A program made the position numbers and the translations under genes. Of a stretch of DNA of 64,000 nucleotides, positions 1 to 64,000 are shown one piece after another. The notes under the pieces were generated by a model. The model searched no databases and had not been told where the DNA came from. It saw only the letters and a program-made list of their open reading frames with translations. The stretch spans positions 35,286 through 99,285 of the forward strand of contig JAHJQN010000005.1 in assembly GCA_018819225.1 (NCBI GenBank), given 5' to 3'. Source of the DNA: Candidatus Micrarchaeota archaeon. GTDB lineage: Archaea; Micrarchaeota; Micrarchaeia; Norongarragalinales; SBBD01. Within the stretch, counting starts at the first letter, position 1; the number at the start of each line of letters is the position of its first letter.

Positions 1-744
1 ACGTGCGGAATGGGCGGAGGAACCGGAACGGGAAGCGCGCCCATCATCGCGGAAATCGCTAAAAATCAAGGCGCGATCGTCATAGCCATTGTGACGTATC
101 CGTTCGCGTTGGAACGCGCGCGATTAGAGAAAGCGGATGCGGGTATTGAAGCATTGAAGGCGCAAGCCGATACCATTATCGTGATTGATAACAACCGGCT
201 CGTGCAAATTGTTCCGAACCTGCCGATCGACCAGGCGTTCAACGTGGCGGACGAGATCATCGCCCGCGCCGTACGCGGCATCACGGAAACCATCACCACG
301 CCGTCACTCATCAACCTCGACTTCGCGGACGTGCGCGCCATCATGAGCAACGGAGGCGTCAGCATGATCGCCGTCGGCGAATCCAAGGGAACCGGGCGCG
401 CGGAAGAAGTCGTCAGCAACACCCTCAACCACTCGCTATTGGACGTGGACTACTCGGGGGCGACGGGCGTGCTCTTGCACATTACGGGAGGCCCGGACAT
501 GACGCTCGGAGAATGCAATCAAATCGGGGAATCGTTAACGGAGCGAGTGGATCCGAACGCGACCGTCATCTGGGGTTCGCGGTTGGACCCGAACTTTGAA
601 GGAAAAATTGAAGCGATTGCCATCTTTACGGGCATTCAGAGCCCGTACGTGCTCGGAAAAGCGGGCAAGCCCGCATCGTTTTCTGCCACGGCTTCCAGAG
701 GAAAATCGGGAAGCATGGGCATGGACGACGTCGAATTCATCTAG
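1..744 (+). CDS. ftsZ: Cell division GTPase FtsZ, 5'-truncated at window edge
   Basis: Tubulin/FtsZ signature GGGTGTG at the start of the ORF; the reading frame is open upstream of nt 10; C-terminal FtsZ-like domain. Confidence 0.9.
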   Translation, partial: TCGMGGGTGTGSAPIIAEIAKNQGAIVIAIVTYPFALERARLEKADAGIEALKAQADTIIVIDNNRLVQIVPNLPIDQAFNVADEIIARAVRGITETITTPSLINLDFADVRAIMSNGGVSMIAVGESKGTGRAEEVVSNTLNHSLLDVDYSGATGVLLHITGGPDMTLGECNQIGESLTERVDPNATVIWGSRLDPNFEGKIEAIAIFTGIQSPYVLGKAGKPASFSATASRGKSGSMGMDDVEFI

Positions 745-781
745 AATCCGGCGCCTTTGTTTTTAGAACGAGTAGCGCGAG

Positions 782-1447
782 CTATTTCGATGCGGAAAGA
801 ACGCGAGACGCGAATTCCTCGAGAGTAAAGAGCACGTGCTCTCCTTTTTTTTCCTTCTTTCGGTCCAGATAAAACGCATGCACGCCCACTTTCCTCGGAA
901 TTTGATAATCAAATTCCCAGTGATCCCCGACGTGAACGAGTTCGTGAGGTTGAATGTTAAGTTGATCCAACACGCACTGAAATCCCTGATGCTTCAATGC
1001 CTTGAAATCCGTTGGAAGCGAGTACACGTGCTGGAAATGCGCCTGCAGACCATCCACGCGAATCTTGAATTGAATGAAATCGCGCGTCGCATTCGAGATC
1101 ACGATCAACGGAAATTGTTTTCCGAGCTTTTCGAGAGCCGGAAGCGTGTCCGGATACAGGCGAATCACGTGGCTCACGTCCCGAAGGGCCTCTAAAGGAT
1201 CGGCTTTAAGTTTAAAACGTCGGAACCAGTGCCGAATGTCGTACCATTCCACGCGCTCATCTCCAACCGCCGCGAATTCCCGGTTCACGAATTGCAACGC
1301 CTCATTGAATGACAAACCGTATTGCTCGGCATACAAACGCGGGATCTCTTTCCGCCAGACCAGCGTTTCGAAATTGAGGTCTGCGAGCGTACCGTCTAAA
1401 TCAAACGAAACGTATCGGATCATAAATTCTTCCTCAATTCTCGTCAA
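782..1447 (-). CDS. HAD-superfamily hydrolase
   Basis: N-terminal FDLDGTL (DxDGT) motif I of the HAD fold; 221 aa. Confidence 0.7.
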   Translation of the reverse strand: MTRIEEEFMIRYVSFDLDGTLADLNFETLVWRKEIPRLYAEQYGLSFNEALQFVNREFAAVGDERVEWYDIRHWFRRFKLKADPLEALRDVSHVIRLYPDTLPALEKLGKQFPLIVISNATRDFIQFKIRVDGLQAHFQHVYSLPTDFKALKHQGFQCVLDQLNIQPHELVHVGDHWEFDYQIPRKVGVHAFYLDRKKEKKGEHVLFTLEEFASRVLSASK

Positions 1448-1469
1448 TCATTCATTTCCAGTTCAAGTC

Positions 1470-1937
1470 CTAGAACGAGAACTCGTCTTCGGAATAGACT
1501 TTCTCACAGTAATCGCATTGAAGCTTCAACGGCGAGTGCTCCCGTATGTGCAGGCGCGGCCGGCCTTCCTTGTTCGAGATACACGTCGGATTCGGGCACG
1601 GCACCACGTCCTCCACCACCTCCGGTAATTTCGCCTTGAATTTCTGAGCCACCACGTACCCCCGGATCACGTTCAACGTGGCACTGGGGGCCACTAAGGC
1701 AATGCGCTCTAATTCGCGTTCGGATAGCTCGCGGCCTTCGATCTTGATGATGTCCTTCAAACCCGTGCTGGAGCTGGGCACGTTCATCAGCAAACTGACC
1801 GTGGCTTGATTCGATTCATCCAACCCGAGAATGCGGGCAACGCGCAAGCTGTTTCCTTGCGGAATATGATCGATAACGATGCCGCTCTCGATTTTTCGGA
1901 CGCGCAAGAATTCGTCTTTTTGAGTATCAGGGGTCAT
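1470..1937 (-). CDS. pyrI: Aspartate carbamoyltransferase regulatory subunit
   Basis: C-terminal Cys4 zinc domain (CPNPTC...CDYC); 155 aa; stop overlaps the pyrB start (operon). Confidence 0.85.
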   Translation of the reverse strand: MTPDTQKDEFLRVRKIESGIVIDHIPQGNSLRVARILGLDESNQATVSLLMNVPSSSTGLKDIIKIEGRELSERELERIALVAPSATLNVIRGYVVAQKFKAKLPEVVEDVVPCPNPTCISNKEGRPRLHIREHSPLKLQCDYCEKVYSEDEFSF

Positions 1938-2899
1938 GAACGATCGCCTAGAATCATGGATAAAACAGCCATGCGCACCGGAACCCCGTTCGATTCCTGC
2001 TCCAAGTATTTCGCTCGGGGATCGCGATCCACTTCAACGGCAATTTCGTCGACGCGAGGCAGGGGATGCATGAGAATCGCATCCTCTTTAGCGTGCTTCA
2101 TGACCTCCAAATCGATGCGGTAAGAGGCTTTACGGTATTCTTCGGGATCCGAAATGCGCTCTTTCTGTATGCGGGTCGCATAGATGACGTCCGCGTCCGC
2201 TAAGTTCATGGAATCCAGCTCTTGCACCTTCACGAACTCCCGCAAGTCTTTCAACATGAATGAGGGCATGCGGAGCGTGGACGGCGAGTAAAACTGGAGC
2301 GTGATGCCGTCGAATTTGGATAAGGCATAGGCAAGGGAGTGAACGGTTCGTCCGTATTTCAAATCACCGGCCAGCAATACGGTGAGGCCATCCAGTTTTT
2401 TCTTGTTTTGTTGAATCGTGAATAAATCGAGCAGAGCCTGCGTAGGATGCTGATTGTTGCCATCGCCCGCGTTGATGACCGGCACGTCCGTGTTGGCAGC
2501 CGCCCATGCGGCAGCCCCTTCGTTCGGGTGCCGTATAACAAATACATCGACTTGCGTTTCAAGCGCCTTGACGGTGTCGTACAGGCTTTCCCCTTTCGCG
2601 GATGAAGAGGTTTTGGGATCGCCGAACGCCGTTTCTTCCCCGCCTAATAATCGCATCGCGGACTTGAAAGAGACGCGCGTGCGCGTCGAAGGCTCGAAAA
2701 ACAAAGAGGCCATGACCGTGCCATTTAACGTCGTCGAGCGTTGTTTCTTGCGGAACGCCACATTCATTTTTTCTGCCGTGGCGAGAACGGATTCCATGGC
2801 TTCGCGCTCCCAGTTCATCGTCGAAATGACGTCCTGACCTTTCCACGCATTCATGAATAGCCCCCTCAAGATTCGTTCAAGAGCACTAGAACATAACAA
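1934..2899 (-). CDS. pyrB: Aspartate carbamoyltransferase catalytic subunit
   Basis: STRTR carbamoyl-phosphate binding motif, HPTQ and HPLP motifs; the real start may be the internal Met (MNAWKG...) at about 2854. Confidence 0.9.
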   Translation of the reverse strand: MLCSSALERILRGLFMNAWKGQDVISTMNWEREAMESVLATAEKMNVAFRKKQRSTTLNGTVMASLFFEPSTRTRVSFKSAMRLLGGEETAFGDPKTSSSAKGESLYDTVKALETQVDVFVIRHPNEGAAAWAAANTDVPVINAGDGNNQHPTQALLDLFTIQQNKKKLDGLTVLLAGDLKYGRTVHSLAYALSKFDGITLQFYSPSTLRMPSFMLKDLREFVKVQELDSMNLADADVIYATRIQKERISDPEEYRKASYRIDLEVMKHAKEDAILMHPLPRVDEIAVEVDRDPRAKYLEQESNGVPVRMAVLSMILGDRS

Positions 2900-2934
2900 G
2901 GCAAGACAATGCTTTTAATCCTTCGGTGGACCCG

Positions 2935-4239
2935 TCAAAGCAAATCTTTCGCCACGATGCTCAGCACCTCGACTTCCCTGCGAAATTGGTGGGCGTGACG
3001 TAATGCAATGGCTTGCGCCACACTCGGCGCGAGTTCCTCGCCTTCCCGGAATCCGCGCTTGCGGGCGTACGCCAGAATCTCGTCCGATATGGTTTTTCCT
3101 GAAGACAGCATTTCGCGGAAGGGCTGCGCAAACATCGCTGAACCGTGATCTTTTTGGAAAGAGTATGCGAGCTTATGGAATGCCGTACAATACGCGCGCA
3201 CGCGTGCATCCTCTAATCCGTTCAGAGCCACCGCGGGAAGCAGCGTATTGGTGATATAGGAATGAGGAGGCACCAAGAGCACGTGGCCATCGAACTTGAA
3301 CGGTTTCCGGATGCCGTCGTCGCTGGGACGCACCACAATCTCTTTCGCGTAAATGCGCTTGAGCACGGCGTTCAAGGCCGAAGAGGCGCCTAGCAAGACG
3401 CGCGGATGATTCGCGTCCATGCCGCGTTGTTCAATGGTTCCGAGTTTGTTGATGCGAACGGGACCCCAGAAAAAATTAAAGGGATTCGCGTTGCGGACGG
3501 ATAAGGGCACTTTGCCCATCACCTCCCTAACGTTCGAAATGAATCGTTTTTTTCGGGTAGCCGTTAAATGATTCAAATCCGTCAACGTGGACGCGTAACG
3601 AGGCAAGCGGCCGAATTCCGTCAATTCGTGGTAGACTCCCGCCAAATGCGAATGCTTCAAATCGCGGTATAAGAGCATGCGCGCATCCTTTCCAACATGT
3701 CGTCCTTCATAAAAGGGCGAGGATTGCAGGAAACAACTGACTGCAGGATCCGCGGCAATCAAGAAATTGTATTGCGAGATGACGGTGCGACGCGTCTCAG
3801 GTCCCTTGTAAATGCGCAGTAGCTTATCCTTATACAACATGGCGCCTTTCGGGAGATCGATGTGAAAATGAAAACCGCATACGCGTGACGCATACTGGCG
3901 AAACGCGGGTCCTAATACCGCGTCTTGCACGCGGTACCACGGCTTGTTGACCATGAACGGCTCGGAACGACCGGGGTACGTGCCCAAAGGAAGCAGGTAG
4001 CCATCGCCTTTCAACATTTTCTCCACGCGGTTTACGTGGTAAAATAAATTGCGAATGGAACCCAGGGAACGCGCGTGGGGCATGGAATTGAATTCGAGCA
4101 TGGAGTCCCCGACTTCCATAACAAACGGTTTTCGGGACTTGAAGCGTTTATGAATCCGACGCGCCCCGTTCATGAGGTTTCCGTCATCATCAATCAGGAA
4201 TACTTCGAGTTCGAAACCTACGGTGTGTCGTTTCATCAA
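2935..4239 (-). CDS. Carboxylate-amine ligase, glutamate-cysteine ligase family 2 (YbdK/GCS2-like)
   Basis: N-terminal GFELEVFLID motif typical of GCS2 ligases; 434 aa. Confidence 0.65.
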   Translation of the reverse strand: MMKRHTVGFELEVFLIDDDGNLMNGARRIHKRFKSRKPFVMEVGDSMLEFNSMPHARSLGSIRNLFYHVNRVEKMLKGDGYLLPLGTYPGRSEPFMVNKPWYRVQDAVLGPAFRQYASRVCGFHFHIDLPKGAMLYKDKLLRIYKGPETRRTVISQYNFLIAADPAVSCFLQSSPFYEGRHVGKDARMLLYRDLKHSHLAGVYHELTEFGRLPRYASTLTDLNHLTATRKKRFISNVREVMGKVPLSVRNANPFNFFWGPVRINKLGTIEQRGMDANHPRVLLGASSALNAVLKRIYAKEIVVRPSDDGIRKPFKFDGHVLLVPPHSYITNTLLPAVALNGLEDARVRAYCTAFHKLAYSFQKDHGSAMFAQPFREMLSSGKTISDEILAYARKRGFREGEELAPSVAQAIALRHAHQFRREVEVLSIVAKDLL

Positions 4240-4305
4240 TGCCCCTCTTTTACAAAAATTGCGCGAAGGAGTATAATAAGGGAATCGGCCATCAGAAAAA
4301 AAGAC

Positions 4306-5766
4306 TCATCCTTTGACGACGCCGAGAGGCACCAATCGAGCCACGGGTTTGCTGATTCCCGCCATGTGCACGGCTTTAACGACTTCGTCCACGTCCTTGT
4401 ACGCGCCGCCCGCCTCCTCCGCCAGTGAACGCCAGGAAGTGGCGCGAACCGCCTGCCCTTTTTCCTCCATTTCTTTTTGCAATTGTTCTCCGCGGAAGCT
4501 TCGCAATGCTTGCTTACGGGACATGACCCGCCCGGCTCCATGACACGAACTCCCAAAACTTTCTTTCGCACCAGGAAGGCCGACTAAAACGTAGGAAGCG
4601 GTATTCATGCTTCCGGGAATGATCACGGGTTGGCCGACGTTCCGGTAAGCAGTGGGAATTTCTTTGCGTCCTTTCCAGAACGCACGGGTCGCCCCCTTGC
4701 GGTGGATGCACACTTCCTGCATTTTTCCGTTGACTTCGTGTTCCTCGAATTTGGCGATGTTGTGGCAAACGTCGTACACGAGCTCCATGCCCAAGGACTC
4801 CCACGACTGCTTGAAGACGGATGCAAAGGTTTCGCGGGCCCAATGCGCCATGTAATGGCGATTACAGAATGCATAGTTGATGGCCGCGCGCATTTGTTTC
4901 AAATAATTTTGGGCTTCCGGAGAGGAAACGGGCGCGCAGCATAACTCGGGATCCGGCAAAGAAATGCCGTACTTTTTAGCGGCTTGCAACATGACGCGCA
5001 AGTTGTCGTCGCAAACTTGGTGCCCGAAACCCCGCGAACCCGAGTGAATCATCATGGTAATCTGTCCTTCATGCGTCAAGCCGAACGCCTTCGCGGTTTC
5101 CGCATCATAGATGCGGTCGATTTTCTGCACTTCCGCGAAGTGGTTTCCGCTGCCGAGCGTACCGAACTGGGGTTTGCCGCGCTTGCGCGCCTTATCGGAA
5201 AGCAAGGAAAAATCCGCGCCTTCAAACACGCCGTTTTCCTCGCAATGCTCGGCATCCGCGGGCACCCCAAAACCCTGTTCGATGGGATACTGAACACCGG
5301 CCGTCACCGCCTCCTCAAGTTCTTGTTCCGTTAAGCGGACGCGTCCTTTCGTGCCGACTCCGCACGGAATGTTTTGAAAAAGCCCGTTCACGATTTCCTT
5401 GAGCCTGGGCTTCACATCCTCTTCAGAAAGACTCGTGCGCAGCAAACGCACGCCGCAATTAATGTCGTAACCCACGCCGCCCGGCGAAATCACGCCGTCC
5501 TCCATCGAAAACGCAGCCACGCCTCCAATGGGAAATCCGTATCCTTCATGGCCGTCGGGCATGACTTGAGCGGCCTCTAAAATTCCGGGCAGCTTCGCCA
5601 CATTGGATGCTTGCCAGAGCGTGCGATCCGAATGCAATTTGTTCAGCATTTGAGGCGTGGAATAAACGCGCACGGGAACGCGCATGCCGTCCACTGCAGG
5701 CGCTTCGTATACTCCGTTTCGAATGAGTTTCAAATCCATGAGGTATATCCACCGGTCGCCCATCAT
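4306..5766 (-). CDS. rtcB: RNA-splicing ligase RtcB
   Basis: GSGNHF, HNIAKFEEH, CHGAGR motifs; 486 aa; no intein insertion visible. Confidence 0.9.
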   Translation of the reverse strand: MMGDRWIYLMDLKLIRNGVYEAPAVDGMRVPVRVYSTPQMLNKLHSDRTLWQASNVAKLPGILEAAQVMPDGHEGYGFPIGGVAAFSMEDGVISPGGVGYDINCGVRLLRTSLSEEDVKPRLKEIVNGLFQNIPCGVGTKGRVRLTEQELEEAVTAGVQYPIEQGFGVPADAEHCEENGVFEGADFSLLSDKARKRGKPQFGTLGSGNHFAEVQKIDRIYDAETAKAFGLTHEGQITMMIHSGSRGFGHQVCDDNLRVMLQAAKKYGISLPDPELCCAPVSSPEAQNYLKQMRAAINYAFCNRHYMAHWARETFASVFKQSWESLGMELVYDVCHNIAKFEEHEVNGKMQEVCIHRKGATRAFWKGRKEIPTAYRNVGQPVIIPGSMNTASYVLVGLPGAKESFGSSCHGAGRVMSRKQALRSFRGEQLQKEMEEKGQAVRATSWRSLAEEAGGAYKDVDEVVKAVHMAGISKPVARLVPLGVVKG

Positions 5767-5821
5767 CGTTCAATAAAAAAGGAGAACAGATTTATAGAAG
5801 AGAGCGTATTTTAATGTTGTC

Positions 5822-6373
5822 TTGGTTATGCGCCTTCCAAAGGAAAAACCCATGTTCAGAAAACGCTTCAGTATGGTTATGGCGTTGGCGCTATTGAGTA
5901 CTGGATGCCTCATTAGCTTGGAAGGGACTCAACTTGAAAGCGATAAAACGAGTTATACCACTTCGGAAAACGTGTTGTTGAGTGCGAAAGGAGACGGATC
6001 GAAGTACGCGTGGCAAGGCAGTAATATCACGGAAATCCGGTATTATAATGCGCCGTACAACAAATGGATGGTTCTGGATTTGGGCGAGATTCCGAATCCT
6101 TATCAAGTCTGTTTGCCTTCCGGGACGTTGGTCGAACGCTTTGAGATGTACACGCCCGAAAACGAGAATTCGTGCAAGCGTCTATTGAATGCCGAATTTA
6201 GTTGGAACGGACTGCAGTTAATGAAACAAGAGCTTGATTGCAATGGCCAACCGTACACGCATTACCAGAAATTCGCGAAAAAAGGGAAATTCAAAGCCGT
6301 TCTTAAAACGTACAACGACGCCGGTTGTTCTTCGCTGAATCAAACGCTGGAAGTGGAGTTTGAGGTTCAATAG
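5822..6373 (+). CDS. Secreted or lipoprotein-like hypothetical protein
   Basis: Signal peptide with LSTGC lipobox-like motif; 183 aa; real start may be the Met at about 5852. Confidence 0.5.
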   Translation: MVMRLPKEKPMFRKRFSMVMALALLSTGCLISLEGTQLESDKTSYTTSENVLLSAKGDGSKYAWQGSNITEIRYYNAPYNKWMVLDLGEIPNPYQVCLPSGTLVERFEMYTPENENSCKRLLNAEFSWNGLQLMKQELDCNGQPYTHYQKFAKKGKFKAVLKTYNDAGCSSLNQTLEVEFEVQ

Positions 6374-6385
6374 GCGTTCAGCGCG

Positions 6386-6820
6386 CTACGCTTTCTTGAG
6401 TTTAACGCGTTCGAGGATGATGGTGGGCGAGATTTTGGTGACGCCATCCATCACCGAAATTTTCTCGTTGATGAAGCGCGTCACCTCTTCTTGGTTATGC
6501 ATCCACACTTCCATTAGCACCATGTGCTCGCCCGTTGAAGTTGCCAGATACGAGATTTCATTCAAACGGGCAAGCGCCTCCACGACTTTCAAAAACTTGA
6601 GCGGTTCGATATTCAAACCAATAAACGCCACGGAATCGAAACCGATCTTGCGAGGATCTACAATGGCTTGATACTGAAGGATCACGCCTTGTTTTTCAAG
6701 GTTTCGCACGCGATTCCGAACGGTGGCTTCGCTGACATCCAATTCCTCAGCGATCTTGAGGTATCGGACGCGACCATTTGAACGCAACGCCTTGACAATG
6801 CCTTGATCGAGTTCATCCAC
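6386..6820 (-). CDS. lrp: Lrp/AsnC family transcriptional regulator (copy 1)
   Basis: N-terminal HTH (LDxxIVKAL...VSEATVRNRV) and C-terminal RAM domain; about 85% identical to the second copy at 46720-47152. Confidence 0.85.
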   Translation of the reverse strand: MDELDQGIVKALRSNGRVRYLKIAEELDVSEATVRNRVRNLEKQGVILQYQAIVDPRKIGFDSVAFIGLNIEPLKFLKVVEALARLNEISYLATSTGEHMVLMEVWMHNQEEVTRFINEKISVMDGVTKISPTIILERVKLKKA

Positions 6821-6992
6821 GAAGAATACCCAAAGCCCCTACAAATTGCGAATTCCGCAGGGTTGATACTGAATAACGAAAAAATATAAGCATTATTCTG
6901 AATTTCTTCAGAATTATTCTAATTTTCGTCCCGTTTTCCATGAAGATTTACCGGAAATCTTAAAAAAACTATAAAATAAAAAAATTAAAAAT

Positions 6993-7024
6993 ATGAAAAT
7001 GGCACTAAAAAGTGCCAATTTCAT
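6993..7024 (-). terminator. Hairpin plus oligo-T downstream of the secreted-protein gene at 7032-7643
   Basis: 13-bp inverted repeat atgaaaatggcac/gtgccaatttcat followed, in minus orientation, by a T-rich tract. Confidence 0.4.
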
Positions 7025-7031
7025 ACTAAAA

Positions 7032-7643
7032 CTAAGTCAAATCGTACCAAATGTCGTACGCGTTGTAGTTAGGGGTCTTGGCTACAACGATCTCGTAGTT
7101 GATCCGACCGAAGCTGCTAGTAATGAAGTTGCTGAGGTTCGTGCAGAACCCATAGTTCTCCGTTCCCGCACCAGTGGAATCGAAGATGATGGCCGTGCTG
7201 CGCGAGTCCGTTGTGTTTAACACGCGCATGTTCAACGCACTCCCGCACTGTCCGTCGGATGCGGAAGAATCGAAGTGATTCGCGGTCACGTAATATCCCG
7301 TGAGAGAGAAGTTGCCGTCCGTGGTGCTGTTCGTTGAGGCGTTCACGAACGGTTCCGATGGAGTGACGCCGGTCTCAAAGAAGTACAGTACTCCTGAAGA
7401 AACGGGTTTCGTGTACAACACGTTGCCTACGGCGGTATTGTTCCGGACTTGCAGAGTCAAATTTCCGTAGAAACCAACGTACTGCTCCATGCGTCCTGTA
7501 ACGGTCAAGTTGCTGGACGTTCCGTTATCAGTTGGTGCGGCTACGTTCGTGTTATCCGATTGCTGAATGGCAAATACCATGGTCGCAGCAATAGATATTA
7601 AAAACAGAAATACTACGACGAATCTCTTATTTATATTCCTCAT
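7032..7643 (-). CDS. Small secreted N-glycosylation-sequon-rich protein, paralog A of a three-member family
   Basis: Sec-type signal peptide; more than 10 N-x-S/T sequons; 60-75% identical to the ORFs at 45947-46570 and 47403-48005. Confidence 0.7.
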   Translation of the reverse strand: MRNINKRFVVVFLFLISIAATMVFAIQQSDNTNVAAPTDNGTSSNLTVTGRMEQYVGFYGNLTLQVRNNTAVGNVLYTKPVSSGVLYFFETGVTPSEPFVNASTNSTTDGNFSLTGYYVTANHFDSSASDGQCGSALNMRVLNTTDSRSTAIIFDSTGAGTENYGFCTNLSNFITSSFGRINYEIVVAKTPNYNAYDIWYDLT

Positions 7644-7699
7644 TTCCCAACAACACCCCTCGATTTATTGATTTAGATTTAGCATATTCAAAAAAAATA

Positions 7700-7712
7700 T
7701 ACGAAAATCGTA
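7700..7712. promoter_or_regulatory. Inverted-repeat motif TACGA-N3-TCGTA upstream of paralog A (candidate Lrp operator)
   Basis: tacgaaaatcgta, plus a following T-run and about 60 nt of conserved sequence shared with the site at 47333. Confidence 0.45.
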
Positions 7713-7921
7713 ATAATATAGACATATATAAATCTTTCCATTGAGTAAATTAGCTATTATAATAAGAATAAACTAAATCAAATGTGGTTATTACGTTAAA
7801 ATAGGATAAGAATTGGATGTAAAGGGGATTAATGACGCGATGGAATAAATTGAAAGCAAGGACTCAAACGATAAGCTAAAAAGTAATCAAAGGCAATAAG
7901 GAAAGGAGGTGTAAATCGTTC

Positions 7922-8572
7922 ATGAAACTATTTATCGATACCGCTGATCTCAAGGAAATACAGGAGGCTGCACAATGGGGCGTCATTGATGGCGTCACCA
8001 CCAATCCGTCCCTGGTAGCGAAAACCGGGAACAAGGATTTCAAACAAGTCGTGCAAGAAATCACGAAGCTCATTGACGGGCCTATTTCAGCTGAAACCAT
8101 CAGTTCCGATGCCAAAGGCATGGTTGAAGAAGGACAAAAATACGCGAAGTGGCATAAGAATATCGTCATCAAGGTGCCGATGACGGAGGACGGCATTCAA
8201 GCGTGCAAGAAGCTCGCTGACGAAGGCATTCGAGTCAACGTGACCCTTGTTTTCTCAGCGAACCAAGCTTTGTTGGCAGCCAAGGCCGGAGCGTATTTCG
8301 TTAGCCCGTTTGTAGGCCGAATCGATGACGCAGGAGCTGACGGCATGCAGCTCGTTCGGGACATCGTGCAGATCTACAAGAATTACGGGTTCAAGACGCA
8401 GGTTCTCGCAGCCAGCATTCGCCACCCCGTGCACGTGCTCGATACGGCTAAGGCAGGAGCCGATGTGGCGACGTGCCCGTATAAGGTATTGAAGCAGCTG
8501 TTTCGACATCCCCTGACGGATAAGGGAGTACGCCAGTTCCTGGATGACTGGAAGAAGCTGCAGAGCGGATAG
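7922..8572 (+). CDS. tal: Transaldolase / fructose-6-phosphate aldolase family
   Basis: FIDTAD N-terminus, GVTTNPSL, catalytic Lys in the VIKVP context; 216 aa, short Fsa/TalC type. Confidence 0.9.
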
Positions 8573-9249
8573 TACAAGCAAGCGCGTTTTAGGAAAATGG
8601 CTTAAATATCGTTTCCAGAACGTGAGATCTGAAACACCCATATTTTTATGGATTTCGAAGCCCATTAAGGCAAATGACGGGTAAAACGTTAAATACTTTG
8701 AAATCAAGAATAGGTTGGGAAGAGAAAACGCAAGAAGGGTTTCGCCTCTTTTAATAAGAGGTGATGAAGATGACGATGGAAGAACTAGTGTTACTTCTAG
8801 TCCTCTTGCTCGCCGCCGTGGTCCTGATTCCGAGATTCTTCGAAAAACAAGGGTCCAGCTCGGCTTTCAAAAAAGGTGAATTACCGCGCTTCTAGTGTTC
8901 GCGCTATAAAAGGGATTGCATGGAAGGAACATTGTTTTTGGGACTGCTCGTCGCCGGATGGATTATTAGCAGCTCGGACTTTGGAGACGCTGCAGTCATA
9001 TAACCGCCCATCGGATGAAAAGGAGCGTTAGTTGCAGCATGACCGGGACCAATAAAACATCACCGCGCATCCGCGGAGAATAGTTGAATATTAGTTACCA
9101 TATATTAGTAGTAACAATCAAGGTAGGAGTATGATCTTTGAACTGATGGCCGTTGGATTCTTGGGCGTTATTCTATACTCCCCGGTCTGACCGATGACCA
9201 CGCCGGAAAAGAGAGTCCGCTCATGAAAAGCGAACTCCCGCGATACTAA

Positions 9250-9280
9250 CGACCTTTTTCAAACAAGGTCGATAAAAAAA
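9250..9280 (-). repeat. tRNA 3'-trailer hairpin motif, copy 1
   Basis: cgacctttttcaaacaaggtcgataaaaaaa; related to the sites at 11085-11112 and 52556-52586. Confidence 0.4.
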
Positions 9281-9300
9281 TCTAGGAGCATTAAAAAAAG

Positions 9301-9420
9301 TGGGGCCGCCGAGATTTGAACTCGGATCGCTGCCACTCCGGCCTTCACGCGCCTTGCAGCTTTTGGCAGAGCGAGGGAAGGTCCCCAAGGCAGTAGGATG
9401 CCAGGTTACCCCACGGCCCC
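9301..9420 (-). tRNA. tRNA-Pro(GGG) with a canonical anticodon-loop intron of about 46 nt
   Basis: Minus strand reads GGGGCCG...CTGCC-TTGGGG-[intron]-GGCAG...CGAGTTCAAATCTCG-GCGGCCCC-A; acceptor, anticodon and T stems all pair. Confidence 0.8.
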
Positions 9421-9432
9421 CCCAAAAAAAAC

Positions 9433-9648
9433 TTAGAAGCGCGGATAATGAATGATTTCGTCCACAAGGTCTTCCTGCGAAAGCAGCATTCGGCGGCAGC
9501 AATAACGATCAAAACCAAACCGGTCCATTGTCTTGCCCGCATCCGCTTCCTTACCCAGTTCCTTGGCACGCTCCAAATCCTCGCGGTACTCGTAATACTT
9601 GTCTGCCACGACCTTACCGCACGTAAAACAACGAACCGGACACATCAT
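9433..9648 (-). CDS. rpoN: DNA-directed RNA polymerase subunit N (Rpb10)
   Basis: MMCPVRCFTCGKVV N-terminus characteristic of RpoN. Confidence 0.9.
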   Translation of the reverse strand: MMCPVRCFTCGKVVADKYYEYREDLERAKELGKEADAGKTMDRFGFDRYCCRRMLLSQEDLVDEIIHYPRF

Positions 9649-9839
9649 CGTTTCTTTCGCCTCTTTTTAAGAAAATCCTTCAACCCCTTTTCTTCAACAT
9701 TCAATGGAACACCTCTCCAAAGACATTCATCGCACTCATAAACGCCCATGTGTTCGACGACGCCTGGTACAGCCACGTCGCTGAACGAAGGCGTGCGGAG
9801 TTTCGTACTCCAACATTCCGGGCAGACATTGATTCTCAT
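9645..9839 (-). CDS. Small zinc-ribbon protein
   Basis: CPEC...CDEC Cys4 motif; 64 aa; lies between rps9 and rpoN. Confidence 0.45.
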   Translation of the reverse strand: MRINVCPECWSTKLRTPSFSDVAVPGVVEHMGVYECDECLWRGVPLNVEEKGLKDFLKKRRKKR

Positions 9840-9842
9840 GGT

Positions 9843-10298
9843 TTAACGGTACGACTTTGTAAATCTCGCGCGCGCTTTCGGTCCCTTGAACTTTTTGGGT
9901 TCCACGCGTCGCGGGTCCTCGACGAGCAGTGACCGATCGTAAGTCATGAACTGCTCTCGCAACGAATCATTCTTCGAGTATTGAACGATTGCGCGGGCTA
10001 CCGCGGTTCGGGCGGCTTGCGCCTGACCTGAAAATCCTCCGCCGCGCACGTTCACATGCACGTCGAAATCAGGATGGTCAATAAACTGCAACGGCTCGCT
10101 GACGACCTCACGCATGAACGGCGAATCGTGGGCGGTCAGCAACAATCCATTGATGTAAATTTTTCCGCTTCCGGGTTGAATGGATGCACGCGCAATGGCT
10201 TCCTTTCGCTTGCCGCGCGTCACCAGGGACTTCTTCTTTTTTCGTTTCTTTTTCTCTTCATCGGTCATAATCGTTCCATCCTCTAAATGCGTGTGCAC
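9843..10298 (-). CDS. rps9: 30S ribosomal protein S9 (uS9)
   Basis: GGGFSGQAQAAR motif and basic C-terminal ...KSYR. Confidence 0.9.
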   Translation of the reverse strand: MHTHLEDGTIMTDEEKKKRKKKKSLVTRGKRKEAIARASIQPGSGKIYINGLLLTAHDSPFMREVVSEPLQFIDHPDFDVHVNVRGGGFSGQAQAARTAVARAIVQYSKNDSLREQFMTYDRSLLVEDPRRVEPKKFKGPKARARFTKSYR

Positions 10299-10687
10299 AA
10301 TTCCTCCAAAGAAATAAATCGACAGGTTAGGGAATCCGATACGGCCTTAAATCGTTTCGCCTTTCCCGCATACTCCGAAGGCGCGCCACGGTAAGCCATG
10401 ACGCGCTTGAGGGCCTGCGTTCCACGTTCGGAATGCTTGGGGAGCATGCCCCTCACGATTCGCTTGAACAAATAGTCTTCACGCTTCGGCCACTTCGTGC
10501 TCTGATCCGGGTTGGCCTTGTTTTGAATGCGACGGCGCTTCATGTAGCGTTCAACGATCGCCTTGGGATCACCGGATAAAACGGCTTTCTCAATATGAAT
10601 GATGATCACGTCTTCGCCTTCCAGCGCGGCCTTGGCCGCAGTGGCCGCCAAGCGTCCGACAATGGCTTGAGAAGCATCAATAATCAT
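10283..10687 (-). CDS. rpl13: 50S ribosomal protein L13 (uL13)
   Basis: IIDASQAIVGRLA N-terminus typical of archaeal L13. Confidence 0.9.
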   Translation of the reverse strand: MIIDASQAIVGRLAATAAKAALEGEDVIIIHIEKAVLSGDPKAIVERYMKRRRIQNKANPDQSTKWPKREDYLFKRIVRGMLPKHSERGTQALKRVMAYRGAPSEYAGKAKRFKAVSDSLTCRFISLEELCTRI

Positions 10688-11047
10688 TTATATCACGATG
10701 ATAACGCGGGATCCCTTCGGATCTTTTTTTACGAGTTCGGGAATGGACATAACCGTACAGGACGCTTTCCGCAGTTTTTCTGCTGCGGGTTTCGCGATTT
10801 GATACGCGGCGACCGTGAATTTTTTCCGCAGGGTTCCATTGCCCAATACTTTTCCGGGAACCAATAATATTTTGTCATCATGCGCAAGAAGGTTCAGTTT
10901 GACGAGGTTGACTTCCACGCGGCGACGGCGCGGTCGGTTGAGTAATTCCACGGCGCGGTACCAGATGCCCGCCTTTTGCGCACTAGACGCTTTCGTCAAC
11001 AAGCGTATCAACCGCCTGAGTTCCGGAATTTCCGTACCGCGTTTTAC
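10688..11047 (-). CDS. rpl18e: 50S ribosomal protein L18e (eL18)
   Basis: Start taken at the internal Met (MVKRGTEIPELRRLI...) because the upstream in-frame stretch overlaps a tRNA-flank repeat; about 119 aa. Confidence 0.8.
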   Translation of the reverse strand, partial: VKRGTEIPELRRLIRLLTKASSAQKAGIWYRAVELLNRPRRRRVEVNLVKLNLLAHDDKILLVPGKVLGNGTLRKKFTVAAYQIAKPAAEKLRKASCTVMSIPELVKKDPKGSRVIIVI

Positions 11048-11084
11048 CATTTTATTCACTTTTACAAATATTATTTTTGAATGC

Positions 11085-11112
11085 GACTTTTTGATCGACC
11101 TTTTTTGAAAAA
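11085..11112 (+). repeat. tRNA 3'-trailer hairpin motif, copy 2
   Basis: gactttttgatcgaccttttttgaaaaa; a 24-nt identity with 52558-52581. Confidence 0.4.
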
Positions 11113-11161
11113 CATCATTTTCTTTTGGTGAAGCTTTTCTTTTCGAAAGAAAAGGTTCGTA

Positions 11162-11281
11162 TGCAGGGGCGGGGATTTTCATCGTTTTTCTCGAACGGAA
11201 AAAAACGGTTTTGAACCCCGGCATCCTCTACGGAACAGAGACCTCAACCCTGCGCATTTGACCAGACTCTGCCACCCCTGC
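11162..11281 (-). tRNA. tRNA-Leu(GAG) with a non-canonical intron of about 34 nt in the T-loop
   Basis: Minus strand: GCAGGGG-TG-GCA-GAGTCTGGTCAAA-TGC-G-CAGGG-TTGAGGT-CTCTG-long V arm-CGGGG-TTCAAA[intron]T-CCCCG-CCCCTGC-A; all stems pair once the insertion in the T-loop is removed. Confidence 0.65.
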
Positions 11282-11284
11282 ATC

Positions 11285-11557
11285 TCAGGTTATCATGATG
11301 CGTTGGATCGCGTCTTCGTCGGACATGCCCTCGAACTGAACCGCTTTCTTGCGGGTTTGAGCGCCTCGGATGAGACGCACGCGCGCTCCCGATCGCTTCT
11401 CCAGCTCGTGAAGAAGTTCCCGGTTGGCGCGTTCGTTGGTGGGCGGGCTTCGAAGCCAGACCTTCAAACCATTTTCGAAGGCGGCGACGGAAAACCGCTT
11501 GGCATTGGGCACGACGCGAATGTTCATGATCATTTCCTTTCGATAAATTTTCACCAA
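11285..11557 (-). CDS. DUF167/YggU (UPF0235) family protein
   Basis: 90 aa; NIRVVPNAKR ... ANRELLHELEK pattern typical of DUF167. Confidence 0.65.
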   Translation of the reverse strand: MVKIYRKEMIMNIRVVPNAKRFSVAAFENGLKVWLRSPPTNERANRELLHELEKRSGARVRLIRGAQTRKKAVQFEGMSDEDAIQRIMIT

Positions 11558-11575
11558 TTAATATTCTCAATTATT

Positions 11576-12232
11576 TTATTTGAGTTCTTTGACGGCTTCC
11601 AATGCGTCGAGTTTGGCTTGCAATAACGTGAGGGCGCGTTTGAGGTGATCCGCGGCACGCACATTGTTGTAACTTTCCACGAAGAAAATGTACTCGTCCT
11701 CCCGGAATTCTTCCGGAATGCCTTTCGAGTCGCTCTTATCCACTTCCGCCAATTCTTTGACGCTGCGTTTGAGGGGGACGAGGCTGTAGGACGCCAGCAC
11801 GCTCTGAAATTTGGCATGCTGTTTTCCCTTGCCTTTAATGGCGAATCCCTCAAAGCGCAAGCGCTGGTCGGCCGCCAATTTGATGATCGGAATGTTTTCG
11901 TTGAACACGCGAATTTTTTCGTCGTTGCTGCGCATATCCCGCGAGTACACCATGCACGGGCCTTCCGCGTTCATGGAAAACGTGACTTCAGCGTCGTCGG
12001 CAACGGATTCCTCCCAAGTCAGGGGAACGAGTCCGATGCGATTCGCCAAGTATTCGTTGAACATGGCGGAATTGTTTTCATAGAAATCCACGCGATCAAT
12101 CGCATAGCTCTCGAGCTCGGATAGCATCGTGCGACGCAATGCGTTCATCAAGCCGACGCGGGTCTTCTTGACGTGAAGCTGCAGCTTAAAACCATCCTCT
12201 TTCAATACGTCCAACTGCATTTTCATATCCAC
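11576..12232 (-). CDS. rpoD: DNA-directed RNA polymerase subunit D (Rpb3)
   Basis: GLMNALRRTMLSE motif; 218 aa, shorter than typical with no Fe-S insert. Confidence 0.85.
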   Translation of the reverse strand: MDMKMQLDVLKEDGFKLQLHVKKTRVGLMNALRRTMLSELESYAIDRVDFYENNSAMFNEYLANRIGLVPLTWEESVADDAEVTFSMNAEGPCMVYSRDMRSNDEKIRVFNENIPIIKLAADQRLRFEGFAIKGKGKQHAKFQSVLASYSLVPLKRSVKELAEVDKSDSKGIPEEFREDEYIFFVESYNNVRAADHLKRALTLLQAKLDALEAVKELK

Positions 12233-12241
12233 CCATGCGTT

Positions 12242-12793
12242 TTAAACTCGGCGACCCCTCTTTCCGCCGCGTCGTTTCGTGCTGTCGGTTGGAACCGGAG
12301 TCACGTCTTCAATTTTTCCGATGCGTAGCCCGCTTCGCGCCAACGCTCGAATCGCGGCTTGGGCACCGCTTCCCGGCGTCTTGGTTCGGTGTCCGCCGGG
12401 GGCGCGAACGCGAATATTTATGCCCACGAGTCCCCGTTCCTTGGCTTTCTCGGCGCACTTGAATGAGGCTTGCATCGCCGCGTACGGAGAACCTTCTTCG
12501 CGGTCGTTCTTGACGACCATTCCTCCGCTCGCCACGGCAATGGTTTCGGCCCCGCTTAAGTCCGTGACCGTGATAATCGTGTCGTTCTTGCTGCTGAAAA
12601 TGTGGGCAACGCCCCACCGGCCTTCTTTCTGAATGTACTTGCGATCGAATCGGTCGCGAGAACTACCTGAACGACCGGAAAAGCTTCGGCTCGATGCACT
12701 GGCGGGTCGCGTCGGCAGCGACGCACGCGAAGGGGCCGCGGTTTCCGGTTTAATGGGTTCTTTGATTGAATCGTCTTCGGCCATGAGGTTCAC
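12242..12793 (-). CDS. rps11: 30S ribosomal protein S11 (uS11)
   Basis: Conserved uS11 core ([21 protein letters not shown]...) with an N-terminal extension. Confidence 0.9.
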
Positions 12794-13350
12794 GCTGCAG
12801 TCTTTTCAAGTTGCTTCACGTCCGAAATGTCGGGAGTGAGAGGTTCGTCTTCTGGTTTCGGGACCGGTTCCACGTTGATTTTGTGTCCGTGCCAATTGAT
12901 TTCATCTTCCTCCACGTATTTCACGAGGTAGGAAGGAGAAGAAATGCGCTTTCCTTTAACGGTCAAATGCCCGTGCGAAATGAATTGACGGCTTTGTTTG
13001 ATGGTTTTCGCGAAATGTTTCTTGTGCGCAATGGTTTGCAATCTCCGATCGAGCACGTCTCGAACCGTCAATGAAAGCACGTCATCGAGCGTGGGGGTTT
13101 CTTTGCGAATCAGGAAGCCCTTCATGCGTTTGATCAACTGTTCTTTTCGGCGCTCCACATCCTTACCGCGCGCGGAAAGCAATCGGCGGGCTTCACGGCG
13201 GATCTTTCGAAGTAACGTCTGCATTTTCCACAATTCTTTTGCGTTCTTTAAACCGTATTCCTCGCGCAGTTTGCTCTCGCTCTCGATTCGCTGCTTGTCC
13301 CACAGCCTACGCGGCTTCTCATATTGTTTTCGCAAGCGCTTGGCTCCCAT
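12790..13350 (-). CDS. rps4: 30S ribosomal protein S4 (uS4)
   Basis: uS4 N-terminal basic region and S4 RNA-binding domain. Confidence 0.9.
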
Positions 13351-13355
13351 TCAAC

Positions 13356-13940
13356 TCACTTCTTTTCCTTCTTCTCTTCGCCACCCGCTGCGGCAGCCGC
13401 CTTTTGTTCCTTAATGGATTTGCGCAGGACGCCGACGGTCATTCCGCTTCGGCCGGTGGTCCGCGTGTGCTGGCCGCGCACTTTTTGGCCGAGGGAGTGT
13501 CTCCAGCCTCTCCACGAACGCATGTCCTTTTCTTTCTGCACATCGGTTCGGACGGCAAACACTAAATCGTTCATGAGCACGTGTTGGGCCCTGCCGGTTT
13601 CGGCCGATTTGCTTCGGTTCAACGAGAACTCGGGAATCCCGTGCTGGGAAGGCATTCTCAACATTTCATCAATTTTATCGATCTGTTCGTCCGTCAAGTC
13701 CCCGCAACGCATTTGGAGCGGTAACTTCAATTCGTTTCGGATGACGCGTTCCATGGCATAAGCGAGATTGGATCCCACGCCGCGTACGCGCAATAGTCCT
13801 CGGTACAACAGCATGTGGCCGTCAACGTCCTTTCCGGCGATACGAATGACGCCTCGAAAATTCTCGTCCTCTGCCTTTTCGGGCTTCGCTTGCACGGAAG
13901 GCGCGCGCGGGCCTTTTTTCTTAAATTCTTTCTTCGCCAT
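13356..13940 (-). CDS. rps13: 30S ribosomal protein S13 (uS13)
   Basis: RIAGKDVDG ... GVGSNLA uS13 signature. Confidence 0.9.
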   Translation of the reverse strand: MAKKEFKKKGPRAPSVQAKPEKAEDENFRGVIRIAGKDVDGHMLLYRGLLRVRGVGSNLAYAMERVIRNELKLPLQMRCGDLTDEQIDKIDEMLRMPSQHGIPEFSLNRSKSAETGRAQHVLMNDLVFAVRTDVQKEKDMRSWRGWRHSLGQKVRGQHTRTTGRSGMTVGVLRKSIKEQKAAAAAGGEEKKEKK

Positions 13941-13958
13941 ACTTCATCAAAACATCAA

Positions 13959-14178
13959 GCGCCGGGACTGGGATTTACGCCCCTCTCTCTATTGGCGCGA
14001 TCAACGCAATGGCTTTCTTCAGGGAATATACCATTCCCGGAAACAGCGTTTGAGGCAACCTCTTGAGTCAGAGGATTCGAACCCAGGAGTCCTTGCGGAC
14101 ACCAGCTCTCCCACGTTTTCTGCCTGCTCGGGAGAAATACGTTTCCAGGCTGGCGCTTTAACCACTCAGCCATCCCGG
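13959..14178 (-). tRNA. tRNA-Ser(GGA) with two introns: canonical anticodon-loop (about 35 nt) and T-arm (about 100 nt)
   Basis: 5' part GCCGGGA-TG-GCT-GAGTGGTTAA-AGC-G-CCAGC-CTGGAA[intron 1, 14107-14141]A-GCTGG-long V arm-CTGGG-TTCGAATCC; the complementary CCCAG and the acceptor strand TCCCGGC-G lie about 100 nt downstream at 13959-13971 [intron 2, about 13970-14071]. Confidence 0.6.
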
Positions 14179-14232
14179 CACGTGAACTAACATTCTTCCA
14201 ACCTACCTTTATAAGGTTATCGACTCCCGGGC

Positions 14233-14676
14233 ATGAAAAAGCGATTTAAAGCCTGCGTCCGTTATTTTGACGTGGACCTCAAGGAAAAGGATATCCGGCT
14301 GAAAAAGCTGTGGAAAAAGTTGAACGACGCCCTATTAGTCGTGGAAGGAAAGCATGACGTAGCGGCTTTGAGGGAAGTGGGCGTGTACGCACCCGTGATC
14401 ACCGCGAATGGAAAACCCGAGCGCATCGTCCAAAAAGTGATTGCGCAGGCGCGAGGTAAGCCCGTCGTATTATTGTTTGATTACGATCGGGAAGGCACGC
14501 GCAAGACGCTGTTTTACAACGAATTATTTTTCGCGGAGGACTGCAACGCGGACCTGCAGCCGCACAAGCAGTTGAAACAACTGCTGCCGTTAAACACGAT
14601 CGAGGATTTGCCGACGGCGTACTACGACGTGATGGAAGAGATTGCTCTCGAGAAACGCGTCCGAAAAAACGTTTAG
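14233..14676 (+). CDS. Toprim-domain protein
   Basis: LVVEGKHDVAAL and LFDYDREG Toprim motifs; 147 aa. Confidence 0.65.
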   Translation: MKKRFKACVRYFDVDLKEKDIRLKKLWKKLNDALLVVEGKHDVAALREVGVYAPVITANGKPERIVQKVIAQARGKPVVLLFDYDREGTRKTLFYNELFFAEDCNADLQPHKQLKQLLPLNTIEDLPTAYYDVMEEIALEKRVRKNV

Positions 14677-15152
14677 AGAATGCGAATGACGCGACGCGCT
14701 TGCTCTCTGGAAAGCCCGAAAAACGTGACGGCAACGGATTCCCATTCCCGCGCACTGCGCTCGTCTTCCTTCGCCTGCGGTTCCGATACGAGAACGAACG
14801 CCGCATTCAAGCGCAAGCACAGCGAAAGAAATCGACGGTATTTATAGAGGCGGCGCGCGCGCGGACCGATAGGCAAATGCAACAATGAAGTCAACGGTAA
14901 TTCTATGGAAACCCGTGCTTCCTTGGCGAGTTGAACGAAACCGTTTTCCCGGTGAAATGAAGGCACGCGCGTTGGATTGACGGAGGCCGGATGGCGGCGT
15001 AGGGCTTCTTTCAGCCATTCGATGTGCTCGCTTTCCACGCGCGCGTGAGGGGGTAAGCGATGCACGTCCGCCCGCGATGTTAGAAATATTACACTATTTT
15101 TTTGGTGCACGCCAACCCCTTTTTTTCGCAGCGTCTTCGATGAGTCGCTCAA
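14673..15152 (-). CDS. Hypothetical protein (uncertain)
   Basis: 159-aa ORF, Arg-rich, no recognisable motif; overlaps the next ORF by 58 nt. Confidence 0.3.
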   Translation of the reverse strand: MSDSSKTLRKKGVGVHQKNSVIFLTSRADVHRLPPHARVESEHIEWLKEALRRHPASVNPTRVPSFHRENGFVQLAKEARVSIELPLTSLLHLPIGPRARRLYKYRRFLSLCLRLNAAFVLVSEPQAKEDERSAREWESVAVTFFGLSREQARRVIRIL

Positions 15153-15723
15153 AGGCGCCGTGCCTCATGGATTCAAGCGTATGATGAATTTCGGGATAAA
15201 ACCGCCAATGGTTATGATGCGCCAGCGTTCCCAAAACAGCATTGAAGAAATCGTGAGAGTGCTTTGGACCCATATTCGAAATGATGCTCAATGCTCGCTT
15301 TTTTTGAATAAGAGACCTTTGAGGTTCAAGCAGGGTTCGAAGAGCGGTTCCCGCGAATCGTGCGTCGGGTCCAAAACGTTTTAATGCCCTTTCCGCTTCG
15401 TGCTGCACCTGTTCATTGCCATATAATAAAATCCATCCAGCGCTGAGTGCGAGTCGTTGGTCTCCTAATGCTCGAATGGTGCGCGCTATTCGAACCACTT
15501 CCTCATGCTGGTGGTTGCGAATCATGGGAGCCATTAACCGATTAATCCTTTCATTGACTTGAAGAATACCGTGTTGTTCGATTTCTCCACTCAGAAATTC
15601 TCGTGCATCCGCCAGTATTCTTCCAGTAATCCGGCGGGAATGCAATCGAGAATAGGATGCTTGAAGTCTCTCGGGAAGCTTCCGAATCCCGCTTAACGGT
15701 AAGTCAACAATACGGTCGTCCAT
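15094..15723 (-). CDS. HEAT/PBS-lyase-type repeat protein
   Basis: Repeating helical units with conserved Leu/Ala spacing; 209 aa. Confidence 0.5.
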   Translation of the reverse strand: MDDRIVDLPLSGIRKLPERLQASYSRLHSRRITGRILADAREFLSGEIEQHGILQVNERINRLMAPMIRNHQHEEVVRIARTIRALGDQRLALSAGWILLYGNEQVQHEAERALKRFGPDARFAGTALRTLLEPQRSLIQKKRALSIISNMGPKHSHDFFNAVLGTLAHHNHWRFYPEIHHTLESMRHGAFERLIEDAAKKRGWRAPKK

Positions 15724-15729
15724 AACGCG

Positions 15730-16137
15730 TTATGCGTTGGGGATCTTTAAAATGACTTCGAAATACGCGTGCACGCCGTCCGACCCCACTAAATAGGAAT
15801 TGATGGGCACCATGTTTCGAAAACGTTTCCGCGCCTTTTGTTCCGCGTAATACGACATGGTTCGTCCCGGGTTCTGGAACTTGACGTTGCGGCCCGGCTT
15901 GCGTCCGAGGTCCGCCTTTCTTCGAGCGCGCTTGCCGCGGTGAATTTTCACGCGGGCAATGGCATAGCCCTTCTTCGCCTTGTAGCCTAAACTGCGCGCG
16001 CGGTAGGGGTTGGAAGGCTTTTCCGCCCGCTCAACGGTTTTCTCTTTCCGCCATTTCGCGAGTCGTTTTCGGAACGAGGGAAGGCGTTCGCCGTAGCTCT
16101 TAGAAAAAGAGTCCTGAACATGTCGATAAGCTCCCAT
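15730..16137 (-). CDS. rpl15e: 50S ribosomal protein L15e (eL15)
   Basis: YYAEQKARKR and NSYLV motifs of eL15. Confidence 0.85.
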   Translation of the reverse strand: MGAYRHVQDSFSKSYGERLPSFRKRLAKWRKEKTVERAEKPSNPYRARSLGYKAKKGYAIARVKIHRGKRARRKADLGRKPGRNVKFQNPGRTMSYYAEQKARKRFRNMVPINSYLVGSDGVHAYFEVILKIPNA

Positions 16138-16246
16138 TCTTCATCACCGTATTCTGGTCCCTGCGGATGGCAGGGAAATCCAACATCCATCTACTAGTAC
16201 GCAGGAAGCCATTTTTAACGCTTTTGGGATTGGATGAAGCCCTGCA

Positions 16247-17044
16247 TTAACGCCGGAGCACGCGGCGGAAGATGCGCCACACGCGGCCGAAGAATCCTTC
16301 ACGGGCATGCATGGGTTCCGTGCTCCCCGTAATAATGCCCACGCCTTCCTTGAGAACGCGCGCCGCAGGCGAAGAACCCTTGTAGAGTACGATGGGCGTT
16401 CGGGCGGCAATGCTTTCCGGAATCAAGTGATCTTCCGGAATCGAGAAAATAACAGGGACTTCCGCCATCGTCTCAATTTCCTTATTGGATAACTCGAACG
16501 GGGAACCCGTCGAGCGATTGACGACGATGCCGCGCACGCGCGTCTTCTTGTCCTGGCACAACGAAACCACTTTCGCTGCCGATGTGGAGGAAGGCACATC
16601 CGGCGTCGTGATCACGATGACTTCATCGCACGTCTCCAGAATATATTCGACGTCGGACGTGATACCCGGAGGGGAGTCGACGATGATGTAGTCGTAAGCC
16701 GTCATGCTCCACAACACGTTTTTCAAATTTTTCAAGCTCACGTCCGGATGGTACTTGAGACTCGCCGGAAGCACGCGGATGCCCGTTTGCGGTTGGACGA
16801 CGACGGCTTCCGAAACCTTGTTCTTGCCCTGAAGGACTTCTTGAATTCCAACGGCGCCGTAAGATAACCCGAGGTGGAGTCCAGTCGACGGATTGCTCAA
16901 ATCGCAATCGACGATAATGGAATTGCGGCCCATGCGCTTGAGAATCGCCGTCGTATTGACGGCTACAACGCTTTTTCCAACGCCTCCTTTACCGGATACG
17001 ACCCCGATAATCTTATTCTTACGATTAGTGTTTGCAGCTGGCAT
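16247..17044 (-). CDS. minD: MinD/ParA-type P-loop ATPase
   Basis: Deviant Walker A GKGGVGKS; 265 aa. Confidence 0.85.
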   Translation of the reverse strand: MPAANTNRKNKIIGVVSGKGGVGKSVVAVNTTAILKRMGRNSIIVDCDLSNPSTGLHLGLSYGAVGIQEVLQGKNKVSEAVVVQPQTGIRVLPASLKYHPDVSLKNLKNVLWSMTAYDYIIVDSPPGITSDVEYILETCDEVIVITTPDVPSSTSAAKVVSLCQDKKTRVRGIVVNRSTGSPFELSNKEIETMAEVPVIFSIPEDHLIPESIAARTPIVLYKGSSPAARVLKEGVGIITGSTEPMHAREGFFGRVWRIFRRVLRR

Positions 17045-17105
17045 ACCTCATTCTCCAAACACTAGACAACAAGCCCTTTTAAATGAGTTTGGGCAAGTGG
17101 TTAAA

Positions 17106-18920
17106 CTACTCCATCATTTGCTTGAGTTGCCCCAAATAATCGGAGCGGTCTTGCCGGAACTGTTTGCGGGCATGCGCATCATCGCGTTTTTTGCGGAAGG
17201 AAACGAACATGGCGGCCGCCGCCACAATCGAAACACCGATGATGGCCGCGACCTCCGGTGGAAAACGCGCGATCAACGTGCTCACGGAATCGTCTTCGCG
17301 TTTGCGCACTTGAACGGGCGTGCTTTTCGCATTCAAACCGTCTTCGGTAAACAAACGGAACGTGAACAAGTGCGACCCCGCGCTTCCAACGGGCGGGGTG
17401 ACCCGGAAACCAAACCGCGTAATGCCTCTCGGGAGCAATGGTTTTTGGATTTCCAAGGGCTGTAATTCAAAATCAACGGGCACTTCCAGCGCGGCTTGCA
17501 CGTGCAGCGGTTGAATCCCGGAATAAAACACGTCAACCGCCACTTCCCCTTCTTCCCCCTCGAATAATTCGGGGGCGAACAATCCTTTGACTTCCACGAA
17601 TTCCAAGAGGCGCAACTTTTCCTGCGTGACCGCTACCTGGTCGGTCTGCCAATCCACGTACGTGGAATACGTGGGGAGGACAAGGGGAAGGACGTACGTG
17701 GCGTACGCGATTTCGTTGGGATTCAAATTCAAAAACTCCCATCGAACCTTTAACGGCCGTTCTTGAATGATTTCTCCGGGTTTATCGAGAAAACGAATGT
17801 CTTGCGAGGTCACATCCATGAGAGTGGGAATGGATTCGTAGACGTTGACGACGGGTATGGCTTTCGTGCCCAGATTGCGCACGTTGAGCGCGACCGTGGT
17901 TTCGCGCGCGAGCCGATCAATGCGGATGTGTCGCAATACGACGGGGTAGGGGTATTCGCGCGGAAAGCTCTTGACGCGCAATACCATGTATTCAATCGTA
18001 GGGCGCGTGCTATGAACCTCTAATTTCAGTAAATAATCGCCGGCCAACGCGTAATTCGGAACGGATAAACCGAAATTGATGATGCGTTCTTCTCCGGGGC
18101 GTAACGTCGTTTCCTTGGGCTGGAACGATACCCAGGATTCGGAAGTCCCGGTCACGAGCAAGCGAATGGTTTTCTCGGTTCCGCCGTCGTTGCGAATCGT
18201 AAAGGATTCGAATGCGCTCGTGCCCGCCAAGAGCTCTCTGAGAACCGTGTGGCGCAAGAACTTGATGTCCCCTTCAACGGGAATGATTTCATCCGGCAGG
18301 GGTTTCGGGGGCGTGAAATTATCGGTGGGCGGAATGAAAAATCCTCCGGACGAGCCACCCCCTCCCGGGGATTGCGGAGGAGGAGTCACCGGCGGATTCA
18401 CGACGGAAAAGCATTCAGAAAACACTTCGCTTTGGTTCGCGTAATCGTCGTAATACGCGGTGGCGTTCGCGCAGTATATGCCGATGGGAAGCGTGCCCGT
18501 GCTCCAGCTCTTGATGAGAATCACTTGCGAAAAACGCGAGATGAGCGTCGGCGAGTAATTGAACGAGTCCACGAGGTCATCCGTCGTGTTGAAGATGAGG
18601 ACTTCCGCGGTCGCGTTCGCTTGAACGGTTCCGTTGTTGTAAAGCGTGAGAACGAAGTCGCCGCTGGCCCCTGAATAAATGGGATCGGGAGCTACGGTCA
18701 GGTTTTGGATCGTGACGTTCGTGTAATTAGGCAAGTCGGACCGGAACCACGTCAGCGTGTCCGCGTAATCGGCGTGAGCGAGACTACTCAATAAGAAAAG
18801 AATAAAAAATAAAAAAAAGGTTTCATGGCTCACGTGACCTCGAAGAACATCGTGTACCATGTTTGTCCGATGCTTCCGCCTCCCGTGCCGATGTAGTCCA
18901 GTTTGTACTTGTAGAACCAT
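17106..18920 (-). CDS. Cell-surface protein with C-terminal TM anchor
   Basis: Signal peptide (likely start near 18860, FFLFFILFLLSSLAHA); many N-x-S/T sequons; PPVTPPPQSPGGGG linker; C-terminal TM plus basic tail. Confidence 0.6.
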   Translation of the reverse strand: MVLQVQTGLHRHGRRKHRTNMVHDVLRGHVSHETFFLFFILFLLSSLAHADYADTLTWFRSDLPNYTNVTIQNLTVAPDPIYSGASGDFVLTLYNNGTVQANATAEVLIFNTTDDLVDSFNYSPTLISRFSQVILIKSWSTGTLPIGIYCANATAYYDDYANQSEVFSECFSVVNPPVTPPPQSPGGGGSSGGFFIPPTDNFTPPKPLPDEIIPVEGDIKFLRHTVLRELLAGTSAFESFTIRNDGGTEKTIRLLVTGTSESWVSFQPKETTLRPGEERIINFGLSVPNYALAGDYLLKLEVHSTRPTIEYMVLRVKSFPREYPYPVVLRHIRIDRLARETTVALNVRNLGTKAIPVVNVYESIPTLMDVTSQDIRFLDKPGEIIQERPLKVRWEFLNLNPNEIAYATYVLPLVLPTYSTYVDWQTDQVAVTQEKLRLLEFVEVKGLFAPELFEGEEGEVAVDVFYSGIQPLHVQAALEVPVDFELQPLEIQKPLLPRGITRFGFRVTPPVGSAGSHLFTFRLFTEDGLNAKSTPVQVRKREDDSVSTLIARFPPEVAAIIGVSIVAAAAMFVSFRKKRDDAHARKQFRQDRSDYLGQLKQMME

Positions 18921-19789
18921 TCATCGTTCTTCGCCCCGGACGGCGGCGTGATGTTGATTCCGACGATGTATCGGCCGGGTTTCACGTCCTTAGCCCTTAC
19001 TTTAACCGTAATCTTTTGGGTCCAACCCGATTGGAAGACGGGAAATGCCGGTTCCAGCAAGACGTCTACCGGATCCACTGAAACGTCAAAGTACTTTTTG
19101 GTTTCCTCGGGGTCGACGTCGACGGTACGCGTGCCATCCGCGAACTCGCTTAACTTGAGCTCGCCGTGCGGCGGGTATTCAACCGAGAAGGCCATGCCCT
19201 GATAGGTCTGCACGAGCCACGTGGAATGGATGAAGAAATGCGTTTCGTATTCGTCGTTTCGTCTGGATAGCACGATGACTTCGCTCGGGAACGTTCCGTA
19301 ACCGACTGCGGCCCAGCGGTCCGTCGGAGGATACTGGTACAATTTGCACCCGCTTTCATCGAACATGGGATACCATTCGGGCTGTTTCCAATAATTTTCC
19401 CCGAAATAGTTGGTGTCCGAAATTTTTCCGAGGTGGAACAACAGCTTTTGGACGTAGAAATCTTCAGGGAACGGAGGGACCTCGGCATACACTTGGGGAG
19501 GCAAGTCGCATCGCCGCTTGGCGATCTCGAACGGATCTTCCTGGTATTGCTGCAGGCGAACCATCAAGTCCGGGTACTTGGTCCAGAACGGATCCTCGGT
19601 CGGCGTCGGGGTTGTGGCCACTGTTATGGCCGTTGGAATGATTGTAGGCACCGGAGCCGGAGGAGCAAACGCGTCCTGCAACGGTCCCAAGAAATACAGT
19701 GCGAGCACCGCGATCACGGCCAATCCAATCCACACTTCCTTGCCCATTTTCTTTCCGTGATGCGACGTGCTATGAGGCTTCTTCTTCAT
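18830..19789 (-). CDS. N-terminally membrane-anchored extracellular protein
   Basis: His/Lys-rich N-terminus, one TM segment, PT-rich linker, then a 240-aa globular domain. Confidence 0.6.
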   Translation of the reverse strand: MKKKPHSTSHHGKKMGKEVWIGLAVIAVLALYFLGPLQDAFAPPAPVPTIIPTAITVATTPTPTEDPFWTKYPDLMVRLQQYQEDPFEIAKRRCDLPPQVYAEVPPFPEDFYVQKLLFHLGKISDTNYFGENYWKQPEWYPMFDESGCKLYQYPPTDRWAAVGYGTFPSEVIVLSRRNDEYETHFFIHSTWLVQTYQGMAFSVEYPPHGELKLSEFADGTRTVDVDPEETKKYFDVSVDPVDVLLEPAFPVFQSGWTQKITVKVRAKDVKPGRYIVGINITPPSGAKNDEWFYKYKLDYIGTGGGSIGQTWYTMFFEVT

Positions 19790-19809
19790 GATCTTTCCCC
19801 CTCTTATGC

Positions 19810-20418
19810 TTAGTTCGCGTTCGTGCTGTTGTGCGTGATCAAACGCTGTTCCACGAGACCGGATACGGACGTGAAGTTCGCGTACAACGTCACGTTAATC
19901 GAACAACATGCGGGTGAAGCCGTGGTATTGAGTTCCTGGAAAATCATTGCTTCCATGGAATTGTTCAACGGAATCTCTGGACCAATAGTTACCGCGTTGT
20001 TACCCACTCCACTTGCAGAACTGTTCACGCCCACCGTAATACCCGATGGAAGCGATGAATTGAATATGAGCGTCATGCTGAGATTCACGTTTCCGGCATT
20101 CGTGTACTGGAAAATAGGTACCGCTGCTCCGGCTTGACACGAACCGCCGAATGCGGTGGTCAAACACGGTTCGACTCGCGTGCACGTTCCGGTGACGCAG
20201 GTAAAGTTAATGTCTGCAGTTGCGGGGCCGGGATCGGATGCACTCGAAGCATTCGCTTCACCGGCTCCCAACGGTAATGTAATCGTGAAACCCGTGTCCA
20301 CCGGGACATTGAAGATGACGGCGGTATTCGCCCATTCCGCTAACGGCATGGCAGCCAACGCAATAAATGCGGCAACAAAAACAATCAAGCGAAAGTGTTT
20401 CCAAACCATTGCGTCCAC
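19810..20418 (-). CDS. Secreted Cys-containing glycoprotein
   Basis: Signal peptide; 8 Cys; multiple sequons. Confidence 0.55.
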   Translation of the reverse strand: MDAMVWKHFRLIVFVAAFIALAAMPLAEWANTAVIFNVPVDTGFTITLPLGAGEANASSASDPGPATADINFTCVTGTCTRVEPCLTTAFGGSCQAGAAVPIFQYTNAGNVNLSMTLIFNSSLPSGITVGVNSSASGVGNNAVTIGPEIPLNNSMEAMIFQELNTTASPACCSINVTLYANFTSVSGLVEQRLITHNSTNAN

Positions 20419-20496
20419 CTTTTAATTATACGAAGCGGGGATATGAATCCGTGACGTTTAAGGCCTATATAAAGCTTTCTGCGAGGGAAAAAATAA

Positions 20497-23400
20497 CTAT
20501 TGTGATGCGGTGGCGTTGTGAGTAATTTCCACCCACTCGGCCATGCCTCCGCTGACGCCGCTGAAATCAGCCCAGCACCATAACTGTTCCCCTTCGCCCG
20601 TTGGAACCGTCGTATTCACGAGGAACGGATCCGCCGCACTCGTATTGGTATTAATGGTGTGAGAGCTTCCGTAACCTGCGCCGGAATTGTGACATTTGAG
20701 GGTCACCCCCGTTGGAGGCGTTGCATTCAAGTAAATACTCCAATTGAGATTTGCATCCCCCGTATTATTGAAAATAAAGAACGGATTATCATTGTTTTGA
20801 CAATTCGCGGTATATCCGACGCATGGATGCACCTCCGTTTGATCGCCCGTCAAACTCGTGAAGTTCATGTCCAAGGTAAATGCAGGCGTGTAGTTGATGT
20901 GCAAGGCTGGTTTATTATTTAGTGAGTGGTTTGCAGAAGAGATCACAAAACGTTCTGTTCCTGAATCGGGCACAGATACCGCACCGAAGATGGAAATCCA
21001 TTCCGGGTGATTCAATATTTGGGCATGGGCGATCGCTGGATCCAACGTGAAGTTCTTGTAACCGGTACTCTCGAATAATGCGGCAGTGGAATTCCAGGTA
21101 TTCGAAGCATCATTAGAATGCATGGCTTTACAAGATATTAACTGCACGCGACTGACAACATGACCACCCAAAAGTCCATTGTTTTCTCCTGGATTGGTAG
21201 CAGTGGAAACATATAATTCTGCTAGAATTTCATTGAAAATAATTCCGGATCCATTCGTTAATCCGGTTTCAAAATCCATATGCCATTTTCCGGATGCCCC
21301 TATCCCAAGGGTTTGGTTGGCTTCAATCAATTCATCTCCTTCCGGCGTACAAGCCGCATTTCCTGCATTTCCATACTCTGCAATATCAAAACTGGGGTAA
21401 ACCGCTATAGTTCGAGAATAGTTCGCAGTAGAACCAACGGCTCCCCTTCCGGGAATCGTTAACGTAAACGATGTGACGGCTGGCACGGTCCAAGGCATAC
21501 GGATGTGCACCTCGCGGTTCGTGCTCAACGTGATGTTTCGAATCGATGAATTGTCGGTATAACCCGGCGAACTGGCATTGAAGTAATGAGGCGTGTAATC
21601 CGTTTGCGTGTTCGTTCCGTCCGGCGCGTTGACGATCGTAAAAGCAGTGAGGGTCTGCCAAGGAGTCATTCCGTTCGAGTCCGTGGTGATTCCCGTGAGC
21701 ATTTCCGTGCCAGACGTGTAATTGGTGATCGAAACCGTGGCGCCGTTCATGGGATCGTCGGTCACGTTGGTGACATTCACCAACAAAAACCATTGCCGCG
21801 TGTAATTGTTTTCATTTCCCCCGAACGTGACCAGGAGGTCATCAAACGAACTGTTGCGGAACACGTGGCCTTGCGAACCGCTGGAGAGGAATAAATCCTT
21901 GTTCTGCGTGTCACGGATGGTGTTGTTGATCCACAGGCTGTTGTTGGAGGCCACGATATGGATGCTGTTGTTGGAATGGTTTTGAATCGTGTTGTTCGTG
22001 AAATTGTTGAAATCGGAGTTGATGATCCTCACGCCCCGCGGTCCTCCCGTAAAGTTGTTGTTCTCGACGACGTGGTCGGTACGCGTTCCCGCAGAAACGG
22101 ACCAAATACCTAATGCTTCCCCGTAACCGTCGCCATTATCTTTCATTTCCTCCACTGTATTGTTCCGAACGACGCACCACGCATTGTCGCCGGTCCCCTC
22201 GTAACCCAGCGCCATGCCGTACGGAGACTGGTTGACGTAATTGTTTTCTATCGTGCAGTTATCGGAGTGGCCGTAGAAGAGGACGGAAAAATCAGCTCCT
22301 GACGGCGTGTGAACCGTGTTGTTTCGGAAAATGGTGTTGTTGGACGAGTCCTTGATTTGGATGGCTCCATAACCCTGCGTGCTGAAATTGTTGTTTCGGA
22401 TGGTCGTATCGTATGCGAACGAAGCCAATACGCCATGCCGATATCCGTAAAAGGAACAGTTCGCGACGTCGGTTTCGTTAAAGTTTGTAATCGATACATG
22501 CGTTCCAACGCGTCCTACTCGGCTGATCGTATGGCCGTCGCAGTCGAGCGTCAACGTATTTGCCGCGATGGTGAAACAGGATCCGGGGGGGGCCGTCAGG
22601 TCGTTGTTCAACAAGACGCTTTGTTTAATGGTTCCGCAACTCCCGTTTACAATCGCCGTAAAATTGTTTTTGTCAGTATCCGTTAAACCCCACTCGTCGG
22701 ATCCGATGCAATTCCAGATGTATTTATTCGGAGGCAACCCAAAAACATTAAACGCGGTATTCGTCGCATTCTGTAAACCCGTAGCGCTCGTATTCGAGAA
22801 GTTGGCGGCCCAAACTCCGGAAAAGTTGCCCCATAACGTTAGATTTTGAGGAGTTCCGGTGTCCACATCGATACTGCAGTTGAACGTAACCATCGCTTGG
22901 GCACTGCTGGAAACCGTGGTATTATCGGTCGCAGGACTAATCAATACCACGTCAGGGGGCTCGGAGTAATTGACATATAGATAAACCTGCGATAACGCAT
23001 CTTGGGAAGAGATGGGATCCCGATCCTTACGATCTTCATCCTTGATGCCAAATCCGAAGAAATTAGTTCCAAGTCCATTTTCCATGTCCGTATGAGCTGC
23101 GTCTATAAGGGTATAATTCGTCCACTGTAACCCTGGAACCGAAGCCACTCCGGTATGATAAATAGTCGAAGAATTCACGTAATCCCACGGCGAATCCGAA
23201 CTACCGCAGGAAAAACTGGATAACGGTTTGTTGATCGCGCGAATGGTATGGTTACTCGCATGAACAGTATTCCAGTACAACGAAGCCGTGATGTTGAAAA
23301 TTTGTGCAGTACCTGGAATGCTGGTGGTGTCCCAGTCAATTGCAGGCCGGTAATCAATATCGTTATAATAGGTTGCAGTCGCATTCGTGCACGAAGTACT

Positions 23401-25056
23401 CGTAAGATTTCCTACGATAAGAGAAAAAGCGCTGTCGACAGCACAACCGTAATAATTGTCGACAGTCGTACAACCAATACCCGAATAATTTATGGTGCGC
23501 CAGAACGTGGTATCGTTATTGTTTTCAGCAGCGGCATATCGCACAAACGGATCCAAGAATAACTGTTTGCCTTGCAAATTGGAGATGCGCAGCTCCGTTT
23601 GATTCGTCATCGAGAGCGAAAAGCCTTCCTCAATCAAGTCGTTGAAATCCAAAACGATATCGCCCGGTAACATGATGGAATGATCCTCGACGTAAACCGT
23701 GCTCCAATCCATTTCATCCGATGAGAGCCGTAATCCGATGGACTGAATCTTGTCGTGAATGGGTTGCGGCGAATCCCGGAAATCCAAAGCGAACTTCGGA
23801 TGTTTTTCGTTGCGCACCTGACCGCGGAAGTTAACCCCTAATCCCTGCTTGATTTCGTGAACGCTTTGATCGCGATTCTCGAATACGATGAAGGGATCCA
23901 GTTTCACCGTGTAATTGGGGGCTTGCAGTTGGAAGTGCGGGTTTTCCCACGTAAACGAAATGTATTCGTTGAAGCCCATCCACTTTCCGAAGAAGAACAC
24001 GTTGACGGGTTTCTGATACAAAATCGCGGTCTTGTATCCGTTGCCGCTTTCGATCACGTCCGCTTTCGCGCCAACGGCTTTCCCCGTCACCGGCAAGTCG
24101 GATTCGAATAATTTGACTCCGCGCGGTTCAATTAATGCGGGAACAAGTGTGGGCATAGGAGTGGCATTTGCGGTGGGCGACGCGCTAACAGATGGCGTGG
24201 GGGTCATCGTGGCGTTCGGGGTTGGAGTCATGGTCGCGTTTGGAGTCGGCGTGGGAGCCGGTGTGGAAAACGAATACCCGTCTTCCCGCGAGCAGTTTTC
24301 AGAATTACAGCTTTCAACTGAGAAGAAATACTGCGTGGATGCCAGGAGACTGGAAAGGGTTAGCGAATGCGTTTGCACGAGCGAGGAATCCGATTCAATG
24401 AGACTGAGATCGATGTCTTGACCGTAATAGACCGTGGAATTCGCGGGCTGGTCGGTATCCCAGGAGATGAGCGCGCTGCTGGTTTGGGGTTCTGCAGTCA
24501 CATTATCGATGATGGGAAAATCAGGGTAAGGCGTTGCCGTAGGCGTTGGAGTCGGAGTCGCTTCCAATTCGCAGGCGGTAGCGCAACACGTGCCGGAGTC
24601 GGAAGCATTGAGCCATTGATCGCCAGGACAAATTTCTCCCTCTAAACAAATCGTTCCGTTTTGTTCCGCGCAAGTCGGTTCAGGGGTCGGAGTCGGTTCT
24701 TCCGTGGGAGTAGGTGTCGGGGATTCGCAGGCAACCGCACAACACAAACCGGTATCCGAAGCGTTGAGCCATTGATCGCCAGGACAAATTTCTTCCTCAG
24801 AACAAACGAACCCTCCTTGTTCCGCGCACGTGGGATCGGGAGTGGGCGTGGGCGCTTCAGTTGCAGTAGGAGTAGGGGTTTCCGTTGGAGTCGGCGTAGG
24901 AGTAGCAGTAGGAGTAGGCGTTTCCGTTGGAGAAGGAGTAGGGGTGGGCGTAGGATCGTCGGCCCCGGCAACCGCAGCCAGTAAAAAGACAATAACCACT
25001 AACAATCCAATGTTCGCGAGCAGGAAACTCCCACGGAAACGGGAGGGAAACGGCAT
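20497..25056 (-). CDS. Giant surface protein (1519 aa): signal peptide, PT-repeat linkers, two 6-Cys modules, right-handed beta-helix region
   Basis: TPTPTP linkers; duplicated CAEQxGxxCxExEICPGDQWLNASDxGxCCAxACE module; many N-rich pseudo-repeats (NNN[FT]xxxxxG) as in PbH1/pectate-lyase-like folds; more than 100 N-x-S/T sequons. Confidence 0.8.
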   Translation of the reverse strand: MPFPSRFRGSFLLANIGLLVVIVFLLAAVAGADDPTPTPTPSPTETPTPTATPTPTPTETPTPTATEAPTPTPDPTCAEQGGFVCSEEEICPGDQWLNASDTGLCCAVACESPTPTPTEEPTPTPEPTCAEQNGTICLEGEICPGDQWLNASDSGTCCATACELEATPTPTPTATPYPDFPIIDNVTAEPQTSSALISWDTDQPANSTVYYGQDIDLSLIESDSSLVQTHSLTLSSLLASTQYFFSVESCNSENCSREDGYSFSTPAPTPTPNATMTPTPNATMTPTPSVSASPTANATPMPTLVPALIEPRGVKLFESDLPVTGKAVGAKADVIESGNGYKTAILYQKPVNVFFFGKWMGFNEYISFTWENPHFQLQAPNYTVKLDPFIVFENRDQSVHEIKQGLGVNFRGQVRNEKHPKFALDFRDSPQPIHDKIQSIGLRLSSDEMDWSTVYVEDHSIMLPGDIVLDFNDLIEEGFSLSMTNQTELRISNLQGKQLFLDPFVRYAAAENNNDTTFWRTINYSGIGCTTVDNYYGCAVDSAFSLIVGNLTSTSCTNATATYYNDIDYRPAIDWDTTSIPGTAQIFNITASLYWNTVHASNHTIRAINKPLSSFSCGSSDSPWDYVNSSTIYHTGVASVPGLQWTNYTLIDAAHTDMENGLGTNFFGFGIKDEDRKDRDPISSQDALSQVYLYVNYSEPPDVVLISPATDNTTVSSSAQAMVTFNCSIDVDTGTPQNLTLWGNFSGVWAANFSNTSATGLQNATNTAFNVFGLPPNKYIWNCIGSDEWGLTDTDKNNFTAIVNGSCGTIKQSVLLNNDLTAPPGSCFTIAANTLTLDCDGHTISRVGRVGTHVSITNFNETDVANCSFYGYRHGVLASFAYDTTIRNNNFSTQGYGAIQIKDSSNNTIFRNNTVHTPSGADFSVLFYGHSDNCTIENNYVNQSPYGMALGYEGTGDNAWCVVRNNTVEEMKDNGDGYGEALGIWSVSAGTRTDHVVENNNFTGGPRGVRIINSDFNNFTNNTIQNHSNNSIHIVASNNSLWINNTIRDTQNKDLFLSSGSQGHVFRNSSFDDLLVTFGGNENNYTRQWFLLVNVTNVTDDPMNGATVSITNYTSGTEMLTGITTDSNGMTPWQTLTAFTIVNAPDGTNTQTDYTPHYFNASSPGYTDNSSIRNITLSTNREVHIRMPWTVPAVTSFTLTIPGRGAVGSTANYSRTIAVYPSFDIAEYGNAGNAACTPEGDELIEANQTLGIGASGKWHMDFETGLTNGSGIIFNEILAELYVSTATNPGENNGLLGGHVVSRVQLISCKAMHSNDASNTWNSTAALFESTGYKNFTLDPAIAHAQILNHPEWISIFGAVSVPDSGTERFVISSANHSLNNKPALHINYTPAFTLDMNFTSLTGDQTEVHPCVGYTANCQNNDNPFFIFNNTGDANLNWSIYLNATPPTGVTLKCHNSGAGYGSSHTINTNTSAADPFLVNTTVPTGEGEQLWCWADFSGVSGGMAEWVEITHNATASQ

Positions 25057-25242
25057 GCGCGTATTACAGCGAAGTCATATTAAACCTTTTACAGAACCGG
25101 CGGGAAAAGAAACGCAAGTCTTTTAAAGCAGAAAGCGCATTGAAAGTGTTCCTTTGGGGAGTAAGCCGGTGCGGCTTGAGAACCAATTCAACTTGTTCTT
25201 GATTTCCTCATCGATTGCGCATTCATTATCAGGTCATAGTTT

Positions 25243-25548
25243 ATGGACGTCAACAAATCCCTTCGATTGGTCGTGGATACGGGCAAAGTCGTGCTGGGCA
25301 CGGACCGCGCCATGAAAACGGCGTTGCTGGGAAACGCGAAATTGATCGTGATTGCAAGTAATATGGCGAGGGATTCGCGACGCGATCTCGAGCAATACTG
25401 TAGGCTCGCCGGCATTCCGACCATGGAATTCAATGGGACGAGCATCGAACTCGGAACCGTTTGCGGGAAACCGTTCCCGATTTCTGCATTGACGGTTCTC
25501 GAGGAAGGGGAATCCGGTATCTTGAAGGAGAGAGGCGACGCGTCATGA
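25243..25548 (+). CDS. rpl30e: 50S ribosomal protein L30e (eL30)
   Basis: GKVVLGTDRAMK ... IVIASN eL30 signature. Confidence 0.85.
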   Translation: MDVNKSLRLVVDTGKVVLGTDRAMKTALLGNAKLIVIASNMARDSRRDLEQYCRLAGIPTMEFNGTSIELGTVCGKPFPISALTVLEEGESGILKERGDAS

Positions 25549-25973
25549 CGAAGCTCAGCATGGAAGACATTCAGAAAATGAACGCGATGGAGCAGATAAC
25601 GGGAGCGAAAGCGCAAGACGTCGTGGACTTGCCGGACCGCATCATATTCATTGTTCCCAAGCAGGATTTGGGCAAGGCCATAGGAAAAGGCGGAAGTAAC
25701 GTGTCTCGTTTGAAGCAAGGCCTCGGCAAACCCGTGGAAATCGTGGAAGCCGCCGACGAAGAAAAAGCGTTTTTTGCCGCGTTGTTTAAACCCGCGGTGG
25801 TTGATGATTATAGCGTGAATGAAAACGATGGCAAGCGTTCGTTGGACGTGCGCGTTCAGAACAAGGAGAGGGGCATTGCCATAGGACGAAATGGGGAAAA
25901 AATCAAGCGAGCGAAATTGCTTGGAAAACGTTACTACGGATATGAAGACGTGCGCATCGTGACGCGAGGGTGA
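25546..25973 (+). CDS. nusA: Archaeal NusA-like transcription factor (KH domains)
   Basis: Two KH GxxG motifs ([22 protein letters not shown]); canonical position between rpl30e and rps12. Confidence 0.85.
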
Positions 25974-25977
25974 AAGC

Positions 25978-26406
25978 ATGGCAAGAGGAGAATTTGCTGG
26001 AAGGATTCTGAAATCGCGCCGCAAGCAAGCGCGGTGGTTGCGAAAGAAGTGGAAGCGCAAGGCATTGGGCTTGAAATTCAAGTTCGATCCGTTGGAAGGC
26101 GCGCCCCTCGCTAAAGGAATTGTTTTGAAAAAGGAAGGCAAGGAGCAGAAGCAACCGCACTCGGGAATCGTGAAAACCGTTAAAGTTCAATTGATCAAGA
26201 ACGGAAAGAAAGTGGGCGCGCATTGTCCGCGCGACAAAGCCATTAATTTCATCGACGAGCACGACGAAGTGACGATTGCGGGGCTCGGCGGATCGCAGAG
26301 AGGTCAGATGGGTTCGATTCCGGGCATTCGGTATAAAGTCGTCGCCGTAAACGGGATTTCGCTCGACGAACTGCGCAAGGGCAAGAAAGAGAAGCCGAAG
26401 AGGTAG
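25978..26406 (+). CDS. rps12: 30S ribosomal protein S12 (uS12)
   Basis: Highly conserved uS12 core (PKKPNSA-type region, here [13 protein letters not shown]) and basic tails. Confidence 0.9.
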
Positions 26407-26412
26407 AGAGGC

Positions 26413-27021
26413 ATGAACCCAGACGTCAAACTGTTCGGAAAATACGATTTCAACGTGCAAGTGCAGGACGTGAGTCTCGCGAAGTACATTAGCCTGAAGC
26501 CGGTGCGCTACCCGCATACGTTCGCCCGTCACGGAAACAAGCAATTCGCGAAAGGAAAAGTCAATCTCGTGGAACGCTTGGTGAACAAGCTGATGCGCGG
26601 CGGAACCGGAGAAAAAATGGGGGGGAAAATCATTCGCACGCACGGTAAATTGCAGGGCAAGAAGACGCGCATGATCAAAACCGTGGAGAAAGCGTTCGCG
26701 GAAGTGCAAAAGCGCACGAAACAGAATCCCGTGCAAGTGCTCGTTCAAGCCGTCGAAAACTCGGCACCGCGGGAAGATATTACGCGCGTGCGGTTCGGAG
26801 GAATTAGTTACCAGCTCGCCGTCGACATTTCAGCCCAACGCCGGTTGGATTTATCGCTTCGAAATATTGCGTTAGCGGCGATCATCAGCTCGTTCAAGAA
26901 CCCGTTGACGCTCACCGAAGCGCTTACGAACGAAATCGTGTTGGCAGCCACCAATGATCCCAACTCGTTCTCGATCAAGCGCAAGAACGAAGTCGAACGG
27001 GTCTCGCGAAGCGCGCGTTAA
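26413..27021 (+). CDS. rps7: 30S ribosomal protein S7 (uS7)
   Basis: uS7 fold signature (LVERLVNKLMRGG...); 202 aa. Confidence 0.9.
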   Translation: MNPDVKLFGKYDFNVQVQDVSLAKYISLKPVRYPHTFARHGNKQFAKGKVNLVERLVNKLMRGGTGEKMGGKIIRTHGKLQGKKTRMIKTVEKAFAEVQKRTKQNPVQVLVQAVENSAPREDITRVRFGGISYQLAVDISAQRRLDLSLRNIALAAIISSFKNPLTLTEALTNEIVLAATNDPNSFSIKRKNEVERVSRSAR

Positions 27022-27632
27022 TTGGCCTGCGCCCGCACCACGTAGCGCCCGCGGCGCTCAATTTCATCGAGGCGACCGAGCACCAGCCTGCACTTCTTTC
27101 GCGTCTTGCAATAACCCGTTCGAAGGGCCGCGAACTGAAGAGGGGTTGAAGACTTTTTGAAGAGCAGTAAATCCGTGGCTTGATCCTCCAAACTCGCGGA
27201 AAAACGGCCTAACCCGAAATCAATGAACGCCATTTCCGATGAATACAATACGATCACGTTCGAGGTCGTGAAATCACCGTGCACGATTCCGTGGTCATGC
27301 AATAAAGCCAACGATTGCCCTAGCTGTTCCAGCCGTTTTCGAGGAAGGGCGTGCGTTTTCAAATACGGGGCCAGCAAGGTTCCCCGGAGTTCTTCGAGAA
27401 CGAGTTCGTGTTTCCCGCGACGCGCGCCTAATATCAAGGGACAGCGCACCCCCGCTTGCTTCGCGGCGGACAGGAGACGGGCTTCGTTTCGCGTGCGCGA
27501 CGTCCGAATGGCTTGGTCGAGAGCCGGGACGCGGTAGTGTTTCCTCACACGGCGTTTGCAGAGCGCCTGCCGAGAGTGGAAACGAATCCGATACAATTCC
27601 GCTTCCGCGCCTTTAGCGACCCATTTCATCAA
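27018..27632 (-). CDS. bud32: Bud32/PRPK-type atypical Ser/Thr kinase (KEOPS subunit)
   Basis: KGAEAELY glycine-loop equivalent and HGDFTTSN catalytic motif. Confidence 0.8.
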   Translation of the reverse strand: MMKWVAKGAEAELYRIRFHSRQALCKRRVRKHYRVPALDQAIRTSRTRNEARLLSAAKQAGVRCPLILGARRGKHELVLEELRGTLLAPYLKTHALPRKRLEQLGQSLALLHDHGIVHGDFTTSNVIVLYSSEMAFIDFGLGRFSASLEDQATDLLLFKKSSTPLQFAALRTGYCKTRKKCRLVLGRLDEIERRGRYVVRAQAN

Positions 27633-27640
27633 ATCACGAA

Positions 27641-28078
27641 TTAAATGTCGAGAAGGATGCGAATGCGCCAGCGTCCGTTGGCTTGATGTTCGACGAGGGT
27701 TTGGTGGTGCGTCACCGCTTTCACGTGCATTTCTCCTTTTTCCGGCGAATACGGTTCGCCGCGGGCCTCGCCAACGAGACGAAAACCGTGTTCCGTTTTC
27801 TGGAATTGTCGGACGTGAAAGCTCTTGAAAAACAGTTCGGAGGAATCGCTCTCGGATAAGACATCCGACAGAACGAAATTAGTGAGTTCTTCCAGCGATT
27901 CGGCTTCCGCCCGCACCTCGAAACGATGGGATTCCTGCAAATCGTCGACGTGAGCGATCGTGGAAAACAAGGCGAGCGCGGCATGAGAAAGCGTTTCCTC
28001 GTACGTGGAACCGAACGCCTCGAACAGGACATCCGCCGTATGATCCAAAAAACGGTATTTATCTCCGAGGACCAGCAT
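27641..28078 (-). CDS. Archease
   Basis: YRFLDHTADV motif; start taken at the internal Met (MLVLGDKY), giving 146 aa; the upstream 140 codons of the ORF look non-coding. Confidence 0.8.
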   Translation of the reverse strand: MLVLGDKYRFLDHTADVLFEAFGSTYEETLSHAALALFSTIAHVDDLQESHRFEVRAEAESLEELTNFVLSDVLSESDSSELFFKSFHVRQFQKTEHGFRLVGEARGEPYSPEKGEMHVKAVTHHQTLVEHQANGRWRIRILLDI

Positions 28079-28132
28079 TTCCGAACACCATACCCATACG
28101 CTATAATAACTGCAAGGAACTAAAGCATTAAA

Positions 28133-28513
28133 ATGGTGTCTTCGAAAGGCGCTGCATACGAAAGGCAGCTCAAAAAAATGTTGGAAGGGAAAGGCTTTTT
28201 CGTGATTCGATCCGCAGGAAGCGGCGTGGACTCGACGTCGCCTGACTTGCTCGCGCTTTCTTCCGCGAAACGAATGGCGATCGAGTGCAAGGCCCGGAAT
28301 TCCGGGTACGTTTGGATTGAAGCCACTCGCATGCGGCGCATGAACGCCTTCGAGGAAAAAACCGCGATTCCGTACTATGTTGCGTGGAAGGTGGCGCGGG
28401 AGGAATGGCGGTTCTTTCCGCTGATCGCCCTCCGAGAAACGGCGAAAGCCTTCGTGATAGAGGAAAAGGACTTGCACAGCGGACTTTCTCTCGAGCAATT
28501 ACTGAACCGCTAA
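28133..28513 (+). CDS. hjc: Holliday junction resolvase Hjc
   Basis: GAAYERQLKKMLEGKGFFVIRSAGSG ... IECKAR, a restriction-endonuclease-fold motif typical of Hjc. Confidence 0.8.
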   Translation: MVSSKGAAYERQLKKMLEGKGFFVIRSAGSGVDSTSPDLLALSSAKRMAIECKARNSGYVWIEATRMRRMNAFEEKTAIPYYVAWKVAREEWRFFPLIALRETAKAFVIEEKDLHSGLSLEQLLNR

Positions 28514-29304
28514 TGGATGTAGCTTAACACGTCTTTCTTAGGGGTTTCCGGAATCGCGAAGCCTGCCTGTTCTTCTTTGCGGGCCTGCAATTCGATTTTC
28601 TTGAGAAAGTGCTCCGCTTTCTCGGCCTTTCCGCGAAGCGTCTTCGTATCGATGCGGTCGCCGAGCATCTTGGAGATCAAATCCAGGAGAACCGAAGCGC
28701 CGGTGGCGTCAATGGCTTGACCCGGAGTTTCCACCAACAAACACGTGCCCCTCATGTGATACAAGCGGGAAATCGCTGGAACGAGTCCGGCCATTCCCAC
28801 AATCGGGATCACGGCCTGATTCGGTTTCGCGCCGAGTTTATAAAAATATTCGAGATACGATTTGGAGGTCGCCGAACAGAATACGTCCGGCTTTTCTTTG
28901 GTTCGGTTGAGCGCATACCCCGCCATCGCCACGACTTCCGAGCCTCCCAGACGTTGGAAGAATTCGAGAATCTTTCCCGTGACTTCATACTGGCCTTCAA
29001 CGGTCAAGGGTTGGACGTCTCCCTTCAATATCACGACGTCCCGTTTCTTAAACTTCTTGTAATAAAAACGCATGGAAAACGGGCGCAGCGCCCCATTCTT
29101 CATTGCAATCACTTGATTCGGGAAATTCGGAGAGTACAGCGTAGCGAAATGTTCGGCCTGACTGGTTTTAATTAAATGATCGGCCGCCAGTTTGCTCACA
29201 AAACCGACGCCCGGTAGACCCATAATCAATATGGGATTTTTCGGTTTCACGGATTTCTTGACGCGGATCATGCTCTCGAGAAAACGCGGATTCATGGAGT
29301 TCAA
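28510..29304 (-). CDS. PAC2-family (proteasome assembly chaperone-like) protein
   Basis: ILIMGLPGVGFVSKLAADHLI N-terminal motif; operon position downstream of nop10. Confidence 0.65.
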   Translation of the reverse strand: MNSMNPRFLESMIRVKKSVKPKNPILIMGLPGVGFVSKLAADHLIKTSQAEHFATLYSPNFPNQVIAMKNGALRPFSMRFYYKKFKKRDVVILKGDVQPLTVEGQYEVTGKILEFFQRLGGSEVVAMAGYALNRTKEKPDVFCSATSKSYLEYFYKLGAKPNQAVIPIVGMAGLVPAISRLYHMRGTCLLVETPGQAIDATGASVLLDLISKMLGDRIDTKTLRGKAEKAEHFLKKIELQARKEEQAGFAIPETPKKDVLSYIH

Positions 29305-29359
29305 CCCAATGTAAAGTTAAGACGCGTATAATAAAAACGTATGGTTATGCTTCGCGGCG

Positions 29360-29515
29360 TCACGCGCGGTATAACGCGTTTCGGCGATAGGAACGGAACG
29401 GGTCTTCCTTCGAGTATTTGGCGGGGTGCGCGGAACGTGTCTTCTTCCCGCACGAAGGACACGCTTTTTTTAACGTGTACGTCGCGCACGCGGAACAGCA
29501 ATGCAAGACGTTCAT
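29360..29515 (-). CDS. nop10: H/ACA ribonucleoprotein subunit Nop10 (absent from the supplied ORF track)
   Basis: 51-aa ORF MNVLHCCSACATYTLKKACPSCGKKTRSAHPAKYSKEDPFRSYRRNALYRA; zinc ribbon plus the conserved Nop10 C-terminal motif. Confidence 0.75.
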   Translation of the reverse strand: MNVLHCCSACATYTLKKACPSCGKKTRSAHPAKYSKEDPFRSYRRNALYRA

Positions 29516-29516
29516 G

Positions 29517-30269
29517 CTAAACCTTCACTTTTTGCATCGAATACTGAATGCGCGATTCTTTTTCCAGCAAGTGCTCGATGCGCAACAACGATTTTTCCGC
29601 GCGCTTGTAATCCGTGTCGGGAATGTCAATAAAGTATTTGGGGGCGCCCAAGTACTTCAAGGAAATGCGGGGAGTGGATTTGGAAATACGCAGAAGAATT
29701 TTTTTCACGTGTTCCACGCCTTCGCTGTCGAACGATTGCAACGTCAGATTCGCGCGCACGTGAATTTCTTTCTCTTTGATCTCGACCTCCGCGATCTCCG
29801 CGAGCGCTTGCTTCCAAGGCGCCGGAATGGCGGTATCGCACGTCCCCGCTTTCAATGCCTCGAATGCGAGAAAGAGATCCCCGTATTCCTTGATGAGCAG
29901 GTCCCCGGCTTCGGTATACGCTTCTTTCAACGTTTTCTTGAGCTTGAGGGCGCCGCGCTCCAACAGTTTTTCCGCGCGCTTGCCCAGTTGATACGCCTCC
30001 ATTTTGCGCTTGCGGTCGTTGTCGCTGACGCGCTTGAGACTCAAATCAATTTGTCGTTTCTCGTGGTCGACGCGAGAAATCATGACCACGACTTTTTGGC
30101 CTTCCTTGACGTGATCGCGAATGTTTTTGACCCAACCCGAGCTCACTTCCGAAATGTGTAGAAAGCCTTCCATAGCACTGTATTCGTCCAGGGAAAGAAA
30201 CGCGCCGTACGGCATGATCTTGATTACGGAAGCGATGACGAACTCGCCGACTTCGGGATATCCCGCCAT
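29517..30269 (-). CDS. eif2a: Translation initiation factor 2 alpha subunit
   Basis: N-terminal S1 domain (GEFVIASVIKIMPYGAFLSL) and a/eIF2-alpha helical and C-terminal domains. Confidence 0.9.
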   Translation of the reverse strand: MAGYPEVGEFVIASVIKIMPYGAFLSLDEYSAMEGFLHISEVSSGWVKNIRDHVKEGQKVVVMISRVDHEKRQIDLSLKRVSDNDRKRKMEAYQLGKRAEKLLERGALKLKKTLKEAYTEAGDLLIKEYGDLFLAFEALKAGTCDTAIPAPWKQALAEIAEVEIKEKEIHVRANLTLQSFDSEGVEHVKKILLRISKSTPRISLKYLGAPKYFIDIPDTDYKRAEKSLLRIEHLLEKESRIQYSMQKVKV

Positions 30270-30276
30270 GAATGTT

Positions 30277-30447
30277 TCAACTCAGTACTTCCACGATGCG
30301 GCAATTGATTTTCGCGCGCCCGCCACGAGGCTGAACGAGTACGGCATGGCATTTCTTGCATTCCACCGACTGCTTCGAATCTCCAAATACCGTACGGGAT
30401 TCTCCGCATTCGCAAACGACTTTTAAGAAACGACTCAAGATAAACAC
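30277..30447 (-). CDS. rps27e: 30S ribosomal protein S27e (eS27), probable GTG start
   Basis: Own translation: (M)FILSRFLKVVCECGESRTVFGDSKQSVECKKCHAVLVQPRGGRAKINCRIVEVLS; C4 zinc finger and PxGG(K/R)A motif; no ATG in frame; canonical slot between rpl44e and eif2a. Confidence 0.6.
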   Translation of the reverse strand: MFILSRFLKVVCECGESRTVFGDSKQSVECKKCHAVLVQPRGGRAKINCRIVEVLS

Positions 30448-30448
30448 C

Positions 30449-30745
30449 TCATTCGCGCGCCACTTCCGCTTTTTTCTTCATGCGACCGGAAACGACGGTC
30501 TCGTGCTTTTTCTTGCACCCACTGCATTGAAGCATGATCTTGTTTCGAATGCCTTGCTTGCGCACCTTAGCCTTGCCTTTGACTTTTCCGTGGTAACCCG
30601 CGAGTTTGCGCTCGTGTTTTCGCGTACCCCATGCGAGCGAGCGGCCCGCCTTGTATTTACTGGTGCTCACTTTCACTTTGTGCAGATTATGTTTCCGACA
30701 ATGGGGACAATACGTTCGAATTTCTTTTGGAACTTTCATAGACAA
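30449..30745 (-). CDS. rpl44e: 50S ribosomal protein L44e (eL42)
   Basis: YCPHCRKH ... CSGCKKKH zinc-binding pairs. Confidence 0.9.
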   Translation of the reverse strand: MSMKVPKEIRTYCPHCRKHNLHKVKVSTSKYKAGRSLAWGTRKHERKLAGYHGKVKGKAKVRKQGIRNKIMLQCSGCKKKHETVVSGRMKKKAEVARE

Positions 30746-30830
30746 CAGCCTCTAAGCGCGGAAAGCGCTATATAGAAAAAGAGACGAGAAAAGTGGGGCG
30801 GTCAAGGCTTTTAAGCCTACCGAATCCGAA

Positions 30831-31523
30831 TCAATAGACCTCGATTTCATTACCGGGTTTTTTTACGTTCGGTACCTGGTTTTCGGATTCCCCGCTGGCA
30901 ATCTCCTCCACGAGGTCGCGGATTTCTTTTTTCGAGGCCTGAGTGGCCATCTCGGCAATTTCCTTTTTGACGAAAATAGCGGCCATTTCCTTTTGAACGG
31001 ATACGATTTGCCCTTCCTTGAATGGGCCGTACATGGCTCCATCCGTTCCCACGAATTGCGCCAGCGGTTTGAGCATGCGCACGGCTTCCAATAACGGTTT
31101 TTCTGGCGGCTTCGCGTCCGGAAGGGTTTCGGGAGTGATCGTGCGTTCGATCACGGTTTTCGGTTGTTCTTCTTCGTTGATCAAAACGGCTTGTTCAAAA
31201 CCGCTCAACGATTTCAGGAGCTCCAAATAAAGACCTTTTTCTTCTTTCGCGAGTCCGTCCGAATCCACGGACTGGTTCTTGCGGTCTTTCAACGCCTTCA
31301 ATAAAATCTTCTGCTCGCGTTTCTCGCTAATCTCGGTCAAAATGGTTTTCGCGTTCTCGAACGCCTTCAACCGCTCGAGCGAATAGTCCCCTTGCAGCGC
31401 GCGCTTTTGCTCCAATAACCACAAATGGTGCGCTTCGTAGAAATCGTCCGATAACTTCGATAACGCGCTGAAATTGCGTTCCTGCAACTGCACCTTGCGC
31501 AATGCGTCAAAACTGAGTTCCAT
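30831..31523 (-). CDS. Hypothetical helical protein, possibly GINS-like
   Basis: N-terminal all-helical region with a ...LSDDFYEA... motif reminiscent of GINS A-domains; weak. Confidence 0.45.
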   Translation of the reverse strand: MELSFDALRKVQLQERNFSALSKLSDDFYEAHHLWLLEQKRALQGDYSLERLKAFENAKTILTEISEKREQKILLKALKDRKNQSVDSDGLAKEEKGLYLELLKSLSGFEQAVLINEEEQPKTVIERTITPETLPDAKPPEKPLLEAVRMLKPLAQFVGTDGAMYGPFKEGQIVSVQKEMAAIFVKKEIAEMATQASKKEIRDLVEEIASGESENQVPNVKKPGNEIEVY

Positions 31524-31528
31524 ACGAT

Positions 31529-32485
31529 TTAATCCTCTTTCACATCCTTGGAATTCATTCCCGCGCCTTGATCCATGACTTTCTTCTGCTCGGCGGCGTA
31601 GGCCTTCACTAGCTCCTGAATCACGTCATCGTATTTCGGAGGCGTGCCGCTGGGCGTCATTTTGGAGGACAGCAGGCTGGCCAGACGCGACAACTCCAAC
31701 GGAAAAATAATTTTGTTGCTTTTTCCTTCCGAAATCTTTTTCAGCGCATCCATGTAAAGTAACGACATCGTTTTATCGCTCATCTTGGCCGCCGCCTTAT
31801 CCAAAATGTCGAGGCTGACCTGACGGGCAGTGGCTTCGGTCTCCAACTTCACTTTATAATCCACGGCTGCGCGTGCCTTGTGTCTCGCTTCCAGAATCTC
31901 GGGAGGCAGTTCAATGGTCACCACTTCCGCCTTCAATACGAGGAACCCCCAGCTTTCCTCGACTTCCTTCAGTTTCGCGAAAAGGAACGTGTTGATATCC
32001 TCCGTTTTTTCAATCAATTCCTCTAAACTCATTTTTCCGACGATGTTTCGCACTTCTCCAACCAGCATGTTCGTGAGCGCGCGGTCCAGATTCTTGACTT
32101 CGATGACGACTTTCTTCGGATCCACCACCCGAACGTACGATATCACGTCCACTTTCACGTTCACGTTATCCTTGGTTTCCGTTCGCTGGGGGGCCGTATC
32201 CAAAACACGAACCCGCAAGTCCACGGGAGTAAAACTTTCGAATAGGGGAAACAACACGACCCATCCCGGTCCAGCCACATTGGAAAATTTACCGAATCGG
32301 AACACGACGCCGCGCTCGAATTCCTTGAATTCAATGATGCGCGGGGATAGCGTAAAAAGAATGAGCAATGCGAGCGCCAAAATAATGACGGTCAGCGTAT
32401 CAATCGAGCGGGCCACGAATACGCCATAGGCTATGAAACTCACGACGGCGACGGCCGCAACAAAGACGATCATGACTTTATCCAT
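31529..32485 (-). CDS. SPFH/band-7 (stomatin/prohibitin-like) membrane protein
   Basis: Two N-terminal TM segments followed by an SPFH domain and a coiled-coil tail. Confidence 0.85.
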   Translation of the reverse strand: MDKVMIVFVAAVAVVSFIAYGVFVARSIDTLTVIILALALLILFTLSPRIIEFKEFERGVVFRFGKFSNVAGPGWVVLFPLFESFTPVDLRVRVLDTAPQRTETKDNVNVKVDVISYVRVVDPKKVVIEVKNLDRALTNMLVGEVRNIVGKMSLEELIEKTEDINTFLFAKLKEVEESWGFLVLKAEVVTIELPPEILEARHKARAAVDYKVKLETEATARQVSLDILDKAAAKMSDKTMSLLYMDALKKISEGKSNKIIFPLELSRLASLLSSKMTPSGTPPKYDDVIQELVKAYAAEQKKVMDQGAGMNSKDVKED

Positions 32486-32512
32486 ACGACACCCGATTCC
32501 AGTAATCCGGAT

Positions 32513-33181
32513 CTAACGCGAAAACGTTTCTTTCCATACGATCTTGGAAATTTCGGCAATATAAAGCAATGCGTTTTGCACGATCGTATATTTTCCGCTT
32601 AAGTAACCGTCCCGGCGAGCGGTTTCCATCGACACGTCCACCTCCGCTTCCCCGTCTTTCATGGTAAGGGTTTGCTCCAAATCCAGGAATTCAAGCAACA
32701 GGGCTTGCAACTTTTCTTCCGGTTTCTGAAGTTGCGCCTCCACGTTATAATGGTATACTAATTTCTTGCCGGCCAGCTCGTGATTCAAATCCACTCGGAC
32801 GCGTCCCCCGGAAACGCTTTGAATGCGCCCTCGGTAATCATCCAAATTCACGACCATTCCCGCCACCGGATCCACTCCCCCCTCCTTGAATTTTTGAAGG
32901 GGTACGACGCGTACCAAGTCCGGCTTGCGCTCCCCAAACGCGTCCTGAACGGCAATATGCGCCGAGCCGGCTTTGCCGACGGATGCATTTAACAGAACGT
33001 CCTTGAATCCTTTCACCAAACGGGTATCCTTCAACATGACCAGCGTGGGCCGGTAACGCAGTTTCTCGTTGTAAATGCCTTCTTTCTTCGCTTCGGCTTC
33101 GTCCGTCGTTTCCGCCAACCGTCCGCCTTCCTCGCGAACGGAAAACGAGACTTTCAAAAAATCGGTTTCAGAAAACGCCAT
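32513..33181 (-). CDS. FKBP-type peptidyl-prolyl cis-trans isomerase (SlyD-like with insert-in-flap)
   Basis: FKBP signature segments; 222 aa. Confidence 0.8.
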   Translation of the reverse strand: MAFSETDFLKVSFSVREEGGRLAETTDEAEAKKEGIYNEKLRYRPTLVMLKDTRLVKGFKDVLLNASVGKAGSAHIAVQDAFGERKPDLVRVVPLQKFKEGGVDPVAGMVVNLDDYRGRIQSVSGGRVRVDLNHELAGKKLVYHYNVEAQLQKPEEKLQALLLEFLDLEQTLTMKDGEAEVDVSMETARRDGYLSGKYTIVQNALLYIAEISKIVWKETFSR

Positions 33182-33286
33182 TGAAATCGCCTCTTGCCCC
33201 CTTCACCCGTAACCAAAACGTTTTAAATAATATCTCGGAATAAGGGGTACGCTTTTTGTGCAACTGAATGAATTTAAAGCCTTTTA

Positions 33287-34702
33287 TTGAGGGAACGATT
33301 CGCCATGAAAAAGGAAAGTCTACTGAAATGGTTCACGATCGCCATGATCGTGGTGTTCGCTTTTGAAATTGTCCTGATCGGCATTCCCAGCGGCGGTTTC
33401 GATGCCACGCCAACGCCCTCGAATATTCCGACGGCTACCCTCGCGCCCGAATTCGTCGGTTCGGCGACCACCGAAGCCGTCATAACGGGATTCGGTACCG
33501 AGTTCTTGGCTCGCTGCAACACCACGGAACCCGTCGCCGTATTACTGAGGGACGTGGAAGGGATTACCAATGCCGTGCAAGATCCGAGTACGCAACTGAT
33601 AAGCATCACCATGGCCGCGGACGCCAACGTCAGCGAGAGCACGCAATCGATTCGGGAACTCCTTCAACCCTATTGCACACCGTTACTGTTGAGACAAGCA
33701 CTACTCGAATTTGAAGAGGACGTGGAATTCACGTCCGGTAACGACCCGAATGAAACCAAAACGATTTCCAAACGAAGTATTGAATGTTTTTCGAATCCGT
33801 TCGCCGGATGCTATGCCTTCGTTTTCCCGCACCGAACCACGGGACAAACCATTGACGTCAACATTTTCGGCCGTTTCCAAGGATCCACGCCCGTTCAAGT
33901 GTTTGCCGAAGAGCTACTGGGATCGACGATTCGCATTGAAACCGTTTTCGCCAACGGAACCATTTCCGCCATTGAAAACCGAGGACAAGTGAACGCCGAC
34001 CTGCCGTGGGAAAACCGGTGGATCAACATCACCATCTTCCAAGACGAGATGTTGGAACAAGGCGACTTTTCGGAAACCGTGAATTACGCGCCGAATTCCC
34101 TTGTACGCATTTCCGGTAACGTCAGCAACGACACGCTGGAGGCATTAAACAATTTGTCCATGATCGAAACCGCAAGCGTGCGACTCGATGATCCCGATCA
34201 CCCCGAAGTGGTGTTAATCGTCAACGATAATTATACGCGAAAGACTCGCTTGCTGGAGTTATTGAATGCGTTGGAGATCGACGAGGATCGCGTTTCGTTC
34301 GAGGTCACCAAGTTCTCCAGCATCGTCCGATATCAAGCCTACGAAGGATTAGCGGATTTCTTGTCGGATTGGATCGGAGACGAGTTCACGTTCCAACGAT
34401 TCGCATTAATGCGTTTAGATGACCCCGATGCCGTGGAAGTGAGCTTGCAAGCGATTTGGGAAGAGAAAAACGATCCGCAATTCGTGCTCGTGCCCGCAGA
34501 CACCGCGTCGGATGCGGCGTTAGAGGTTCGTATTGTCACGCAAATCGAATTCGACATCGTTTCCAATGCAGACGTGTATTTCGTGCGCGCGCGGAATCCC
34601 TTGGATGAAGAGGAAATACGCGTTGAAGACAAGGAGACCCCTGTCAACGATCCAGCCAATGGAACCGACGAAACGCCGGAACCTACGCCCCAAGAATCTT
34701 GA
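33287..34702 (+). CDS. Secreted hypothetical protein
   Basis: Signal peptide or anchor ([20 protein letters not shown]); sequons; acidic C-terminus; 471 aa. Confidence 0.6.
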
Positions 34703-35096
34703 TGATGACGCGCTTTTTCCTTCGGCCGTCGAACTCCCCATAAAGCACGCGTTCCCAAGGCCCTAAATCCAACTGGCCCTTCGTGATCGGAAGGACGACT
34801 TGATGTCCCATCACCGTGCGTTTTAAATGCGCATCCGCGTTCGGATCCGACGTACGATTATGCATCCAATCCTCCGTTGAAGGCGCTAAACGCTCCAACC
34901 ATTTCTCGAAGTCGCGGTAAATGCCGTCCTCTTCGTCATTCACGAAAACGGATGCCGTAATGTGCATGGCGGATACGAGGCACAAGCCTTCGCGAACCCC
35001 GCTTTCATTAACGGCTTGCTGAACCTCGTCGGTTATCGGGACGAACTCCCGTTGTTTTTTCGTTTGAAACCACAAATATTTCGTGAACGATTTCAT
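34683..35096 (-). CDS. YjbQ/UPF0047 family protein
   Basis: Family-typical [20 protein letters not shown] and [10 protein letters not shown] motifs. Confidence 0.8.
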
Positions 35097-37117
35097 TTCT
35101 TGAATCGCTTCTTTTTATCGAGCCAACCCCCCTTCTTTTTTCGAACCGGCGACGTTAACGGCTCAACAAGAGGAGGCTGACCGGCATCAAACTGCTTTTT
35201 CCGCTTCCGGCGTTCCTCTTCCACCAAGGCCGCATACTTGTCACGAATGCGCTCGTAATTGCGTTCGCTCAACTTGCCATCCAATAACAAGGATTCGGCG
35301 CGTTCCAGGCGGCGCGCGAAATCATTCAATGGATCTGCGGCCTTTTTCTTCAAGCGACCTCGAATCACGAGCGTCATTAAGCCTAACAATGCGAGGAGTG
35401 CGATGATGCTGAACACGACGAGATCGCGTCCCGAACCCGGTGTCGGCGCCGTGGTCACCGACACTTCAAGCCCTTCATCCAAAGGCAGTTCAACGGATAT
35501 CGATGGCTCCGAGGATACCGGGGAAGTAAAGGCTTCCTTTGACTTGCTGTAAAGCGTTTCAATGCCCTCCGATAACTTGAACAGTTTCAACGCGCTGACT
35601 AACAGCACGAGATTGTCCGAGCGATTCGCTTCGTAAACGTAGTACCGTCCGTGATCGTAGTATAAAGAGCCCCACGCCGACGCATGAGATTGAGACGTCA
35701 AACACGAATAGGTGTCTCCGCATACCCCCTCCCAAAGCTCGGCATACGTGAGATCGCCCGCCTCCTGAAGTGCTTCCGTGTATCGAAGCACGAATTGTAA
35801 GTTGAACGCAGCCGTCAAATAGTCTCCATTCTGAAACGCGCGTCGCGAAGCCGTCAAATGATCCATTCCTTCATCATCCAGCTTGCCTTCAATGCGCAAC
35901 TCCTCCGCTTCATCCAAATAATCCACGGCGATCGGCCGAATGGACAACTCGTTCACTTCCGCATCAGCGGACACGGAGACCGCGACATCATTCAAATTTT
36001 TTGAGGCCGTCAACCAACTTTTGGCGAGCGCATATTCTTCCAGCAAATAGTCCGGGGATAAAACCACGAGGCGTTCCTCCAGCGTATCCAAGCGTTCGAG
36101 CGCCCAATAATAGCGCAGTTTCGCGGAAACCACCCATTCCCAATTGGATCCAGTCGGTTCAACAAAATCAAGGGCCTCCGCTTCGTCTTGCAACGACCGC
36201 ACTTTCGAACGGAAATTCTGTCGAGTCATATTCAACGTGCCCAGCTCATCCAACGTCACCATCGCCAAGAATGCCGAGTTCGCCGAAGAATAGAAATACC
36301 CTTTTTCCAACAGCATTTCGGATAGATTCAACGCCTTCCGCAAGTTCGTACGCACCAATGACGTGGCATCTTCGTCGGGAAGAGCGCGTAAGGCAGTCGT
36401 GGCTTCCGACAAGATGTTTTCGCTCACGGATTTGAAAGGAAGCGTTGAAAGCGCCGGCGTCACCTCCGGTACGACCAATGGAGGCAACACTTTTTCAACA
36501 ACAACGACGGGTTCTCCAGCCACGGTATTGAACGCATAATTAAACACTTCCTCAATATCTTGGACTTCGACGACCTGCATCCCCCACTGTTCTTCCCCGT
36601 ACACGTTCAAATCCACGCCGTTTTGCACGCGTTGGCCTTCCGGTACGAGAAACAAACGGTATTTATTGCTTTTTCCGACGGCAACCGCTTTTTCAAAAAT
36701 GCCGCCCACGGGGCCAATGCGGCCATCCCGTTCAATGGTCCCGGAGACCACCAAGTCTTTGCGGATGGTTTGATGGGAAAATTCGGAATACGCGAGAAGC
36801 GTTAAAGCCGCGCCGGCCGACGGCCCGTCCACGACTTCCGCATCCGAATTGATCTTGAACAACACGTCGTACTGCATGCGGTCGACGTCCGCCATCTCCG
36901 CCGCGATTTTAACGGCGAGCTTTTCGGATTCTTGCGTGTCCATGCCCGTCAGCGGAGTCACGGAAACAAACGTATCCCCATCTCCGTCAATAATTTGCAC
37001 TTCGATGCGCGTCAACACCCCGTTTCCTTGCGCGTCGATGGCTGGAACGTAAGTTGACAGCGCCTGCAGCGTTTGAACAAAAAGGAATAGTAACACTAGC
37101 CCCCTAATTTTTTTCAC
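35093..37117 (-). CDS. Extracytoplasmic Lon-like (S16) peptidase-domain protein, no AAA+ module, C-terminal TM anchor
   Basis: Signal peptide; DGPSAG catalytic Ser motif of the Lon proteolytic domain with a downstream conserved Lys; long helical region; TM; Lys/Arg-rich tail. Confidence 0.75.
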
Positions 37118-37133
37118 GAGCCATGACCCCTCC

Positions 37134-37427
37134 TTACTTGCCTAACGATTGCTTGAGCGCTTGAAATTCGGCATCCCGCATCGCGAACTCGAGGCTCTCG
37201 GCGTTCCCAAACAAGTCGTAGAACTTCATGCGCACGGACACCTTCCCCATGGCCGCCGTACCGAGTTTTTCCAACTCCACGACGTGCGTTCGCTGGATTT
37301 CCTTTTTTTCCGGGCCTTGCACCCGAAGCATGGAATCCGTTAACTCCAATGATCCGGACGTGCTGCCAAAATACGCGGCAAACGTTTCAGACATATTGCT
37401 CACAAACCCATTTAGATACACGGGCAT
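37134..37427 (-). CDS. Hypothetical protein
   Basis: 97-aa ORF, no motif. Confidence 0.4.
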   Translation of the reverse strand: MPVYLNGFVSNMSETFAAYFGSTSGSLELTDSMLRVQGPEKKEIQRTHVVELEKLGTAAMGKVSVRMKFYDLFGNAESLEFAMRDAEFQALKQSLGK

Positions 37428-37495
37428 TTTAAAACGATATCGTTTAACTCCGACTTTTCCAAAGCATTTATATGCCTCTCGCGTTTTAGATCGGT

Positions 37496-38548
37496 ATGCG
37501 CGTGGCGTGGGTTTCCGATACCTTTGAACAGAATAACGGGGTGGCCGTCTACTTACATGAAACGCTGCCCTTGCTCGCCAAAAAAGTCTCCGTTCAATTG
37601 CTGACGGGAAGGGTGTTGCGCAAATACCCTTACCCCGTCAAATCCCTGACGTTCTTTCAAGACCCCCTCTTACCCGATTACGACATCGTATTACCGCCCA
37701 CGCGTCCCCTTCCCGTGGACCTCATTCACGCCCACTCCCAATACAGTTTGGGGCTGTATGCAGCCAATTACCCCGGTAAACGCGTCGTGACCGCGCACTT
37801 CGTTCCCTACCATTTTCTTGAATTCTTTTTCGGAGCCCAACAGCCGCAAATGCTGAAGGATTCGGTTTGGCAATACGAGATCTGGCTCTTGAACCATTTC
37901 GACCGCGTGGTCTGCCAAACCAGGGCCGGCGCCAACATGTTCCGGAAACAAGGCCTCCGGAGAAAAGTGGAAGTGATTCCCAATGGCATCAACCTCGACA
38001 AATACAAGCATGTTTCCGGCGAACGCTTCAAGAAAAAATATAAGGTGAAGAAGCCGTTCGCGTTATTCATCGGCCGCCTGGACGCCAGCAAGCAACCGCA
38101 CTGGATTCTGGAAACGGCAAGAAAACTCAAAAACATTCCATTCTTGATTTCAGGATCCGGTACCCTGGAATCGCAACTCAAACGCGACGCGCCCGGGAAC
38201 GTGAAATTCATGGGGCGTTTGCCCCGCGAGGATTTGCTGGACGCGTATGCCGCGAGTACGGCCTTGCTCATGCCTTCCGCCATTGAAACCGAAGGCTTGG
38301 TGGCCCAAGAGGCCATGGCGTGCGGAACGCCCGCATTCATTTCCCCACTCGACGTGTTGAAGGAAGTCGTCGGAAAAGGCGGATTCGTGTGCAAAAATTC
38401 GAATGATATGGCGGTGAAGCTCGAGCAATACATGGATGACCGTTCGCTGCAAAACGAAATGAAGGTGCGCGCGCTCCAAGAAATCAAGAAACGGGAATTA
38501 AGTCGATCCATTGACCAACTCGTTAAGCTCTACCTTTCGATGAAGTAG
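37496..38548 (+). CDS. Glycosyltransferase family 4 (GT-B)
   Basis: EGLVAQEAMACGTP and FISPL... motifs of the GT4 C-terminal domain. Confidence 0.85.
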   Translation: MRVAWVSDTFEQNNGVAVYLHETLPLLAKKVSVQLLTGRVLRKYPYPVKSLTFFQDPLLPDYDIVLPPTRPLPVDLIHAHSQYSLGLYAANYPGKRVVTAHFVPYHFLEFFFGAQQPQMLKDSVWQYEIWLLNHFDRVVCQTRAGANMFRKQGLRRKVEVIPNGINLDKYKHVSGERFKKKYKVKKPFALFIGRLDASKQPHWILETARKLKNIPFLISGSGTLESQLKRDAPGNVKFMGRLPREDLLDAYAASTALLMPSAIETEGLVAQEAMACGTPAFISPLDVLKEVVGKGGFVCKNSNDMAVKLEQYMDDRSLQNEMKVRALQEIKKRELSRSIDQLVKLYLSMK

Positions 38549-38553
38549 ATCGC

Positions 38554-38874
38554 ATGTACGCGAAAGTCCACGAACGCCGGTTCCTTCAAAATGACCGCGA
38601 GGTCGTTCGCCGCATCACCGCGATCTGCGATGCCTCATTATTGGGTAAGATATTCGAGGAAAAAGGCATGGTGATTGACTTGAAGAAATACCGCTCGTTT
38701 TATGAAGGCGATAAAGTCGCGGCAAAAAAAGCCGAGCAATTGTTGAAAGAGGCGACGAACGCGAACCTCGTGGGGAAAAAAAGCGTGGGGTTGGCGCTAA
38801 AGGTCATGAAGGGAAACGCATCCAGCGTGAAAACCATTCAAGGAATACCGCACCTGCAAATCTATTTCGTCTGA
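38554..38874 (+). CDS. Hypothetical protein
   Basis: 106 aa; translationally coupled to the GT4 gene. Confidence 0.5.
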   Translation: MYAKVHERRFLQNDREVVRRITAICDASLLGKIFEEKGMVIDLKKYRSFYEGDKVAAKKAEQLLKEATNANLVGKKSVGLALKVMKGNASSVKTIQGIPHLQIYFV

Positions 38875-39019
38875 CGCCGGCGCCCAATCGACCAATATTT
38901 TTTTGAATTTCGAATCCGCAATCCCAGACGCTCCACGGCTCGCGATAGGTCGCTATGCAAAGCAGACCCATCCATACCCGTTGCTTTTCGGGAAATATAA
39001 ACAAGTACGGAAACGGGCT

Positions 39020-39388
39020 TCACTCGATTATTTCAAACGGAATCGCGTTGCCGTTCTTATCGTAAGCGCGCGTGCTCTTCGCGGTATACGGCAAGCACGA
39101 AATGAAATGATGCTGAAAATGCAAGGAAAAAAAGCGCAGGTCCGCATGGGAGGGCCGCGCGCTATACCCTGGATGCGAGTGAAACGAAGCCGTTAACGAA
39201 GGATCGGCGGCTAAATGGTATAATTGGAAACCGGAATGATGCCTTCCGTATTCCGCCAGCGGGGCCAGAATCAATTCTTCGAGCACGTGCTGGCGTTCGC
39301 GAAACAGGCCGATGAACTCGTTCGGGTGCACGTTGCGTGCGCCTTCCAACGCGCTCTCCAAAGCCACCCGCGTTATGCGTAACATCAT
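39020..39388 (-). CDS. JAMM/MPN+ metalloprotease
   Basis: HSHPGYSARPSHAD = H-x-H-x7-S-x2-D JAMM motif with an upstream Glu. Confidence 0.8.
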   Translation of the reverse strand: MMLRITRVALESALEGARNVHPNEFIGLFRERQHVLEELILAPLAEYGRHHSGFQLYHLAADPSLTASFHSHPGYSARPSHADLRFFSLHFQHHFISCLPYTAKSTRAYDKNGNAIPFEIIE

Positions 39389-39420
39389 CCACCCACATTA
39401 TATAGTCGAAACCATTATGC

Positions 39421-40392
39421 ATGCTCATGCCCGCACTTTCTTTTAAGCAATTGGTTGAACGTCTGCGCAAACAGAGGGGGAGAACCGCGGTCGTCGGACA
39501 CGCGCTCGCCGACGTGGATGCGGTGGCTTCCGCGGTCGTGCTCGCAAAATTGATTCATGCGGAAGCATGGGCACTGGACCGCATGCGTTCGACGGCCCAA
39601 CACGTACTCCAACGCGCGCGAGTGCGACTGCCGACTCTGGAAAATGTGAATGCGTTCGAAAACGTGGTTCTGGTGGACGTCAGCAACGCGGCCTTGCTGG
39701 GAGCGCACGCACCCGCCATTGTGAAACACCCGAACGTTCTCGCTATTGATCATCACGCCCACAACCAAATGCTCCCCGTTCCGAAATACGTGGATGCCCG
39801 CAAGACCAGCTGCAGCGAAATCGTGTTTGAAATCGCGGCGTCCATGAAAAAACCCCTTTCTCCGGCGCTCGCCGCGTTATTGGCGTGCGGAATACTGGAA
39901 GATTCCGCGTTATTGAAGAGCGCCAACCAACAAACCATTCAAACGCTCGCGAAACTATTGCCTCAAACCAAGAAAGAATTGCAGGAACTCATTTCTTGGC
40001 TCGTGGAAGAACCTGCGGTCGACCAGCGTCTCGCCTCTTTAAACGCCCTCAAGAAAACCCGCCTGGAAAAACGCGGCGAAATCCTGATTGCGTGCTCGGA
40101 AACCAACGCCTACGAAAGCCGTACCTCCGCCTTATTAATTCAAATGGGCGCCGATGTCGCCATTACGAGTAATGTGAAAAGAGGAAGAATCAGCATCATC
40201 AAAAGCCGGCATGCCGCCATTAAGAAATTAAATGTCGGAATTCTCGCGAAACAAATTGCGCTTGCGTTCAATGGAAGCGGAGGCGGCCATCCGTTCATCG
40301 GAGGAATACGAGTCTCCGGCGCGCGTTCAAGCGCGGCCGTGGCGCGTACGATCGACGCGGTACGTTCTCAGGTAACGGGGTCTCGCCCATAG
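39421..40392 (+). CDS. DHH-family phosphoesterase (NrnA/RecJ-like core)
   Basis: GHALADVDAVASAV (motif I/II) and LAIDHHAHN (DHH motif). Confidence 0.75.
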   Translation: MLMPALSFKQLVERLRKQRGRTAVVGHALADVDAVASAVVLAKLIHAEAWALDRMRSTAQHVLQRARVRLPTLENVNAFENVVLVDVSNAALLGAHAPAIVKHPNVLAIDHHAHNQMLPVPKYVDARKTSCSEIVFEIAASMKKPLSPALAALLACGILEDSALLKSANQQTIQTLAKLLPQTKKELQELISWLVEEPAVDQRLASLNALKKTRLEKRGEILIACSETNAYESRTSALLIQMGADVAITSNVKRGRISIIKSRHAAIKKLNVGILAKQIALAFNGSGGGHPFIGGIRVSGARSSAAVARTIDAVRSQVTGSRP

Positions 40393-40627
40393 AACCCGCG
40401 CTGCGCGATAATGCGCGCTTCAGTTCGGCAGTTCGCGCGTCACGAGCAAACGTTTCGTACTCGAGCGTATACACCACTAGAATCGCAAAAAACACGATGA
40501 GCGCGGGCACCAACATGACCCCGCGGGCCACGACATCCTCTTGAAACACCATGCTCCCGATAATGAGAAAGAGAACAATAGACAAGAACAGGTGCGGCCT
40601 AAGCAGTAATATCTGGCTTCCAATCAT
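40295..40627 (-). CDS. Small membrane protein (uncertain)
   Basis: Two predicted TM helices; C-terminal tail overlaps the 3' end of the convergent DHH gene. Confidence 0.3.
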   Translation of the reverse strand: MIGSQILLLRPHLFLSIVLFLIIGSMVFQEDVVARGVMLVPALIVFFAILVVYTLEYETFARDARTAELKRALSRSAGSMGETPLPENVPRRSYAPRPRLNARRRLVFLR

Positions 40628-40818
40628 TAAAGCAAACCCAAACGAGAGAAACGAATAAACCGCGATATATGGCTATGGCCAATACATTGCGCGGTAGAAA
40701 GCACGCGTTCATACCCGCATATACTTTCAAGAACGCTCACCCCCAACACTCCAACACGTATAAAAAGGATTAATGAGATGAACTGTCTGGGAAACGACGA
40801 ACGGAATGGGTTTAGCCG

Positions 40819-41814
40819 ATGTTGCAACGAAAGGTCCAATTGACAGGTTCCTCGACGCTAGCCGTCAGTTTGCCGAAAGCCTGGACCAAGCGATACGATG
40901 TCAGGCCCCAAACCCCCCTATTCATTTGGGAGGGCCCGGACGGAAATCTCACGGTATCCAGAAACCACGACGTGCAACCAACCGAGGAAGCCCGGTTCGA
41001 TGTCTCCCAGTTCGGAAACCGACCCGAGAACCTACGACGCGCATTCATAGCAAAATACTTGGCGGGTTCCACGAGCTTCCGCTTCACGTCCGCAAAACCC
41101 ATCTCCAAAGTTTTCCGAAAAACGATTCTCGAGGAAAGTCACTTGCTCATCGGACTCGAAGTCGTCGACGAATCCGAACACGAGATTCACGTGCAAGACT
41201 TCTTTTCCCCCCGATCCCTTTCGCTCGAAAAAGCCATGAAACGAACGCACGATATCCTCTGCCACATGCAGGAATCCATTTCCTTGTTCTTGGAAACCGG
41301 AGACGAAAATCTCCTCATTCAAACGCGGAATAAAGACGATGAAGTGGATCGCCTCATGTTCCTCGTATTGCGTTTATTGAATGCGTCGCTCAACAGCTCG
41401 CTCATGCTCGCCGAACTCAAGCTCAGCACCAACGAATGCATTTACTATTCGTTCGTGATCCGCGTCCTCGAAAGCATGGCCGACAGTCTGGACAGTATTG
41501 CCGAACACTTGCAACGAGCGCCCAACGGAAAAAAATTCATTCCAACGCGTCAAACCATTCGCGCATTAAACGACGAAGTGCTAGTACTTCAACGCAGCGC
41601 CATGAAGTCATTCTTTGAACGCGACGTGAAAAAAGCGAACGAAACGCTGGACGCGTACGAAAAACTGCTCCCGAAATTTGCGTCCATGAGCGATCGGTTG
41701 CACGAAAAAGAACTGTCGTTCGAGTACCGGCAAACCAAAAACTCGATGATGTGGGTCGCCCGCAAAGCCATGGACATTGCGGATACCGCGGTCGACGTCA
41801 GCTATCTTCACTGA
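40819..41814 (+). CDS. PhoU-domain regulator with N-terminal AbrB/SpoVT-like swapped-hairpin domain
   Basis: N-terminal VQLTGSSTLAVSLPKAW; two PhoU-like helical repeats. Confidence 0.75.
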   Translation: MLQRKVQLTGSSTLAVSLPKAWTKRYDVRPQTPLFIWEGPDGNLTVSRNHDVQPTEEARFDVSQFGNRPENLRRAFIAKYLAGSTSFRFTSAKPISKVFRKTILEESHLLIGLEVVDESEHEIHVQDFFSPRSLSLEKAMKRTHDILCHMQESISLFLETGDENLLIQTRNKDDEVDRLMFLVLRLLNASLNSSLMLAELKLSTNECIYYSFVIRVLESMADSLDSIAEHLQRAPNGKKFIPTRQTIRALNDEVLVLQRSAMKSFFERDVKKANETLDAYEKLLPKFASMSDRLHEKELSFEYRQTKNSMMWVARKAMDIADTAVDVSYLH

Positions 41815-42132
41815 CCCGCTTCTTTTTGCTGCTGCCAGTACGGTTTCCGACGCTCCGCGTCATGCTCGAGAGCCTCGAACGCGTAGTGCTGCAATACGGT
41901 CGACATCTTCAACGCGTCCGCCGGCTTGAAGTACACGGATTCCGATCCCTCGATTCCATCGCGCCGCATGCGCATTGAAACGCTGGAGGAAAGCGGCTTG
42001 CCGTCCTTTTCCCGACCTTCCCAAAAACTCACGTCCACGCTGCGCTTCGCGTAAGGAAACGCGAACTGCAGGCTCTTCCTCGGCCTCATTTTCAACCACC
42101 CGCTTATTCAAAGAGCCTCCCATCAAAAAAAA

Positions 42133-43098
42133 TCAAAGGTCTCCGATGCCGTCCGTGCTCACCGTAAATACGCATTCGCCGTCTGGAAGACTCGGAGAGT
42201 CCACGAGCTTGGAAATGCGGCGATCCTCTTTGCTTCGGCGAAAGTACATGCGGTACGTGCTCTGATGCGCCACAATGTTTCCTCCCACGGGCGTCGTGGG
42301 ATCCCCGAACAAAATGTCGGGCCGGTCCATGACTTGGTTCGTCACGTAAATCGCTAGATTGAATTGCTCCGCCAAACGCTGCAAGTCATGCAAGTGATTG
42401 TTCAATCGCCCCTGCCGCACTTGAAGCGTTCCTCTCCCAATGTAATCGTTTCGAAACGCGCTCATCAGCGAGTCCACGACAATAATTTTGATGTTCTTCT
42501 CCTTGATGAGCTCGCTCGCCTTTTGAACGAGCAAAATTTGGTGGTCCGAGTTTTTAGCGCGCGCCACAAACACTCGCTTCAGCGTCTCATCCGCATCCAA
42601 GCCCTTGGCCTGCGCCATCTGAGCCAAGCGCTCGGGACGGAACGTGTTCTCGCTGTCAATTAAAAGTGCGGCGCCATCCAATCCGCCCTTGTCCTTCGGG
42701 AGTTGCACGTTCACGCACAACTGGAAGCCCAGCTGCGATTTTCCGCTCCCGAATCGACCAAAAGCTTCCGTGATCGCCTGCGTCTCAATACCCCCGCCCA
42801 ACAATTGATTCAATTCCTCGCTTCCCGTAGAAATTTTTTCAATCAACTTCCGGCGATCAAGCAACACCGCTCCGTCTTCGTAAGAAGGCTCGACGGCTTG
42901 CTTGGCTGCTGCAATGACCTTGACCGCCGTATTCAATCCGATTCCAGTTGCTTCAACGAGCTCGGCCGGCATGCTCGCTGCCACGGATTCAATGTCGTAA
43001 CCGGCTTCCTTGATCTTCGAGAGAATGTTTTCGCTGATTCCCTGAAGATCCTCGATGGTTTCCACTCGCTTTTCCTTTTGCGTCTCTTCATCTGCCAT
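42133..43098 (-). CDS. radA: DNA repair and recombination protein RadA
   Basis: HhH N-terminal domain; Walker A GRFGSGKSQ; Walker B IIVVDS; start taken at MADEET. Confidence 0.9.
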   Translation of the reverse strand: MADEETQKEKRVETIEDLQGISENILSKIKEAGYDIESVAASMPAELVEATGIGLNTAVKVIAAAKQAVEPSYEDGAVLLDRRKLIEKISTGSEELNQLLGGGIETQAITEAFGRFGSGKSQLGFQLCVNVQLPKDKGGLDGAALLIDSENTFRPERLAQMAQAKGLDADETLKRVFVARAKNSDHQILLVQKASELIKEKNIKIIVVDSLMSAFRNDYIGRGTLQVRQGRLNNHLHDLQRLAEQFNLAIYVTNQVMDRPDILFGDPTTPVGGNIVAHQSTYRMYFRRSKEDRRISKLVDSPSLPDGECVFTVSTDGIGDL

Positions 43099-43295
43099 GT
43101 TTCTCACCTTTATGCCAAGAGCCTTTATGAAAAAGGCATTTTCGGCCTCAATAACAGTAAACAACTCAAGATGACGCGCGTATTTAAAGAGAAGTGCCTA
43201 CCCCATTTCCACTGTGGCACAACCGTTCAACCTAAACCTTTTATTGAGGACTGCAAGATCAAGTTGATCAACTGAATCGGAAAGGTGGACGCCCT

Positions 43296-43856
43296 ATGGA
43301 AAATCCTATCGTGAACGGTTTACTGCTCGTATCCCTGCTATTGTTAGGGTGTTTAGGCGGATCCGCCAATACAGCGGCTACTCATACTCCCCAAACGGAT
43401 GAAACGCATCAAGTCATGGAGGGGGACGTGATGGATCAAGAAGAAGGAAATGCCATGCAAGACAACGGGCATGCGGACGACGGCGCGGTGATGGAAAAAG
43501 CGACGTATACGCCTTTTACGCAAGCGGCATTCGATCAAGCGAAAACCGAAGGCAAAGTGATTTTCTTGGAGTTTTACGCGAACTGGTGTCCCACGTGTCA
43601 AGTACAAAAACCGAAACTCGAGCAAGGATTCACGGATCTTAATAATCCGAAAGTGGTTGGTTTCCAAGTAAACTACAAAGACTCGGAAACCGATGGAGAC
43701 GAACAGGCATTAGCACAACAATACGGCATTACGTACCAGCATACGCACGTTATTATTGATAGCAACGAGAACCTATTATTGAAGGAGTTGACGGACTGGA
43801 GCGCACAGGAGACGGTTGAAAAACTGAACGCAGCAACCGCTCAAGCCGGAGCCTAA
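43296..43856 (+). CDS. Secreted or lipoprotein-type thioredoxin-fold protein
   Basis: Signal peptide with LGCLGGS lipobox-like motif; WCPTC active site. Confidence 0.8.
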   Translation: MENPIVNGLLLVSLLLLGCLGGSANTAATHTPQTDETHQVMEGDVMDQEEGNAMQDNGHADDGAVMEKATYTPFTQAAFDQAKTEGKVIFLEFYANWCPTCQVQKPKLEQGFTDLNNPKVVGFQVNYKDSETDGDEQALAQQYGITYQHTHVIIDSNENLLLKELTDWSAQETVEKLNAATAQAGA

Positions 43857-43879
43857 AAAACAAAGCAAGGGATAAAATA

Positions 43880-44617
43880 ATGGTAGAGATCACACTGGCG
43901 CTGGCGTTTCTGGCCGGACTTATTTCGTTTCTGAGTCCGTGCGTCATGCCGTTAATTCCGGCATACTTGACGTTCTTGGCTGGAACCACGGCTAAAGATG
44001 TGCAAGATAAAGTCGAGGGAGTACGCAAGCGCATTTTTCTAAGCAGCGTTTTCTTCGTCCTCGGATTCGGCGTCGTGTTCTCGCTTATTGGCGTGTTGCT
44101 GCAAAGCGTGTTAAGCAGCATCGCATTCGATGTCCAACGCTATCTCGGATACGTCGGAGGCGCCGTCATCATACTATTTGGATTGATTCTCATCGGAGTG
44201 CTCAAAATCCCGTTTCTGCAAGCCGAACACAAACTATCCGTTAAGAAAACGCGTTTCCAGTACCTTACCTCATTCATTTTTGGAGCGGCTTTCGCCGTCG
44301 GATGGACGCCTTGCGTCGGAGCCGTGCTCGGAGGGGTTCTGACCCTCGCGGCGACTCAACCGGGAGTGGCATTCCCGCTTATGCTCGCGTACTCGCTGGG
44401 GCTCGGACTACCGTTCCTGCTCGCCGGCGCATTCTTCTCGCGCACCACGGGAATCATTCAATGGCTGGGGCCGTACTTGAAAATCATTAACGTGTTCTTT
44501 GGAATTGTGCTGGTGATTCTCGGCATCCTCGTGTTCACGGATTCCTTGAGCCAAATCGCTAACCTCTTGATTCCCGCGCAACTATTGGGTGCGGAACAAG
44601 CAATACTCGGAGAGTGA
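43880..44617 (+). CDS. ccdA: Cytochrome c-type biogenesis / thiol-disulfide transporter CcdA (DsbD core)
   Basis: Six TM segments; conserved Cys in SPCVMPL and TPCVG motifs. Confidence 0.85.
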   Translation: MVEITLALAFLAGLISFLSPCVMPLIPAYLTFLAGTTAKDVQDKVEGVRKRIFLSSVFFVLGFGVVFSLIGVLLQSVLSSIAFDVQRYLGYVGGAVIILFGLILIGVLKIPFLQAEHKLSVKKTRFQYLTSFIFGAAFAVGWTPCVGAVLGGVLTLAATQPGVAFPLMLAYSLGLGLPFLLAGAFFSRTTGIIQWLGPYLKIINVFFGIVLVILGILVFTDSLSQIANLLIPAQLLGAEQAILGE

Positions 44618-45780
44618 AAGAAAACATGAAATGGCAGAATAATCCGTTACTTATTGGGGCCTCGATCGTGTTAATTGCGAGTGCGATCTGGTTTATTCAG
44701 ACCGCCAAAAGCCCGATTGAAAGCGCGAGCCATTTGCTTCCCAATGTTCAAACCGCAGGCTCGATCCAGCCGTTTGCCAACAATGAAAACGATGACTACG
44801 ATCCACAACGCGAGATTCCCGTTAAGCCATTTCCGTTAGCGCCCGAATTCCAGCAAATTCACGGATACATCAACGCGCCCGAAGGACTGTCGCTCAAGAA
44901 AGATTTGCAGGGGAAAGTCGTTCTAGTGGATTTTTGGACGTACAGCTGCATTAACTGCATCCGCACCCTTCCGCATTTGAAGGAATGGCACCGCAAGTAC
45001 GCGGATAAAGGCTTGGTCATTGTCGGGGTCCATTCGCCGGAATTTGCGTTTGAAAAAGAATTCAAAAACGTTCTTGCAGCCGTGGAGAATAACGGGATTG
45101 AATACCCCGTTATTCTCGATAACGATTTTGTGACGTGGAGATTTTACGAGAATCGGTTCTGGCCGCACAAATATCTCGTGGACGCGGACGGATACATCCG
45201 GTATGATCACATCGGGGAAGGCGGATACGATGAAACCGAGCAACAAATCATTGAATTATTAATGGAACGCGATCGCAACCTGCAATGGTCTCAACAAACG
45301 AGCAGCGTGACCCCTGCACCTCCGGATTTCTCGCTCATCGAAACCCCTGAAATATATTTGGGTTATGGATTCGCGCGCCAGCCCCTCGGAAACCCGGAGA
45401 ATTTCCAACCAGGAGAAATCGTCTCGTACCAGCTCCCTGAATCATTCGAATCCAACCTCGCTTACCTTGAAGGAGATTGGGAAAATGAAAACGATTTCGT
45501 GCGCCTTATCTCCAATACCGGAAAAGTCGCATTGAAATACAAGGCATCCAAACTGAACATCGTCGCCGGTTCTCCCTCGGAATCAACGCTCTTCATTGAA
45601 CTTGACGACCGGCCATTAGGAGAAAATGCAGGGGATGATGTATCGAAAACCGATGGACGCGCTATGGTGAAAGAACAAAAGCTGTACAATCTCGTTTCCT
45701 CGGCCGACTACCAATCCCGAACCATCGTGTTTGAAGTGAACGGGAAGGGGTTTGAGCTTTACACGTTCACGTTCGGATAA
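44614..45780 (+). CDS. Membrane-anchored TlpA/ResA-like thiol-disulfide oxidoreductase with extra C-terminal domain
   Basis: N-terminal TM; redoxin domain with WTYSCINC (CxxC) active site. Confidence 0.75.
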   Translation: MKENMKWQNNPLLIGASIVLIASAIWFIQTAKSPIESASHLLPNVQTAGSIQPFANNENDDYDPQREIPVKPFPLAPEFQQIHGYINAPEGLSLKKDLQGKVVLVDFWTYSCINCIRTLPHLKEWHRKYADKGLVIVGVHSPEFAFEKEFKNVLAAVENNGIEYPVILDNDFVTWRFYENRFWPHKYLVDADGYIRYDHIGEGGYDETEQQIIELLMERDRNLQWSQQTSSVTPAPPDFSLIETPEIYLGYGFARQPLGNPENFQPGEIVSYQLPESFESNLAYLEGDWENENDFVRLISNTGKVALKYKASKLNIVAGSPSESTLFIELDDRPLGENAGDDVSKTDGRAMVKEQKLYNLVSSADYQSRTIVFEVNGKGFELYTFTFG

Positions 45781-45946
45781 TTGAAAAAAGACGAAATACC
45801 GTAGCCCCTAGAGGATATTTCGTACTAAAGAATCCGAAATTTTGGCTAGTTAATGCAAATTTCAGTCACCGAAATGCTTATATATCACCTATAATCTACG
45901 ATAAACGTATCAGGATTTTGTTTATTCGAACAGAATCAGCAAAGAG

Positions 45947-46570
45947 GTGATTGAGTTGCGTCCCACCCGCATACTCGCATTAGGTTTAATAGTCGCTGGC
46001 GTCATGTCGGTAATTGTCTACGCGGCAGTCGAACAATCGGATAACACGAATGTTGCGGTGCCAACAAATAACGGAACTTCCACCAACCTATCGGTTGCCG
46101 GACGAATGCAGCAATACGTTGGCTTCTACGGAAACATGAGCTACCAGGTCCGTAATGATACGACGGTAGGCAACATTCTGTACCAGAAAACCGTTACTCA
46201 AGGAGTGCTCTATTTCTTCAAAAATGGCGCTACTCCAACGGAACCGTTCGTGAACGCCTCGACGAACAGCACCACGGATACCAATTTCTCGCTCACGGGG
46301 TATTATGTGACCGGAAACCATTTCGATACGAACGCGTCTGATGGACAATGCGCGTCCAATCTGGATCTGAAGGTATTGAATACCACAGATGGCCGAAGCA
46401 CGGCCATTCTATTTGATTCATCAACAGCTGGCACGGAGAATTACCTCTTCTGCACCAACATCAGTTCGTTCACGTCAACAAACGGATTCGGTACCATCAA
46501 CTACGAGATCGTGGTGGCCAAGACGCCAACGTATATGGCGTATGACATCTGGCACGACTTAACCACCTGA
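45947..46570 (+). CDS. Small secreted sequon-rich protein, paralog B (GTG start)
   Basis: Signal peptide; shared VEQSDNTNVA(A/V)PT(D/N)NGTS mature N-terminus and conserved core with paralogs A and C. Confidence 0.7.
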   Translation: MIELRPTRILALGLIVAGVMSVIVYAAVEQSDNTNVAVPTNNGTSTNLSVAGRMQQYVGFYGNMSYQVRNDTTVGNILYQKTVTQGVLYFFKNGATPTEPFVNASTNSTTDTNFSLTGYYVTGNHFDTNASDGQCASNLDLKVLNTTDGRSTAILFDSSTAGTENYLFCTNISSFTSTNGFGTINYEIVVAKTPTYMAYDIWHDLTT

Positions 46571-46582
46571 TGCGAAAAATAT

Positions 46583-46610
46583 GAAAATCAATACGATTTT
46601 CGTATTTTTT
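46583..46610 (+). terminator. Hairpin plus oligo-T downstream of paralog B; overlaps the TACGATTTTCGTA motif (46592-46604)
   Basis: gaaaatc-aatac-gattttc followed by gtatttttt. Confidence 0.4.
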
Positions 46611-46719
46611 ACTAACCTTTTTCGTTTTTATTTTTTTAGGATTCGCAAAGAAGAGCTTGTGAAGCCCGTTGTTTGGAAGGCTCGCCGGAAAAAACCCACG
46701 TGAGGAGGAAAGGAATAGT

Positions 46720-47152
46720 GGATGAGCTTGACCTCAAAATTGTTCGGCGCCTGCAGGCCGATGGAAGGATTCGCTTCCTCAAGCTAGCGAAAGAGCTGGA
46801 CGTCAGTGAAGGGACCATTCGCAAGCGCGTTCAAATCCTCGAGGACAAGAAAGTCGTTATTCAATACTCCGCAATCGTGGATCCCCGCAAGATCGGTTTT
46901 GATTCCGTGGCGTTTATTGGTTTGAATATTGAACCGCTCAAGTTTCTGAAGGTCGTGGAAGCGCTCTCGCGATTGGAGGAACTCTCGTACTTGGCAACGG
47001 CAACAGGAGAGCACATGGTGCTTATGGAGGTGTGGATGCGTAACCAAGAAGAGATCACGCGCTTCATCAATGAAAAAATTTCGGTCATGGACGGCGTAAA
47101 TAAAATTTCGCCCACCATCATCCTCGAACGCGTCAAGCTTAAGCATAAATAA
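46720..47152 (+). CDS. lrp: Lrp/AsnC family transcriptional regulator (copy 2, GTG start)
   Basis: About 85% identical to copy 1; start inferred by alignment with copy 1 (VDELDLKIV versus MDELDQGIV). Confidence 0.85.
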
Positions 47153-47164
47153 TGCGCATCGGCC

Positions 47165-47205
47165 GGCCCCTTGCTCCAAAACCCCTCTTCTTCTTTTGAG
47201 GGGCC
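47165..47205 (+). terminator. GC-rich nested hairpin downstream of lrp copy 2
   Basis: ggcccc...cccctc-ttcttctttt-gagggg...ggggcc. Confidence 0.3.
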
Positions 47206-47332
47206 GCTTGAACTGATAGGCGAAGCCCCCTTCAAAATCAAGAGCTTCTTCGAATACACTACAATGCATTTCACTAAGTCTAATAGCAATTATGGTATTC
47301 ATAACCAAAAGCTTTAAATATATCAATATTAT

Positions 47333-47345
47333 TACGATTTTCGTA
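47333..47345. promoter_or_regulatory. TACGATTTTCGTA inverted-repeat motif upstream of paralog C
   Basis: Same motif plus about 60 nt of flanking similarity as upstream of paralog A. Confidence 0.45.
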
Positions 47346-47402
47346 TATTTTTCTTGAATATACTAAATTAAATTCAATAAATATAGGGGTGCTTGTAAAT
47401 AA

Positions 47403-48005
47403 ATGAAAAACAATCGAGTATTTTTCGTCGCCATATTACTAATAACCGGATCATTTATGGTTTATGCGGTTCAACAGTCCGATAATACGAATGTAGCCGC
47501 ACCAACTGATAACGGAACGTCCAGCAACTTGACCGTTACAGGACGCATGGAGCAGTACGTTGGATTCTACGGCAATTTGACGATGCAAGTCCGGAACAAT
47601 ACCGCCGTAGGCAACGTGTTGTACACGAAACCCGTTTCTCAAGGCGTACTGTACTTCTTTGAGACCGGCGTCACTCCATCGGAACCGTTCGTGAACGCCT
47701 CGACGAACAGCACCACGGACGGCAACTTCTCTCTCACGGGATATTACGTGACCGCGAATCACTTCGATTCTTCCGCATCCGACGGACAGTGCGGGAGTGC
47801 GTTGAACATGCGCGTGTTAAACACAACGGACTCGCGCAGTACGGCTATTATCTATGATTCAACGGGCGCGGGAACGGAGAAGTACGGATTCTGCACGAAC
47901 CTCAGCAACTTCGCCACTACCAGCTTCGGTCGGATCAACTACCAAGTCGTTGTGGCAAAAACAGCAGGCTACAATGCATATGACATATGGTTCGATTTGA
48001 CATAG
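47403..48005 (+). CDS. Small secreted sequon-rich protein, paralog C
   Basis: About 90% identical to paralog A over the mature region. Confidence 0.7.
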   Translation: MKNNRVFFVAILLITGSFMVYAVQQSDNTNVAAPTDNGTSSNLTVTGRMEQYVGFYGNLTMQVRNNTAVGNVLYTKPVSQGVLYFFETGVTPSEPFVNASTNSTTDGNFSLTGYYVTANHFDSSASDGQCGSALNMRVLNTTDSRSTAIIYDSTGAGTEKYGFCTNLSNFATTSFGRINYQVVVAKTAGYNAYDIWFDLT

Positions 48006-48013
48006 AACTAGGA

Positions 48014-48070
48014 AGAAAATAGCGCATATTTCTTTTGTTTTTTATATTTTTTATTTTATTTTTCTTATTT
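48014..48070 (+). terminator. Hairpin plus long T-tract downstream of paralog C
   Basis: agaaaatagcgcatatttct then a T-rich run. Confidence 0.35.
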
Positions 48071-48204
48071 AAATACTAACTATTCGTATCAATAAATACA
48101 TTACTGGTAAAATATATCTTATAATATATTAATAATATTACGAAATTCGCATAAATAAGTACGAATATAGTAAATAGTATGTAATGAATTCTGCATAAAT
48201 CGCG

Positions 48205-49134
48205 TTAGTGAACCAATTCCTTCTTCAGAAGCGACTCCAGCTCGGCAATCAACTCGCGATTCCCCACATATACCGGGGTCCGCGCGTCCACGTCATCCGC
48301 GGAAACATCCAATAACGAAATGCGGCCGTTGCTGCTTCGACCTCCGGCCTGCTCAACAATCATGCCCATGGGATGGCCTTCAAAGAACAAGCGGAACTTG
48401 CCTTGAGGCGCTTTCTTGGTGCCCGGGTACGCAAAAAATCCCCCGTAGTGCAGGACTTGGGAGAAATCGGCCACGAATGCTCCGCTATACCGGTTCTTAA
48501 GTTTTTTCACGCTCACCAAGTCCTCCACAAATTTTTTGAACGAGTCATACCATTGCAAGGGATCGCCTCCGACTCCGTATACCGATCCGGGTTCGGGAAG
48601 CTGCATATCCTCATTCAAGAGAAAGAATGCGTTTTTGCCTTCCCCTTTACGGTGTTTGACAAACTCGTGGACGCCTCGTCCCGCCGTATAAACAAGCGTG
48701 GTTAACGGACCGTATAGCTTGTACAAGGAAGCCACCTGTTCGCGGCCCTTGCAGGGAAGCGGCTGGCGGTAAATGCCTACAATCGTACCGAACGCGTTAT
48801 TGGATACAATGTTGCTGCTACCGTCCAGCGGGTCCATGGAAACGTGAAACGGAGCATCCGCATTGCATTGAAGGGGTTTCGAGAGCTCTTCACTGTGAAT
48901 CGTGTTCACCAACCCCGTTTCCCCCAAACGTTTGACGATGAAATCGTTCGCCCATACATCCAATTCAGCCGTAATTTCACCGTACTTGTTCTTGTTTTCT
49001 TTTCCGAGTTTCAATCGATGGGGGAACTCCTGACGCACATCCGGAGACAGCGCAGCGATTGTTTTCAGTAACTCGGCCAGCTCGGAATCCTCGAGCGAAT
49101 CCGCGTGCGAACGAAATGAAAGCGATGAAGACAT
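48205..49134 (-). CDS. fbp: Fructose-1,6-bisphosphatase class 1 (bacterial/eukaryotic type)
   Basis: DPLDGSSN metal-binding motif and FBPase-I C-terminal GG...Y region; 309 aa. Confidence 0.8.
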   Translation of the reverse strand: MSSSLSFRSHADSLEDSELAELLKTIAALSPDVRQEFPHRLKLGKENKNKYGEITAELDVWANDFIVKRLGETGLVNTIHSEELSKPLQCNADAPFHVSMDPLDGSSNIVSNNAFGTIVGIYRQPLPCKGREQVASLYKLYGPLTTLVYTAGRGVHEFVKHRKGEGKNAFFLLNEDMQLPEPGSVYGVGGDPLQWYDSFKKFVEDLVSVKKLKNRYSGAFVADFSQVLHYGGFFAYPGTKKAPQGKFRLFFEGHPMGMIVEQAGGRSSNGRISLLDVSADDVDARTPVYVGNRELIAELESLLKKELVH

Positions 49135-49138
49135 GGGA

Positions 49139-50050
49139 TCACTCGCCCTTTCCGGCCTTCCAAACCCGTACGAATTCCGCGTATTTGTCCGCGATCATTT
49201 GAACGGCTTGCTCGCTGGAATGTTTCTGTTCCTTGAATCCGTTTAATGCGTCCCAGAAAATCGTTCTTCCAACGGCAAATCCGATCACGCCCGCTATACC
49301 GGAACTCGCTTTCAACCACTGCCTGACTTTCTCGTCATTCGCCCCCCGTCCCAGAGTCACGATCCCAGCATTCGTGAGGTTCGATCGCGCTTGACGCACG
49401 ACCGCTTGCACATCCGACTCGTTAACCAGGCCCTCCAGTTTCCAAACGTCCGGTTGCACGCCGGCTTGCTGCAATTCGCTCATGCACTGGATCATTAGCT
49501 TGGGCCGGATGTGCTCATCGAACGTCTCCGTATTACCACCAGCTTCCCGCAACTGCTTTTCCGATGCAGGAACCAGTAATTCGAAAAGAAACAAGCGCCC
49601 CTGATCATGCAAATAACGAGTCAACTGTTTCAAACGGGCTTGCTGCCTTTTTTTCAGCTCGGAATCGTCTTCGGGATTGTAGCGCACCAAAACTTTCGCA
49701 AACGAGGGATTAAAGTGTTCGATGTGTTTCGCGTAATCCGTTCCGTACTCAAAATCGAATTCGTTTTGACCGCTTTTCTCGATCGGCATGGCAAACGTAT
49801 AGCCCTTGCGTTTCGCGTCTTCCAAAATAGGGGATCCGAACTGTTCGTCAATGAGAATGCCGGCGGATGCTTTGGGAACGCCTTGCTGTATGGCGCGCTC
49901 GAAACCCGCATAAATGATTCGCTTGTAGGCCGAAATTTCGATCGTTTGCTCGGGAGTCGGCACGCCTTCAATTCCGAATAGTTTTTTCTGAAAACTGCCT
50001 CGGTGATCGAAGGCGAGAATCAGGAGCTCTTTGGAATAACCCACTAGCAT
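49139..50050 (-). CDS. Class I aldolase of the LacD (tagatose-1,6-bisphosphate aldolase)/DUF2090-like family
   Basis: LILAFDHRGS N-terminal motif matching the LacD (AFDQRG) signature; TIM-barrel size. Confidence 0.6.
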   Translation of the reverse strand: MLVGYSKELLILAFDHRGSFQKKLFGIEGVPTPEQTIEISAYKRIIYAGFERAIQQGVPKASAGILIDEQFGSPILEDAKRKGYTFAMPIEKSGQNEFDFEYGTDYAKHIEHFNPSFAKVLVRYNPEDDSELKKRQQARLKQLTRYLHDQGRLFLFELLVPASEKQLREAGGNTETFDEHIRPKLMIQCMSELQQAGVQPDVWKLEGLVNESDVQAVVRQARSNLTNAGIVTLGRGANDEKVRQWLKASSGIAGVIGFAVGRTIFWDALNGFKEQKHSSEQAVQMIADKYAEFVRVWKAGKGE

Positions 50051-50157
50051 ACATCCATCCCCCCTTAAAACGAATACTGAACGATGCGCGGAAAACGGGC
50101 GCGATTATTAAAATAAAGGGTCTCCTATAAATGGGTTTTGTTGCAGGCGTTAACGAT

Positions 50158-50958
50158 ATGAAAAAATCGGTGCGGAAAGTATTGAGTATTGCCGGCTCGG
50201 ATTCCGGAGGCGGGGCAGGCATTCAAGCGGACTTGAAAACGTTTTCGGCTCTCGGGGTCTATGGAACGACGGTGGTTACCGCGGTCACCGCTCAAAATAC
50301 GCGGGAAGTCGCCGCCATTCACAATATTCCCGTTTCCATCATTGAAGCGCAACTGCATGCCGTACTCTCGGATATAGGAGCGGACGCCATCAAAATCGGC
50401 ATGCTATCGAACGCGGAAACCATTGAAACCGTCGGGCGAGTGCTCAAACAATACGAAGTGAAAAGTGTTGTGCTCGATCCCGTAATGGTTTCCGCGACGG
50501 GAGCGCCGCTTCTTGAAGAAACAGCGGTGGACGCGTTGAAAAAGCATTTGATTCCCGCCGCAAGCGTGTTGACCCCAAACAAAGCGGAAGCGGAAATCCT
50601 CGTACAAAAACGCATGACGACGAGGGATGAAGCAATTCAAGCGGCTAAAGAAATCCGGGGATTAGGATGCGAAAGCGTGTTGTTGAAAACGGCGTTTGAG
50701 GAAAACGCGCGCGTATTTGACCTGTATTTTGATGGACAAACGTTTAGGGAAATAAGCCATCCCCGTTTGGGTATTGTAGGTCACGGAGCGGGTTGCACGC
50801 TTTCATCAGCTATCGCGGCATTTCTCGCGGCCGGAGAATCAAAGGAGTCCGCAGTAGAAAAATCAGTGGCGTTCGTTCAAAAAGCTCTTAAAAGCGCGTA
50901 TCGCGTGGGATCAACCCATTACGTACTCGGCCATTTTCAAGCCGAGCCGAAAGACTAA
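50158..50958 (+). CDS. thiD: Hydroxymethylpyrimidine/phosphomethylpyrimidine kinase
   Basis: LSIAGSDSGGGAGIQADLKT N-terminal motif and C-terminal GxGC(T/S) lid; start taken at MKKSVRKVLSIAG. Confidence 0.85.
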   Translation: MKKSVRKVLSIAGSDSGGGAGIQADLKTFSALGVYGTTVVTAVTAQNTREVAAIHNIPVSIIEAQLHAVLSDIGADAIKIGMLSNAETIETVGRVLKQYEVKSVVLDPVMVSATGAPLLEETAVDALKKHLIPAASVLTPNKAEAEILVQKRMTTRDEAIQAAKEIRGLGCESVLLKTAFEENARVFDLYFDGQTFREISHPRLGIVGHGAGCTLSSAIAAFLAAGESKESAVEKSVAFVQKALKSAYRVGSTHYVLGHFQAEPKD

Positions 50959-52370
50959 TCCAGCGAAACAATGAGCTTCTTGAGAATCTTGAAATCAAAA
51001 GGCTTGTTGAACGGAATGAATATAAGAGATACTCCGATGGGAACCAAGAGCGCCGCTAAAAACGCGTGCAACAAGTTACCTCCCTGAAACGCCGCATCCG
51101 GGAAGAAAAACGAGCCGGCGATCATGCCAGTAACGGATGCCAGAAATGCGGCGTTCCCCGAGTATTTCGATAGAAATAACCCCGCTACGGTTGGGAAAAA
51201 CGCCGCCGCGCAAACCAAGTCCGCTACGAGGAACAAATAGAGCACGCTATGGCCTTGCGTGGCAACCATAATGGCCATAAAGGAGATGATGACGGTCAGC
51301 CATTTCGCAAATAATAGTAAGCGTGGCTGCTGGCTTTGGGGACGCCAGCGCATCAAATCCACGGTGAACAAACTGACTAAACCGTTGAGCAACGTGTCCA
51401 TGCTGCTCATGACTAATGCCACGGCCAGCATCATGACTAACCACACCATCCATATGGGCAATTGCAGGAAATACGCGAATAATGCGACCGACGCATTTTC
51501 AGCCGTGCCGGCACTCAACGATAGAATGCCGAATGTTCCCGTGATGAGTACGATGGGAATAACGATGAGTCCCGCTATCGTAAAGGCACGAAAGACATTC
51601 GATTTCGTTCGGGGCAAGAAGACGCGTTGCCAATACCCTTGATGAAACCAGTTCGCGGCGACGATGGCGATCAAGAACGCGAACGCGGCCTCGATTCCCG
51701 GAAGAAAATTCCCGTTAAACATTTGCGGGGATACGGAAGCGGATTCGGACAGGGATTCGAATCCATTGAAGAGAAACAGGCTCGCCAGGAACAATAGGAG
51801 TAGTAACGGAATGATGAGCAGGCTTTGAAGAGTATCCGTGAATACGGACGCGCGAATCCCGCCCAACGAGGTATACGCGAGCGTTCCCACTCCGACAATA
51901 ACCGCGGTATACAGCAAGGGAATATTGAAAACCAATTGGGCGGCCAACGCAATGCCCGTTAATTCAGCGGTCAGGAAAACGGACATGTAGAAGACGCTGA
52001 TGATCACGACGAGGAGGTACATGGCCGTACCGAATCGGTGGTAAACGTATTCCGTGATGGAATGACCGTTGGGCATGAGGTCGCGCAAGCGTTGTCCAAC
52101 GAAAGCAAAAAGAAACAAGGCCGCCGCACTTCCAAGAGCGTAGCCGATTAACGCAATGACGTTGTTGCGAATCGTGGCTTCCGCGGGACTGAACAGAATC
52201 CACGCCCCCATGCTGGACGCGACCAGCGTCGCCACCGTGGTCCATAACGCGGAACTTCCGCGGGCGGAAATGAAATCCTCTAAAGTAAATCGTTTGCCTC
52301 GCGCATACCAAATGCCCGCTAGCGAAAATATTAAGGCGGTTGCCAGAATCACGTACAATCCTTCCGACAC
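50955..52370 (-). CDS. Sodium:solute symporter family (SSS) transporter
   Basis: About 13 TM segments; SSS-type N-terminal region; 471 aa. Confidence 0.8.
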   Translation of the reverse strand: MSEGLYVILATALIFSLAGIWYARGKRFTLEDFISARGSSALWTTVATLVASSMGAWILFSPAEATIRNNVIALIGYALGSAAALFLFAFVGQRLRDLMPNGHSITEYVYHRFGTAMYLLVVIISVFYMSVFLTAELTGIALAAQLVFNIPLLYTAVIVGVGTLAYTSLGGIRASVFTDTLQSLLIIPLLLLLFLASLFLFNGFESLSESASVSPQMFNGNFLPGIEAAFAFLIAIVAANWFHQGYWQRVFLPRTKSNVFRAFTIAGLIVIPIVLITGTFGILSLSAGTAENASVALFAYFLQLPIWMVWLVMMLAVALVMSSMDTLLNGLVSLFTVDLMRWRPQSQQPRLLLFAKWLTVIISFMAIMVATQGHSVLYLFLVADLVCAAAFFPTVAGLFLSKYSGNAAFLASVTGMIAGSFFFPDAAFQGGNLLHAFLAALLVPIGVSLIFIPFNKPFDFKILKKLIVSLD

Positions 52371-52474
52371 GTTGGAGAAACCCCGCGAGTAACTAACGAA
52401 TCAACGTTTAATAATCGTTGGATTGACATCGCAACAATTTAAAATCGCTGGAAGCATAACTGGTTTTCCCGCGC

Positions 52475-52547
52475 GGGGCTGTGGGGTAACCTGGTATCCT
52501 GCTAGCTTCGGGAGCTAGTGATCTGAGTTCAAATCTCAGCAGCCCCA
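52475..52547 (+). tRNA. tRNA-Pro(CGG), intron-less
   Basis: GGGGCTG acceptor; anticodon stem CTAGC/GCTAG with loop TTCGGGA; T-arm CTGAG-TTCAAAT-CTCAG; CCA not encoded. Confidence 0.85.
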
Positions 52548-52555
52548 CTCTCACG

Positions 52556-52586
52556 ATTTTTGATCGACCTTTTTGAAAAGGTCGGT
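52556..52586 (+). repeat. tRNA 3'-trailer hairpin motif, copy 3
   Basis: gatttttgatcgacctttttgaaaaggtcgg (cgacctttt/aaaaggtcg stem); followed at 52592-52611 by a 19-nt repeat of the tRNA 3' end. Confidence 0.45.
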
Positions 52587-52656
52587 TGCCAAAACTCAGC
52601 AGCCCCACTACTTCTTTGGTCGACCCTCACAATATAAAAAAGCAGTATGAATTACG

Positions 52657-53667
52657 ATGGATATGGTTCGGAAATCTATTTGGATTTTTCTCTTGTTTTC
52701 AATCGCAGTTTTTGGATCCGTCAATGCCATCAACGAAACGTGTTCAAATTTGCATGGCACCCCCAACCCCGCAGAAAGCGCTCAATCCGTCGCCATCTCT
52801 TTCTTTTTTACAGGAAACGCTACGGGAACCATAACCTGCAACGGTGCTATAGACTCGAATCCACCGGTGAGCTGCTACGGTAATTCCTCTTCATGTACCG
52901 CGAACTGTGTTTGGGGGTCCGGAGGCACGTATCCAGTGGAAGCGGATTATGGATCGGCTGCGTGCAATCCATTTAATCAAACCATTAACGCGGAGGCAAC
53001 GCCGACACCGACTCCCACTCCTTCCCCCACGCCTTGGCCCACTTGTTCGAACATGAATGGAACCGTTTGTGCATTAGAAGAAATTTGTCCTGCAGATCAA
53101 TGGCTTAACGCATCGGATTCCGAGCGTTGTTGCGCGGTGGATTGTGAAGCGAATGCGACGCCAACCCCTTCCCCTACCGTGACGCCGACGCCTACGCCTC
53201 CAGGGAACGCAACCGAGTCCCCGACACCCTCGCTTACGCCCACTCCCACACTAACGCCGATTCCAACGAACACGCCGACACCGAGTCCGACGAATACGCC
53301 GGTGCCCACCGAACCCCATGTCGTTCCTTCGACGGCCACACCGTCAAGCCCAGTGCCTCCAGCTTTAGAGGAAGAAATTGAGGAATTGAGGGATCAAGTG
53401 GATGCGTTACCGGAAGGCAACGATAAGCAAGAGCTGTTCATCCTGCTTAATGAAGCGGAAGAAAACATGCAAGCCCAACAAACCAGCAAGGCGCGCGCCC
53501 TGATTCTTCAAGCGCGACTAAAAATTGCGGAAGCCGGTACGTACAAAACGGATCGCTCGACACCCATTTCATATGCGGAAATTGCGTTTGTCGGCGTGCT
53601 CGTGGCAGGAGTCGTGTGGGCGGTATCCGGGCTCATTATCCGCCGAGGAAAAATCAAACAAGCCTAG
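52657..53667 (+). CDS. Surface protein: signal peptide, Cys-rich N-domain, one copy of the 6-Cys DQWLNASD module, PT-rich stalk, C-terminal TM anchor
   Basis: Module at 53044-53148, nucleotide-level similar to the two copies inside the 1519-aa protein; TPTPSPT linkers; C-terminal AFVGVLVAGVVWAVSGLII plus RRGKIKQA. Confidence 0.7.
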   Translation: MDMVRKSIWIFLLFSIAVFGSVNAINETCSNLHGTPNPAESAQSVAISFFFTGNATGTITCNGAIDSNPPVSCYGNSSSCTANCVWGSGGTYPVEADYGSAACNPFNQTINAEATPTPTPTPSPTPWPTCSNMNGTVCALEEICPADQWLNASDSERCCAVDCEANATPTPSPTVTPTPTPPGNATESPTPSLTPTPTLTPIPTNTPTPSPTNTPVPTEPHVVPSTATPSSPVPPALEEEIEELRDQVDALPEGNDKQELFILLNEAEENMQAQQTSKARALILQARLKIAEAGTYKTDRSTPISYAEIAFVGVLVAGVVWAVSGLIIRRGKIKQA

Positions 53668-53712
53668 GAGAGCAAGGCGCTGACCCGCAAAAGCTATTTA
53701 TAGAATCGATTC

Positions 53713-54087
53713 GTGAGACAGGATATGGTCAAACATTTTGAACTCCGCGTGCTCGTCATACTATTTCTAATGATCGGGATCGCGAATCTGGTGGTCTGGC
53801 GTTCGCAGGTCTTAGCGCACGAGCTCACGCACAAAGCCATTTTTTCTGCATACGGCGTCGAGTCCGAAATCGTCATGCACGACTTCGGTTTAAGTGCGGA
53901 AACCATTCCGAACAACAATTTCACGAGCGCGGAAGACGCGAAAGTAGCGAACTTGTTGAATACGCAGACGGAGCTCATCAGCTATCATTTCTTCCCCGCG
54001 TACATTTCGAACATCATTCTTCAACTCATCTTAATTTTTGCGATTTACCGAGTAGGCCACCGCATGCAGCCTGAACCGGGGCTATAG
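53713..54087 (+). CDS. Small membrane protein with an HExxH motif (possible minimal zinc metalloprotease-like)
   Basis: TM-HELTH-...-TM architecture; 124 aa. Confidence 0.4.
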   Translation: MRQDMVKHFELRVLVILFLMIGIANLVVWRSQVLAHELTHKAIFSAYGVESEIVMHDFGLSAETIPNNNFTSAEDAKVANLLNTQTELISYHFFPAYISNIILQLILIFAIYRVGHRMQPEPGL

Positions 54088-54184
54088 CACTTGACGCGCC
54101 GTTCTTGCGACGACTCAAAGCGTTAAAAACAGTTGTTTTCATAAGATGTGAACGTGCGGCCGTGGTCTAGCTGCTTTTCTTCCT

Positions 54185-54793
54185 TTGAAGGAGAGCAAGA
54201 CAATGGTTAGGATTTGGGCCTTCCAAGCCTACGGCCCGGGTTCGAATGCGCAAGCGATGACGAGCCGAAATTCCCGGCGGCCGCACTTCCTATTCGCGAT
54301 GTTTATGGAGGAGATGCAAAGGAATCAAAACAAGTTTGTAGCTCGTTTATTGGCAATGGGTATTCACTCAGAGGGTTTTCGGCATGCCATTCCAAATAGC
54401 GTCGGGTTAGAGCACAAGCGTTTTCGACCCGCTACGGTTAAGCGAATCGTGCGCAATCTTGCCGCGCATCATTTCGGGAAAGACGCGCCGCGTTTCCAAT
54501 GGACTCGGGTAACAAGAGAACCCATAGTCCCCCGTTTTCATCCACTGAACTGGTCCCGTCGAATTAGGAGTTCGCTTTATTCGCGAAAAGTCAAAGACAT
54601 TCGCTTTGGAAGAAATCAACGGGTCATGTCCGTAGCGTTATCTCATAAGTATTTGGATCCCCTCACTATTCGCCTGATGGTGCGCGACGTGTTGGAGAAC
54701 CACTTGCATGGGGGCGGGATTTCTTACGAATTCGCCATTCAACCCAAACCAAAACGGTTGTTGGTCCGGTTTTATGAAAAGGCGCGAGGTTGA
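54185..54793 (+). CDS. Highly basic Arg/His/Trp-rich hypothetical protein
   Basis: 202 aa; no confident motif. Confidence 0.4.
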   Translation: MKESKTMVRIWAFQAYGPGSNAQAMTSRNSRRPHFLFAMFMEEMQRNQNKFVARLLAMGIHSEGFRHAIPNSVGLEHKRFRPATVKRIVRNLAAHHFGKDAPRFQWTRVTREPIVPRFHPLNWSRRIRSSLYSRKVKDIRFGRNQRVMSVALSHKYLDPLTIRLMVRDVLENHLHGGGISYEFAIQPKPKRLLVRFYEKARG

Positions 54794-54798
54794 TGGCG

Positions 54799-55197
54799 TC
54801 AACGCGTAACGTAAAACCGCACGCGAACCCATTCGACGCCGTTCCAGATCGTGCGCGTGGTAGAAAATTGTTCCGACTCTTTCGATGAATCACACGCACT
54901 TCGAACACGGTGCTCGTTCGCGTCAATTTCCATGCAATAGGTGCCCGTGGATTCCGCAAACGAATTTAATGGGTTCCGTAAAGACGCGTATCCATCTGAA
55001 ACTCCGAGCGATAAAAGCGCCAGATCCGATTCGTGATTTCGAAACGAGAGTTCCGCCACGTCCTGCACGAGTTCGTAGGAATAGATATCAACGTATCGAG
55101 GAGAATAACCGGTTCCCGAAAACAGAATGAGAAGCGACGTGGCCGCCAGTAACGTAGCCAATGCCTCGATGGTAAAAAACAGGCCTTTAGTCTTCAT
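54799..55197 (-). CDS. Archaeal type IV pilin-like protein (class III signal peptide)
   Basis: MKTKG then LFFTIEALATLLAATSLLILF: short basic leader, Gly, then a hydrophobic helix. Confidence 0.6.
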   Translation of the reverse strand: MKTKGLFFTIEALATLLAATSLLILFSGTGYSPRYVDIYSYELVQDVAELSFRNHESDLALLSLGVSDGYASLRNPLNSFAESTGTYCMEIDANEHRVRSACDSSKESEQFSTTRTIWNGVEWVRVRFYVTR

Positions 55198-55903
55198 ATC
55201 CGAAACGCGAGGAGCTCGGCGGGAGCCGGTAGCGCTGGCGCAGTGAAATAAATTCTCGGTTCAACCGTTCGTAAGCGACCGACGCGTCTTTTTCGCTAAA
55301 CAGGAAGGAAATCATTCTCCACGTGGAGAAGAAGGAAACGATGTTGATGCCTTCCAGTTTTTGTAAGAAATAAAGGTATACGCCCGGCGTGTGGATGACG
55401 CCTTCATCGTAAGCGACGGAGAACAGCGTCAGGTTTTCCACGAATTCCATGACCTGTTTTTCGGGAGCCAGCTTTAACAAGTCCGGAAGGAACTTCTTGC
55501 TGACAATCACGAGAATTTCCTCCGAACGCTGGATCACGTACATTTTTTCGCCCATCTCCCAACGCACTTTCGTCGACGCAAATTCCGCCAATTTTTTGTA
55601 CAATTGCGAGGTGCGAACGAAGTAAATGTTCGCCATCTGCTCGCGCACCAAAAGCGTGCAATGGGATAGCAATTCCTCCAATTTCTTGGACTCCCTGGAA
55701 TCCAGCGAGTGCGCCACGAATCGGCGCGACGCCATGACGATGGCATCCTCGCTCACCGGATTGTTTCCGAGTTTTTGTTGCACGTACGGCTTGAGGTAAC
55801 GCGCCAAAGCGGAATAGTTGATGAGGCCTTCCCTCATCGCGGGATGCATCGAGTGCAAGCCTTCTAATATCTCGTATACGGCATCGGATACGCTCGTCTT
55901 CAT
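55187..55903 (-). CDS. Hypothetical protein co-transcribed upstream of the pilin gene
   Basis: 238 aa, soluble; overlaps the pilin start by 11 nt. Confidence 0.5.
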   Translation of the reverse strand: MKTSVSDAVYEILEGLHSMHPAMREGLINYSALARYLKPYVQQKLGNNPVSEDAIVMASRRFVAHSLDSRESKKLEELLSHCTLLVREQMANIYFVRTSQLYKKLAEFASTKVRWEMGEKMYVIQRSEEILVIVSKKFLPDLLKLAPEKQVMEFVENLTLFSVAYDEGVIHTPGVYLYFLQKLEGINIVSFFSTWRMISFLFSEKDASVAYERLNREFISLRQRYRLPPSSSRFGYED

Positions 55904-56192
55904 ACTGGCAAACCCCCCTTAAATCCAACACGGATTAGTAAATGAGACAAAAGTGTAGGATTTTCAGGTAGATTAAGGTTTTTATAACTATTGTTGGGAT
56001 TGTTTTGAATAGCTAAGGGATAATACGCGTTTAATCCGAGGAGGGAGAAGGGCTTAAAAAAAAGTCTTCCTCACCTTCAATGGATGGCCGTCATGTCATG
56101 ATACGCGATCCACGGGTATCGGCAACTTAATATTCGTTATCCGTTTAAAATGGAAAACGGGAATCCGTTTTCCCTTGGGAGTGATAAGCGCG

Positions 56193-56948
56193 ATGTTAAT
56201 AACCGGTGCGAGCGGGGTTCTGGGGCAGGAGGTGGCCAAGCGGTTTCCGGACGCATTGAAACCCCCTCATTCCGAGCTCGACGTGACGAACCGTGCGGAA
56301 GTGGAGGCGTGCATTGAAAAAAATCGCCCGGATGTCGTCATCCATTTGGCGGCTGCAGTAAGCCCCGTCAAGTGTCATACAAACAAGGAATGGGCGTGGA
56401 AGACGAACGTGCTAGGAACGCAGCATCTAGTGGATGCACTACTCAAACATCACCCTAACACATTCCTGGCCCTCATGAGCACGCCCTGCATTTTTGACGG
56501 GGAGGATGAAAACCCCAAGGACGAGTTCGCGTTCCCGTTTCCGGATAATTTCTATGGATTATCAAAAGCGATGCAAGAGCTCATCGTATCCCGAAGCGGG
56601 TTGAATCACGTCATTATTCGTTCGAATTTTGTCGCGTTCACGCGGTGGCGGTATCCAAAGGCGTTCACGGATAGAAGAAGCAACTACTTGTTCGCTCCCA
56701 CGGTTGCCGATGGCATCGCGGACGTGTTGAAAGAAGGGATAACGGGCGTCGTGCACGTGTTGGGCGACCGAATCATATCCATGTATGAATTGGCTCGATT
56801 GTGTCCGGATTCGGAGGATGTTAAGCCCATGACGCTCGACGAATATTATTCAAAGAACGCGGGAGGTTGCCGTTTAACGAAGAACATGATCTTGGCGTCC
56901 ACGCGCTGGAAGCGTTACGCCATAACAAGCGCGATGACCCAAACCTAG
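56193..56948 (+). CDS. NAD(P)-dependent sugar reductase/epimerase, RmlD-like (dTDP-4-dehydrorhamnose reductase family)
   Basis: ITGASGVLG Rossmann motif; YGLSK (YxxxK) catalytic motif. Confidence 0.7.
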   Translation: MLITGASGVLGQEVAKRFPDALKPPHSELDVTNRAEVEACIEKNRPDVVIHLAAAVSPVKCHTNKEWAWKTNVLGTQHLVDALLKHHPNTFLALMSTPCIFDGEDENPKDEFAFPFPDNFYGLSKAMQELIVSRSGLNHVIIRSNFVAFTRWRYPKAFTDRRSNYLFAPTVADGIADVLKEGITGVVHVLGDRIISMYELARLCPDSEDVKPMTLDEYYSKNAGGCRLTKNMILASTRWKRYAITSAMTQT

Positions 56949-56964
56949 CAACGGAGGATCTCAC

Positions 56965-57477
56965 ATGAAATTAAACTTAGGTTGTGGAAACGTTCACAAA
57001 GAAGGGTTCATCAACATCGACTCGGAAAAAACGTCCGCAGCAGACCAAATCGTTGATTTGAACCGCTACCCGTGGCCATTCCCTTCGAACTCGATCGACG
57101 TCGTCTATTGCAGCCACTTCCTCGAGCATGTGGACGAGCCCGTCAAAGCCATCGAGGAAATCTATCGGATCCTGAAGAAAAACGGGGGATTGGAGGTCAT
57201 CGCACCGTATTACGCATCCCCCGGCGCTTTCTACGATTTAACGCACCGTTCCTTCTTTGGCTATAAGACCTTTGACCCGTTCTCGGACAACCGGGAATAC
57301 AACTACATCTCCAAGGCCCGTTTTCGAATCGGAAAACGCAAACTGGTTTTTTCCAAAACCCACCACGTACTCGGAGTACAAGCATTTGCCAACGCGTTTC
57401 CCCGAATTTATGAGGATTTCATGGCGATGGTCTTTCCGGCAAGGGAAATCCACTTTTTCATGGAGGCCGTGAAATGA
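56965..57477 (+). CDS. Class I SAM-dependent methyltransferase
   Basis: LNLGCG motif I; acidic motif II (IDVVYCSH). Confidence 0.75.
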   Translation: MKLNLGCGNVHKEGFINIDSEKTSAADQIVDLNRYPWPFPSNSIDVVYCSHFLEHVDEPVKAIEEIYRILKKNGGLEVIAPYYASPGAFYDLTHRSFFGYKTFDPFSDNREYNYISKARFRIGKRKLVFSKTHHVLGVQAFANAFPRIYEDFMAMVFPAREIHFFMEAVK

Positions 57478-58412
57478 CCGGAATCAGCTTCATTGTACTA
57501 AATTACAATGGGGAAAACGTCCTTTCCGGAACGCTTCGGTCGATAGAGGCCGAAAGGCGTCCTGGAGATGAATGCATTGTCGTAGACAACCACTCGACCG
57601 ATCAGTCCAGAAGCGTTTGCCAACGATTTCCGGGGGTCCGTTTCCTTTCGCTTGCCGAAAACCGGGTGTTGGGCGCCTACAATGCAGGAGTGCAAGCGGC
57701 GGTTCATCCGTGGGTATGTTTGCTAAACAACGACATCCACATCGAAAAGGGGTTTCGTGACGCGGCAATAAGACACGTAGGGGACAAGCGCTTATTCGCG
57801 GCAACCGCCAAGATCCTGTATCCCGACAAAAAAACGATGGAAACCGGGTATTGTCGGCCGTCCTTCAACAATTTCCATTTCAAATACGACATCGTGGGCC
57901 GCGGGGAGCTGGCGAGCCAATACGAACAAGAAATGGAGAACTTTTCCGCACCGATGGCGGGAATCTTCCATCGCGAAAAGTATCTGGAACTGGGGGGAAT
58001 CGATTGCCTCTATTTTCCAGCGTATTGGGAGGAAATTGATTTGGCGTACAATGCATGGAAGCGCGGGTGGTGCGTACTCTTCGACCCCAAAATGGTTGCC
58101 GTGCACCACCATGAGGACCGGATCGTGAAAACGCACGGCGCGGGAAAAACAGTGGCCGCGGGAGCGAGGAATAAGATCCTGTTTGTCGCGAAAAACATTG
58201 CGGACAGGGGTTTGTTGTTCCGCTTTTTCATCGGTTGGCCGGCGGTTTTTCTTGCTGGGACGCTGCGCCGCGGGCCATGGTTCGCCTATGGCTTTTTTCA
58301 AGCGATTCCTCGGCTGACGAACGCTTGGAAGCGGAAAAAAGAAATGGAAAAAAAACGCGTGCTATCCGACCGGGAGATTTTCCATCGGACGCACGGAATG
58401 ATCCGCCCTTAG
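57474..58412 (+). CDS. Glycosyltransferase family 2
   Basis: SFIVLNYNG ... VDNHSTD ... DxD-type GT-A motifs. Confidence 0.8.
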   Translation: MTGISFIVLNYNGENVLSGTLRSIEAERRPGDECIVVDNHSTDQSRSVCQRFPGVRFLSLAENRVLGAYNAGVQAAVHPWVCLLNNDIHIEKGFRDAAIRHVGDKRLFAATAKILYPDKKTMETGYCRPSFNNFHFKYDIVGRGELASQYEQEMENFSAPMAGIFHREKYLELGGIDCLYFPAYWEEIDLAYNAWKRGWCVLFDPKMVAVHHHEDRIVKTHGAGKTVAAGARNKILFVAKNIADRGLLFRFFIGWPAVFLAGTLRRGPWFAYGFFQAIPRLTNAWKRKKEMEKKRVLSDREIFHRTHGMIRP

Positions 58413-58450
58413 TTTGTGACGCCGAATCGAACACGGTCACACGGAATGCG

Positions 58451-59866
58451 TTACAACGACCGGGGGTTTTCCGGTTTACCCAAACCCCGATAATAAAAAC
58501 CTGCAGCGATCGCTTCGCGTTGATCGTAAAAATTGCGGGCGTCGAGGAGGATCGGGGTTCGCATCACCCTCTTCAAATCGGCCAACGAGATGCTCCGGAA
58601 TATATCGTGATCCGTTGCGAGGATGACGGCATCGGATTGACGGATCTCCGTATCGAGACATCCATCGACTCGAATGTCCGTGGTCTGACCGGTCGCTTGC
58701 CGGATGACGGGATCGCAGAGCACGACTTGGACCCCGAGATTTCTCACCTTTTGGGCAATGGTGTTGGATAAGCTGACGCGCGCATCGGGAATGTTCTTCT
58801 TGTAAGCAATGCCCATGATGCATACCTTCGACTCGTTGATGGGGACGTTCCGTTCTTCGAAAGCCTTCTGCAGCAGTGAAACGAAATAATCGGCCACGCC
58901 GTCGTTAACCTCTCGAGTCACGCGCATCATCTTCGTGTCGACCCCCATTTTTTCAGCCTGTTTGATGAGATACCACGTGTCGACTGGAATGCATTCGCCC
59001 CCCACCAAACCAGGGAAATGGGGAAGGAAAGCGAATGGCTTGGTTTCAGCGGCTTGGATGACGTCGTAGGTATCCAGTCCGAGCTTCGAGAAAATGACGG
59101 CAAACTCGTTCACAAGCGCGATGTTCACGTCGCGAAATATGTTTTCCATCAACTTGGAGGCTTCCGCCGTTTCGATATCTGCTACGGGAGTGACCCCCGC
59201 CAGAATGAATTCGGAATAAAAGAGACGGGCCAGCTTGAGACTTTTTTCGTCGACTCCGCCCACCACGCGCGGAATCTGATCCAAGGTCATCATCAGTGCG
59301 CTGGTTTTTTTATCGTATATCACGTGCGCATGCGTTTCCGTGGGGAGTCCGGGATTGTAACGCTCGGGGCAGTATGCGAGACCCCAATCGGATCCGATGC
59401 GCAATCCGGATTTTTCCTCGATGAGCTTTCCGAATGAACGCGTCGTACCAATGGTAATGGAGCTTTCAAGTACCACCAAGCTGCCCTTGGTCAGATGGGG
59501 CGCCAATTCGCGTGCGGCCCGCTGAAGGAATGATAAATTGATTTCCCGGTCATCGCCTACGGGTGTTGGCACGCAGACCACAATGATTTTGGAATGGGGT
59601 ATCGCTTCGGAAAAGTCCGTAGTGGCTTTGATCGTTCCCGACGAAACCAGTGGGCGCAACATCTGCGGATATTCCGATTCGAGGACGTTACCATTCAGTT
59701 TTTTTACTCGCTCCCGGTTCACATCAATTCCAATGGTTGGAAAGCCGGCGTGAGCGATGTGTATGGCCGTCGGCAAGCCGATCGTGCCGATTCCCACAAC
59801 AGATACTCCAACGGAATGCTCGCGCATCCTTTTTTCAGCAACGGCCATTGATTCCGTATAAACCAT
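58451..59866 (-). CDS. Nucleotide-sugar 6-dehydrogenase (UDP-glucose / UDP-ManNAc dehydrogenase family)
   Basis: N-terminal GIGTIGLPTA Rossmann motif; catalytic Cys in the GGECIP context; 471 aa. Confidence 0.85.
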   Translation of the reverse strand: MVYTESMAVAEKRMREHSVGVSVVGIGTIGLPTAIHIAHAGFPTIGIDVNRERVKKLNGNVLESEYPQMLRPLVSSGTIKATTDFSEAIPHSKIIVVCVPTPVGDDREINLSFLQRAARELAPHLTKGSLVVLESSITIGTTRSFGKLIEEKSGLRIGSDWGLAYCPERYNPGLPTETHAHVIYDKKTSALMMTLDQIPRVVGGVDEKSLKLARLFYSEFILAGVTPVADIETAEASKLMENIFRDVNIALVNEFAVIFSKLGLDTYDVIQAAETKPFAFLPHFPGLVGGECIPVDTWYLIKQAEKMGVDTKMMRVTREVNDGVADYFVSLLQKAFEERNVPINESKVCIMGIAYKKNIPDARVSLSNTIAQKVRNLGVQVVLCDPVIRQATGQTTDIRVDGCLDTEIRQSDAVILATDHDIFRSISLADLKRVMRTPILLDARNFYDQREAIAAGFYYRGLGKPENPRSL

Positions 59867-59901
59867 GCGTATTCACCTTAAAAACAAAAACGGGTTTCAT
59901 C

Positions 59902-60816
59902 TCATTGAGCGGAAGGGACCAAATGGCGTTTTTTATACTCGGCCACTCGCCGGATTCCTTCGGCGAGACGAACGTGCGGCTCGTACCCCAATCGTTTCGC
60001 TTTGGAGATGTCTGGTATCCGGCGGAATATCTCCCGCTGTTCGCTTCGGTCGCTTTGATCGAACGGAATCAGTTCAATACGTTCCTTCTTATCAAGTGCC
60101 GAGAACGCCGTCCGAGCCAAGTCCTTCACGGAAACGGGTTCGGACGGATTCCCGATGTTGAAGATCTCATTTTGCTGCTTGAACGTGGTCATCGTCCCGT
60201 TGGCGACGTCGTCGACATAGCAGTACGCTCGCACTTGATCTCCGTTTCCGTAGATGGGTACGGGTTGGTCCCTCAGAATGAGGTCCACAAATTTCGGGAT
60301 AACAAAATGGTTGCTTTGAAGGGGCCCGTAAACATTAAAATACCGATAGATCACGAACGGGAGTCCGTGTTCCTTATGATATGACTTAATGTATTCTTCG
60401 GATACGACTTTGGCTATTCCGTAACAGGATTTGGGTTTGAGGGAATGAGTTTCCGCAATCGGGACCGTATCCGGCTCGCCATAGGTTTCCGAAGTGGAAG
60501 AAAAAATGAACTTTTTAACGTCGGATTGCCGGCATGCTTCGAGCACCGACCGCGTTCCGTCAATGATCTGGTTCAATGTGTCGACGGGTTTTTTTTCCGT
60601 TTGAATAACACTCAGAGTGGAAGCGAAGTGAAAAACGGTTTCGCAATCGCGGACCGCCGAGCGCATGATGGCATGGTCGGTAACGTCCCCTTGCACGAAT
60701 TCCGTGACGGCCACCGAAGGACGTTTCAGGTCGATGACCCGCACCTGATCGATCTCCATCAATCTCGAAACCACGGCGCTTCCAATAAGTCCTGAGCCGC
60801 CGGATACTAAGAACAT
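59902..60816 (-). CDS. NAD-dependent sugar epimerase/dehydratase (SDR extended family)
   Basis: VSGGSGLIGS Rossmann motif; SS(T)SETYG; YGIAK (YxxxK); start taken at MFLVSGG. Confidence 0.85.
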   Translation of the reverse strand: MFLVSGGSGLIGSAVVSRLMEIDQVRVIDLKRPSVAVTEFVQGDVTDHAIMRSAVRDCETVFHFASTLSVIQTEKKPVDTLNQIIDGTRSVLEACRQSDVKKFIFSSTSETYGEPDTVPIAETHSLKPKSCYGIAKVVSEEYIKSYHKEHGLPFVIYRYFNVYGPLQSNHFVIPKFVDLILRDQPVPIYGNGDQVRAYCYVDDVANGTMTTFKQQNEIFNIGNPSEPVSVKDLARTAFSALDKKERIELIPFDQSDRSEQREIFRRIPDISKAKRLGYEPHVRLAEGIRRVAEYKKRHLVPSAQ

Positions 60817-61224
60817 ATTAATACTCCCATAGATTCGCGTTGATCCTCGTACGAGTGGCTTAATCAGCACACCATAGTTTAAAACGCCTTTGCTGAACGA
60901 TATCCGACCCCGTCACATGAACGGACTTTCTACTCCAGCGAATCGCTTGCAAATCTGGATTCTCGCGCAAGAAACAGAAAGAAAAAACAAGAAAAAACTG
61001 TTTTTTGAAGAGGAAGAGCTTGTCTATAGACGTTTTCAGCGCTTTCGAAATGTCGTGCGCTAATTGCAGCGACGGATTGTAGGCGCCTTTTTCCACGAAC
61101 ACCATGGTTTCGCGCCGCGCCGACTCTCTTGGCCAAATCCTCTTGCGTCCATGAAAACAAGGAATCGCTCAGCCCAAATAAAAAAGAGTCGCCACGGAGC
61201 TATATAGCACGCGCCATCCGACGG

Positions 61225-61240
61225 AAACGTTTATATAGGC
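61225..61240 (+). promoter_or_regulatory. Putative rRNA operon promoter (BRE plus TATA)
   Basis: gaaacgTTTATATAgg, about 315 nt upstream of the mature 16S 5' end. Confidence 0.4.
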
Positions 61241-62203
61241 TTTTAAGCTAAATACTTAACCTGCGCGAATTTGCGATTTGCGTAGCTGGTTGCTGTAGTC
61301 CCGGCGAATCGAAGCTCGTGCTATGACCGATTCCTTGAGCGGTCCCTTGATCTATGATAGGGCGTATTACGCTCCATTCCACTACAGCGGCCGATGGGAA
61401 TGTGAGCAATCGTTTTGAATCACGATTCACGTTCGACGGACGCGGACCTCAACGCCAAAATAAATCGTTTAGTTCTTTGCGACTCGTAATTCGCAATCAG
61501 TTAAATTCAGTACGGATTGCACACGCGCTCTTCCGAGAGGGAGAGTGGCGTGTAACACCAGTTGATCCTGCTGGAGGATATTGCTATCAGAATTCGACTA
61601 AGCCATGCAAGTCAGTGTTACCACCTGGTAACACGGCGAACGGCTCAGTAACGCGTACTTAACTTACCCTAGGCAGGCGAATAACTTCGGGAAACTGAAG
61701 GGAATACGCCGTAGGAAACAATTTCTGGAACGAAGTGTTTCTTAAAGTGCTCCGAATTGTAGGAGTTACGGCCTAGGATGGGAGTGCGTCTGATTAGGCT
61801 GTTGGTGGGGTAAAGGCCCACCAAACCGATAATCAGTAGGAGCTATGGGAGTAGAAGCTCCGAGATGGGCACTGAGACAAGGGCCCAAGCCCTACGGGGT
61901 GCAGCAGGCGCGAAATTTCCGCAATGCGCGCAAGCGTGACGGGGGAATTCTGAGTGCTTCTCTTACGAGAAGCTTTTGCTTAGCTTGAATCGCTAGGCGA
62001 ATAAGGAGTGGGTAAATCCTGTGCCAGCCGCCGCGGTAATACAGGTAGTCCAAGTGATATCCACGAATACTGAGTCTAAAGCGCTCGTAGCGGGTTCGGC
62101 AAGTTCTCTGTGAAATCTTCAAGCTCAACTTGAAGGCGTGCAGGGAATACTACCAGACTTGGGAGTGGGGGAGGCCAAGGGTACTTTAGGGGGAGGAGTA
62201 AAA

Positions 62204-62260
62204 CGACCTTTTCTTTCAAAAAGAAAAGCTCGACCAAAAGAAATCGACATGTCGTACTCA
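62204..62260 (+). repeat. 57-nt palindromic insertion inside 16S (between GGAGTAAAA and TCCTGTAATCC); a copy of the element next to tRNA-Leu
   Basis: cgaccttttctttcaaaaagaaaagctcgaccaaaagaaatcga... versus 11113-11160 (rc) acgaaccttttctttcgaaaagaaaagcttcaccaaaagaaaatga... Confidence 0.5.
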
Positions 62261-62477
62261 AAATCCTGTAATCCTTAAAGGACCTTCAGTAGCGAAGGCG
62301 CTTGGCCAAAACACGTCCGACCGTGAGGAGCGAAGGCCAGGGGAGCAAATCGGATTAGATACCCGAGTAGTCCTGGCAGTAAATGATGCAGACTAGGCAT
62401 TGCAATGGTTTCGAACTGTTGCAGGGCCGTAGGGAAGCTGATAAGTCTGCCACTTGGGGAGTACGGTCGCAAGACTT

Positions 62478-62518
<41 letters not shown>

Positions 62519-63061
62519 TGCTGCGGTTCAATTGGACTCAACGCCGGGAAACTCACCAGGAGAGACAGCAGAATGAAGCTCAGGCTAAAGACCTTAGCTG
62601 ACAAGCTGAGAGGTGTTGCATGGCCAGCGTCAGTTCGTGCCGTGAGGTGTCAAGTTAAGTCTTGCAACGAACGAGATCTTCATCCACAGTTGCCAGTTTC
62701 GCGGTAACGCGGAGCGCACTCTGTGGAAACTGCCTGCGTTAAGTAGGAGGAAGGAGAAGGCGACGCTAGGTCTGTATGGCCCGAATCTCCTGGGCCACAC
62801 GTGGCATACAATGGCGGAGACAATGGGTTCCGACGCCGAAAGGCGAAGGTAATCTCCGAAACTCCGTCTAAGTCCGGATTGGGGGCTGAAACTCGTCCCC
62901 ATGAAGCTGGAATCCCTAGTAATCGCGTGTCATCATCGCGCGGTGAATATGTCCCCGCTCCTTGCACACACCGCCCGTCAAGTCAACCAAGCGAGGCTTT
63001 AGTGAGGCTTGGTCTTCGGATCAAGTCGAGCTAGAACTTTGTAAGGTGGATTAAGTCGTAA

Positions 63062-63830
63062 GAACGTTGCGACCTCGGATCTGTGAGGATTTGAGAAAAA
63101 ATCTGCTATATGCTGGAAACCCCGAGCATCTCAGGCTACCATCGGAAACGACGCTTCGGAATGAATATCATTCTCGAAGAAATTCAGTTGGTGAAAATGT
63201 TTTGAGTGCGGGCAATCAGCAGGGAAGTCGGCGCGAAAGCGCTTGACCCCTCAGAGACTACACGCAGACTTCTATAGTGCAAGAGAACATGAAGGCATAT
63301 CTCCTTGGCGCGCTACACGATGGCTCCAATCACGGTAACACGTACCGAATCGTCCAAAAAGAAGAAGAATACGTCCGCTGGATTGCGGATGAACTTCATC
63401 AAATGGGCATTTCGGCATGGGTTTATCGGGAAGGAGCTGAACGACATTTATTCGTCGTCGAGTTCTCGAAAAGTCGGTTATCGGAAATCAAGATCAATAG
63501 TCTTGAAGAGAAAACTGAATACATTCGAGGATACTTCGATGCCGAAGGTAGCGTACCATTGAAATCGGGAGCCAGAATGTACATTTATTTCTGCCAAAAA
63601 GACCGAAAGGATCTGGAAGAAGTAAAAACATTCTTGGAAGAACTTGGAATCGTTTGTGGAAAAACCCACAATCCAACGTTCAAAGAACCTGATTATTGGA
63701 GATTCTTCATTGGATGTAAATCCTACAAAGCATTTGCATCTAAAATTGGTTCTCGCCATCCTCGAAAGAGGAAAGTACTCGAGAAGATGATATAGTCCAT
63801 GCCGCGCAGCGATGCGTGGAAGAACATGAA
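63062..63830 (+). mobile_element. 16S rRNA intron near the 3' end (after AAGTCGTAA), carrying a homing endonuclease ORF
   Basis: The 16S consensus AAGTCGTAACAAGGTAGCCGTAGGGGAACC is restored when 63062-63830 is removed. Confidence 0.8.
63277..63795 (+). CDS. LAGLIDADG-family homing endonuclease (double-motif, monomeric type)
   Basis: YLLGALHDGS (motif 1) and IRGYFDAEGS (motif 2) roughly 95 aa apart; 172 aa. Confidence 0.85.
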   Translation: MQENMKAYLLGALHDGSNHGNTYRIVQKEEEYVRWIADELHQMGISAWVYREGAERHLFVVEFSKSRLSEIKINSLEEKTEYIRGYFDAEGSVPLKSGARMYIYFCQKDRKDLEEVKTFLEELGIVCGKTHNPTFKEPDYWRFFIGCKSYKAFASKIGSRHPRKRKVLEKMI

Positions 63831-63969
63831 CAAGGTAGCCGTAGGGGAACCTGCGGCTAGATCACCTCAAAAATCAATAAGAACTAAAAGGTGATTTCAA
63901 AGCAAGGAAGTCAATTAAGTCAATTTCCTTTTTTGGAAACAATGAGGTCCGCGTCTTTATTTTTCTTAA

Positions 63970-64000
63970 GGGCTCGTGGCGCAGTGGTAGCGCGCCTGCT
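63970..64000 (+). tRNA. 5' part of a spacer tRNA (probably tRNA-Ala), truncated by the window end
   Basis: GGGCTCG-TG-GCGC-AGTGGTA-GCGC-G-CCTGC...; in the position of the archaeal 16S-23S spacer tRNA-Ala; anticodon not reached. Confidence 0.5.

What the first reader, a model, noticed from the sequence alone, without database searches (positions are those of the whole stretch)
7690..7720. Shared inverted-repeat motif TACGA-N3-TCGTA in front of all Lrp and paralog genes (candidate operator)
An (a)tTACGATTTTCGTAT(a)TTTTT motif occurs at 7700-7712 (reverse complement), 46592-46604 and 47333-47345. The copies at 7700 and 47333 are each about 55-70 nt upstream of paralog A and C start codons and are followed by about 60 nt of conserved promoter-like sequence (ttgaatat.ctaaat..aat.aataaat..aggggtg). 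The copy at 46592 lies about 125 nt upstream of lrp copy 2. Split versions of the same half-sites are upstream of paralog B (45791 ACGAAATA-N18-TATTTCGT) and of lrp copy 1 (6873/6919 ACGAAAA ... TTTTCGT around a gaataattctgaa...ttcagaataat palindrome). Palindromic AT-rich half-sites are typical Lrp/AsnC operators, so this looks like an autoregulated Lrp regulon.
Basis: partly seen in the sequence, partly recalled or inferred. Interest (0 to 1): 0.7.

Follow-up and report, generated by a model that had tools for sequence, protein, structure and literature searches.

The report
Lrp operator palindrome in a Micrarchaeota genome
A 13-base palindrome next to two Lrp-type regulator genes and three orphan secreted-protein genes in an uncultivated DPANN archaeon is very probably the regulators' DNA-binding site: published experiments on archaeal Lrp proteins with the same DNA-contacting residues found this same sequence as the best binder, so this is a well-supported but ordinary kind of regulatory element.

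Summary
TACGA-N3-TCGTA occurs exactly three times (7700, 46592, 47333) against 0.05 expected. The relaxed form TRCGN-WWW-NCGYA gives seven hits against 0.73 expected, and six of them lie in the two paralog/lrp loci, so every paralog and lrp gene has one. The window comes from a Candidatus Micrarchaeota MAG.

Three lines support an Lrp operator:
- TACGA[W3]TCGTA is the published SELEX optimum of the archaeal Lrp TvFL3.
- lrp2 carries F24-S34-E35-G36-T37-R39, identical to Ptr1 and one residue from TvFL3. lrp1 carries Y-S-E-A-T-R.
- In related genomes the site precedes 10 of 11 lrp-linked paralog genes and 0 of 12 unlinked ones.

At paralog promoters the site starts 11–12 bp after a conserved TATA box. 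It therefore overlaps the predicted transcription start, which is the geometry of LrpA-type repression.

- The promoter lies upstream of the palindrome, not downstream.
- The "split half-sites" are not convincing. Better sites are at 45897 (parB) and 6847 (lrp1).
- The 46592 copy is also embedded in a terminator-like hairpin.

Binding and the direction of regulation are untested. This is a new member of a known kind, of moderate interest.

The parts
7700..7712 (.). Operator palindrome TACGATTTTCGTA (read on the - strand) in the parA promoter
   Evidence: Exact match. It starts 12 nt downstream of the TATA box and ends 56 nt upstream of the parA ATG.
7725..7732 (-). Predicted TATA box of parA (TTTATATA on the - strand)
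   Evidence: Aligns with the family-wide conserved AAAGCTTATATAC / TTTAAATA element. The transcription start has not been mapped.
7032..7643 (-). parA: 203-aa orphan protein with an N-terminal TM helix and a beta-rich domain
   Evidence: ORF. No Pfam or NCBIfam hit. Family found only in Micrarchaeota.
6990..7027 (-). Terminator-like hairpin plus T-rich tail after parA
   Evidence: -20 kcal/mol, z = -7.7. Its sequence is unrelated to the palindrome.
6883..6890 (-). Predicted TATA box of lrp1 (CTTATATT on the - strand)
   Evidence: Matches the family promoter consensus GCTTATAT. Inference only.
6847..6859 (.). Candidate operator TGCGGAATTCGCA (- strand) at about +2 to +14 of the predicted lrp1 transcript
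   Evidence: Fits TRCGN-WWW-NCGYA, but only 7/10 to the strict motif. It ends 26 nt upstream of the lrp1 GTG.
6386..6820 (-). lrp1: Lrp/AsnC regulator with recognition residues Y24 S34 E35 A36 T37 R39
   Evidence: Pfam HTH_AsnC-type and AsnC_trans_reg above cut-off. Recognition residues.
45877..45884 (+). Predicted TATA box of parB (CTTATATA)
   Evidence: Same 12-nt spacing to the palindrome as at parA and parC.
45897..45909 (.). Operator variant TACGATAAACGTA in the parB promoter
   Evidence: One mismatch. It is retained although parB has diverged from parA and parC to 53% identity at four-fold sites.
45956..46570 (+). parB (204 aa from TTG 45956; the ORF opens at GTG 45947)
   Evidence: P0002. 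Shine-Dalgarno GAGGTGAT lies 5 nt upstream of the TTG.
46574..46610 (+). A-tract/stem/T-tract hairpin after the parB stop, containing the palindrome
   Evidence: 16-bp stem, -14.8 kcal/mol. The shorter construct gives z = -3.5. The hairpin is kept in L004 with a compensatory change, and in L031.
46592..46604 (.). Exact palindrome between parB and lrp2: candidate lrp2 operator or roadblock, and also the right arm of the hairpin
   Evidence: An identical 13-mer sits at the same place in L031. L004 has an 8/10 variant there.
46721..47152 (+). lrp2: Lrp/AsnC regulator with recognition residues F24 S34 E35 G36 T37 R39
   Evidence: Ungapped alignment to FL11/PH1519 gives the numbering. Residues.
47313..47320 (+). 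Predicted TATA box of parC (TTTAAATA)
47333..47345 (.). Operator palindrome in the parC promoter, at about -10 to +3 of the predicted start
47403..48005 (+). parC (200 aa)
   Evidence: P0001, 100% identical.
48118..48172 (.). Orphan module: TATA-like CTTATAATA, a 12-nt spacer, then TACGAAATTCGCA (48139) and TACGAATATAGTA (48160), 21 bp centre to centre, with no gene downstream

Best explanation
The 13-bp palindrome (consensus TRCGN-WWW-NCGYA, optimum TACGA-TTT-TCGTA) is the DNA operator of the two locally encoded Lrp/AsnC-family regulators, lrp1 and lrp2. [quoted passage not shown]

An Lrp dimer, possibly as part of a higher oligomer, would contact the two TACGA half-sites in the major groove and bend the A/T centre.

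At the parA, parB and parC promoters the site begins 11-12 bp after the TATA box. It therefore covers about -10 to +3 of the predicted transcription start. A bound Lrp would let TBP and TFB bind but sterically prevent RNA polymerase recruitment, which is the mechanism shown for Pyrococcus LrpA.

Sites at or near the lrp genes (6847 in the lrp1 initially transcribed region, 46592 between parB and lrp2) would give autoregulation. The 46592 copy is also part of the parB terminator-like hairpin, so Lrp bound there could also act as a roadblock to read-through into lrp2.

Shown here: the enrichment, the conservation, the residue-to-site match, and the placement next to the TATA box. Inferred: physical binding, the transcription start positions, repression as opposed to activation, and the effector.
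For: 1. **Enrichment.** 3 exact sites against 0.05 expected. 6 sites with at most 1 mismatch against 0.32. 7 degenerate sites against 0.73. All but one lie in the two paralog/lrp loci.
2. **Published specificity.** The SELEX optimum of TvFL3 is TACGA[AAT/ATT]TCGTA, and the general form is abcdeWWWedcba (PMC2715240).
3. **Recognition residues.** Table 4 of that paper gives TvFL3 N-S-E-G-T-R -> TACGA, Ptr1 F-S-E-G-T-R -> TACGC, and TvFL3[G36A] still best at TACGA. lrp2 is F-S-E-G-T-R by ungapped alignment to FL11, and lrp1 is Y-S-E-A-T-R.
4. **Orthologs.** All 11 paralog-linked Lrp orthologs from other genomes keep (S/T)34-(E/D)35-(G/A)36-T37-R39.
5. **Comparative genomics.** The site precedes 10 of 11 lrp-linked paralog genes and 0 of 12 unlinked ones, including two further paralogs of the same genome. 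Fisher p = 1e-5; counted conservatively by clade, 5/6 against 0/7, p = 0.005.
6. **Conserved positions.**
   - L004: three sites.
   - L031: exact 13-mer.
   - L032: TACGATATTCGAA 12 nt after the TATA box and 56 nt before the ATG.
7. **Mechanism precedent.** The site lies directly downstream of a family-wide conserved TATA box. This matches LrpA, which binds at the downstream border of the TATA box and blocks RNAP recruitment (PMC2995911).
Against: - No binding, transcription-start or expression data exist.
- The natural centre is TTT/AAA. SELEX preferred AAT/ATT, although any A/T combination was tolerated for FL11.
- The lrp1 site matches the strict motif at only 7 of 10 positions, with G at position b. 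The published code does not predict G for Ala36.
- L030, which is lrp-linked, has no good site.
- In the more distant clade the element lies about 30-45 nt downstream of the predicted start and is part of a possible 5' UTR hairpin. Its role there may differ.
- The 46592 copy is equally well explained as a terminator hairpin.
- The loci counted in the association test are phylogenetically related.
Confidence: 0.75

Rival explanations
1. The palindrome is an RNA-level element: an intrinsic-terminator hairpin followed by a T-run. Its copies in front of parA and parC are carried-over terminators of whatever lay upstream when the cassette duplicated.
For: - The 46592 copy lies 22 nt after the parB stop, inside a 16-bp stem (-14.8 kcal/mol) followed by T6.
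- Every lrp-linked locus has some hairpin plus T-run at that position.
- L004 keeps the hairpin through a compensatory change (AAAAUC/GAUUUU to AAAAAC/GUUUUU) that breaks the 13-bp DNA palindrome.
- T-runs also follow the A and C copies.
Against: - At parA no co-oriented gene lies upstream, because the neighbour is divergent.
- At parA and parC the 5-bp stem is not part of the minimum-energy fold.
- Post-paralog hairpins elsewhere have unrelated sequences, for example GGCAC/GTGCC after parA, so a terminator role does not require this 13-mer.
- The motif is absent from all other gene ends in the window.
- A terminator would not explain the match to the Lrp recognition code.
- It would not explain the fixed 11-12 bp spacing from TATA boxes.
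Confidence: 0.12
2. The copies are passive remnants of recent segmental duplication or gene conversion of the paralog cassette and have no function of their own.
For: - parA and parC are recent duplicates, with 79% identity at four-fold sites.
- Their homology starts about 25 nt upstream of the motif and ends at the stop codon.
- Identical runs in the coding region (up to 137 nt) are longer than the 27-nt block around the motif.
- The orphan copies at 48139 and 48160 look like a decayed promoter.
Against: - parB has diverged to near saturation at silent sites (53%), yet keeps the TATA box, a 12-nt spacer and a 12/13 match to the site.
- Other genomes whose Lrps are 67-79% identical to lrp2, and whose paralog proteins (full-length only in L004 and L032) are about 49-57% identical, keep the site at the same positions (L004, L031, L032).
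- The 46592 copy is not flanked by sequence homologous to the paralog promoters.
Confidence: 0.05
3. The palindrome is a protein-binding operator, but for a different transcription factor encoded elsewhere in the genome and not for the adjacent Lrps.
For: Many helix-turn-helix dimers bind short A/T-centred palindromes. The window covers less than a tenth of the genome, and no binding data exist.
Against: - The site co-occurs with lrp linkage across genomes, 10/11 against 0/12.
- The half-site equals the one predicted from the Lrps' own contact residues.
- No other Lrp-family gene is present in the window.
Confidence: 0.08

Closest known systems
TvFL3 (Thermoplasma volcanium feast/famine regulatory protein) and its SELEX site TACGA[AAT/ATT]TCGTA (Yokoyama et al. 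2009, PMC2715240)
   Same: Identical half-sites (TACGA/TCGTA) and the same 5-3-5 geometry with an A/T centre. lrp2 shares five of the six base-contacting residues (S34, E35, G36, T37, R39).
   Different: Residue 24 is Phe in lrp2 and Tyr in lrp1, against Asn in TvFL3. The natural centre here is TTT/AAA, not AAT/ATT. The TvFL3 site came from in vitro selection, whereas these are natural genomic sites in a DPANN archaeon. The biological targets of TvFL3 are not given in that paper.
Ptr1 (Methanocaldococcus jannaschii Lrp homolog)
   Same: All six contact residues are identical to lrp2 (F24 S34 E35 G36 T37 R39; Table 4 of PMC2715240). The consensus half-site is TACGC, almost the same.
   Different: Position e is C in the Ptr1 consensus and A here. 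The regulons are unrelated.
LrpA of Pyrococcus furiosus (ortholog FL10): negative autoregulation by blocking RNA polymerase recruitment
   Same: It is the best PDB sequence match of lrp2 (1i1g, E = 1e-26). Its operator borders the TATA box on the downstream side and overlaps the start site. It is autoregulatory (PMC2995911).
   Different: LrpA and FL10 have Thr36/Ala37 and prefer TTCGA or GTCGA half-sites. LrpA is known only to regulate itself, whereas here the main predicted targets are neighbouring secreted-protein genes.
Ss-LrpB of Sulfolobus solfataricus
   Same: A palindromic site with an A/T-rich centre, several sites in its own control region, autoregulation, and regulation of neighbouring genes.
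   Different: A different half-site (TTGCA) and three regularly spaced boxes that wrap DNA. Here most promoters show a single strong site.
Escherichia coli Lrp control of fimbrial/surface-structure operons (own knowledge, not tested here)
   Same: An Lrp-family regulator controls genes for extracellular or surface proteins.
   Different: That system has bacterial transcription machinery, a Dam-methylation-dependent switch, a different consensus and unrelated target proteins.

Membership tests
Archaeal Lrp/FFRP operator (abcdeWWWedcba class) | 13-bp dyad: two 5-bp half-sites separated by three A/T base pairs | tested here: met
   Exact at 7700, 46592 and 47333. Variants at 45897, 48139, 48160 and 6847. 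All centres are A/T only.
Archaeal Lrp/FFRP operator (abcdeWWWedcba class) | The half-site sequence agrees with that predicted from the cognate protein's contact residues 24/34/35/36/37/39 | tested here: met
   lrp2 is F-S-E-G-T-R, the same as Ptr1 and one residue from TvFL3 (TACGA). lrp1 is Y-S-E-A-T-R, similar to TvFL3[G36A], which still prefers TACGA. The TGCG half-sites at the lrp1 site are not predicted by the code.
Archaeal Lrp/FFRP operator (abcdeWWWedcba class) | A cognate Lrp/AsnC-family protein (HTH plus RAM domain) is encoded and linked | tested here: met
   Pfam HTH_AsnC-type and AsnC_trans_reg above cut-off for both proteins. The best PDB match is LrpA. The gene linkage is conserved in 9 other loci.
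Archaeal Lrp/FFRP operator (abcdeWWWedcba class) | Sequence-specific binding of the protein to the site | not testable with these tools
   Needs EMSA, footprinting or DAP-seq with purified lrp1 and lrp2.
Archaeal Lrp/FFRP operator (abcdeWWWedcba class) | Sites clustered with helical phasing (2-3 turns centre to centre) | tested here: inconclusive
   48139 and 48160 are 21 bp apart. The two L029 sites are 40 bp apart. The paralog promoters show only one strong site each.
LrpA-type repression (RNAP exclusion) | The operator lies immediately downstream of the TATA box and overlaps the transcription start | tested here: inconclusive
   The site begins 11-12 bp after a conserved TATA-like box at parA, parB, parC, L004 and L032, and 23 bp after it at lrp1. 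Transcription starts are predicted from the geometry, not mapped.
Intrinsic terminator (hairpin + T-run) | Lies just downstream of a co-oriented gene's stop codon | tested here: not met
   True only for 46592, which is 22 nt after parB. The 7700 copy has no co-oriented upstream gene. The 47333 copy is 180 nt past lrp2.
Intrinsic terminator (hairpin + T-run) | A stable stem followed by a T-run | tested here: inconclusive
   Met for 46592 (-14.8 kcal/mol plus T6). At parA and parC the palindrome stem is not in the minimum-energy fold.
Intrinsic terminator (hairpin + T-run) | The same element recurs at many unrelated gene ends (generic terminator) | tested here: not met
   No other occurrence in the 64-kb window, nor in about 17 kb of other contigs from the same genome.

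The most novel reading that the evidence does not exclude
The paralog genes encode a Micrarchaeota-specific family of small secreted, probably N-glycosylated proteins with no recognisable fold. The duplicated Lrp pair, with diverged DNA-binding domains and near-identical oligomerisation domains, switches individual paralogs on or off through the TATA-proximal palindrome. This would be a surface-variation or host-interaction switch in a DPANN symbiont. One operator copy would act both as a DNA operator and as an RNA terminator, coupling read-through into lrp2 to Lrp occupancy.
Probability: 0.12. Interest if true: 0.65.

Novelty: new member of a known kind. Interest (0 to 1): 0.4.

Why it matters
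Regulatory circuits of DPANN archaea are essentially unstudied, because almost none are cultured. A search of the held literature for Micrarchaeota together with Lrp found nothing relevant.

In this case a regulator, its operator sequence, its target genes and a likely mechanism can all be predicted from sequence. The prediction can be tested with two purified proteins and a 13-bp oligonucleotide.

It is also a natural, independent confirmation of the residue-to-base recognition code proposed for archaeal Lrp proteins. Natural operators next to the genes match what SELEX found for proteins with the same contact residues.

The targets are a lineage-restricted family of secreted proteins of unknown fold. 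Other members of that family sit next to giant surface proteins, so the regulon may bear on how these small archaea interact with their surroundings or hosts.

Tried and rejected
1. **A/C conservation as evidence of selection.** Rejected. parA and parC are recent duplicates, and their coding regions contain longer identical runs than the block around the motif.
Four such pairs occur in the window against 1.35 expected, P(>=4) = 0.07. They fold into hairpins of -11 and -16 kcal/mol. I did not accept them as operator variants.
3. **Identifying the target protein.** All attempts failed:
   - Pfam and NCBIfam: no hit.
   - AlphaFold2 model: pLDDT 81.
   - Foldseek against PDB: best E = 0.3.
4. **Rfam scan of the window.** Found only the 16S rRNA and one tRNA, with no known RNA family at the motif.
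5. **Ptr1/Ptr2 SELEX paper (PMC140199).** Not held. The Ptr1 data were taken second-hand from PMC2715240.
6. **Frequency of the S-E-G-T-x-R signature among Lrps.** The homolog search returned only 11 close relatives, so the frequency could not be estimated. Among the four PDB homologs whose alignments were displayed (LrpA, the 7fby chain, PH0140 and FL11), none has Gly36-Thr37.
7. **Look-up of P0029.** Not on record.
8. **Covariation test of RNA hairpin against DNA palindrome.** Too few independent sequences. One compensatory change in L004 favours the hairpin at the post-parB copy only.

Full report
**Source and gene map**

The window comes from a Candidatus Micrarchaeota (DPANN archaeon) metagenome-assembled genome. 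Paralog C is 100% identical to NCBI protein KJ765_04370. The neighbouring genes are archaeal: RtcB, RpoN and ribosomal protein S9, and an archaeal 16S rRNA.

- Locus 1, minus strand: parA (7643..7032), then lrp1 (6820..6386).
- Locus 2, plus strand: parB (45956..46570), lrp2 (46721..47152), parC (47403..48005).

Both lrp products are Lrp/AsnC-family proteins, with HTH_AsnC-type and AsnC_trans_reg above the Pfam cut-offs. Their best solved relative is Pyrococcus LrpA, 1i1g.

The par proteins are about 200 aa long, with an N-terminal hydrophobic helix and a beta-rich domain. They have many conserved N-x-S/T sequons. They hit no Pfam or NCBIfam family. All 23 homologs found are from Micrarchaeota or unnamed metagenome contigs.

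**Checking the observation**

TACGA-N3-TCGTA occurs exactly at 7700, 46592 and 47333 and nowhere else. Shuffles expect 0.05.

Allowing one mismatch gives six sites against 0.32 expected. The three extra ones also lie in locus 2:
- TACGATAAACGTA at 45897, upstream of parB;
- TACGAAATTCGCA at 48139 and TACGAATATAGTA at 48160, downstream of parC.

The degenerate form TRCGN-WWW-NCGYA gives seven sites against 0.73 expected. It adds TGCGGAATTCGCA at 6847-6859 in the lrp1 leader, and one site at 61272 in the 16S rRNA leader. Every par and lrp gene in the window therefore has a site.

Such ACGAAA...TTTCGT pairs occur four times against 1.35 expected, P(>=4) = 0.07.

- parA and parC are recent duplicates, with 79% identity at four-fold sites.
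- Their homology runs from about 25 nt upstream of the motif to the stop codon.
- Their coding regions contain identical runs of up to 137 nt, against 27 nt around the motif.

**The decisive external evidence**

Yokoyama et al. 2009 (PMC2715240) determined optimal sites of four archaeal Lrp-type proteins by SELEX. All fit abcdeWWWedcba, and the optimum for Thermoplasma TvFL3 is TACGA[AAT/ATT]TCGTA. Its half-sites are the same as in the window motif.

The paper relates the bases to six contact residues, in FL11 numbering 24, 34, 35, 36, 37 and 39:

| Protein | Contact residues | Half-site |
|---|---|---|
| TvFL3 | N-S-E-G-T-R | TACGA |
| Ptr1 | F-S-E-G-T-R | TACGC |
| TvFL3[G36A] | N-S-E-A-T-R | TACGA still best, with more T at position b |
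| LysM | Y-S-E-A-A-R | TTCGA |

An ungapped HMMER alignment of lrp2 to FL11/PH1519 fixes the numbering. lrp2 is F-S-E-G-T-R, identical to Ptr1 and one residue from TvFL3. lrp1 is Y-S-E-A-T-R. The published code therefore predicts the palindrome that lies next to these genes, independently of the DNA observation. Among the four PDB homologs whose alignments were displayed, none has Gly36-Thr37, so the signature is not generic.

**Comparative genomics**

I fetched 32 loci carrying par or lrp relatives.
- The par-then-lrp gene pair recurs in L004, L009, L011/L022, L014, L015, L019/L020, L029, L030, L031 and L032.
- All of these Lrps keep (S/T)34-(E/D)35-(G/A)36-T37-R39. Position 24 varies.

Sites in the closer relatives sit at equivalent positions.

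| Locus | Site | Position |
|---|---|---|
| L004 | TACGAAAATCGGA | 11 nt after the par TATA box |
| L004 | TGCGTTTTTCGTA | just after the par stop |
| L004 | TGCGATTTTCGTA | 19 nt before the lrp ATG |
| L031 | TACGATTTTCGTA (exact) | after the par stop |
| L032 | TACGATATTCGAA | 12 nt after a TATA box, 56 nt before the par ATG |
| L029 | two sites, 40 bp apart | before lrp |

L032 is syntenic with locus 1 and has an Ala36 Lrp. One of its half-sites is TTCGA, the base that Ala36 is expected to tolerate.

A more distant clade carries TGCGG(T/A)TT(T/G)CGTA about 30-45 nt before the par start.

A site precedes 10 of 11 lrp-linked par genes. It precedes none of 12 unlinked ones, including two further paralogs of this same genome, P0003 and P0005. 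Fisher p = 1e-5; grouped conservatively by clade, 5/6 against 0/7, p = 0.005. The other degenerate hits in the loci fall inside coding regions at chance frequency.

**Anatomy and likely mechanism**

Across the par family a BRE/TATA-like element (AAAGCTTATATAC or TTTAAATA) is conserved about 90-105 nt upstream of the start codon. In the window this element lies upstream of the palindrome, with a fixed spacer of 11-12 nt, at parA, parB, parC and the orphan module, as also in L004 and L032.

Taking the usual archaeal geometry (TATA box at about -30 to -23; established knowledge, not measured here), the site spans about -10 to +3 at the par promoters. At lrp1 it spans about +2 to +14. The conserved 60 nt downstream of the A and C copies is therefore a 5' UTR ending in a Shine-Dalgarno sequence (GGGGTG), not a promoter.

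This placement matches LrpA, which binds at the downstream border of the TATA box, coexists with TBP and TFB, and blocks RNA polymerase recruitment (PMC2995911). I therefore favour repression of the par genes and negative autoregulation. Binding, start sites and the sign of regulation are all inferred.

**The 46592 copy**

This copy needs separate treatment.
- It lies 22 nt after the parB stop and forms the right arm of a 16-bp A-tract/stem/T-tract hairpin of -14.8 kcal/mol.
- All lrp-linked loci have some hairpin plus T-run at this position, with unrelated sequences. The one after parA is GGCAC/GTGCC at -20 kcal/mol.
- L004 preserves the hairpin through a compensatory change that damages the DNA dyad.
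- L031 preserves both the hairpin and the exact 13-mer.

A terminator role is therefore well supported for this copy. The exact identity with the operator suggests it also binds Lrp. In that case it would act either as a roadblock to read-through or as an operator for an lrp2 promoter, but the present data cannot separate these.

A purely terminator or RNA explanation fails for the other copies:
- No co-oriented gene lies upstream of parA.
- The short stem is not in the minimum-energy fold there.
- The motif is absent from all other gene ends.

**Comparison with known systems**

The element works like, and by sequence criteria belongs to, the archaeal Lrp/FFRP operator class. Its closest relatives are the TvFL3 and Ptr1 specificities, and its closest mechanistic analogue is LrpA.

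It differs in four ways:
- the host lineage (DPANN);
- the TTT/AAA centre;
- the targets, an orphan secreted-protein family;
- the overlap of one copy with a terminator hairpin.

A literature search for Micrarchaeota together with Lrp found nothing relevant.

**Verdict**

The operator interpretation is supported, at about 0.75 confidence, with the corrections given above. This is a new member of a known kind, of moderate interest.

Noticed in passing
window 61229-61284: TGCGATTTGCGTA (61272-61284) fits the degenerate operator pattern. It lies about 35 nt downstream of a strong TATA box (TTTATATA, 61229-61236), in the leader of the 16S rRNA gene (61555-63107). One chance hit is expected in the window, so this may be coincidence, but an Lrp site at the rRNA promoter would be interesting.
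   Followed up: partly
window 48118-48172: An orphan promoter-like module: CTTATAATA, a 12-nt spacer, then two 9/10 operator sites 21 bp (two helical turns) apart. No ORF lies downstream, and the module faces the 3' end of a convergent FBPase-like gene. It may be a relic of another par copy, an Lrp sink, or an antisense promoter.
   Followed up: partly
window 6386-6820 vs 46721-47152: lrp1 and lrp2 are mosaic. The N-terminal DNA-binding domains are 57% identical, with third codon positions at 33% (saturated). The C-terminal RAM domains are 90% identical, with third positions at 67%. This suggests gene conversion of the oligomerisation domain, or an old duplication that was homogenised recently. 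It would permit hetero-oligomers with two DNA specificities.
   Followed up: partly
[not shown]
   Followed up: partly
L009, L011, L014, L015, L019 (about 30-70 nt upstream of the par start): In the distant clade, the left half-site TGCGG always has a complementary arm CCGCA 17-20 nt upstream. L015 covaries (ACGCA...TGCGT). The element abuts a conserved leader, ACCCACCAAA..CAGAG. It is either a 5' UTR RNA hairpin or a second half-site.
   Followed up: no
window 47341-47363 and 7682-7704 (-); L004 3944-3965: A second inverted repeat overlaps the right half-site: GTATATT-N7-AATATAC at parA and parC. L004 has GGATT-N11-AATCC at the same place. It may be a stem-loop at the 5' end of the par mRNA.
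   Followed up: no
window 6865-6940 (-): A perfect 7-bp inverted repeat, TTCTGAA-GAAA-TTCAGAA, lies directly upstream of the predicted lrp1 TATA box, inside a larger -16 kcal/mol hairpin. It does not fit the 5-3-5 Lrp form and could be a site for another factor.
   Followed up: no
L030, L032, L029, L031 vs window: Synteny is conserved. Transaldolase | par | lrp matches locus 1 (L030, L032), and par-lrp...FBPase matches locus 2 (L031). In L031 a 102-aa acidic, low-complexity ORF replaces parC.
   Followed up: no

Follow-up and report, generated by a model that had tools for sequence, protein, structure and literature searches.

A palindromic hairpin module at the stable-RNA genes of a Candidatus Micrarchaeota archaeon, possibly a mobile repeat

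The window, a 64,000-nt stretch of a Candidatus Micrarchaeota archaeon contig, was initially annotated as carrying three tRNA genes, each with a related hairpin element at its 3' side. That the three genes are real was confirmed with ARAGORN, which places all of them. Introns interrupt two of the three tRNAs with reported hairpins, Pro(GGG) and Leu(GAG), and default tRNA finders overlooked two of the three.

9300-9420, minus strand: tRNA-Pro(GGG) with a 47-nt canonical intron (ARAGORN, introns allowed)
11162-11282, minus strand: tRNA-Leu(GAG) with a T-loop (59/60) intron of ~33 nt (ARAGORN after in-silico intron removal)
52475-52548, plus strand: tRNA-Pro(CGG), intron-less (ARAGORN and Rfam)

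Two of these genes bound a conserved cluster that, according to ORF translations and read with tRNA-Leu first, runs tRNA-Leu, rpl18e, rpl13, rps9, rpoN, tRNA-Pro(GGG); Pfam families were recovered on the same tRNA-Leu/ribosomal cluster at locus L195. The window also contains genes for the RtcB ligase and archease. T-rich runs lie 2-10 nt past every free-standing tRNA gene seen in the host genome: on the sense strand there is a T7 at +2 and another at +21 downstream of Pro(GGG), a T5 at +9 downstream of Pro(CGG), and an interrupted TTTTCTTT at +9 followed by a T5 at about +57 downstream of Leu. The rRNA-spacer tRNA-Ala gene is followed by a stemless look-alike, TCGATTTTTTCTTTTTGAAAAAAAG.

Near each of the three tRNA genes lies one copy of a module recognized by the pentamer CGACC.

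9250-9280, minus strand: module copy 1, 3' of tRNA-Pro(GGG), reading T7-AT-CGACC-TTGTTTGAAAAA-GGTCG in tRNA sense (sequence, fold and motif match)
11088-11112, plus strand: module copy 2, the copy near tRNA-Leu, reading T5-GAT-CGACC-T6-G-A5 (sequence, fold and alignment)
52557-52584, plus strand: module copy 3, 3' of tRNA-Pro(CGG), a complete hairpin reading T5-GAT-CGACC-TTTTTGAAAA-GGTCG (sequence and fold)

The shared hairpin element held up for Pro(GGG) and Pro(CGG), where oligo-T, (G/T)AT and the CGACC/GGTCG arms are all present and fold at -10.5 kcal/mol (z -2.4) and -13.3 kcal/mol (z -2.9), respectively, but not for Leu, where the copy lacks the GGTCG 3' arm, forms no hairpin (z +0.6 and -0.2) and is inverted relative to its tRNA, lying on the plus strand with tRNA-Leu on the minus strand. 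The full module is made up of oligo-T, (G/T)AT, a 5-bp CGACC stem, a stem-extending T-run/A-run loop, and GGTCG. Copy 1 is located between convergent transcription units and begins 20 nt past the end of tRNA-Pro(GGG), with a separate T7 directly abutting the tRNA. The initial annotation had also listed tttttgatcgacctttttgaaaa as a 24-nt identity common to the Leu and Pro(CGG) copies; this proved too long, as the spacer T-run is T6 in the former and T5 in the latter, leaving 18 nt of exact identity (TTTTTGATCGACCTTTTT), or 23/24 with one 1-nt indel.

The association of the module with tRNA genes is non-random, all three sites being near the three tRNAs. The motif ATCGACCTTTTTGAAAA, with up to 3 mismatches allowed, gave 5 matches, all at these sites, against 0.49 expected, and none of 100 shuffles reached five or more. 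The distance from the tRNA 3' end to the module is 8-77 nt at all three sites. A T-run of at least 5 is found in every copy in either orientation, the module having T5-7 both ways.

Unnoticed in the initial annotation, a second form of the module occurs directly downstream of tRNA-Leu and, in closely similar form, within the 16S rRNA gene.

11119-11160, minus strand: subfamily-2 module directly 3' of tRNA-Leu (inverted repeat, scan, and a 38-nt pattern common with the 16S insertion)
62204-62263, plus strand: 60-nt insertion in the h23 loop of the 16S rRNA gene (Rfam SSU alignment, 61-nt insert)

The trailer module reads GAACC-TTTTCTTT-CGA-AAAGAAAAG-CTTC-ACC-AAAAGAAA and forms a 13-bp stem with 12/13 positions paired, and the 16S insertion, whose boundaries are ambiguous by 4 nt (AAAA), starts CGACC-TTTTCTTT-CAA-AAAGAAAAG-CTCG-ACC-AAAAGAAA; by a hand count from the matched sequences the two modules are identical at 35/41 positions. 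In a related Micrarchaeota 16S gene (L191) the insertion point is uninterrupted and represents an empty site. Pairings of AGUA with UACU and of CGAC with GUCG, as a putative bulge-helix-bulge motif of this insertion, can be drawn by eye; the minimum-energy fold forms without them.

Likewise missing from that annotation, the 3' end of tRNA-Pro(CGG) is repeated directly over 20 nt (19/20 identical, 15 nt exact) on the two sides of the module, with 40 nt between the repeat copies.

52530-52549, plus strand: repeat copy 1 (CAAATCTCAGCAGCCCCACT), from the T-loop to the 3' end of tRNA-Pro(CGG) plus one trailer base (repeat finding and pattern search)
52590-52609, plus strand: repeat copy 2 (CAAAACTCAGCAGCCCCACT, 19/20), a displaced or duplicated tRNA 3' fragment (repeat finding and pattern search)

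Repeat copy 2 is preceded by GTT-GC, so that the fragment, with its junction placed by eye, reads from about tRNA position 53. In an extended Pro(CGG) transcript, the acceptor 5' strand would be able to pair with this second 3' copy. No clear flanking repeat was found at module copies 1 and 2 in the window, and a possible decayed tRNA 3' fragment after copy 1 (similarity 10/21, P=0.02) was too weak to retain. A large integrated element at tRNA-Pro(CGG) was rejected, as the window has no extra copy of any tRNA 3' end. Pfam gave no match on the five ORFs downstream of this tRNA, and the search for relatives with an empty site returned, for the neighbouring protein, itself as sole homologue.

We read 75.6 kb of the 709-kb contig, comprising the window and a further 11.6 kb. 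This stretch contains three copies of CGACC type, two of subfamily 2 and one that is degenerate, all at RNA genes, and no CGACC-type copies beyond the three described above. Within it, the family is confined to stable-RNA genes, namely the tRNA trailers, the tRNA-Leu module and the 16S insertion. Scans with 4227 Rfam covariance models, using both gathering and E-value thresholds, placed no family on the module in the window or at 37 loci from other sources, with the exception of locus L140. Searches of the window's 28 largest ORFs and of the surroundings of the copies gave no transposase, integrase, reverse transcriptase or Cas1 domain; nor was a RAYT (Y1 HUH) transposase found among the same 28 ORFs, or PolB in the window. 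An origin from a virus or provirus was discarded after 0 module matches in 2.9 million viral contigs.

The module appears to be one member of a broader set of related hairpins found in DPANN and other archaea. Among the 37 archaeal or unassigned loci from genomes and metagenomes, tRNA genes hold or adjoin the module at 13, on either side or inside. For the check put forward in the initial annotation, enrichment at tRNA 3' flanks, all CGACC copies in the ~75.6 kb of contig lie at such flanks, but elsewhere just these 13/37 loci are at tRNA genes at all. The module is also found upstream of tRNAs, and in three genomes it lies within the canonical introns of three tRNAs (L042, Arg; L114, Lys; L067), each of which opens with CGACC directly after position 38 and whose module copies carry T4-T6 runs. 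At L140 it lies at P3 of an RNase P RNA, just before P4, and falls on the 5' portion of the RF00373 match (33.5 bits, below the gathering score of 84; E 3e-6). Nearly all intergenic gaps of AT-rich archaeal contigs contain it, with about one copy each, in both orientations, or 2-4 copies per 2-5 kb. Inverted module pairs occur in the L114 intron and at L179, and a long form in L118, L136 and L143 has two extra GC-rich hairpins in common and folds with z -7.7.

Many of these copies are bracketed by duplications of their target, with direct repeats found at at least nine external copies. Repeats of 10-21 nt flank the module at L020, L046, L068, L115, L120 and L165, and one of 14 nt was read by eye at L079. 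Others lie at targets outside tRNA genes: a 19-nt repeat at L118, where the insertion is ~120 nt upstream of tRNA-Lys, an 11-nt repeat at L136, and a further repeat at L098. Across copies the repeats measure 10-38 nt with 40-140 nt between them, and the side opposite the hairpin consists of heterogeneous filler of 7-117 nt; this combination of variable repeats and heterogeneous filler fits no known transposase. Where the target is a tRNA gene, the hairpin end directly adjoins a tRNA fragment whose break lies in the D-loop (after G18G19), at 37/38 or at ~53/54, and the duplicated segments often start 5-6 nt upstream of the tRNA, resembling a transcript 5' end. At several loci the hairpin-proximal part of the tRNA fragment is more diverged than the distal part, which suggests recombination with a heterologous tRNA-like piece over a simple target duplication.

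Several other interpretations of these copies were set aside. They are not 5'-truncated versions of one long element, as the filler on the T-run side is unrelated between loci and the extra hairpins occur only in L118, L136 and L143. A general promoter role was rejected on the spacing of ~14-83 nt between the loop and the tRNA 5' end or start codon and on the occurrence of both orientations. At L020, a proposed second tRNA-Ser with the module as a T-stem intron was dropped when removal of the module gave no tRNA. The search also picked up about 70 look-alikes in gut Clostridia, which terminate multi-hairpin palindromic elements of ~400 nt and have no tRNA nearby; we treated them as a separate family.

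Orthologous loci differ in whether they carry the module. L046 has it 5' of tRNA-Leu(GAG) and lacks it at Pro(GGG), and at five other Micrarchaeota loci it is absent at both tRNA-Leu and tRNA-Pro; the relatives' orthologous tRNA-Leu and tRNA-Pro genes contain long D-loop and T-loop introns made of T-run/A-run hairpins. Ten non-CGACC copies, which were recovered by flank and loop alone with no pairing required, have 49 of 50 stem positions paired across 5 stem types. That the CGACC stem is identical across lineages partly reflects ascertainment by the search patterns used. The copies are mutually homologous, their stem is preserved via compensatory changes, and they are gained and lost at orthologous loci.

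As for what these copies are, we lean, with as much doubt as confidence, to the reading that the three sites represent a ~30-nt palindrome repeated at stable-RNA genes, REP/MITE-like or mobile-intron-like, whose T-runs probably double as terminators. Insertion or recombination would have carried it into or beside highly structured RNA genes, much as REP/MITE elements or mobile introns spread. Copies within a mature RNA would be tolerated because the splicing endonuclease removes them, and copies in leaders or trailers would be harmless. We put forward only tentatively, as a possibility that we doubt, the broader proposal of a mobile DPANN hairpin favouring the loops and ends of stable-RNA genes (tRNA, 16S and RNase P RNA), which would appear as non-canonical introns of the splicing endonuclease when inside the mature RNA and as duplicated tRNA fragments when near its ends. 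On this proposal an RNA intermediate might be involved, and would explain why the flanking repeats vary in length and why one end, that of the hairpin, is precise and the other heterogeneous.

In archaea, transcription termination is signalled by oligo-dT, and the module probably also provides the neighbouring tRNA gene with its oligo-T stop, because every copy holds a T-run of at least 5 in either orientation; a terminator role is in this sense plausible. It is a different matter whether the module is a selected cis-acting terminator or 3'-end module of tRNA genes, in which oligo-T tracts would stop RNA polymerase, the hairpin would stabilize or mark the 3' end, and the likeness between copies would stem from selection or gene conversion and not from mobility. 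The T-rich runs 2-10 nt past all free-standing host tRNAs, the T5-7 run in both module orientations, the stemless TCGATTTTTTCTTTTTGAAAAAAAG after the rRNA-spacer tRNA-Ala and the position of copy 1 between convergent transcription units all agree with this explanation, which we nonetheless consider unlikely: T4-T6 copies sit within tRNA introns (L042, L114, L067) and 16S rRNA, which need read-through, copies upstream of tRNAs exist too, the inverted window copy has lost its stem, relatives' orthologous tRNAs do without the module, and the target duplications beside copies are left unexplained. The dedicated tRNA 3' signal offered in the initial annotation does not survive the finding of the module upstream of tRNAs, in introns, in 16S and RNase P RNA and in intergenic gaps. 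The module's presence in tRNA introns, in the 16S insertion and at duplicated tRNA ends of other archaea makes these copies look like insertion products that may also stop transcription. Among the roles first offered, a recombination or integration site has the most support, with target repeats at Pro(CGG) and at least nine external copies and with relatives' loci empty. That the flanks are scars of site-specific tRNA-gene integration (tyrosine-integrase attL/attR or a casposon-like Cas1 duplication), with the hairpin as the end of a mostly deleted element, we regard as highly improbable. The Pro(CGG) repeat from T-loop to 3' end does resemble att cores, some loci have a fragment differing from the adjacent tRNA near the hairpin, as hybrid att sites would, and there are precedents in Caldiarchaeum (PMC3293823) and in an Aciduliprofundum casposon (PMC5137440). 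Yet merely 40-140 nt lie between repeats of 10-38 nt, no integrase, casposase or polymerase was found, the window has no third copy of any tRNA end, the casposon duplication is placed differently from the Pro(CGG) repeat, and the module is missing from the 2.9 million viral contigs.

The flank copies could also be relics of non-canonical tRNA introns at D-loop, 53/54 or 59/60 sites, with the hairpin as the exon-proximal intron end; the tRNA would then have been restored by partial duplication, or by recombining with a copy that lacked the intron (possibly a cDNA), leaving behind the intron end and an old exon fragment. Such an origin would account for the hairpin meeting tRNA fragments exactly at the hot spots (after G18G19, 37/38 and ~53/54), for duplicated segments that often begin 5-6 nt upstream of the tRNA and for the pairing of the acceptor 5' strand with the second 3' copy in the extended Pro(CGG) transcript, and the introns of the relatives' tRNA-Leu and tRNA-Pro are made of the same T-run/A-run hairpins; 53/54 and 59/60 sites are moreover documented for Micrarchaeum (PMC3239211). 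We nevertheless judge it quite unlikely, since copies with flanking repeats occur outside tRNA genes (L118, L136, L098), most intergenic gaps of AT-rich contigs contain the module, no bulge-helix-bulge motif was demonstrated, and the 28 largest ORFs of the window include no reverse transcriptase. Very unlikely, in our estimate, is that the module acts in RNA as a protein-binding element, its single-stranded R-A/G-U4-7-G-A-U next to a stem-loop being a candidate Sm site through which the archaeal Sm-like protein, or else a different chaperone or nuclease, would be brought to pre-tRNA, pre-rRNA, RNase P RNA and mRNA leaders. The consensus of Sm sites is RAU4-6GR, and Archaeoglobus Sm proteins are reportedly associated with RNase P RNA. 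The arrangement of GAUUUUUGAU plus stem-loop in copy 3, UUUUGAU between two stem-loops in the L118/L136/L143 long form, the module just before P4 in the L140 RNase P RNA, the transcription of all contexts and the covariation of stems are compatible with such a site, but the module stands in both orientations relative to the host transcript, so that half of the copies would read A-run/AUC and not U-run/GAU, and duplications of the target at the DNA level are unexplained.

How archaeal tRNA genes came to be split, scattered as fragments or interrupted by non-canonical introns is debated, and intron transposition and mobile-element integration have both been proposed. Here, one sequence family joins tRNA introns, a 16S insertion, duplicated tRNA ends at intron hot spots and differences between orthologous loci. 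If mobile, it would be a concrete, testable agent of tRNA gene disruption in DPANN archaea. If the reading of a mobile module targeting stable-RNA genes is true, disrupted tRNA genes would also have a source that can be observed directly, and the family would be the first REP-like one described in Archaea. Irrespective of origin, the duplicated tRNA-Pro(CGG) 3' end could mislead the annotation of tRNA ends, att sites and integrated elements.

Compared with known systems, the module resembles the REP, REPIN and MITE repeats of bacteria in being a 25-35-nt palindrome with a short conserved foot tag (here the T-run and GAT), in its stems preserved by compensatory changes, in its occurrence in both orientations and as inverted pairs, and in its density of about one copy per intergenic gap in AT-rich archaeal contigs. 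REPs are defined by a GTAG or CGTC tag (PMC3733652), whereas the module has (T)GAT, its host is archaeal, and its copies in the host genome are few and, across 75.6 kb, at stable-RNA genes only; in addition, REPs and IS200/IS605-type elements make no long variable target duplications, by which module copies are often flanked. With archaeal oligo-dT terminators it shares the T5-7 runs directly downstream of tRNA genes on the sense strand, but these terminators need neither conserved sequence nor hairpin, whereas the module has a conserved palindrome and is also found in inverted orientation, ahead of genes and within genes that require read-through. The order of tRNA fragment, insert and intact tRNA is that of integrative elements and casposons, as at the Caldiarchaeum tRNA-Thr locus, where a tRNA 5' fragment, a 1.8-kb recombinase element and the intact tRNA follow one another (PMC3293823). 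Likewise, the Aciduliprofundum casposon has a 15-bp duplication at a tRNA-Pro 3' end beside the T-loop palindrome (PMC5137440), similar to the duplication of ~15-20 nt at the tRNA-Pro 3' end here, although 5 bp of the casposon duplication fall within the tRNA, the remainder lying downstream, whereas the Pro(CGG) repeat spans the T-loop through the first base after the 3' end. Unlike these elements, of which casposons have a 14-15-bp target duplication and genes for Cas1 and PolB, the insert is gene-less and 40-140 nt long, and casposon-type terminal inverted repeats were not seen. Transposed bulge-helix-bulge introns differ from the module in that the three reported copies lie beyond the mature tRNA, that exon ends are duplicated beside copies and that the module is also intergenic in other archaea; a mature RNA is interrupted only by the 16S insertion, a candidate intron, and by the L042, L067 and L114 copies. 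Micrarchaeum (ARMAN-2) has tRNA introns at 53/54 and 59/60 and a broad-specificity epsilon2 splicing endonuclease (PMC3239211). What the module has in common with transposed bulge-helix-bulge introns is the presence of related copies at 37/38 in three tRNAs, in 16S h23 and at D-loop and 53/54 junctions, together with the 35/41 identity between the 16S insertion and the tRNA-Leu trailer. Position 37/38 is the canonical site of tRNA introns.

The ~30-nt palindromic modules found at three tRNA genes of the window, built in their full form from an oligo-T tract, (G/T)AT, a CGACC stem, a T-run/A-run loop and GGTCG, are members of a repeat family. The motif ATCGACCTTTTTGAAAA, allowing ≤3 mismatches, was confined to the three reported sites, with 5 matches on both strands compared to 0.49 expected, a count reached by no shuffle. 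The window is archaeal, with a G+C content of ~51%, and is part of a 709-kb metagenomic contig (ena:ERZ27247117:k141_304414). Some of its proteins match NCBI entries for Candidatus Micrarchaeota archaeon with full identity, which places the organism in the DPANN group. The relevant features of the window are as follows:

9250-9280: copy 1, at tRNA-Pro(GGG); in tRNA sense T7-AT-CGACC-TTGTTTGAAAAA-GGTCG, fold -10.5 kcal/mol, z -2.4
11088-11112: copy 2, at tRNA-Leu(GAG)
52557-52584: copy 3, at tRNA-Pro(CGG); in tRNA sense T5-GAT-CGACC-TTTTTGAAAA-GGTCG, fold -13.3 kcal/mol, z -2.9
9433-11282, minus strand: conserved cluster of tRNA-Leu(GAG), rpl18e, rpl13, rps9, rpoN and tRNA-Pro(GGG)
61555-63107: 16S rRNA gene

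The three tRNA genes named in the initial annotation were borne out. tRNA-Pro(CGG) (52475-52548) was the sole one seen by default ARAGORN and Rfam, tRNA-Pro(GGG) (c[9300-9420]) was found with a 47-nt canonical intron when ARAGORN allowed introns, and tRNA-Leu(GAG) (c[11162-11282]) was recovered once a ~33-nt T-loop intron was removed in silico. The description of the Leu copy needed revision. It had been said to share 24 identical nucleotides with the Pro(CGG) copy, but the exact match spans 18 nt and is followed by a one-T difference, and the quoted 24-mer is absent from Leu. Rather than following tRNA orientation, this copy lies on the strand opposite tRNA-Leu and is therefore inverted relative to the tRNA; its GGTCG arm is missing and folding gave no hairpin. 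Copy 3 is flanked by a repeat of the last 19 nucleotides of tRNA-Pro(CGG) plus one trailer base (52530-52549 and 52590-52609, 19/20 identical), and the downstream fragment (GTT-GC-CAAAACTCAG...) begins at approximately tRNA position 53 and adjoins the GGTCG arm. No further CGACC copy was present in 11.6 kb of added contig sequence, in which the single further tRNA is tRNA-Ala(TGC) of the rRNA spacer. Within the 75.6 kb of this Micrarchaeota genome covered, the family is limited to stable-RNA genes.

Several other features adjoin these genes. tRNA-Pro(GGG) is bracketed by a 16-nt imperfect direct repeat (13/16; 9274-9289 and 9425-9440), whose tRNA-sense sequence is GCTTCTAAGTTTTTTT immediately ahead of the tRNA and GCTCCTAGATTTTTTT immediately ahead of the hairpin. 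Convergent with copy 1 is a 22-codon ORF (9132-9200, plus strand; MIFELMAVGFLGVILYSPV...) with a ribosome-binding-like GGTAGGAG, which may encode a small membrane peptide or be due to chance. Downstream of tRNA-Pro(CGG), five consecutive ORFs without Pfam match (52657-55903), the first of which matched only itself among 5.8 billion proteins, may form a variable island. The rRNA operon carries two LAGLIDADG homing-endonuclease ORFs (63289-63795, equal to 6072-6578 of L196, a locus that overlaps the window end and continues into the rRNA spacer and 23S, and L196 2961-3560), one within the 23S gene and the other in the stretch from the 16S 3' end to the spacer tRNA-Ala.

Related modules lie elsewhere at RNA genes of the window. 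A second, similarly built hairpin stands right after tRNA-Leu (11119-11160; GAACC-TTTTCTTT-CGA-AAAGAAAAG-CTTC-ACC-AAAAGAAA), and the h23 loop of the 16S rRNA gene holds a 60-nt insertion (62204-62263; a 61-nt insert in the Rfam alignment) that opens with a module identical to that hairpin at 35/41 positions. The 16S gene of another Micrarchaeota, L191, is uninterrupted at this site (GGAGGGGTAAAA|TCCTGTAATCC), and the two genes form a filled-site/empty-site pair. Pairing is possible between UACUC at the 3' end of the 16S insertion and GAGUA of the upstream exon, so the insertion may be a small splicing-endonuclease intron, with bulge-helix-bulge motifs assessed by eye only. tRNA-Ala(TGC), cut by the window end (~63970-64000 and beyond; L196 5826-5897, minus strand), has a T-loop intron that, like that of tRNA-Leu, ends in GATGAAA. 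After this gene comes TCGATTTTTTCTTTTTGAAAAAAAG, which resembles the module but has no stem.

Comparison with relatives showed that module copies are gained and lost at orthologous sites. In MAG JAOZPI01 (locus L046), the tRNA-Leu(GAG) orthologue bears the module, with a 19-nt repeat, on its 5' side, and at the tRNA-Pro(GGG) orthologue a small hairpin of another kind is present. Five further Micrarchaeota loci that share the cluster (51–63% L13 identity) have the CGACC module at neither tRNA gene; there, these tRNAs contain long D-loop and T-loop introns of similar T-run/A-run hairpins. Micrarchaeum has documented intron sites at 53/54 and 59/60, an epsilon2 endonuclease that cleaves relaxed motifs, and tRNA genes of which 56% are disrupted (PMC3239211).

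The family was then traced in other genomes with two patterns, both of which fixed the CGACC stem, so that stem identity across lineages is partly ascertainment. With TTTTTNATCGACCTTN{2,5}GAAAA, a scan in which each species was represented by a single genome returned 68 loci, mostly chance bacterial matches; six archaeal matches touched tRNA sequence, five as full hairpins (L020, L039, L046, L042 and L068) and one, L067, as a hairpin interrupted by a nested insertion. A metagenome scan with GATCGACCTTN{2,7}AAAAGGTCG returned >119 loci in three classes, many of them lacking taxonomic assignment, and a viral collection contained no module copy. Class A comprises ~70 copies on gut Clostridia/Eubacteriales contigs (L003, L014, L024, L058, L065 and among L071-L188) that terminate, as 'AAAGTTTTTGATCGACCTTTTTTCAAAAAGGTCG', ~400-nt intergenic elements of many GC-rich hairpins that together form a large inverted repeat. 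At their other end, these elements have a mirrored hairpin with a different stem, e.g., CAAAC/GTTTG-ATC-AAAA. Class A has no tRNA nearby and no Rfam match; it was treated as a separate bacterial family also caught by the pattern. Class B contigs are AT-rich; almost all of their intergenic gaps hold the module or other-stem variants, which occur in either orientation. At least some are archaeal (L073 and L092 encode eRF1 and Pno1-type KH proteins), and on L154 and L175 the hairpin is followed by the start of a conserved ORF that we take to be rpl19e. Class C contains the copies at RNA genes: among 37 archaeal or unassigned loci with a T-run-bearing copy, the copy lay inside a tRNA gene or no more than 250 nt from one in 13, and in an RNase P RNA in one. 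By our estimate, tRNA genes with such flanks amount to a few percent of a genome. At L140, TTTTGAT-CGACC...GGTCG occupies the P3 hairpin position directly before conserved GAGGAAAGTC/GAGGAAAGUC, in a weak Rfam match. This match to archaeal RNase P RNA (853-1166, minus strand) is full-length, at 33.5 bits compared to a gathering score of 84 (E 3e-6).

Copies at tRNA genes take three arrangements. In canonical introns, CGACC comes right after position 38 and is followed by loop-GGTCG-ATC-A5. Upstream copies consist of a tRNA 5' fragment, CGACC-loop-GGTCG-ATC-A4-5, 13–30 nt of unrelated filler and the intact tRNA; the fragments are short, end after G18G19 and often include 5–6 leader bases. Downstream copies consist of the intact tRNA, filler, the T-run-GAT-hairpin and a 3' fragment from approximately position 53.

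Intronic: tRNA-Arg(CCT), L042
Intronic, two inverted hairpins: tRNA-Lys(TTT), L114
Intronic: Aenigmatarchaeota tRNA, anticodon TCC (Gly) read by eye, L067
Upstream of intact tRNA: L046, L039, L068, L079, L115, L120, L165
Downstream of intact tRNA: window Pro(CGG), L020

Thus, the GGTCG end always adjoins a loop-broken tRNA piece, while the T-run/A-run side meets variable filler. Many copies are flanked by duplicated target sequence, with exact repeats of 10–21 nt at RNA genes. At several loci (L115, L046 and L068), the fragment is more diverged beside the hairpin than farther off, a pattern that favors recombination with a tRNA-like piece of heterologous origin over clean target duplication.

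Leaving out the ascertained CGACC stem, we searched the archaeal loci for T-run, GAT, 5 free bases, T-run/A-run and 5 free bases. The 10 copies obtained represent five stem types (GAACC/GGTTC, CAACC/GGTTG, CAAAC/GTTTG, AAACC/GGTTT and AGAAC/GTTCG) and are complementary at 49/50 stem positions. The module keeps structure rather than sequence, and its stem is constrained as a hairpin.

Beyond tRNA genes, too, copies have flanking repeats, and three loci carry a long form of ~118–141 nt:

L118, 1275-1408: 134-nt insert with 19-nt flanking repeat, ~120 nt upstream of tRNA-Lys
L136, 5721-5861: 141-nt insert with 11-nt flanking repeat
L143, 469-586: long form

All three share two GC-rich hairpins before TTTT-GAT-hairpin (fold z -7.7) that differ by compensatory changes, and the predicted fold could be that of a small structured RNA. 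At L098 (1-260), a 101-nt unit ending in the hairpin is repeated in tandem at least three times without change, and a partial unit of 38 nt comes after. Unequal recombination seems to have amplified an insertion that had a flanking repeat of 38 nt.

A pure terminator accounts for the position and T-runs of the copies but leaves the intron and rRNA copies, inverted or upstream copies, target duplications and absence from orthologues unexplained. The copies could instead be intron relics, a reading that overlaps our preferred one and explains the junction positions; however, it does not cover repeat-flanked copies outside tRNA genes or intergenic copies.

Scars of an integrase or casposon have precedents (PMC3293823, PMC5137440), yet fail here on cargo, enzyme, duplication length and position. 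Among the 28 largest ORFs of the window, none had a transposase, integrase, reverse transcriptase or Cas1 domain. A putative Sm-site-like RNA module leaves the DNA-level features unexplained. To our knowledge, no known transposase fits the combination of variable repeat length, a precise hairpin end and a heterogeneous other end, which could reflect an RNA/cDNA-mediated or break-repair process. We favor spread of the module by insertion or recombination, which would resemble that of REP/MITE-like elements or mobile introns; on this reading, copies within mature RNA would be tolerated as splicing-endonuclease introns, and the T-runs would provide oligo-dT stops for adjoining tRNA genes. In keeping with many intron-bearing RNA genes, the window also codes for the tRNA-splicing ligase RtcB (4306-5766) and its cofactor archease (27641-28498), both on the minus strand.

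Follow-up and report, generated by a model that had tools for sequence, protein, structure and literature searches.

Why the same short sequence should lie both beside a tRNA-Leu gene and within a 16S rRNA gene is the question raised by the DNA analysed here, a 64-kb stretch referred to below as the window. The likely answer is that the sequence belongs to an element widespread in DPANN archaea, that it forms the body of a spliceable intron in the 16S gene, and that this intron is of tRNA T-loop type and of ectopic origin. Splicing, mobility and triplex formation are all inferences within this account.

Two copies of one module in the window

A repeat search of the window places the same sequence on opposite strands, at 11119-11156 on the minus strand and at 62206-62243 on the plus strand, with 92% identity over 38 nt. 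Pairwise alignment of the two copies gives an identity of approximately 83–85% over 45 nt with one 1-nt gap, which bears out an earlier sequence-only reading in which an element next to tRNA-Leu was reported to be about 85% identical to an insertion in the 16S gene. The window has exactly two occurrences of a 24-nt core, CCTTTTCTTTCRAAAAGAAAAGCT, as against 0.00 expected from 100 dinucleotide-preserving shuffles. Both copies also match the covariance model of the family, R1, the 16S copy with 60.0 bits (E=8.5e-12) and the tRNA-Leu copy with 58.2 bits (E=2.2e-11). No third full copy of the module is found in the window by this model.

The element had been described as palindromic; it is not simply that, since a purine tail comes after the hairpin. 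The module consists of a lower stem of 3–5 bp, a C·C mismatch, an upper stem formed by CUUUUCUUU and AAAGAAAAG, and the purine tail AAAAGAAA. The hairpin comprises 13–15 bp, and the tail follows a short linker. Copy B, in the 16S gene, occupies 62204..62243 on the plus strand (R1 match and reading of the sequence). Its lower stem is formed by 62204-06/62230-32, followed by the C·C mismatch at 62207/62229 and an upper stem at 62208-16/62220-28 around a loop at 62217-19, while the linker ACC leads to the mirror tail, AAAAGAAA, at 62236-43. The tRNA-Leu trailer, at the 3' side of the gene, holds copy A at 11119..11158 on the minus strand (R1 match and repeat search), with the lower stem at 11158-56/11132-30, the C·C mismatch at 11155/11133, the upper stem at 11154-46/11142-34, the loop at 11145-43, the same linker, ACC, and the tail at 11126-19.

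The structure is supported by covariation in an alignment of 44 copies. The three pairs of the lower stem below the C·C mismatch are kept in 37 of 42 sequences and include all four Watson–Crick types. The covariation value of this stem, 0.238 as against 0.059 after shuffling, was reached by none of 500 shuffles, and sliding the partners against each other lowers it. The tail AAAAGAAA is present in 46 of the 64 matches to the family search pattern described below, 4–22 nt downstream of the hairpin, although the tail forms no part of that pattern. A second hairpin around the tail, P2, was considered and rejected, with a mean of 2.80 bp being no better than the 2.45 bp obtained with shuffled partners.

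A predicted BHB-type intron in the 690 loop of 16S rRNA

The host of copy B is an archaeal 16S rRNA gene at 61555..63107 on the plus strand, which matches the Rfam SSU_rRNA_archaea model over its full length (1365 bits). Relative to this model, the gene contains 61 extra nt inside the loop of helix 23 (GGA-GUAAA[61]UCC), making the insertion 60–61 nt long and not 57 nt as previously given. From this alignment and a bulge–helix–bulge (BHB) scan, the insert is read as a BHB-type micro-intron of 60 nt in the '690' hairpin loop of helix 23, at 62202..62261 (+). The frame of the intron can slide within the flanking A runs, leaving the product unchanged.

The BHB scan admitted only 4-bp helices with a bulge on the 3' side of both strands. 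A single candidate leaves the rRNA intact, with the central helix H formed by GAGU/ACUC, both bulges AAA, an inner helix h' of 5 bp, an intron of 60 nt and the junction GAGUAA/AAUCC. The exon strand of H, GAGU, is located at 62196..62199 and pairs with ACUC at 62256..62259, at the 3' end of the intron; bulge B1, with the predicted 5' splice site, lies at 62200..62202, and h' is formed by ACGAC at 62203..62207 and GUCGU at 62251..62255 (all on the plus strand). These elements are found both in the scan and in the unconstrained minimum free energy (MFE) fold of 62170-62300, which holds H (4 bp), the AAA bulge and h' (5 bp). Bulge B2, with the predicted 3' splice site, lies at 62260..62262 (+) and is given by the scan, in which the outer helix h is 0 bp. 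A cut after the second base of each AAA bulge removes exactly 60 nt. The h' helix and the lower stem of the module compete for the same three bases, 62204-62206. An alternative with CGAC/GUCG as the central helix has its bulges 5' of the strands, and was rejected as wrongly handed; it would leave 15 extra nt in the rRNA.

As no outer helix follows B2, the motif is of the relaxed HBh' type, and an endonuclease of broad specificity would be needed to remove the intron. This form, unlike the strict hBHBh' arrangement, is accepted only by (alpha-beta)2 or epsilon2 enzymes, and the epsilon2 endonuclease of ARMAN-2, a member of the Micrarchaeota, cuts relaxed hBH introns at position 59/60 experimentally (Fujishima 2011, PMC3239211). 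The gene for the splicing endonuclease was not located in the window or in the fetched flanks. The RNA ligase expected to join the exons, RtcB, is encoded at 4306..5766 on the minus strand (Pfam PF01139, RtcB, on the called gene at 14922-16382 of locus L001, mapped to the window ORF). There is no endonuclease ORF within the 16S intron, which at only 60 nt does not meet the definition of the homing-endonuclease (LAGLIDADG) class; the nearest LAGLIDADG ORF lies approximately 1 kb downstream, in the spacer.

The predicted ligated junction, GAGGAGTAAAATCCTGTAATCC, is uninterrupted in 15 contigs from JGI metagenomes, the 16S genes of which are 78–88% identical to that in the window. This indicates that the native loop of the lineage is GUAAAA and that precise excision restores it. 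Cleavage of both AAA bulges by the tRNA-splicing endonuclease, followed by exon joining by RtcB, should generate GGAGUAAAAUCC, the exact native junction; this is a prediction, for which there are no RNA data. The BHB prediction at the 16S junctions that had been suggested as a check of the micro-intron proposal yields a relaxed motif and a 60-nt intron, and the proposal holds for the 16S copy, with splicing inferred and not observed. Taken together, the 16S insert is probably a spliced BHB intron, the inferred step being its removal in vivo.

tRNA genes and relaxed introns of this genome

The tRNA gene beside copy A is a tRNA-Leu(GAG) of 120 nt at 11162..11281 on the minus strand (read from the sequence, with the BHB scan). 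It contains an hBH intron of 34 nt in the T-loop (position 59/60), at 11176-11209 (-), identified in the BHB scan with H formed by UUCA/UGAA and the T-stem acting as h. This intron explains why the gene was missed by ARAGORN. Copy A is outside the intron and starts 3 nt past the discriminator base, a position that implies removal with the 3' trailer; the copy would leave the transcript at RNase Z trimming. Of the two copies, the one in the 16S gene reads as an intron, and the one at tRNA-Leu is a 3' trailer and not an intron; both parts of the earlier proposal, a mobile hairpin and a micro-intron, are supported by the comparative evidence. Neither the T-loop intron within tRNA-Leu nor the mirror-repeat tail had been remarked upon in the sequence-only reading.

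Just past the end of the window, a tRNA-Ala gene, with only a partial Rfam match, has an hBH intron at the same T-loop position (59/60; H=UUCA/UGAA, h=T-stem) as tRNA-Leu. A variant of the module, detected by R1, follows this gene directly, 80 nt beyond the window end, and carries T6CT5. A tRNA-Pro(GGG) gene has a canonical intron of 47 nt. Among the fetched loci, the closest matches to the ribosomal proteins are from a Micrarchaeota MAG (S11 77% identical).

Distribution and contexts of the family

Further copies, the search for which had also been proposed as a check, are numerous. A scan for the exact 21-nt core CCTTTTCTTTCNAAAAGAAAAG in GTDB representative genomes, with one genome per GTDB species, identified 64 matching loci, of which 43 are archaeal. 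The archaeal sequences are labelled as Micrarchaeota, Iainarchaeum, Woese-, Aenigm-, Alti- or Nanoarchaeota, or simply as 'uncultured archaeon', and several genomes contribute two or three loci each. One subtype of the module, CGACC...CUCGACC, is shared with JAJRVP01 and JAGGYW01. As all members were found by the exact 21-nt core, its apparent invariance is partly an effect of ascertainment; model R1 finds many further diverged copies inside the same 8-kb loci of other genomes. Some bacteria, which lack BHB splicing, also carry the module, and no neighbouring gene is shared by the bacterial copies (Fidelibacterota and others). Only one match was found in 2.9 million viral contigs, and a virus or plasmid origin was rejected. 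None of the Rfam families matches the module at the gathering threshold, and nothing meaningful appears at E<=10. A box C/D or H/ACA sRNA was likewise rejected: copy B lacks the boxes, and a C-box-like sequence, AUGAUGU, is confined to copy A.

The positions of the copies relative to tRNA genes were assigned by detection of upstream tRNAs and by reading the sequences by eye. T-loop introns at 59/60 are the commonest context (approximately 14 copies), and approximately seven copies lie in tRNA 3' flanks, 1–6 nt after the 3' end. The remaining contexts include D-loop introns, anticodon-loop introns, spacers and one insertion in a 23S rRNA gene. This last copy, in an Aenigmatarchaeota MAG (L034), has H=GUCC/GGAU and 3-nt bulges, and its removal would restore GAGUCCAUAUCGACGG; the assignment was made by eye and was outside the top candidates of the automated scan. 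Within introns, the module is always located at the 5' end, with the 5' splice site a few bases before the lower stem. Approximately 30 copies run in the same direction as the tRNA or rRNA that hosts them (sense orientation). Antisense copies are few, and include a 16S mini-intron near the known 374 locus (L081/L077) and a bacterial copy (L044).

Comparison of tRNA-Leu(GAG) genes reveals that the module is not fixed in position. In the ortholog downstream of rpoD in a Micrarchaeota MAG (L054), it is present in both a canonical and a T-loop intron, and the ortholog of another archaeon (L023) has it in an intron of the anticodon loop and has a further, variant copy in an insert close to the tRNA 5' end. 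In the window, unlike in these two orthologs, it is located in the 3' trailer. Duplicated tRNA fragments flank some of the inserts. Near-identity links the 16S intron to a T-loop intron of a distant archaeon (L048_2774), with agreement at 42 of its first 44 positions; the ribosomal proteins of this archaeon are only 35–59% identical to those encoded in the window.

The mirror tail and a possible triplex

The tail mirrors the hairpin's 3' strand, and where variants depart from the consensus, tail and hairpin change together. In L062, a hairpin 3' strand of AAAGAAAAA is accompanied by the tail AAAAAGAAA; in L018, the corresponding pair is AAAAGAAAGAA and AAGAAAGAAAA, and in L054 the 3' strand is AAGAAAGAAAA and the tail AAAAGAAAGAA. 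L081 has GAAAGAAAAA with the tail AAAAAGAAAG, and the variant in the tRNA-Ala trailer has AAAAAGAAAA with the tail AAAAGAAAAA. Perfect mirrors of 10–11 nt are present in L054, L074, L081, L030 and L018. When every pyrimidine/purine hairpin of the fetched DNA was scanned without use of a model, 58 had a near-full-length mirror on the downstream side, compared with 6–7 on the upstream side, which served as control. Among tailed hairpins, the mirror was the better description in 34 cases and the direct repeat in nine, with 21 ties. A direct-repeat tail, which would be able to form Watson–Crick pairs with the pyrimidine strand, was rejected on the grounds that the mirror fits the asymmetric variants better; it is not fully excluded, because the core is itself nearly mirror-symmetric.

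In the class II intrastrand triplex, as defined in the literature, a pyrimidine tract, a purine tract and a mirror purine tract follow each other on one strand (PMC4666352). The module meets this class II potential intrastrand triplex (PIT) layout, with CUUUUCUUU, AAAGAAAAG and AAAAGAAA in the order pyrimidine, purine and mirror purine and the first two forming a Watson–Crick hairpin. The requirement for a mirrored third domain (A·A-T and G·G-C triads) is also met, in independent core variants. The requirement for short loops is not met: the first loop is 3 nt, and the second connector is 4–22 nt and holds the 3' strand of the lower stem, as against the limits of 1–6 nt (ITxF definition) and 0–10 nt (Hoyne et al.). 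According to the same paper, strands made up entirely of RNA are reported not to give triplexes of the purine motif (PMC4666352). As the non-template DNA strand has the sequence of the RNA, a structure at the DNA level is possible in these highly transcribed genes. By inference alone, the RNA of antisense copies would carry a pyrimidine-motif layout, which RNA can form. That a triple-stranded fold is what selection maintains is a tentative suggestion, the formation of the triplex being inferred.

Proposed origin and spread of the 16S intron

Both window copies belong by descent to a family found chiefly in the 3' flanks of tRNA genes and in tRNA introns, above all those at 59/60 of the T-loop. 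The 16S insertion site (...GUAAA/AUCC) resembles that of the T-loop (...UCAAA/AUCC), and the 3' end of the 16S intron, ACUC, matches the new exon, GAGU. The 42/44 identity with a T-loop intron and the T-loop-like 16S site make an ectopically moved tRNA-type intron the best reading. The most likely history, as judged from these sequence comparisons with the movement itself inferred, is that a T-loop-type intron moved ectopically into the T-loop-like hairpin of the 16S gene and may have survived there because it could be spliced.

Whether the family is mobile is a related question. The presence of the module in more than 40 DPANN places, at differing tRNA and rRNA positions, supports the earlier proposal of a mobile miniature hairpin element, whereas movement itself is inferred and has not been observed. 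No transposase, homing endonuclease or reverse transcriptase was found linked to the element, and the mechanism of mobility is consequently not shown. Features of a MITE in the 16S copy, namely the ACGAC...GUCGU ends and the flanking AAA runs, are equally explained by BHB geometry, and copy A has no MITE-like ends. Spread of the family by movement between sites is inferred, and can be regarded as somewhat probable.

A more far-reaching possibility is that the module is the active core of an unrecognised class of mobile introns that lack an endonuclease and act through a three-stranded fold, in DNA or in the RNA of antisense copies. In heavily transcribed tRNA and rRNA genes, such a fold would arise on the DNA strand not used as template, or else in the RNA of antisense copies. 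Breakage or template switching induced by it would place copies of the element at further T-loop-like sites, and those insertions whose ends chanced to give a BHB motif would be retained. This proposal is speculative and rather unlikely to be correct as it stands. If true, it would explain how non-coding archaeal introns have spread across genes, positions and distant DPANN lineages.

Alternative explanations

The similarity between the two window sites could in principle be a chance resemblance of low-complexity, A/T-rich hairpins, as both are composed of purine and pyrimidine tracts, a type of sequence common in A/T-rich spacers. With no match in 100 dinucleotide-preserving shuffles, family-model scores of 58–60 bits for both sites, and a tail kept in 46 of 64 matches independently of the search pattern, this is already refuted and has virtually no remaining probability; membership of both copies in one widespread family can be held with high confidence. 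It is also conceivable that the mature 16S rRNA keeps the insert, as an expansion specific to this lineage at the end of helix 23, and that the likeness to the tRNA flank stems from a hairpin, structural or protein-binding, that both sites have in common. Excision has been proposed without transcript data, many insertions are known in the rRNA genes of DPANN archaea and the CPR, and a hairpin tip is sterically the easiest spot for an insert. The 690 loop of 16S rRNA is, however, a universally conserved functional loop and not a variable region, and it is uninterrupted in the 15 related genes, so that the definition of an rRNA expansion segment is not met. The insert is, moreover, flanked by a correctly handed 4-bp helix and two 3-nt bulges at which cutting restores the exact native loop, and the same module is found elsewhere in obvious tRNA introns, the removal of which is required for tRNA folding. 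Retention is accordingly considered very unlikely, and a spliced intron remains the preferred reading of the 16S insert.

The module as a whole could be a signal at the DNA level, either a bidirectional oligo-T terminator or a protein-binding site, with the 16S copy as a tolerated accident. T-rich runs are present on both strands, many copies directly follow tRNA genes, where an archaeal terminator is expected, and the T6CT5 of the variant behind tRNA-Ala would suit such a function. Termination within tRNA introns or within the only visible 16S gene, however, would cut short transcripts that the cell cannot do without. Covariation of the lower stem is that of a hairpin, and the tail behaves as a co-varying mirror and not as a fixed binding site; anywhere from 4 to 22 nt separate the tail from the hairpin. 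This possibility is judged to be highly unlikely. A better case can be made for a functional RNA or processing signal that is kept by the host and is not primarily a repeat of selfish or mobile DNA. It might be a small, stable RNA that tRNA-processing enzymes release from introns and trailers, for example, or an insulator whose rapid folding aids formation of the BHB motif. The prevailing sense orientation (approximately 30 copies), the strong covariation of the hairpin and the conservation of the core across several phyla are all consistent with this, as is the location of the 5' end of the module, always a few nucleotides from a processing site (a 5' splice site or an RNase Z site). Against it, there is no match to a known RNA family and there are no C/D or H/ACA boxes, antisense copies exist, and the way in which the tail co-varies, as a mirror, agrees with a triplex of the purine motif, a structure reported for DNA and not for RNA. 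Copy number and position also differ between orthologous genes, and the tRNA fragments duplicated beside some inserts point to rearrangement of DNA. A functional RNA or processing signal, in whichever form, remains possible but unlikely.

Implications

How small archaeal introns without ORFs spread to new genes and positions is unresolved, and the module provides a concrete, recognisable intron body with which this can be approached. Near-identical copies in distant organisms, from several DPANN phyla, offer a traceable marker for intron gain and loss, and a mirror tail that obeys the pairing rules of triplexes defines a candidate structure that can be tested. There are also practical consequences, in that such inserts break tRNA finders, as with the tRNA-Leu missed by ARAGORN, and disturb 16S-based surveys of DPANN archaea.

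Comparison with known systems

Intron transposition in the tRNA genes of Thermoproteales was reportedly proposed by Fujishima and co-workers in 2010 (a study cited in PMC3239211), with related introns said to occur at differing positions of differing tRNA genes and to have been taken as gains by transposition. The family in the current study resembles that case in the occurrence of related introns at different positions of different tRNA genes. It differs in spanning several phyla, in reaching rRNA genes and tRNA 3' flanks, and in having a defined, co-varying structure of hairpin plus mirror tail.

Short hairpin BHB introns are present in the 16S genes of Thermoproteales and Desulfurococcales, for which 13 loci are listed, namely 374, 548, 722, 781, 803, 901, 908, 919, 978, 1093, 1205, 1213 and 1391 (Jay & Inskeep 2015, PMC4496867). 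Like these introns, that in the window is small, non-coding, without a homing endonuclease and bounded by a BHB motif, and its removal by endonuclease and RtcB is expected. Unlike them, it is found in a DPANN-type host and not in a crenarchaeon, its location in the 690 loop is absent from the 13 listed loci, its motif is relaxed (HBh'), and its body is a conserved module common to tRNA introns and trailers. As the 13 listed loci do not include the 690-loop site, and no published account of this conserved intron module was found in literature searched by sequence and topic, the 16S intron is of a known kind, yet new in its lineage and its site.

The relaxed hBH introns at 59/60 in ARMAN-2 tRNAs (Fujishima 2011, PMC3239211) are the closest counterpart among tRNA introns. 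Those in tRNA-Leu and tRNA-Ala of this genome are exactly of this type, many of the family copies are themselves 59/60 T-loop introns, and it is with one of these that the 16S intron shares 42 of 44 nt. A conserved intron module and an rRNA copy are not described in that study; here, the body is found also in 16S and 23S rRNA genes and outside introns.

The BoxC/PIT/TMECO repeats of Enterobacteria, including E. coli, are dispersed sequences of unknown function that have been tied to local rearrangement (Hoyne 2000; Holder 2015, PMC4666352). The module has the same order of domains, with the class II purine motif, and is likewise dispersed, multi-copy and of unknown function; the duplicated tRNA fragments beside some module inserts parallel the link of BoxC with rearrangement. 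The module is distinguished by being A/T-rich (A·A-T triads and one G·G-C), whereas repeats of the BoxC type are G/C-rich, by its long second loop (7–20 nt) with a co-varying stem, and by being archaeal and mostly in sense orientation within transcribed stable-RNA genes. The connection of BHB introns, tRNA trailers and triplex-type repeats through a single module appears to be new.

Introns and hairpins at the tRNA genes

In the tRNA-Leu(GAG) gene, a 34-nt T-loop intron (position 59/60) lies at 11176-11209 (-) and has a relaxed bulge-helix-bulge (hBH) motif. ARAGORN did not find this tRNA, whether intron mode was on or off. The intron itself folds into a hairpin, CGUUUUU.../...AAAAACG, followed by AUGAAAA; together these may represent a decayed copy of the main module, the hairpin with a 3' purine mirror tail that recurs across DPANN. 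The tRNA-Pro(GGG) gene at 9300-9420 (-) contains a canonical 47-nt intron, and ARAGORN detects this tRNA in intron mode only.

A second family of small hairpins, with the pattern ATCGACCTT(T/G)TTTGAAAA(AGGTCG), adjoins all three window tRNA genes. The window pattern search placed these hairpins at 9256-9273 (-), 11094-11111 (+) and 52563-52580 (+), and the pattern as a whole gave four matches against 0.31 expected. A CGACC...GGTCG foot is common to this family and the main module.

In tRNA-Pro(CGG), the final 15 nt, CTCAGCAGCCCCACT, recur as an exact second copy 60 nt downstream (52535-52549 and 52595-52609, +). The 45-nt insert between the two copies (52550-52594, +) contains a related hairpin, GATCGACCTTTTTGAAAAGGTCG. 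This arrangement resembles the trace left by an insertion, by recombination, or by the conversion of a T-loop intron into a trailer. Modules at two loci fetched from other sequences, L012 and L023, are likewise flanked by duplicated tRNA fragments.

The end of the rRNA region

The spacer between the 16S and tRNA-Ala genes encodes a free-standing LAGLIDADG_3 homing endonuclease (63289-63795, +; 15816-16322 in L067, the locus that reaches past the window end). Homologues with approximately 62% identity are present in the relatives' loci L073, L077 and L081. These loci also have 16S genes with large insertions, and the placement of the homologues relative to the insertions was not established. 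The tRNA-Ala(UGC) gene that follows is truncated by the window end (63970-64000 and beyond; 16497-16652 in L067, including the region after it) and has a T-loop intron of 36-37 nt. Immediately 3' of it is a variant module, with a T6CT5 hairpin and the mirror tail AAAAGAAAAA. The next gene, 23S (L067 16827-20558), exceeds the model length by approximately 745 nt and has a second LAGLIDADG ORF inside.

Other repeats in the window

Inverted duplications of 0.3-0.6 kb with 77-87% identity are found between 6395-7737 and 46034-48070, approximately 40 kb apart, in lower-GC stretches with paralogous ORFs of about 200 aa. Imperfect tandem repeats occupy 24529-24955, within a 1519-aa ORF (20497-25056, -). 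This ORF has weak Pfam matches to NosD/beta-helix and so probably encodes a repetitive surface protein.

Module copies in bacteria and 16S insertions in relatives

Bacterial copies of the module (GTCCTTTTCTTTTAGAAAGAAAAGGACCAAAAGAAATCGG...) occur in Fidelibacterota (L006, L027 and L051) and in unclassified bacteria (L029 and L064). Downstream is a conserved region of approximately 130 nt, with long-range helices and a common UCAGACAUA stretch. This resembles a larger unannotated non-coding RNA, and no Rfam family matched.

Among the 16S genes of relatives (L068, L070, L074, L077 and L081), large insertions of approximately 650-750 nt, presumably endonuclease-bearing introns, occur at three other positions, about 747, 890 and 1163 in the coordinates of the window 16S gene without its predicted intron. 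A smaller, approximately 88-nt insert is present in the L081 16S gene (887-975, +) and is identical in L077 on the opposite strand. Within this insert the module is antisense, giving the pyrimidine-motif layout in the RNA. The insert lies in a hairpin loop at approximately E. coli position 374, a known 16S intron locus of Thermoproteales (PMC4496867).

Follow-up and report, generated by a model that had tools for sequence, protein, structure and literature searches.

A predicted BHB intron at position 59/60 of a tRNA-Leu(GAG) gene in Micrarchaeota

Introduction

Introns in the T-loop of archaeal tRNA genes have been described in ARMAN-2 (Candidatus Micrarchaeum acidiphilum), where 56% of tRNA genes are disrupted (Fujishima et al., 2011; PMC3239211). 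In that genome, tRNA-Cys(GCA) carries a 13-nt intron at position 59/60 with a relaxed hBH fold, and tRNA-Pro(GGG) carries introns at 53/54 and 59/60 with strict BHB folds (PMC3239211). The epsilon2 EndA of ARMAN-2 cut the tRNA-Cys 59/60 substrate in vitro, and non-canonical sites are efficiently cleaved only by broad-specificity enzymes of the (alpha-beta)2 or epsilon2 type (PMC3239211). Position 59/60 is among the published non-canonical intron sites of archaea, and exon joining is served by RtcB together with its activator, Archease (PMC4090602). In Thermoproteales and other Crenarchaeota, protein-spliced BHB introns occupy many positions, including 59/60, several can lie in one gene, and there is evidence of recent gain and loss (Sugahara, 2008; Fujishima, 2010; PMC4090602).

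Here we analyze a 64-kb stretch of DNA (the window) in which a tRNA-Leu(GAG) gene is interrupted by 34 nt in its T-loop, and we conclude that the insert is very probably a spliced BHB intron at position 59/60 within a functional tRNA of an ultrasmall archaeon of the Micrarchaeota (DPANN). The locus resembles those of ARMAN-2 in its micrarchaeal host, in its site and in the use of the T-stem as the outer helix, and its strict hBHBh’ fold is like that of the ARMAN-2 tRNA-Pro introns. It differs in that the host gene is a class II tRNA-Leu(GAG) and the intron is unrelated, with 34 nt instead of the 13 nt found in tRNA-Cys and with both bulges present where the tRNA-Cys fold is a relaxed hBH. As in Crenarchaeota, a gene with more than one intron occurs in the window, tRNA-Ser(GGA), and the introns of close relatives carry signs of recent turnover. 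Crenarchaeal hosts, however, are hyperthermophiles with an (alpha-beta)2 EndA, and their introns are often near-identical copies in different tRNAs, which points to transposition, whereas the tRNA-Leu intron described here has no detectable copy. Finally, the architecture is identical to that of the canonical 37/38 archaeal intron, in that the first four loop nucleotides pair toward the intron's 3′ end and the enzymes are presumably shared; what differs is the arm, here the T-arm and not the anticodon arm.

Results

Genomic context and host

The window encodes an archaeal SSU rRNA, and its RpoD matches a protein of Candidatus Micrarchaeota archaeon (KJ765_04150) with 100% identity. On the minus strand, the genes of interest are ordered tRNA-Ser(GGA), S13, S4, S11, RpoD, DUF167, tRNA-Leu(GAG), L18e, L13, S9, RpoN, tRNA-Pro(GGG), which bears out the placement of the interrupted gene between the DUF167 gene and rpl18e in the initial annotation. 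The immediate upstream neighbor is:

11285-11557, minus strand: DUF167 (YggU-like) gene, with its stop codon 3 nt before tRNA-Leu(GAG)

DUF167 is inserted between rpoD and tRNA-Leu both here and in the closest relative (5706-5945 in L081; 1168-1407 in L082). That its stop codon lies only 3 nt (window) or 14 nt (L081) ahead of tRNA-Leu suggests co-transcription. We found no obvious TATA-like promoter upstream of tRNA-Leu(GAG) and, as the gene begins 3 nt past the DUF167 stop, we presume that it is transcribed by read-through. Directly downstream of tRNA-Leu and before L18e, positions 11134-11154 (minus strand) hold an 8-bp inverted repeat, CUUUUCUU-UCGA-AAGAAAAG, with a T-rich tract, which could be a terminator or a processing hairpin. 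The same repeat is the source of an Rfam match to RUF1 at 11047-11223, which we rejected as an AT-rich chance match (25 bits against a gathering score of 70).

Two further observations concern the rRNA locus. A group I-like intron at about 63050-63836 (plus strand; Rfam Intron_gpI, 48.3 bits against a gathering score of 50, E = 3e-9) interrupts the 16S rRNA close to the 3′ end, and inside the intron lies a LAGLIDADG_3 homing-endonuclease ORF (63277-63795, E = 3.5e-15). The 16S exon sequence reads AAGTCGTAA … CAAGGTAGCCGTAGGGGAACCTGCGGCTAGATCACCTC, resuming at about 63837, and the site resembles the SSU/1498 site of Micrarchaeota group I introns (PMC6125680). By eye, the last letters of the window (63970-64000, plus strand; GGGCTCGTGGCGCAGTGGTAGCGCGCCTGCT) resemble the 5′ portion of a tRNA-Ala from the 16S-23S spacer that is truncated where the window stops.

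An interrupted class II tRNA-Leu(GAG) gene

The gene and its exons are laid out as follows:

11281..11162, minus strand: tRNA-Leu(GAG), whole gene including the intron; G1 is 11281, the discriminator A73 is 11162, and no CCA is encoded
11210..11281, minus strand: exon 1, positions 1-59, 72 nt; acceptor 5′ strand, D-arm, anticodon arm, long variable arm, T-stem 5′ strand and T-loop 54-59 (TTCAAA)
11162..11175, minus strand: exon 2, positions 60-73, 14 nt; U60, T-stem 3′ strand CCCCG, acceptor 3′ strand CCCCTGC and A73

The acceptor stem is GCAGGGG/CCCCTGC, followed by U8 and a D-arm with G18G19; the anticodon stem CAGGG/CTCTG closes the loop UUGAGGU, giving the anticodon GAG, and the variable arm is long. 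The T-stem pairs CGGGG (11220-11216) with CCCCG (11174-11170), and the T-loop is interrupted between positions 59 and 60, reading TTCAAA, then 34 nt, then T. Read from the sequence together with the orthologue alignment described below, all of the class II tRNA-Leu features are present: the long variable arm, A73, the Leu anticodon, U8, A14, G18G19, U33, G53-C61 and the T-loop UUCRAAU. Of these, A73 and the variable arm serve as identity elements for Leu.

In its unspliced form the gene gave no tRNA match with ARAGORN or Rfam across the whole window, nor with Rfam on 8700-14400 at gathering and E-value thresholds. When the insert was deleted in silico, the resulting 86-nt class II tRNA was called by ARAGORN as tRNA-Leu(gag). 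The cloverleaf read on the minus strand and this call agree with the identity and anticodon proposed in the initial annotation, and the 34-nt T-loop insert that it placed at 59/60 was recovered at 11209..11176. Three overlapping ORFs that it had regarded as spurious were likewise found, at 10688-11224 (minus strand), 11244-11570 (minus strand) and 11258-11626 (plus strand). Because both exons are colinear on one strand, 34 nt apart, a split or permuted tRNA gene was ruled out.

The insert forms a strict BHB fold at its junctions

We searched each strand for strict BHB geometry, defined as an outer helix, a 4-nt central-helix strand, a 3-nt bulge cut after its second nucleotide, and an inner helix. 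At the tRNA-Leu(GAG) junctions, where the initial annotation had proposed looking for a BHB-like fold, this search returned a strict hBHBh’ with one mismatch at the first inner-helix pair. Its elements are:

11176..11209, minus strand: BHB intron, 34 nt, position 59/60, ACCGTTTTTTTCCGTTCGAGAAAAACGATGAAAA = ACCGUUUUUUUCCGUUCGAGAAAAACGAUGAAAA; identified by strict-geometry BHB match, fold and shuffle control
11212..11215, minus strand: BHB central helix 5′ strand, T-loop 54-57 (UUCA), followed by the 5′ bulge A58 A59 ↓ A (11211-11209); predicted cleavage 11210/11209
11178..11181, minus strand: BHB central helix 3′ strand, UGAA inside the intron, followed by the 3′ bulge A A ↓ U60 (11177-11175); predicted cleavage 11176/11175
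11207-11198 / 11192-11183, minus strand: 10-bp intron hairpin, with a 5-nt loop at 11197-11193

The outer helix (h) is the 5-bp T-stem, and the central helix (H) is UUCA/UGAA with 4/4 pairs, flanked by 3-nt bulges that read AA↓A and AA↓U (the arrow marks the predicted cut). The inner helix (h’) is the 10-bp intron hairpin, which follows a single C.A mismatch at the first pair, so that 3 of the first 4 h’ pairs are formed. For the segment comprising the T-arm and intron, the fold containing the BHB lies 0.4 kcal/mol above the MFE, and the fold of the entire precursor has a z of -2.9. Among shuffled introns, only 0.014% of 100,000 trials matched both a 4/4 central helix and at least 6/7 inner-helix pairs. 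When each of the 45,666 geometric BHB candidates in the window was spliced and run through ARAGORN, a junction-spanning tRNA emerged at two loci only, namely tRNA-Leu(GAG) and a tRNA-Pro(GGG) with a canonical intron.

The repeat of AAA and AAAA at the junctions makes placements from 56/57 through 59/60 indistinguishable by sequence, and the 59/60 register rests on BHB geometry. The same product could thus arise by cleavage at 56/57, 57/58 or 58/59, all of which give an identical mature sequence. Splice-aware alignment places its gap at 56/57 by default, and some related tRNA-Leu introns have their best BHB register at 58/59 (L005, L006, L015, L018, L020, L039, L042) or at 56/57 (L009, L065, L071, L079). 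Only at 59/60, however, does the present intron combine a 4/4 central helix and two 3-nt bulges with an outer helix made of all 5 bp of the T-stem; one nucleotide away, the runner-up candidate has H = 3 and h = 4 and would yield an altered product. The 59/60 register also fits the TGAA-AA↓T consensus of 31 introns described below, and the cleavage rule is validated by its finding the canonical 37/38 introns of the window’s tRNA-Pro(GGG) and tRNA-Ser(GGA). We therefore consider another register very unlikely and retain 59/60 as the predicted site.

The 10-bp hairpin is stable and would fold by itself, as might be expected if the insert were kept in the mature RNA as an extra arm that expands the T-loop, or if it were a self-splicing or other element. 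A retained insert would, however, break the T54-A58 pair and the T-loop/D-loop elbow, both of which are required in all elongator tRNAs. At 34 nt the insert is far below group I/II size and matches no Rfam family at E <= 10, on which grounds a self-splicing group I/II intron was rejected, and the exact spacing of BHB bulges and helices would be left unexplained. We regard such readings as barely credible next to removal of the insert as a BHB intron. A C/D-box sRNA inside the intron was also rejected, by eye, as the insert is too short and has no UGAUGA/CUGA pair.

Conservation points to a functional gene

We compared the gene with the rpoD region in 80 Micrarchaeota genome loci, to which we added two contigs from the closest relative by RpoD and three from metagenomes that contain the same 32-nt exon word. 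In most of the fetched loci tRNA-Leu(GAG) lies downstream of rpoD, revealing a conserved syntenic position. The exons are identical at 83/86 positions to those of the nearest relatives, whose RpoD is only 61-68% identical, and the three differences are U16C and a compensatory change of T-stem pair 50:64 from G-C to U-A. The spliced tRNA was aligned to 23 orthologues, of which 21 lack introns naturally and the other two had theirs removed in silico. The T-arm aligned without gaps, which were confined to the variable arm, and RNAalifold returned a class II cloverleaf with compensatory changes in 13/24 pairs, including the T-stem.

In 15 confident window genes, 35% of the Leu codons are CUY, indicating that a CUY-reading tRNA-Leu is needed, and no other tRNA-Leu was found within the window by ARAGORN or by the combined BHB and ARAGORN scan. 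A metagenome scan with the 32-nt exon pattern picked up three relatives that are more distant, whereas the window allele did not occur a second time.

These data bear on whether the locus is instead a disrupted pseudogene, in which the 34 nt would be a scar that is never removed and tRNA-Leu(GAG) would be supplied by another gene. Such a locus might well go uncalled by standard tRNA finders and Rfam, as this one does. The insert nonetheless has precise BHB geometry (p ~1e-4 from the shuffles), and the conservation of both exons, the compensatory T-stem change, the syntenic slot and the CUY usage make a pseudogene unlikely. The absence of a second tRNA-Leu from the window and the recurrence of the same intron design in other tRNA genes of the lineage (31 introns, below) also argue against it. 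Nor does the insert look like a repeat or mobile element, as blastn-short found no further copies of it in the window or the 85 loci. Taken together, we judge a pseudogene very unlikely and a functional, intron-bearing gene the better reading.

Position 59/60 is a common intron site in Micrarchaeota

The initial annotation had described T-loop introns as rare. This does not hold for Micrarchaeota: 59/60 introns of ARMAN-2 were published in 2011 (PMC3239211), and across the fetched Micrarchaeota loci and the window we found 31 distinct examples of 18 to 204 nt. The T-loop intron of tRNA-Leu(GAG) is thus an ordinary new example of an already documented kind. The hosts include tRNA-Leu(GAG), Ser(GGA), Pro(AGG), Ala(GGC) and Gly(UCC), among others.

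The 31 introns share a common design, in which the 5′ strand of the T-stem is followed by TTCR AA↓N and the intron ends in TGAA AA↓T before the 3′ strand of the T-stem. At any given central-helix position 90-100% of the 31 are paired, and the 3′ bulge is AAU in 19/31. Their inner helices are made by unrelated sequences, and the observed pairing was reached by 0/2000 partner permutations. The tRNA-Leu intron of the window is an exact fit to this consensus.

Two other tRNA genes in the window carry introns:

14179..13960, minus strand: tRNA-Ser(GGA) with two introns, 2.7 kb from tRNA-Leu; canonical 37/38 intron of 35 nt (14142..14108) and 59/60 intron of 102 nt (14075..13974)
9301-9420, minus strand: tRNA-Pro(GGG) with a canonical 37/38 intron of 47 nt (9382..9336); strict BHB with H = 4, h = 5 and h’ = 4

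The 59/60 intron of tRNA-Ser(GGA) forms a BHB with 3/4 central pairs (TTCG/CGUA), a 5-bp T-stem and the bulges AA↓U and AA↓U. This gene was called neither by ARAGORN nor by Rfam at the gathering threshold, where it left a sub-threshold tRNA match of 20.4 bits, and tRNA-Pro(GGG) was called by ARAGORN only with the intron option on.

Intron configurations differ among close relatives

Orthologous tRNA-Leu(GAG) genes with exons at least 96% identical have at least four intron configurations. The window gene has the 59/60 intron only. The L081 and L082 genes have only a D-loop insert, of 57 nt (L081 gene 5960-6102); those of L002 and L084 have a D-loop insert and a 35-nt variable-arm intron with strict BHB geometry (L002 gene 5934-6110); and those of L085 and L083 have a D-loop insert and a 104-nt 59/60 intron unrelated to that of the window. 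Among more distant loci there are T-loop introns that fit best at 58/59 or 56/57. The differing positions indicate repeated gain and loss.

Strict BHB geometry was not found in the D-loop inserts of the relatives, which presumably have relaxed motifs, and their exact position is taken from the alignment. The D-loop and variable-arm introns of the relatives are clearly homologous to one another. As a test for transposition, the window intron was compared with the relatives’ D-loop, variable-arm and T-loop introns, and homology to them was rejected, as nothing significant emerged beyond A-runs (best p = 0.008, an A-rich 14-mer). It is an even call whether the 59/60 intron was gained recently and in this lineage only, with an ancestral D-loop intron being lost alongside. 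[quoted passage not shown]

Candidate processing enzymes and a proposed splicing route

The enzymes for exon joining are represented in the window by:

4306..5766, minus strand: RtcB tRNA-splicing ligase, 486 aa; full-length match to Pfam PF01139, E = 1.6e-173; the enzyme expected to join the exons
27641..28498, minus strand: Archease-domain protein; Pfam PF01951, E = 2.4e-30; the domain covers residues 148-285 of the mechanical ORF

At its N-terminus the Archease ORF carries about 147 further residues that match no Pfam family and may reflect an over-extended start, with the true start further downstream, or a fused domain. In the 64-kb window, EndA was not found by Pfam scans of 30 ORFs (29 of the 78 called ORFs and one shorter), nor by the weak tests of a catalytic-motif regex and tblastn with an M. 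jannaschii EndA query.

We infer cleavage and ligation in vivo, as well as the type of EndA, along the following lines. Once transcribed by read-through, the gene's RNA would be processed by RNase P. Within the precursor, CGGGG/CCCCG of the T-stem would serve as the outer helix and U54 U55 C56 A57 would pair with UGAA near the 3′ end of the intron. EndA, presumably a broad-specificity enzyme in this lineage, such as the epsilon2 type, would cut following the second nucleotide of either bulge. RtcB, with the help of Archease, would then join the 72-nt and 14-nt exons and restore the T-loop UUCAAAU.

Discussion

The T-arm at 59/60 can be read as the exact geometric counterpart of the anticodon arm at 37/38: both arms have 5 bp in the stem and 7 nt in the loop, and in both the intron follows the sixth of these 7 nt. 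This likeness may account for 59/60 as a recurrent insertion site.

Standard finders and Rfam miss tRNA-Leu(GAG) and tRNA-Ser(GGA), and also tRNA-Pro(GGG) when the intron option is off, such that an annotation produced by these programs would seem to have no CUY-reading tRNA-Leu, and spurious ORFs would be annotated across the tRNA-Leu locus. From the predicted splicing of this gene we expect an EndA of broad specificity, either epsilon2 or a comparable type, to be present in the genome. Across Micrarchaeota, 59/60 is a recurrent and stereotyped intron site, and these genes provide material for studying how archaeal tRNA introns come and go.
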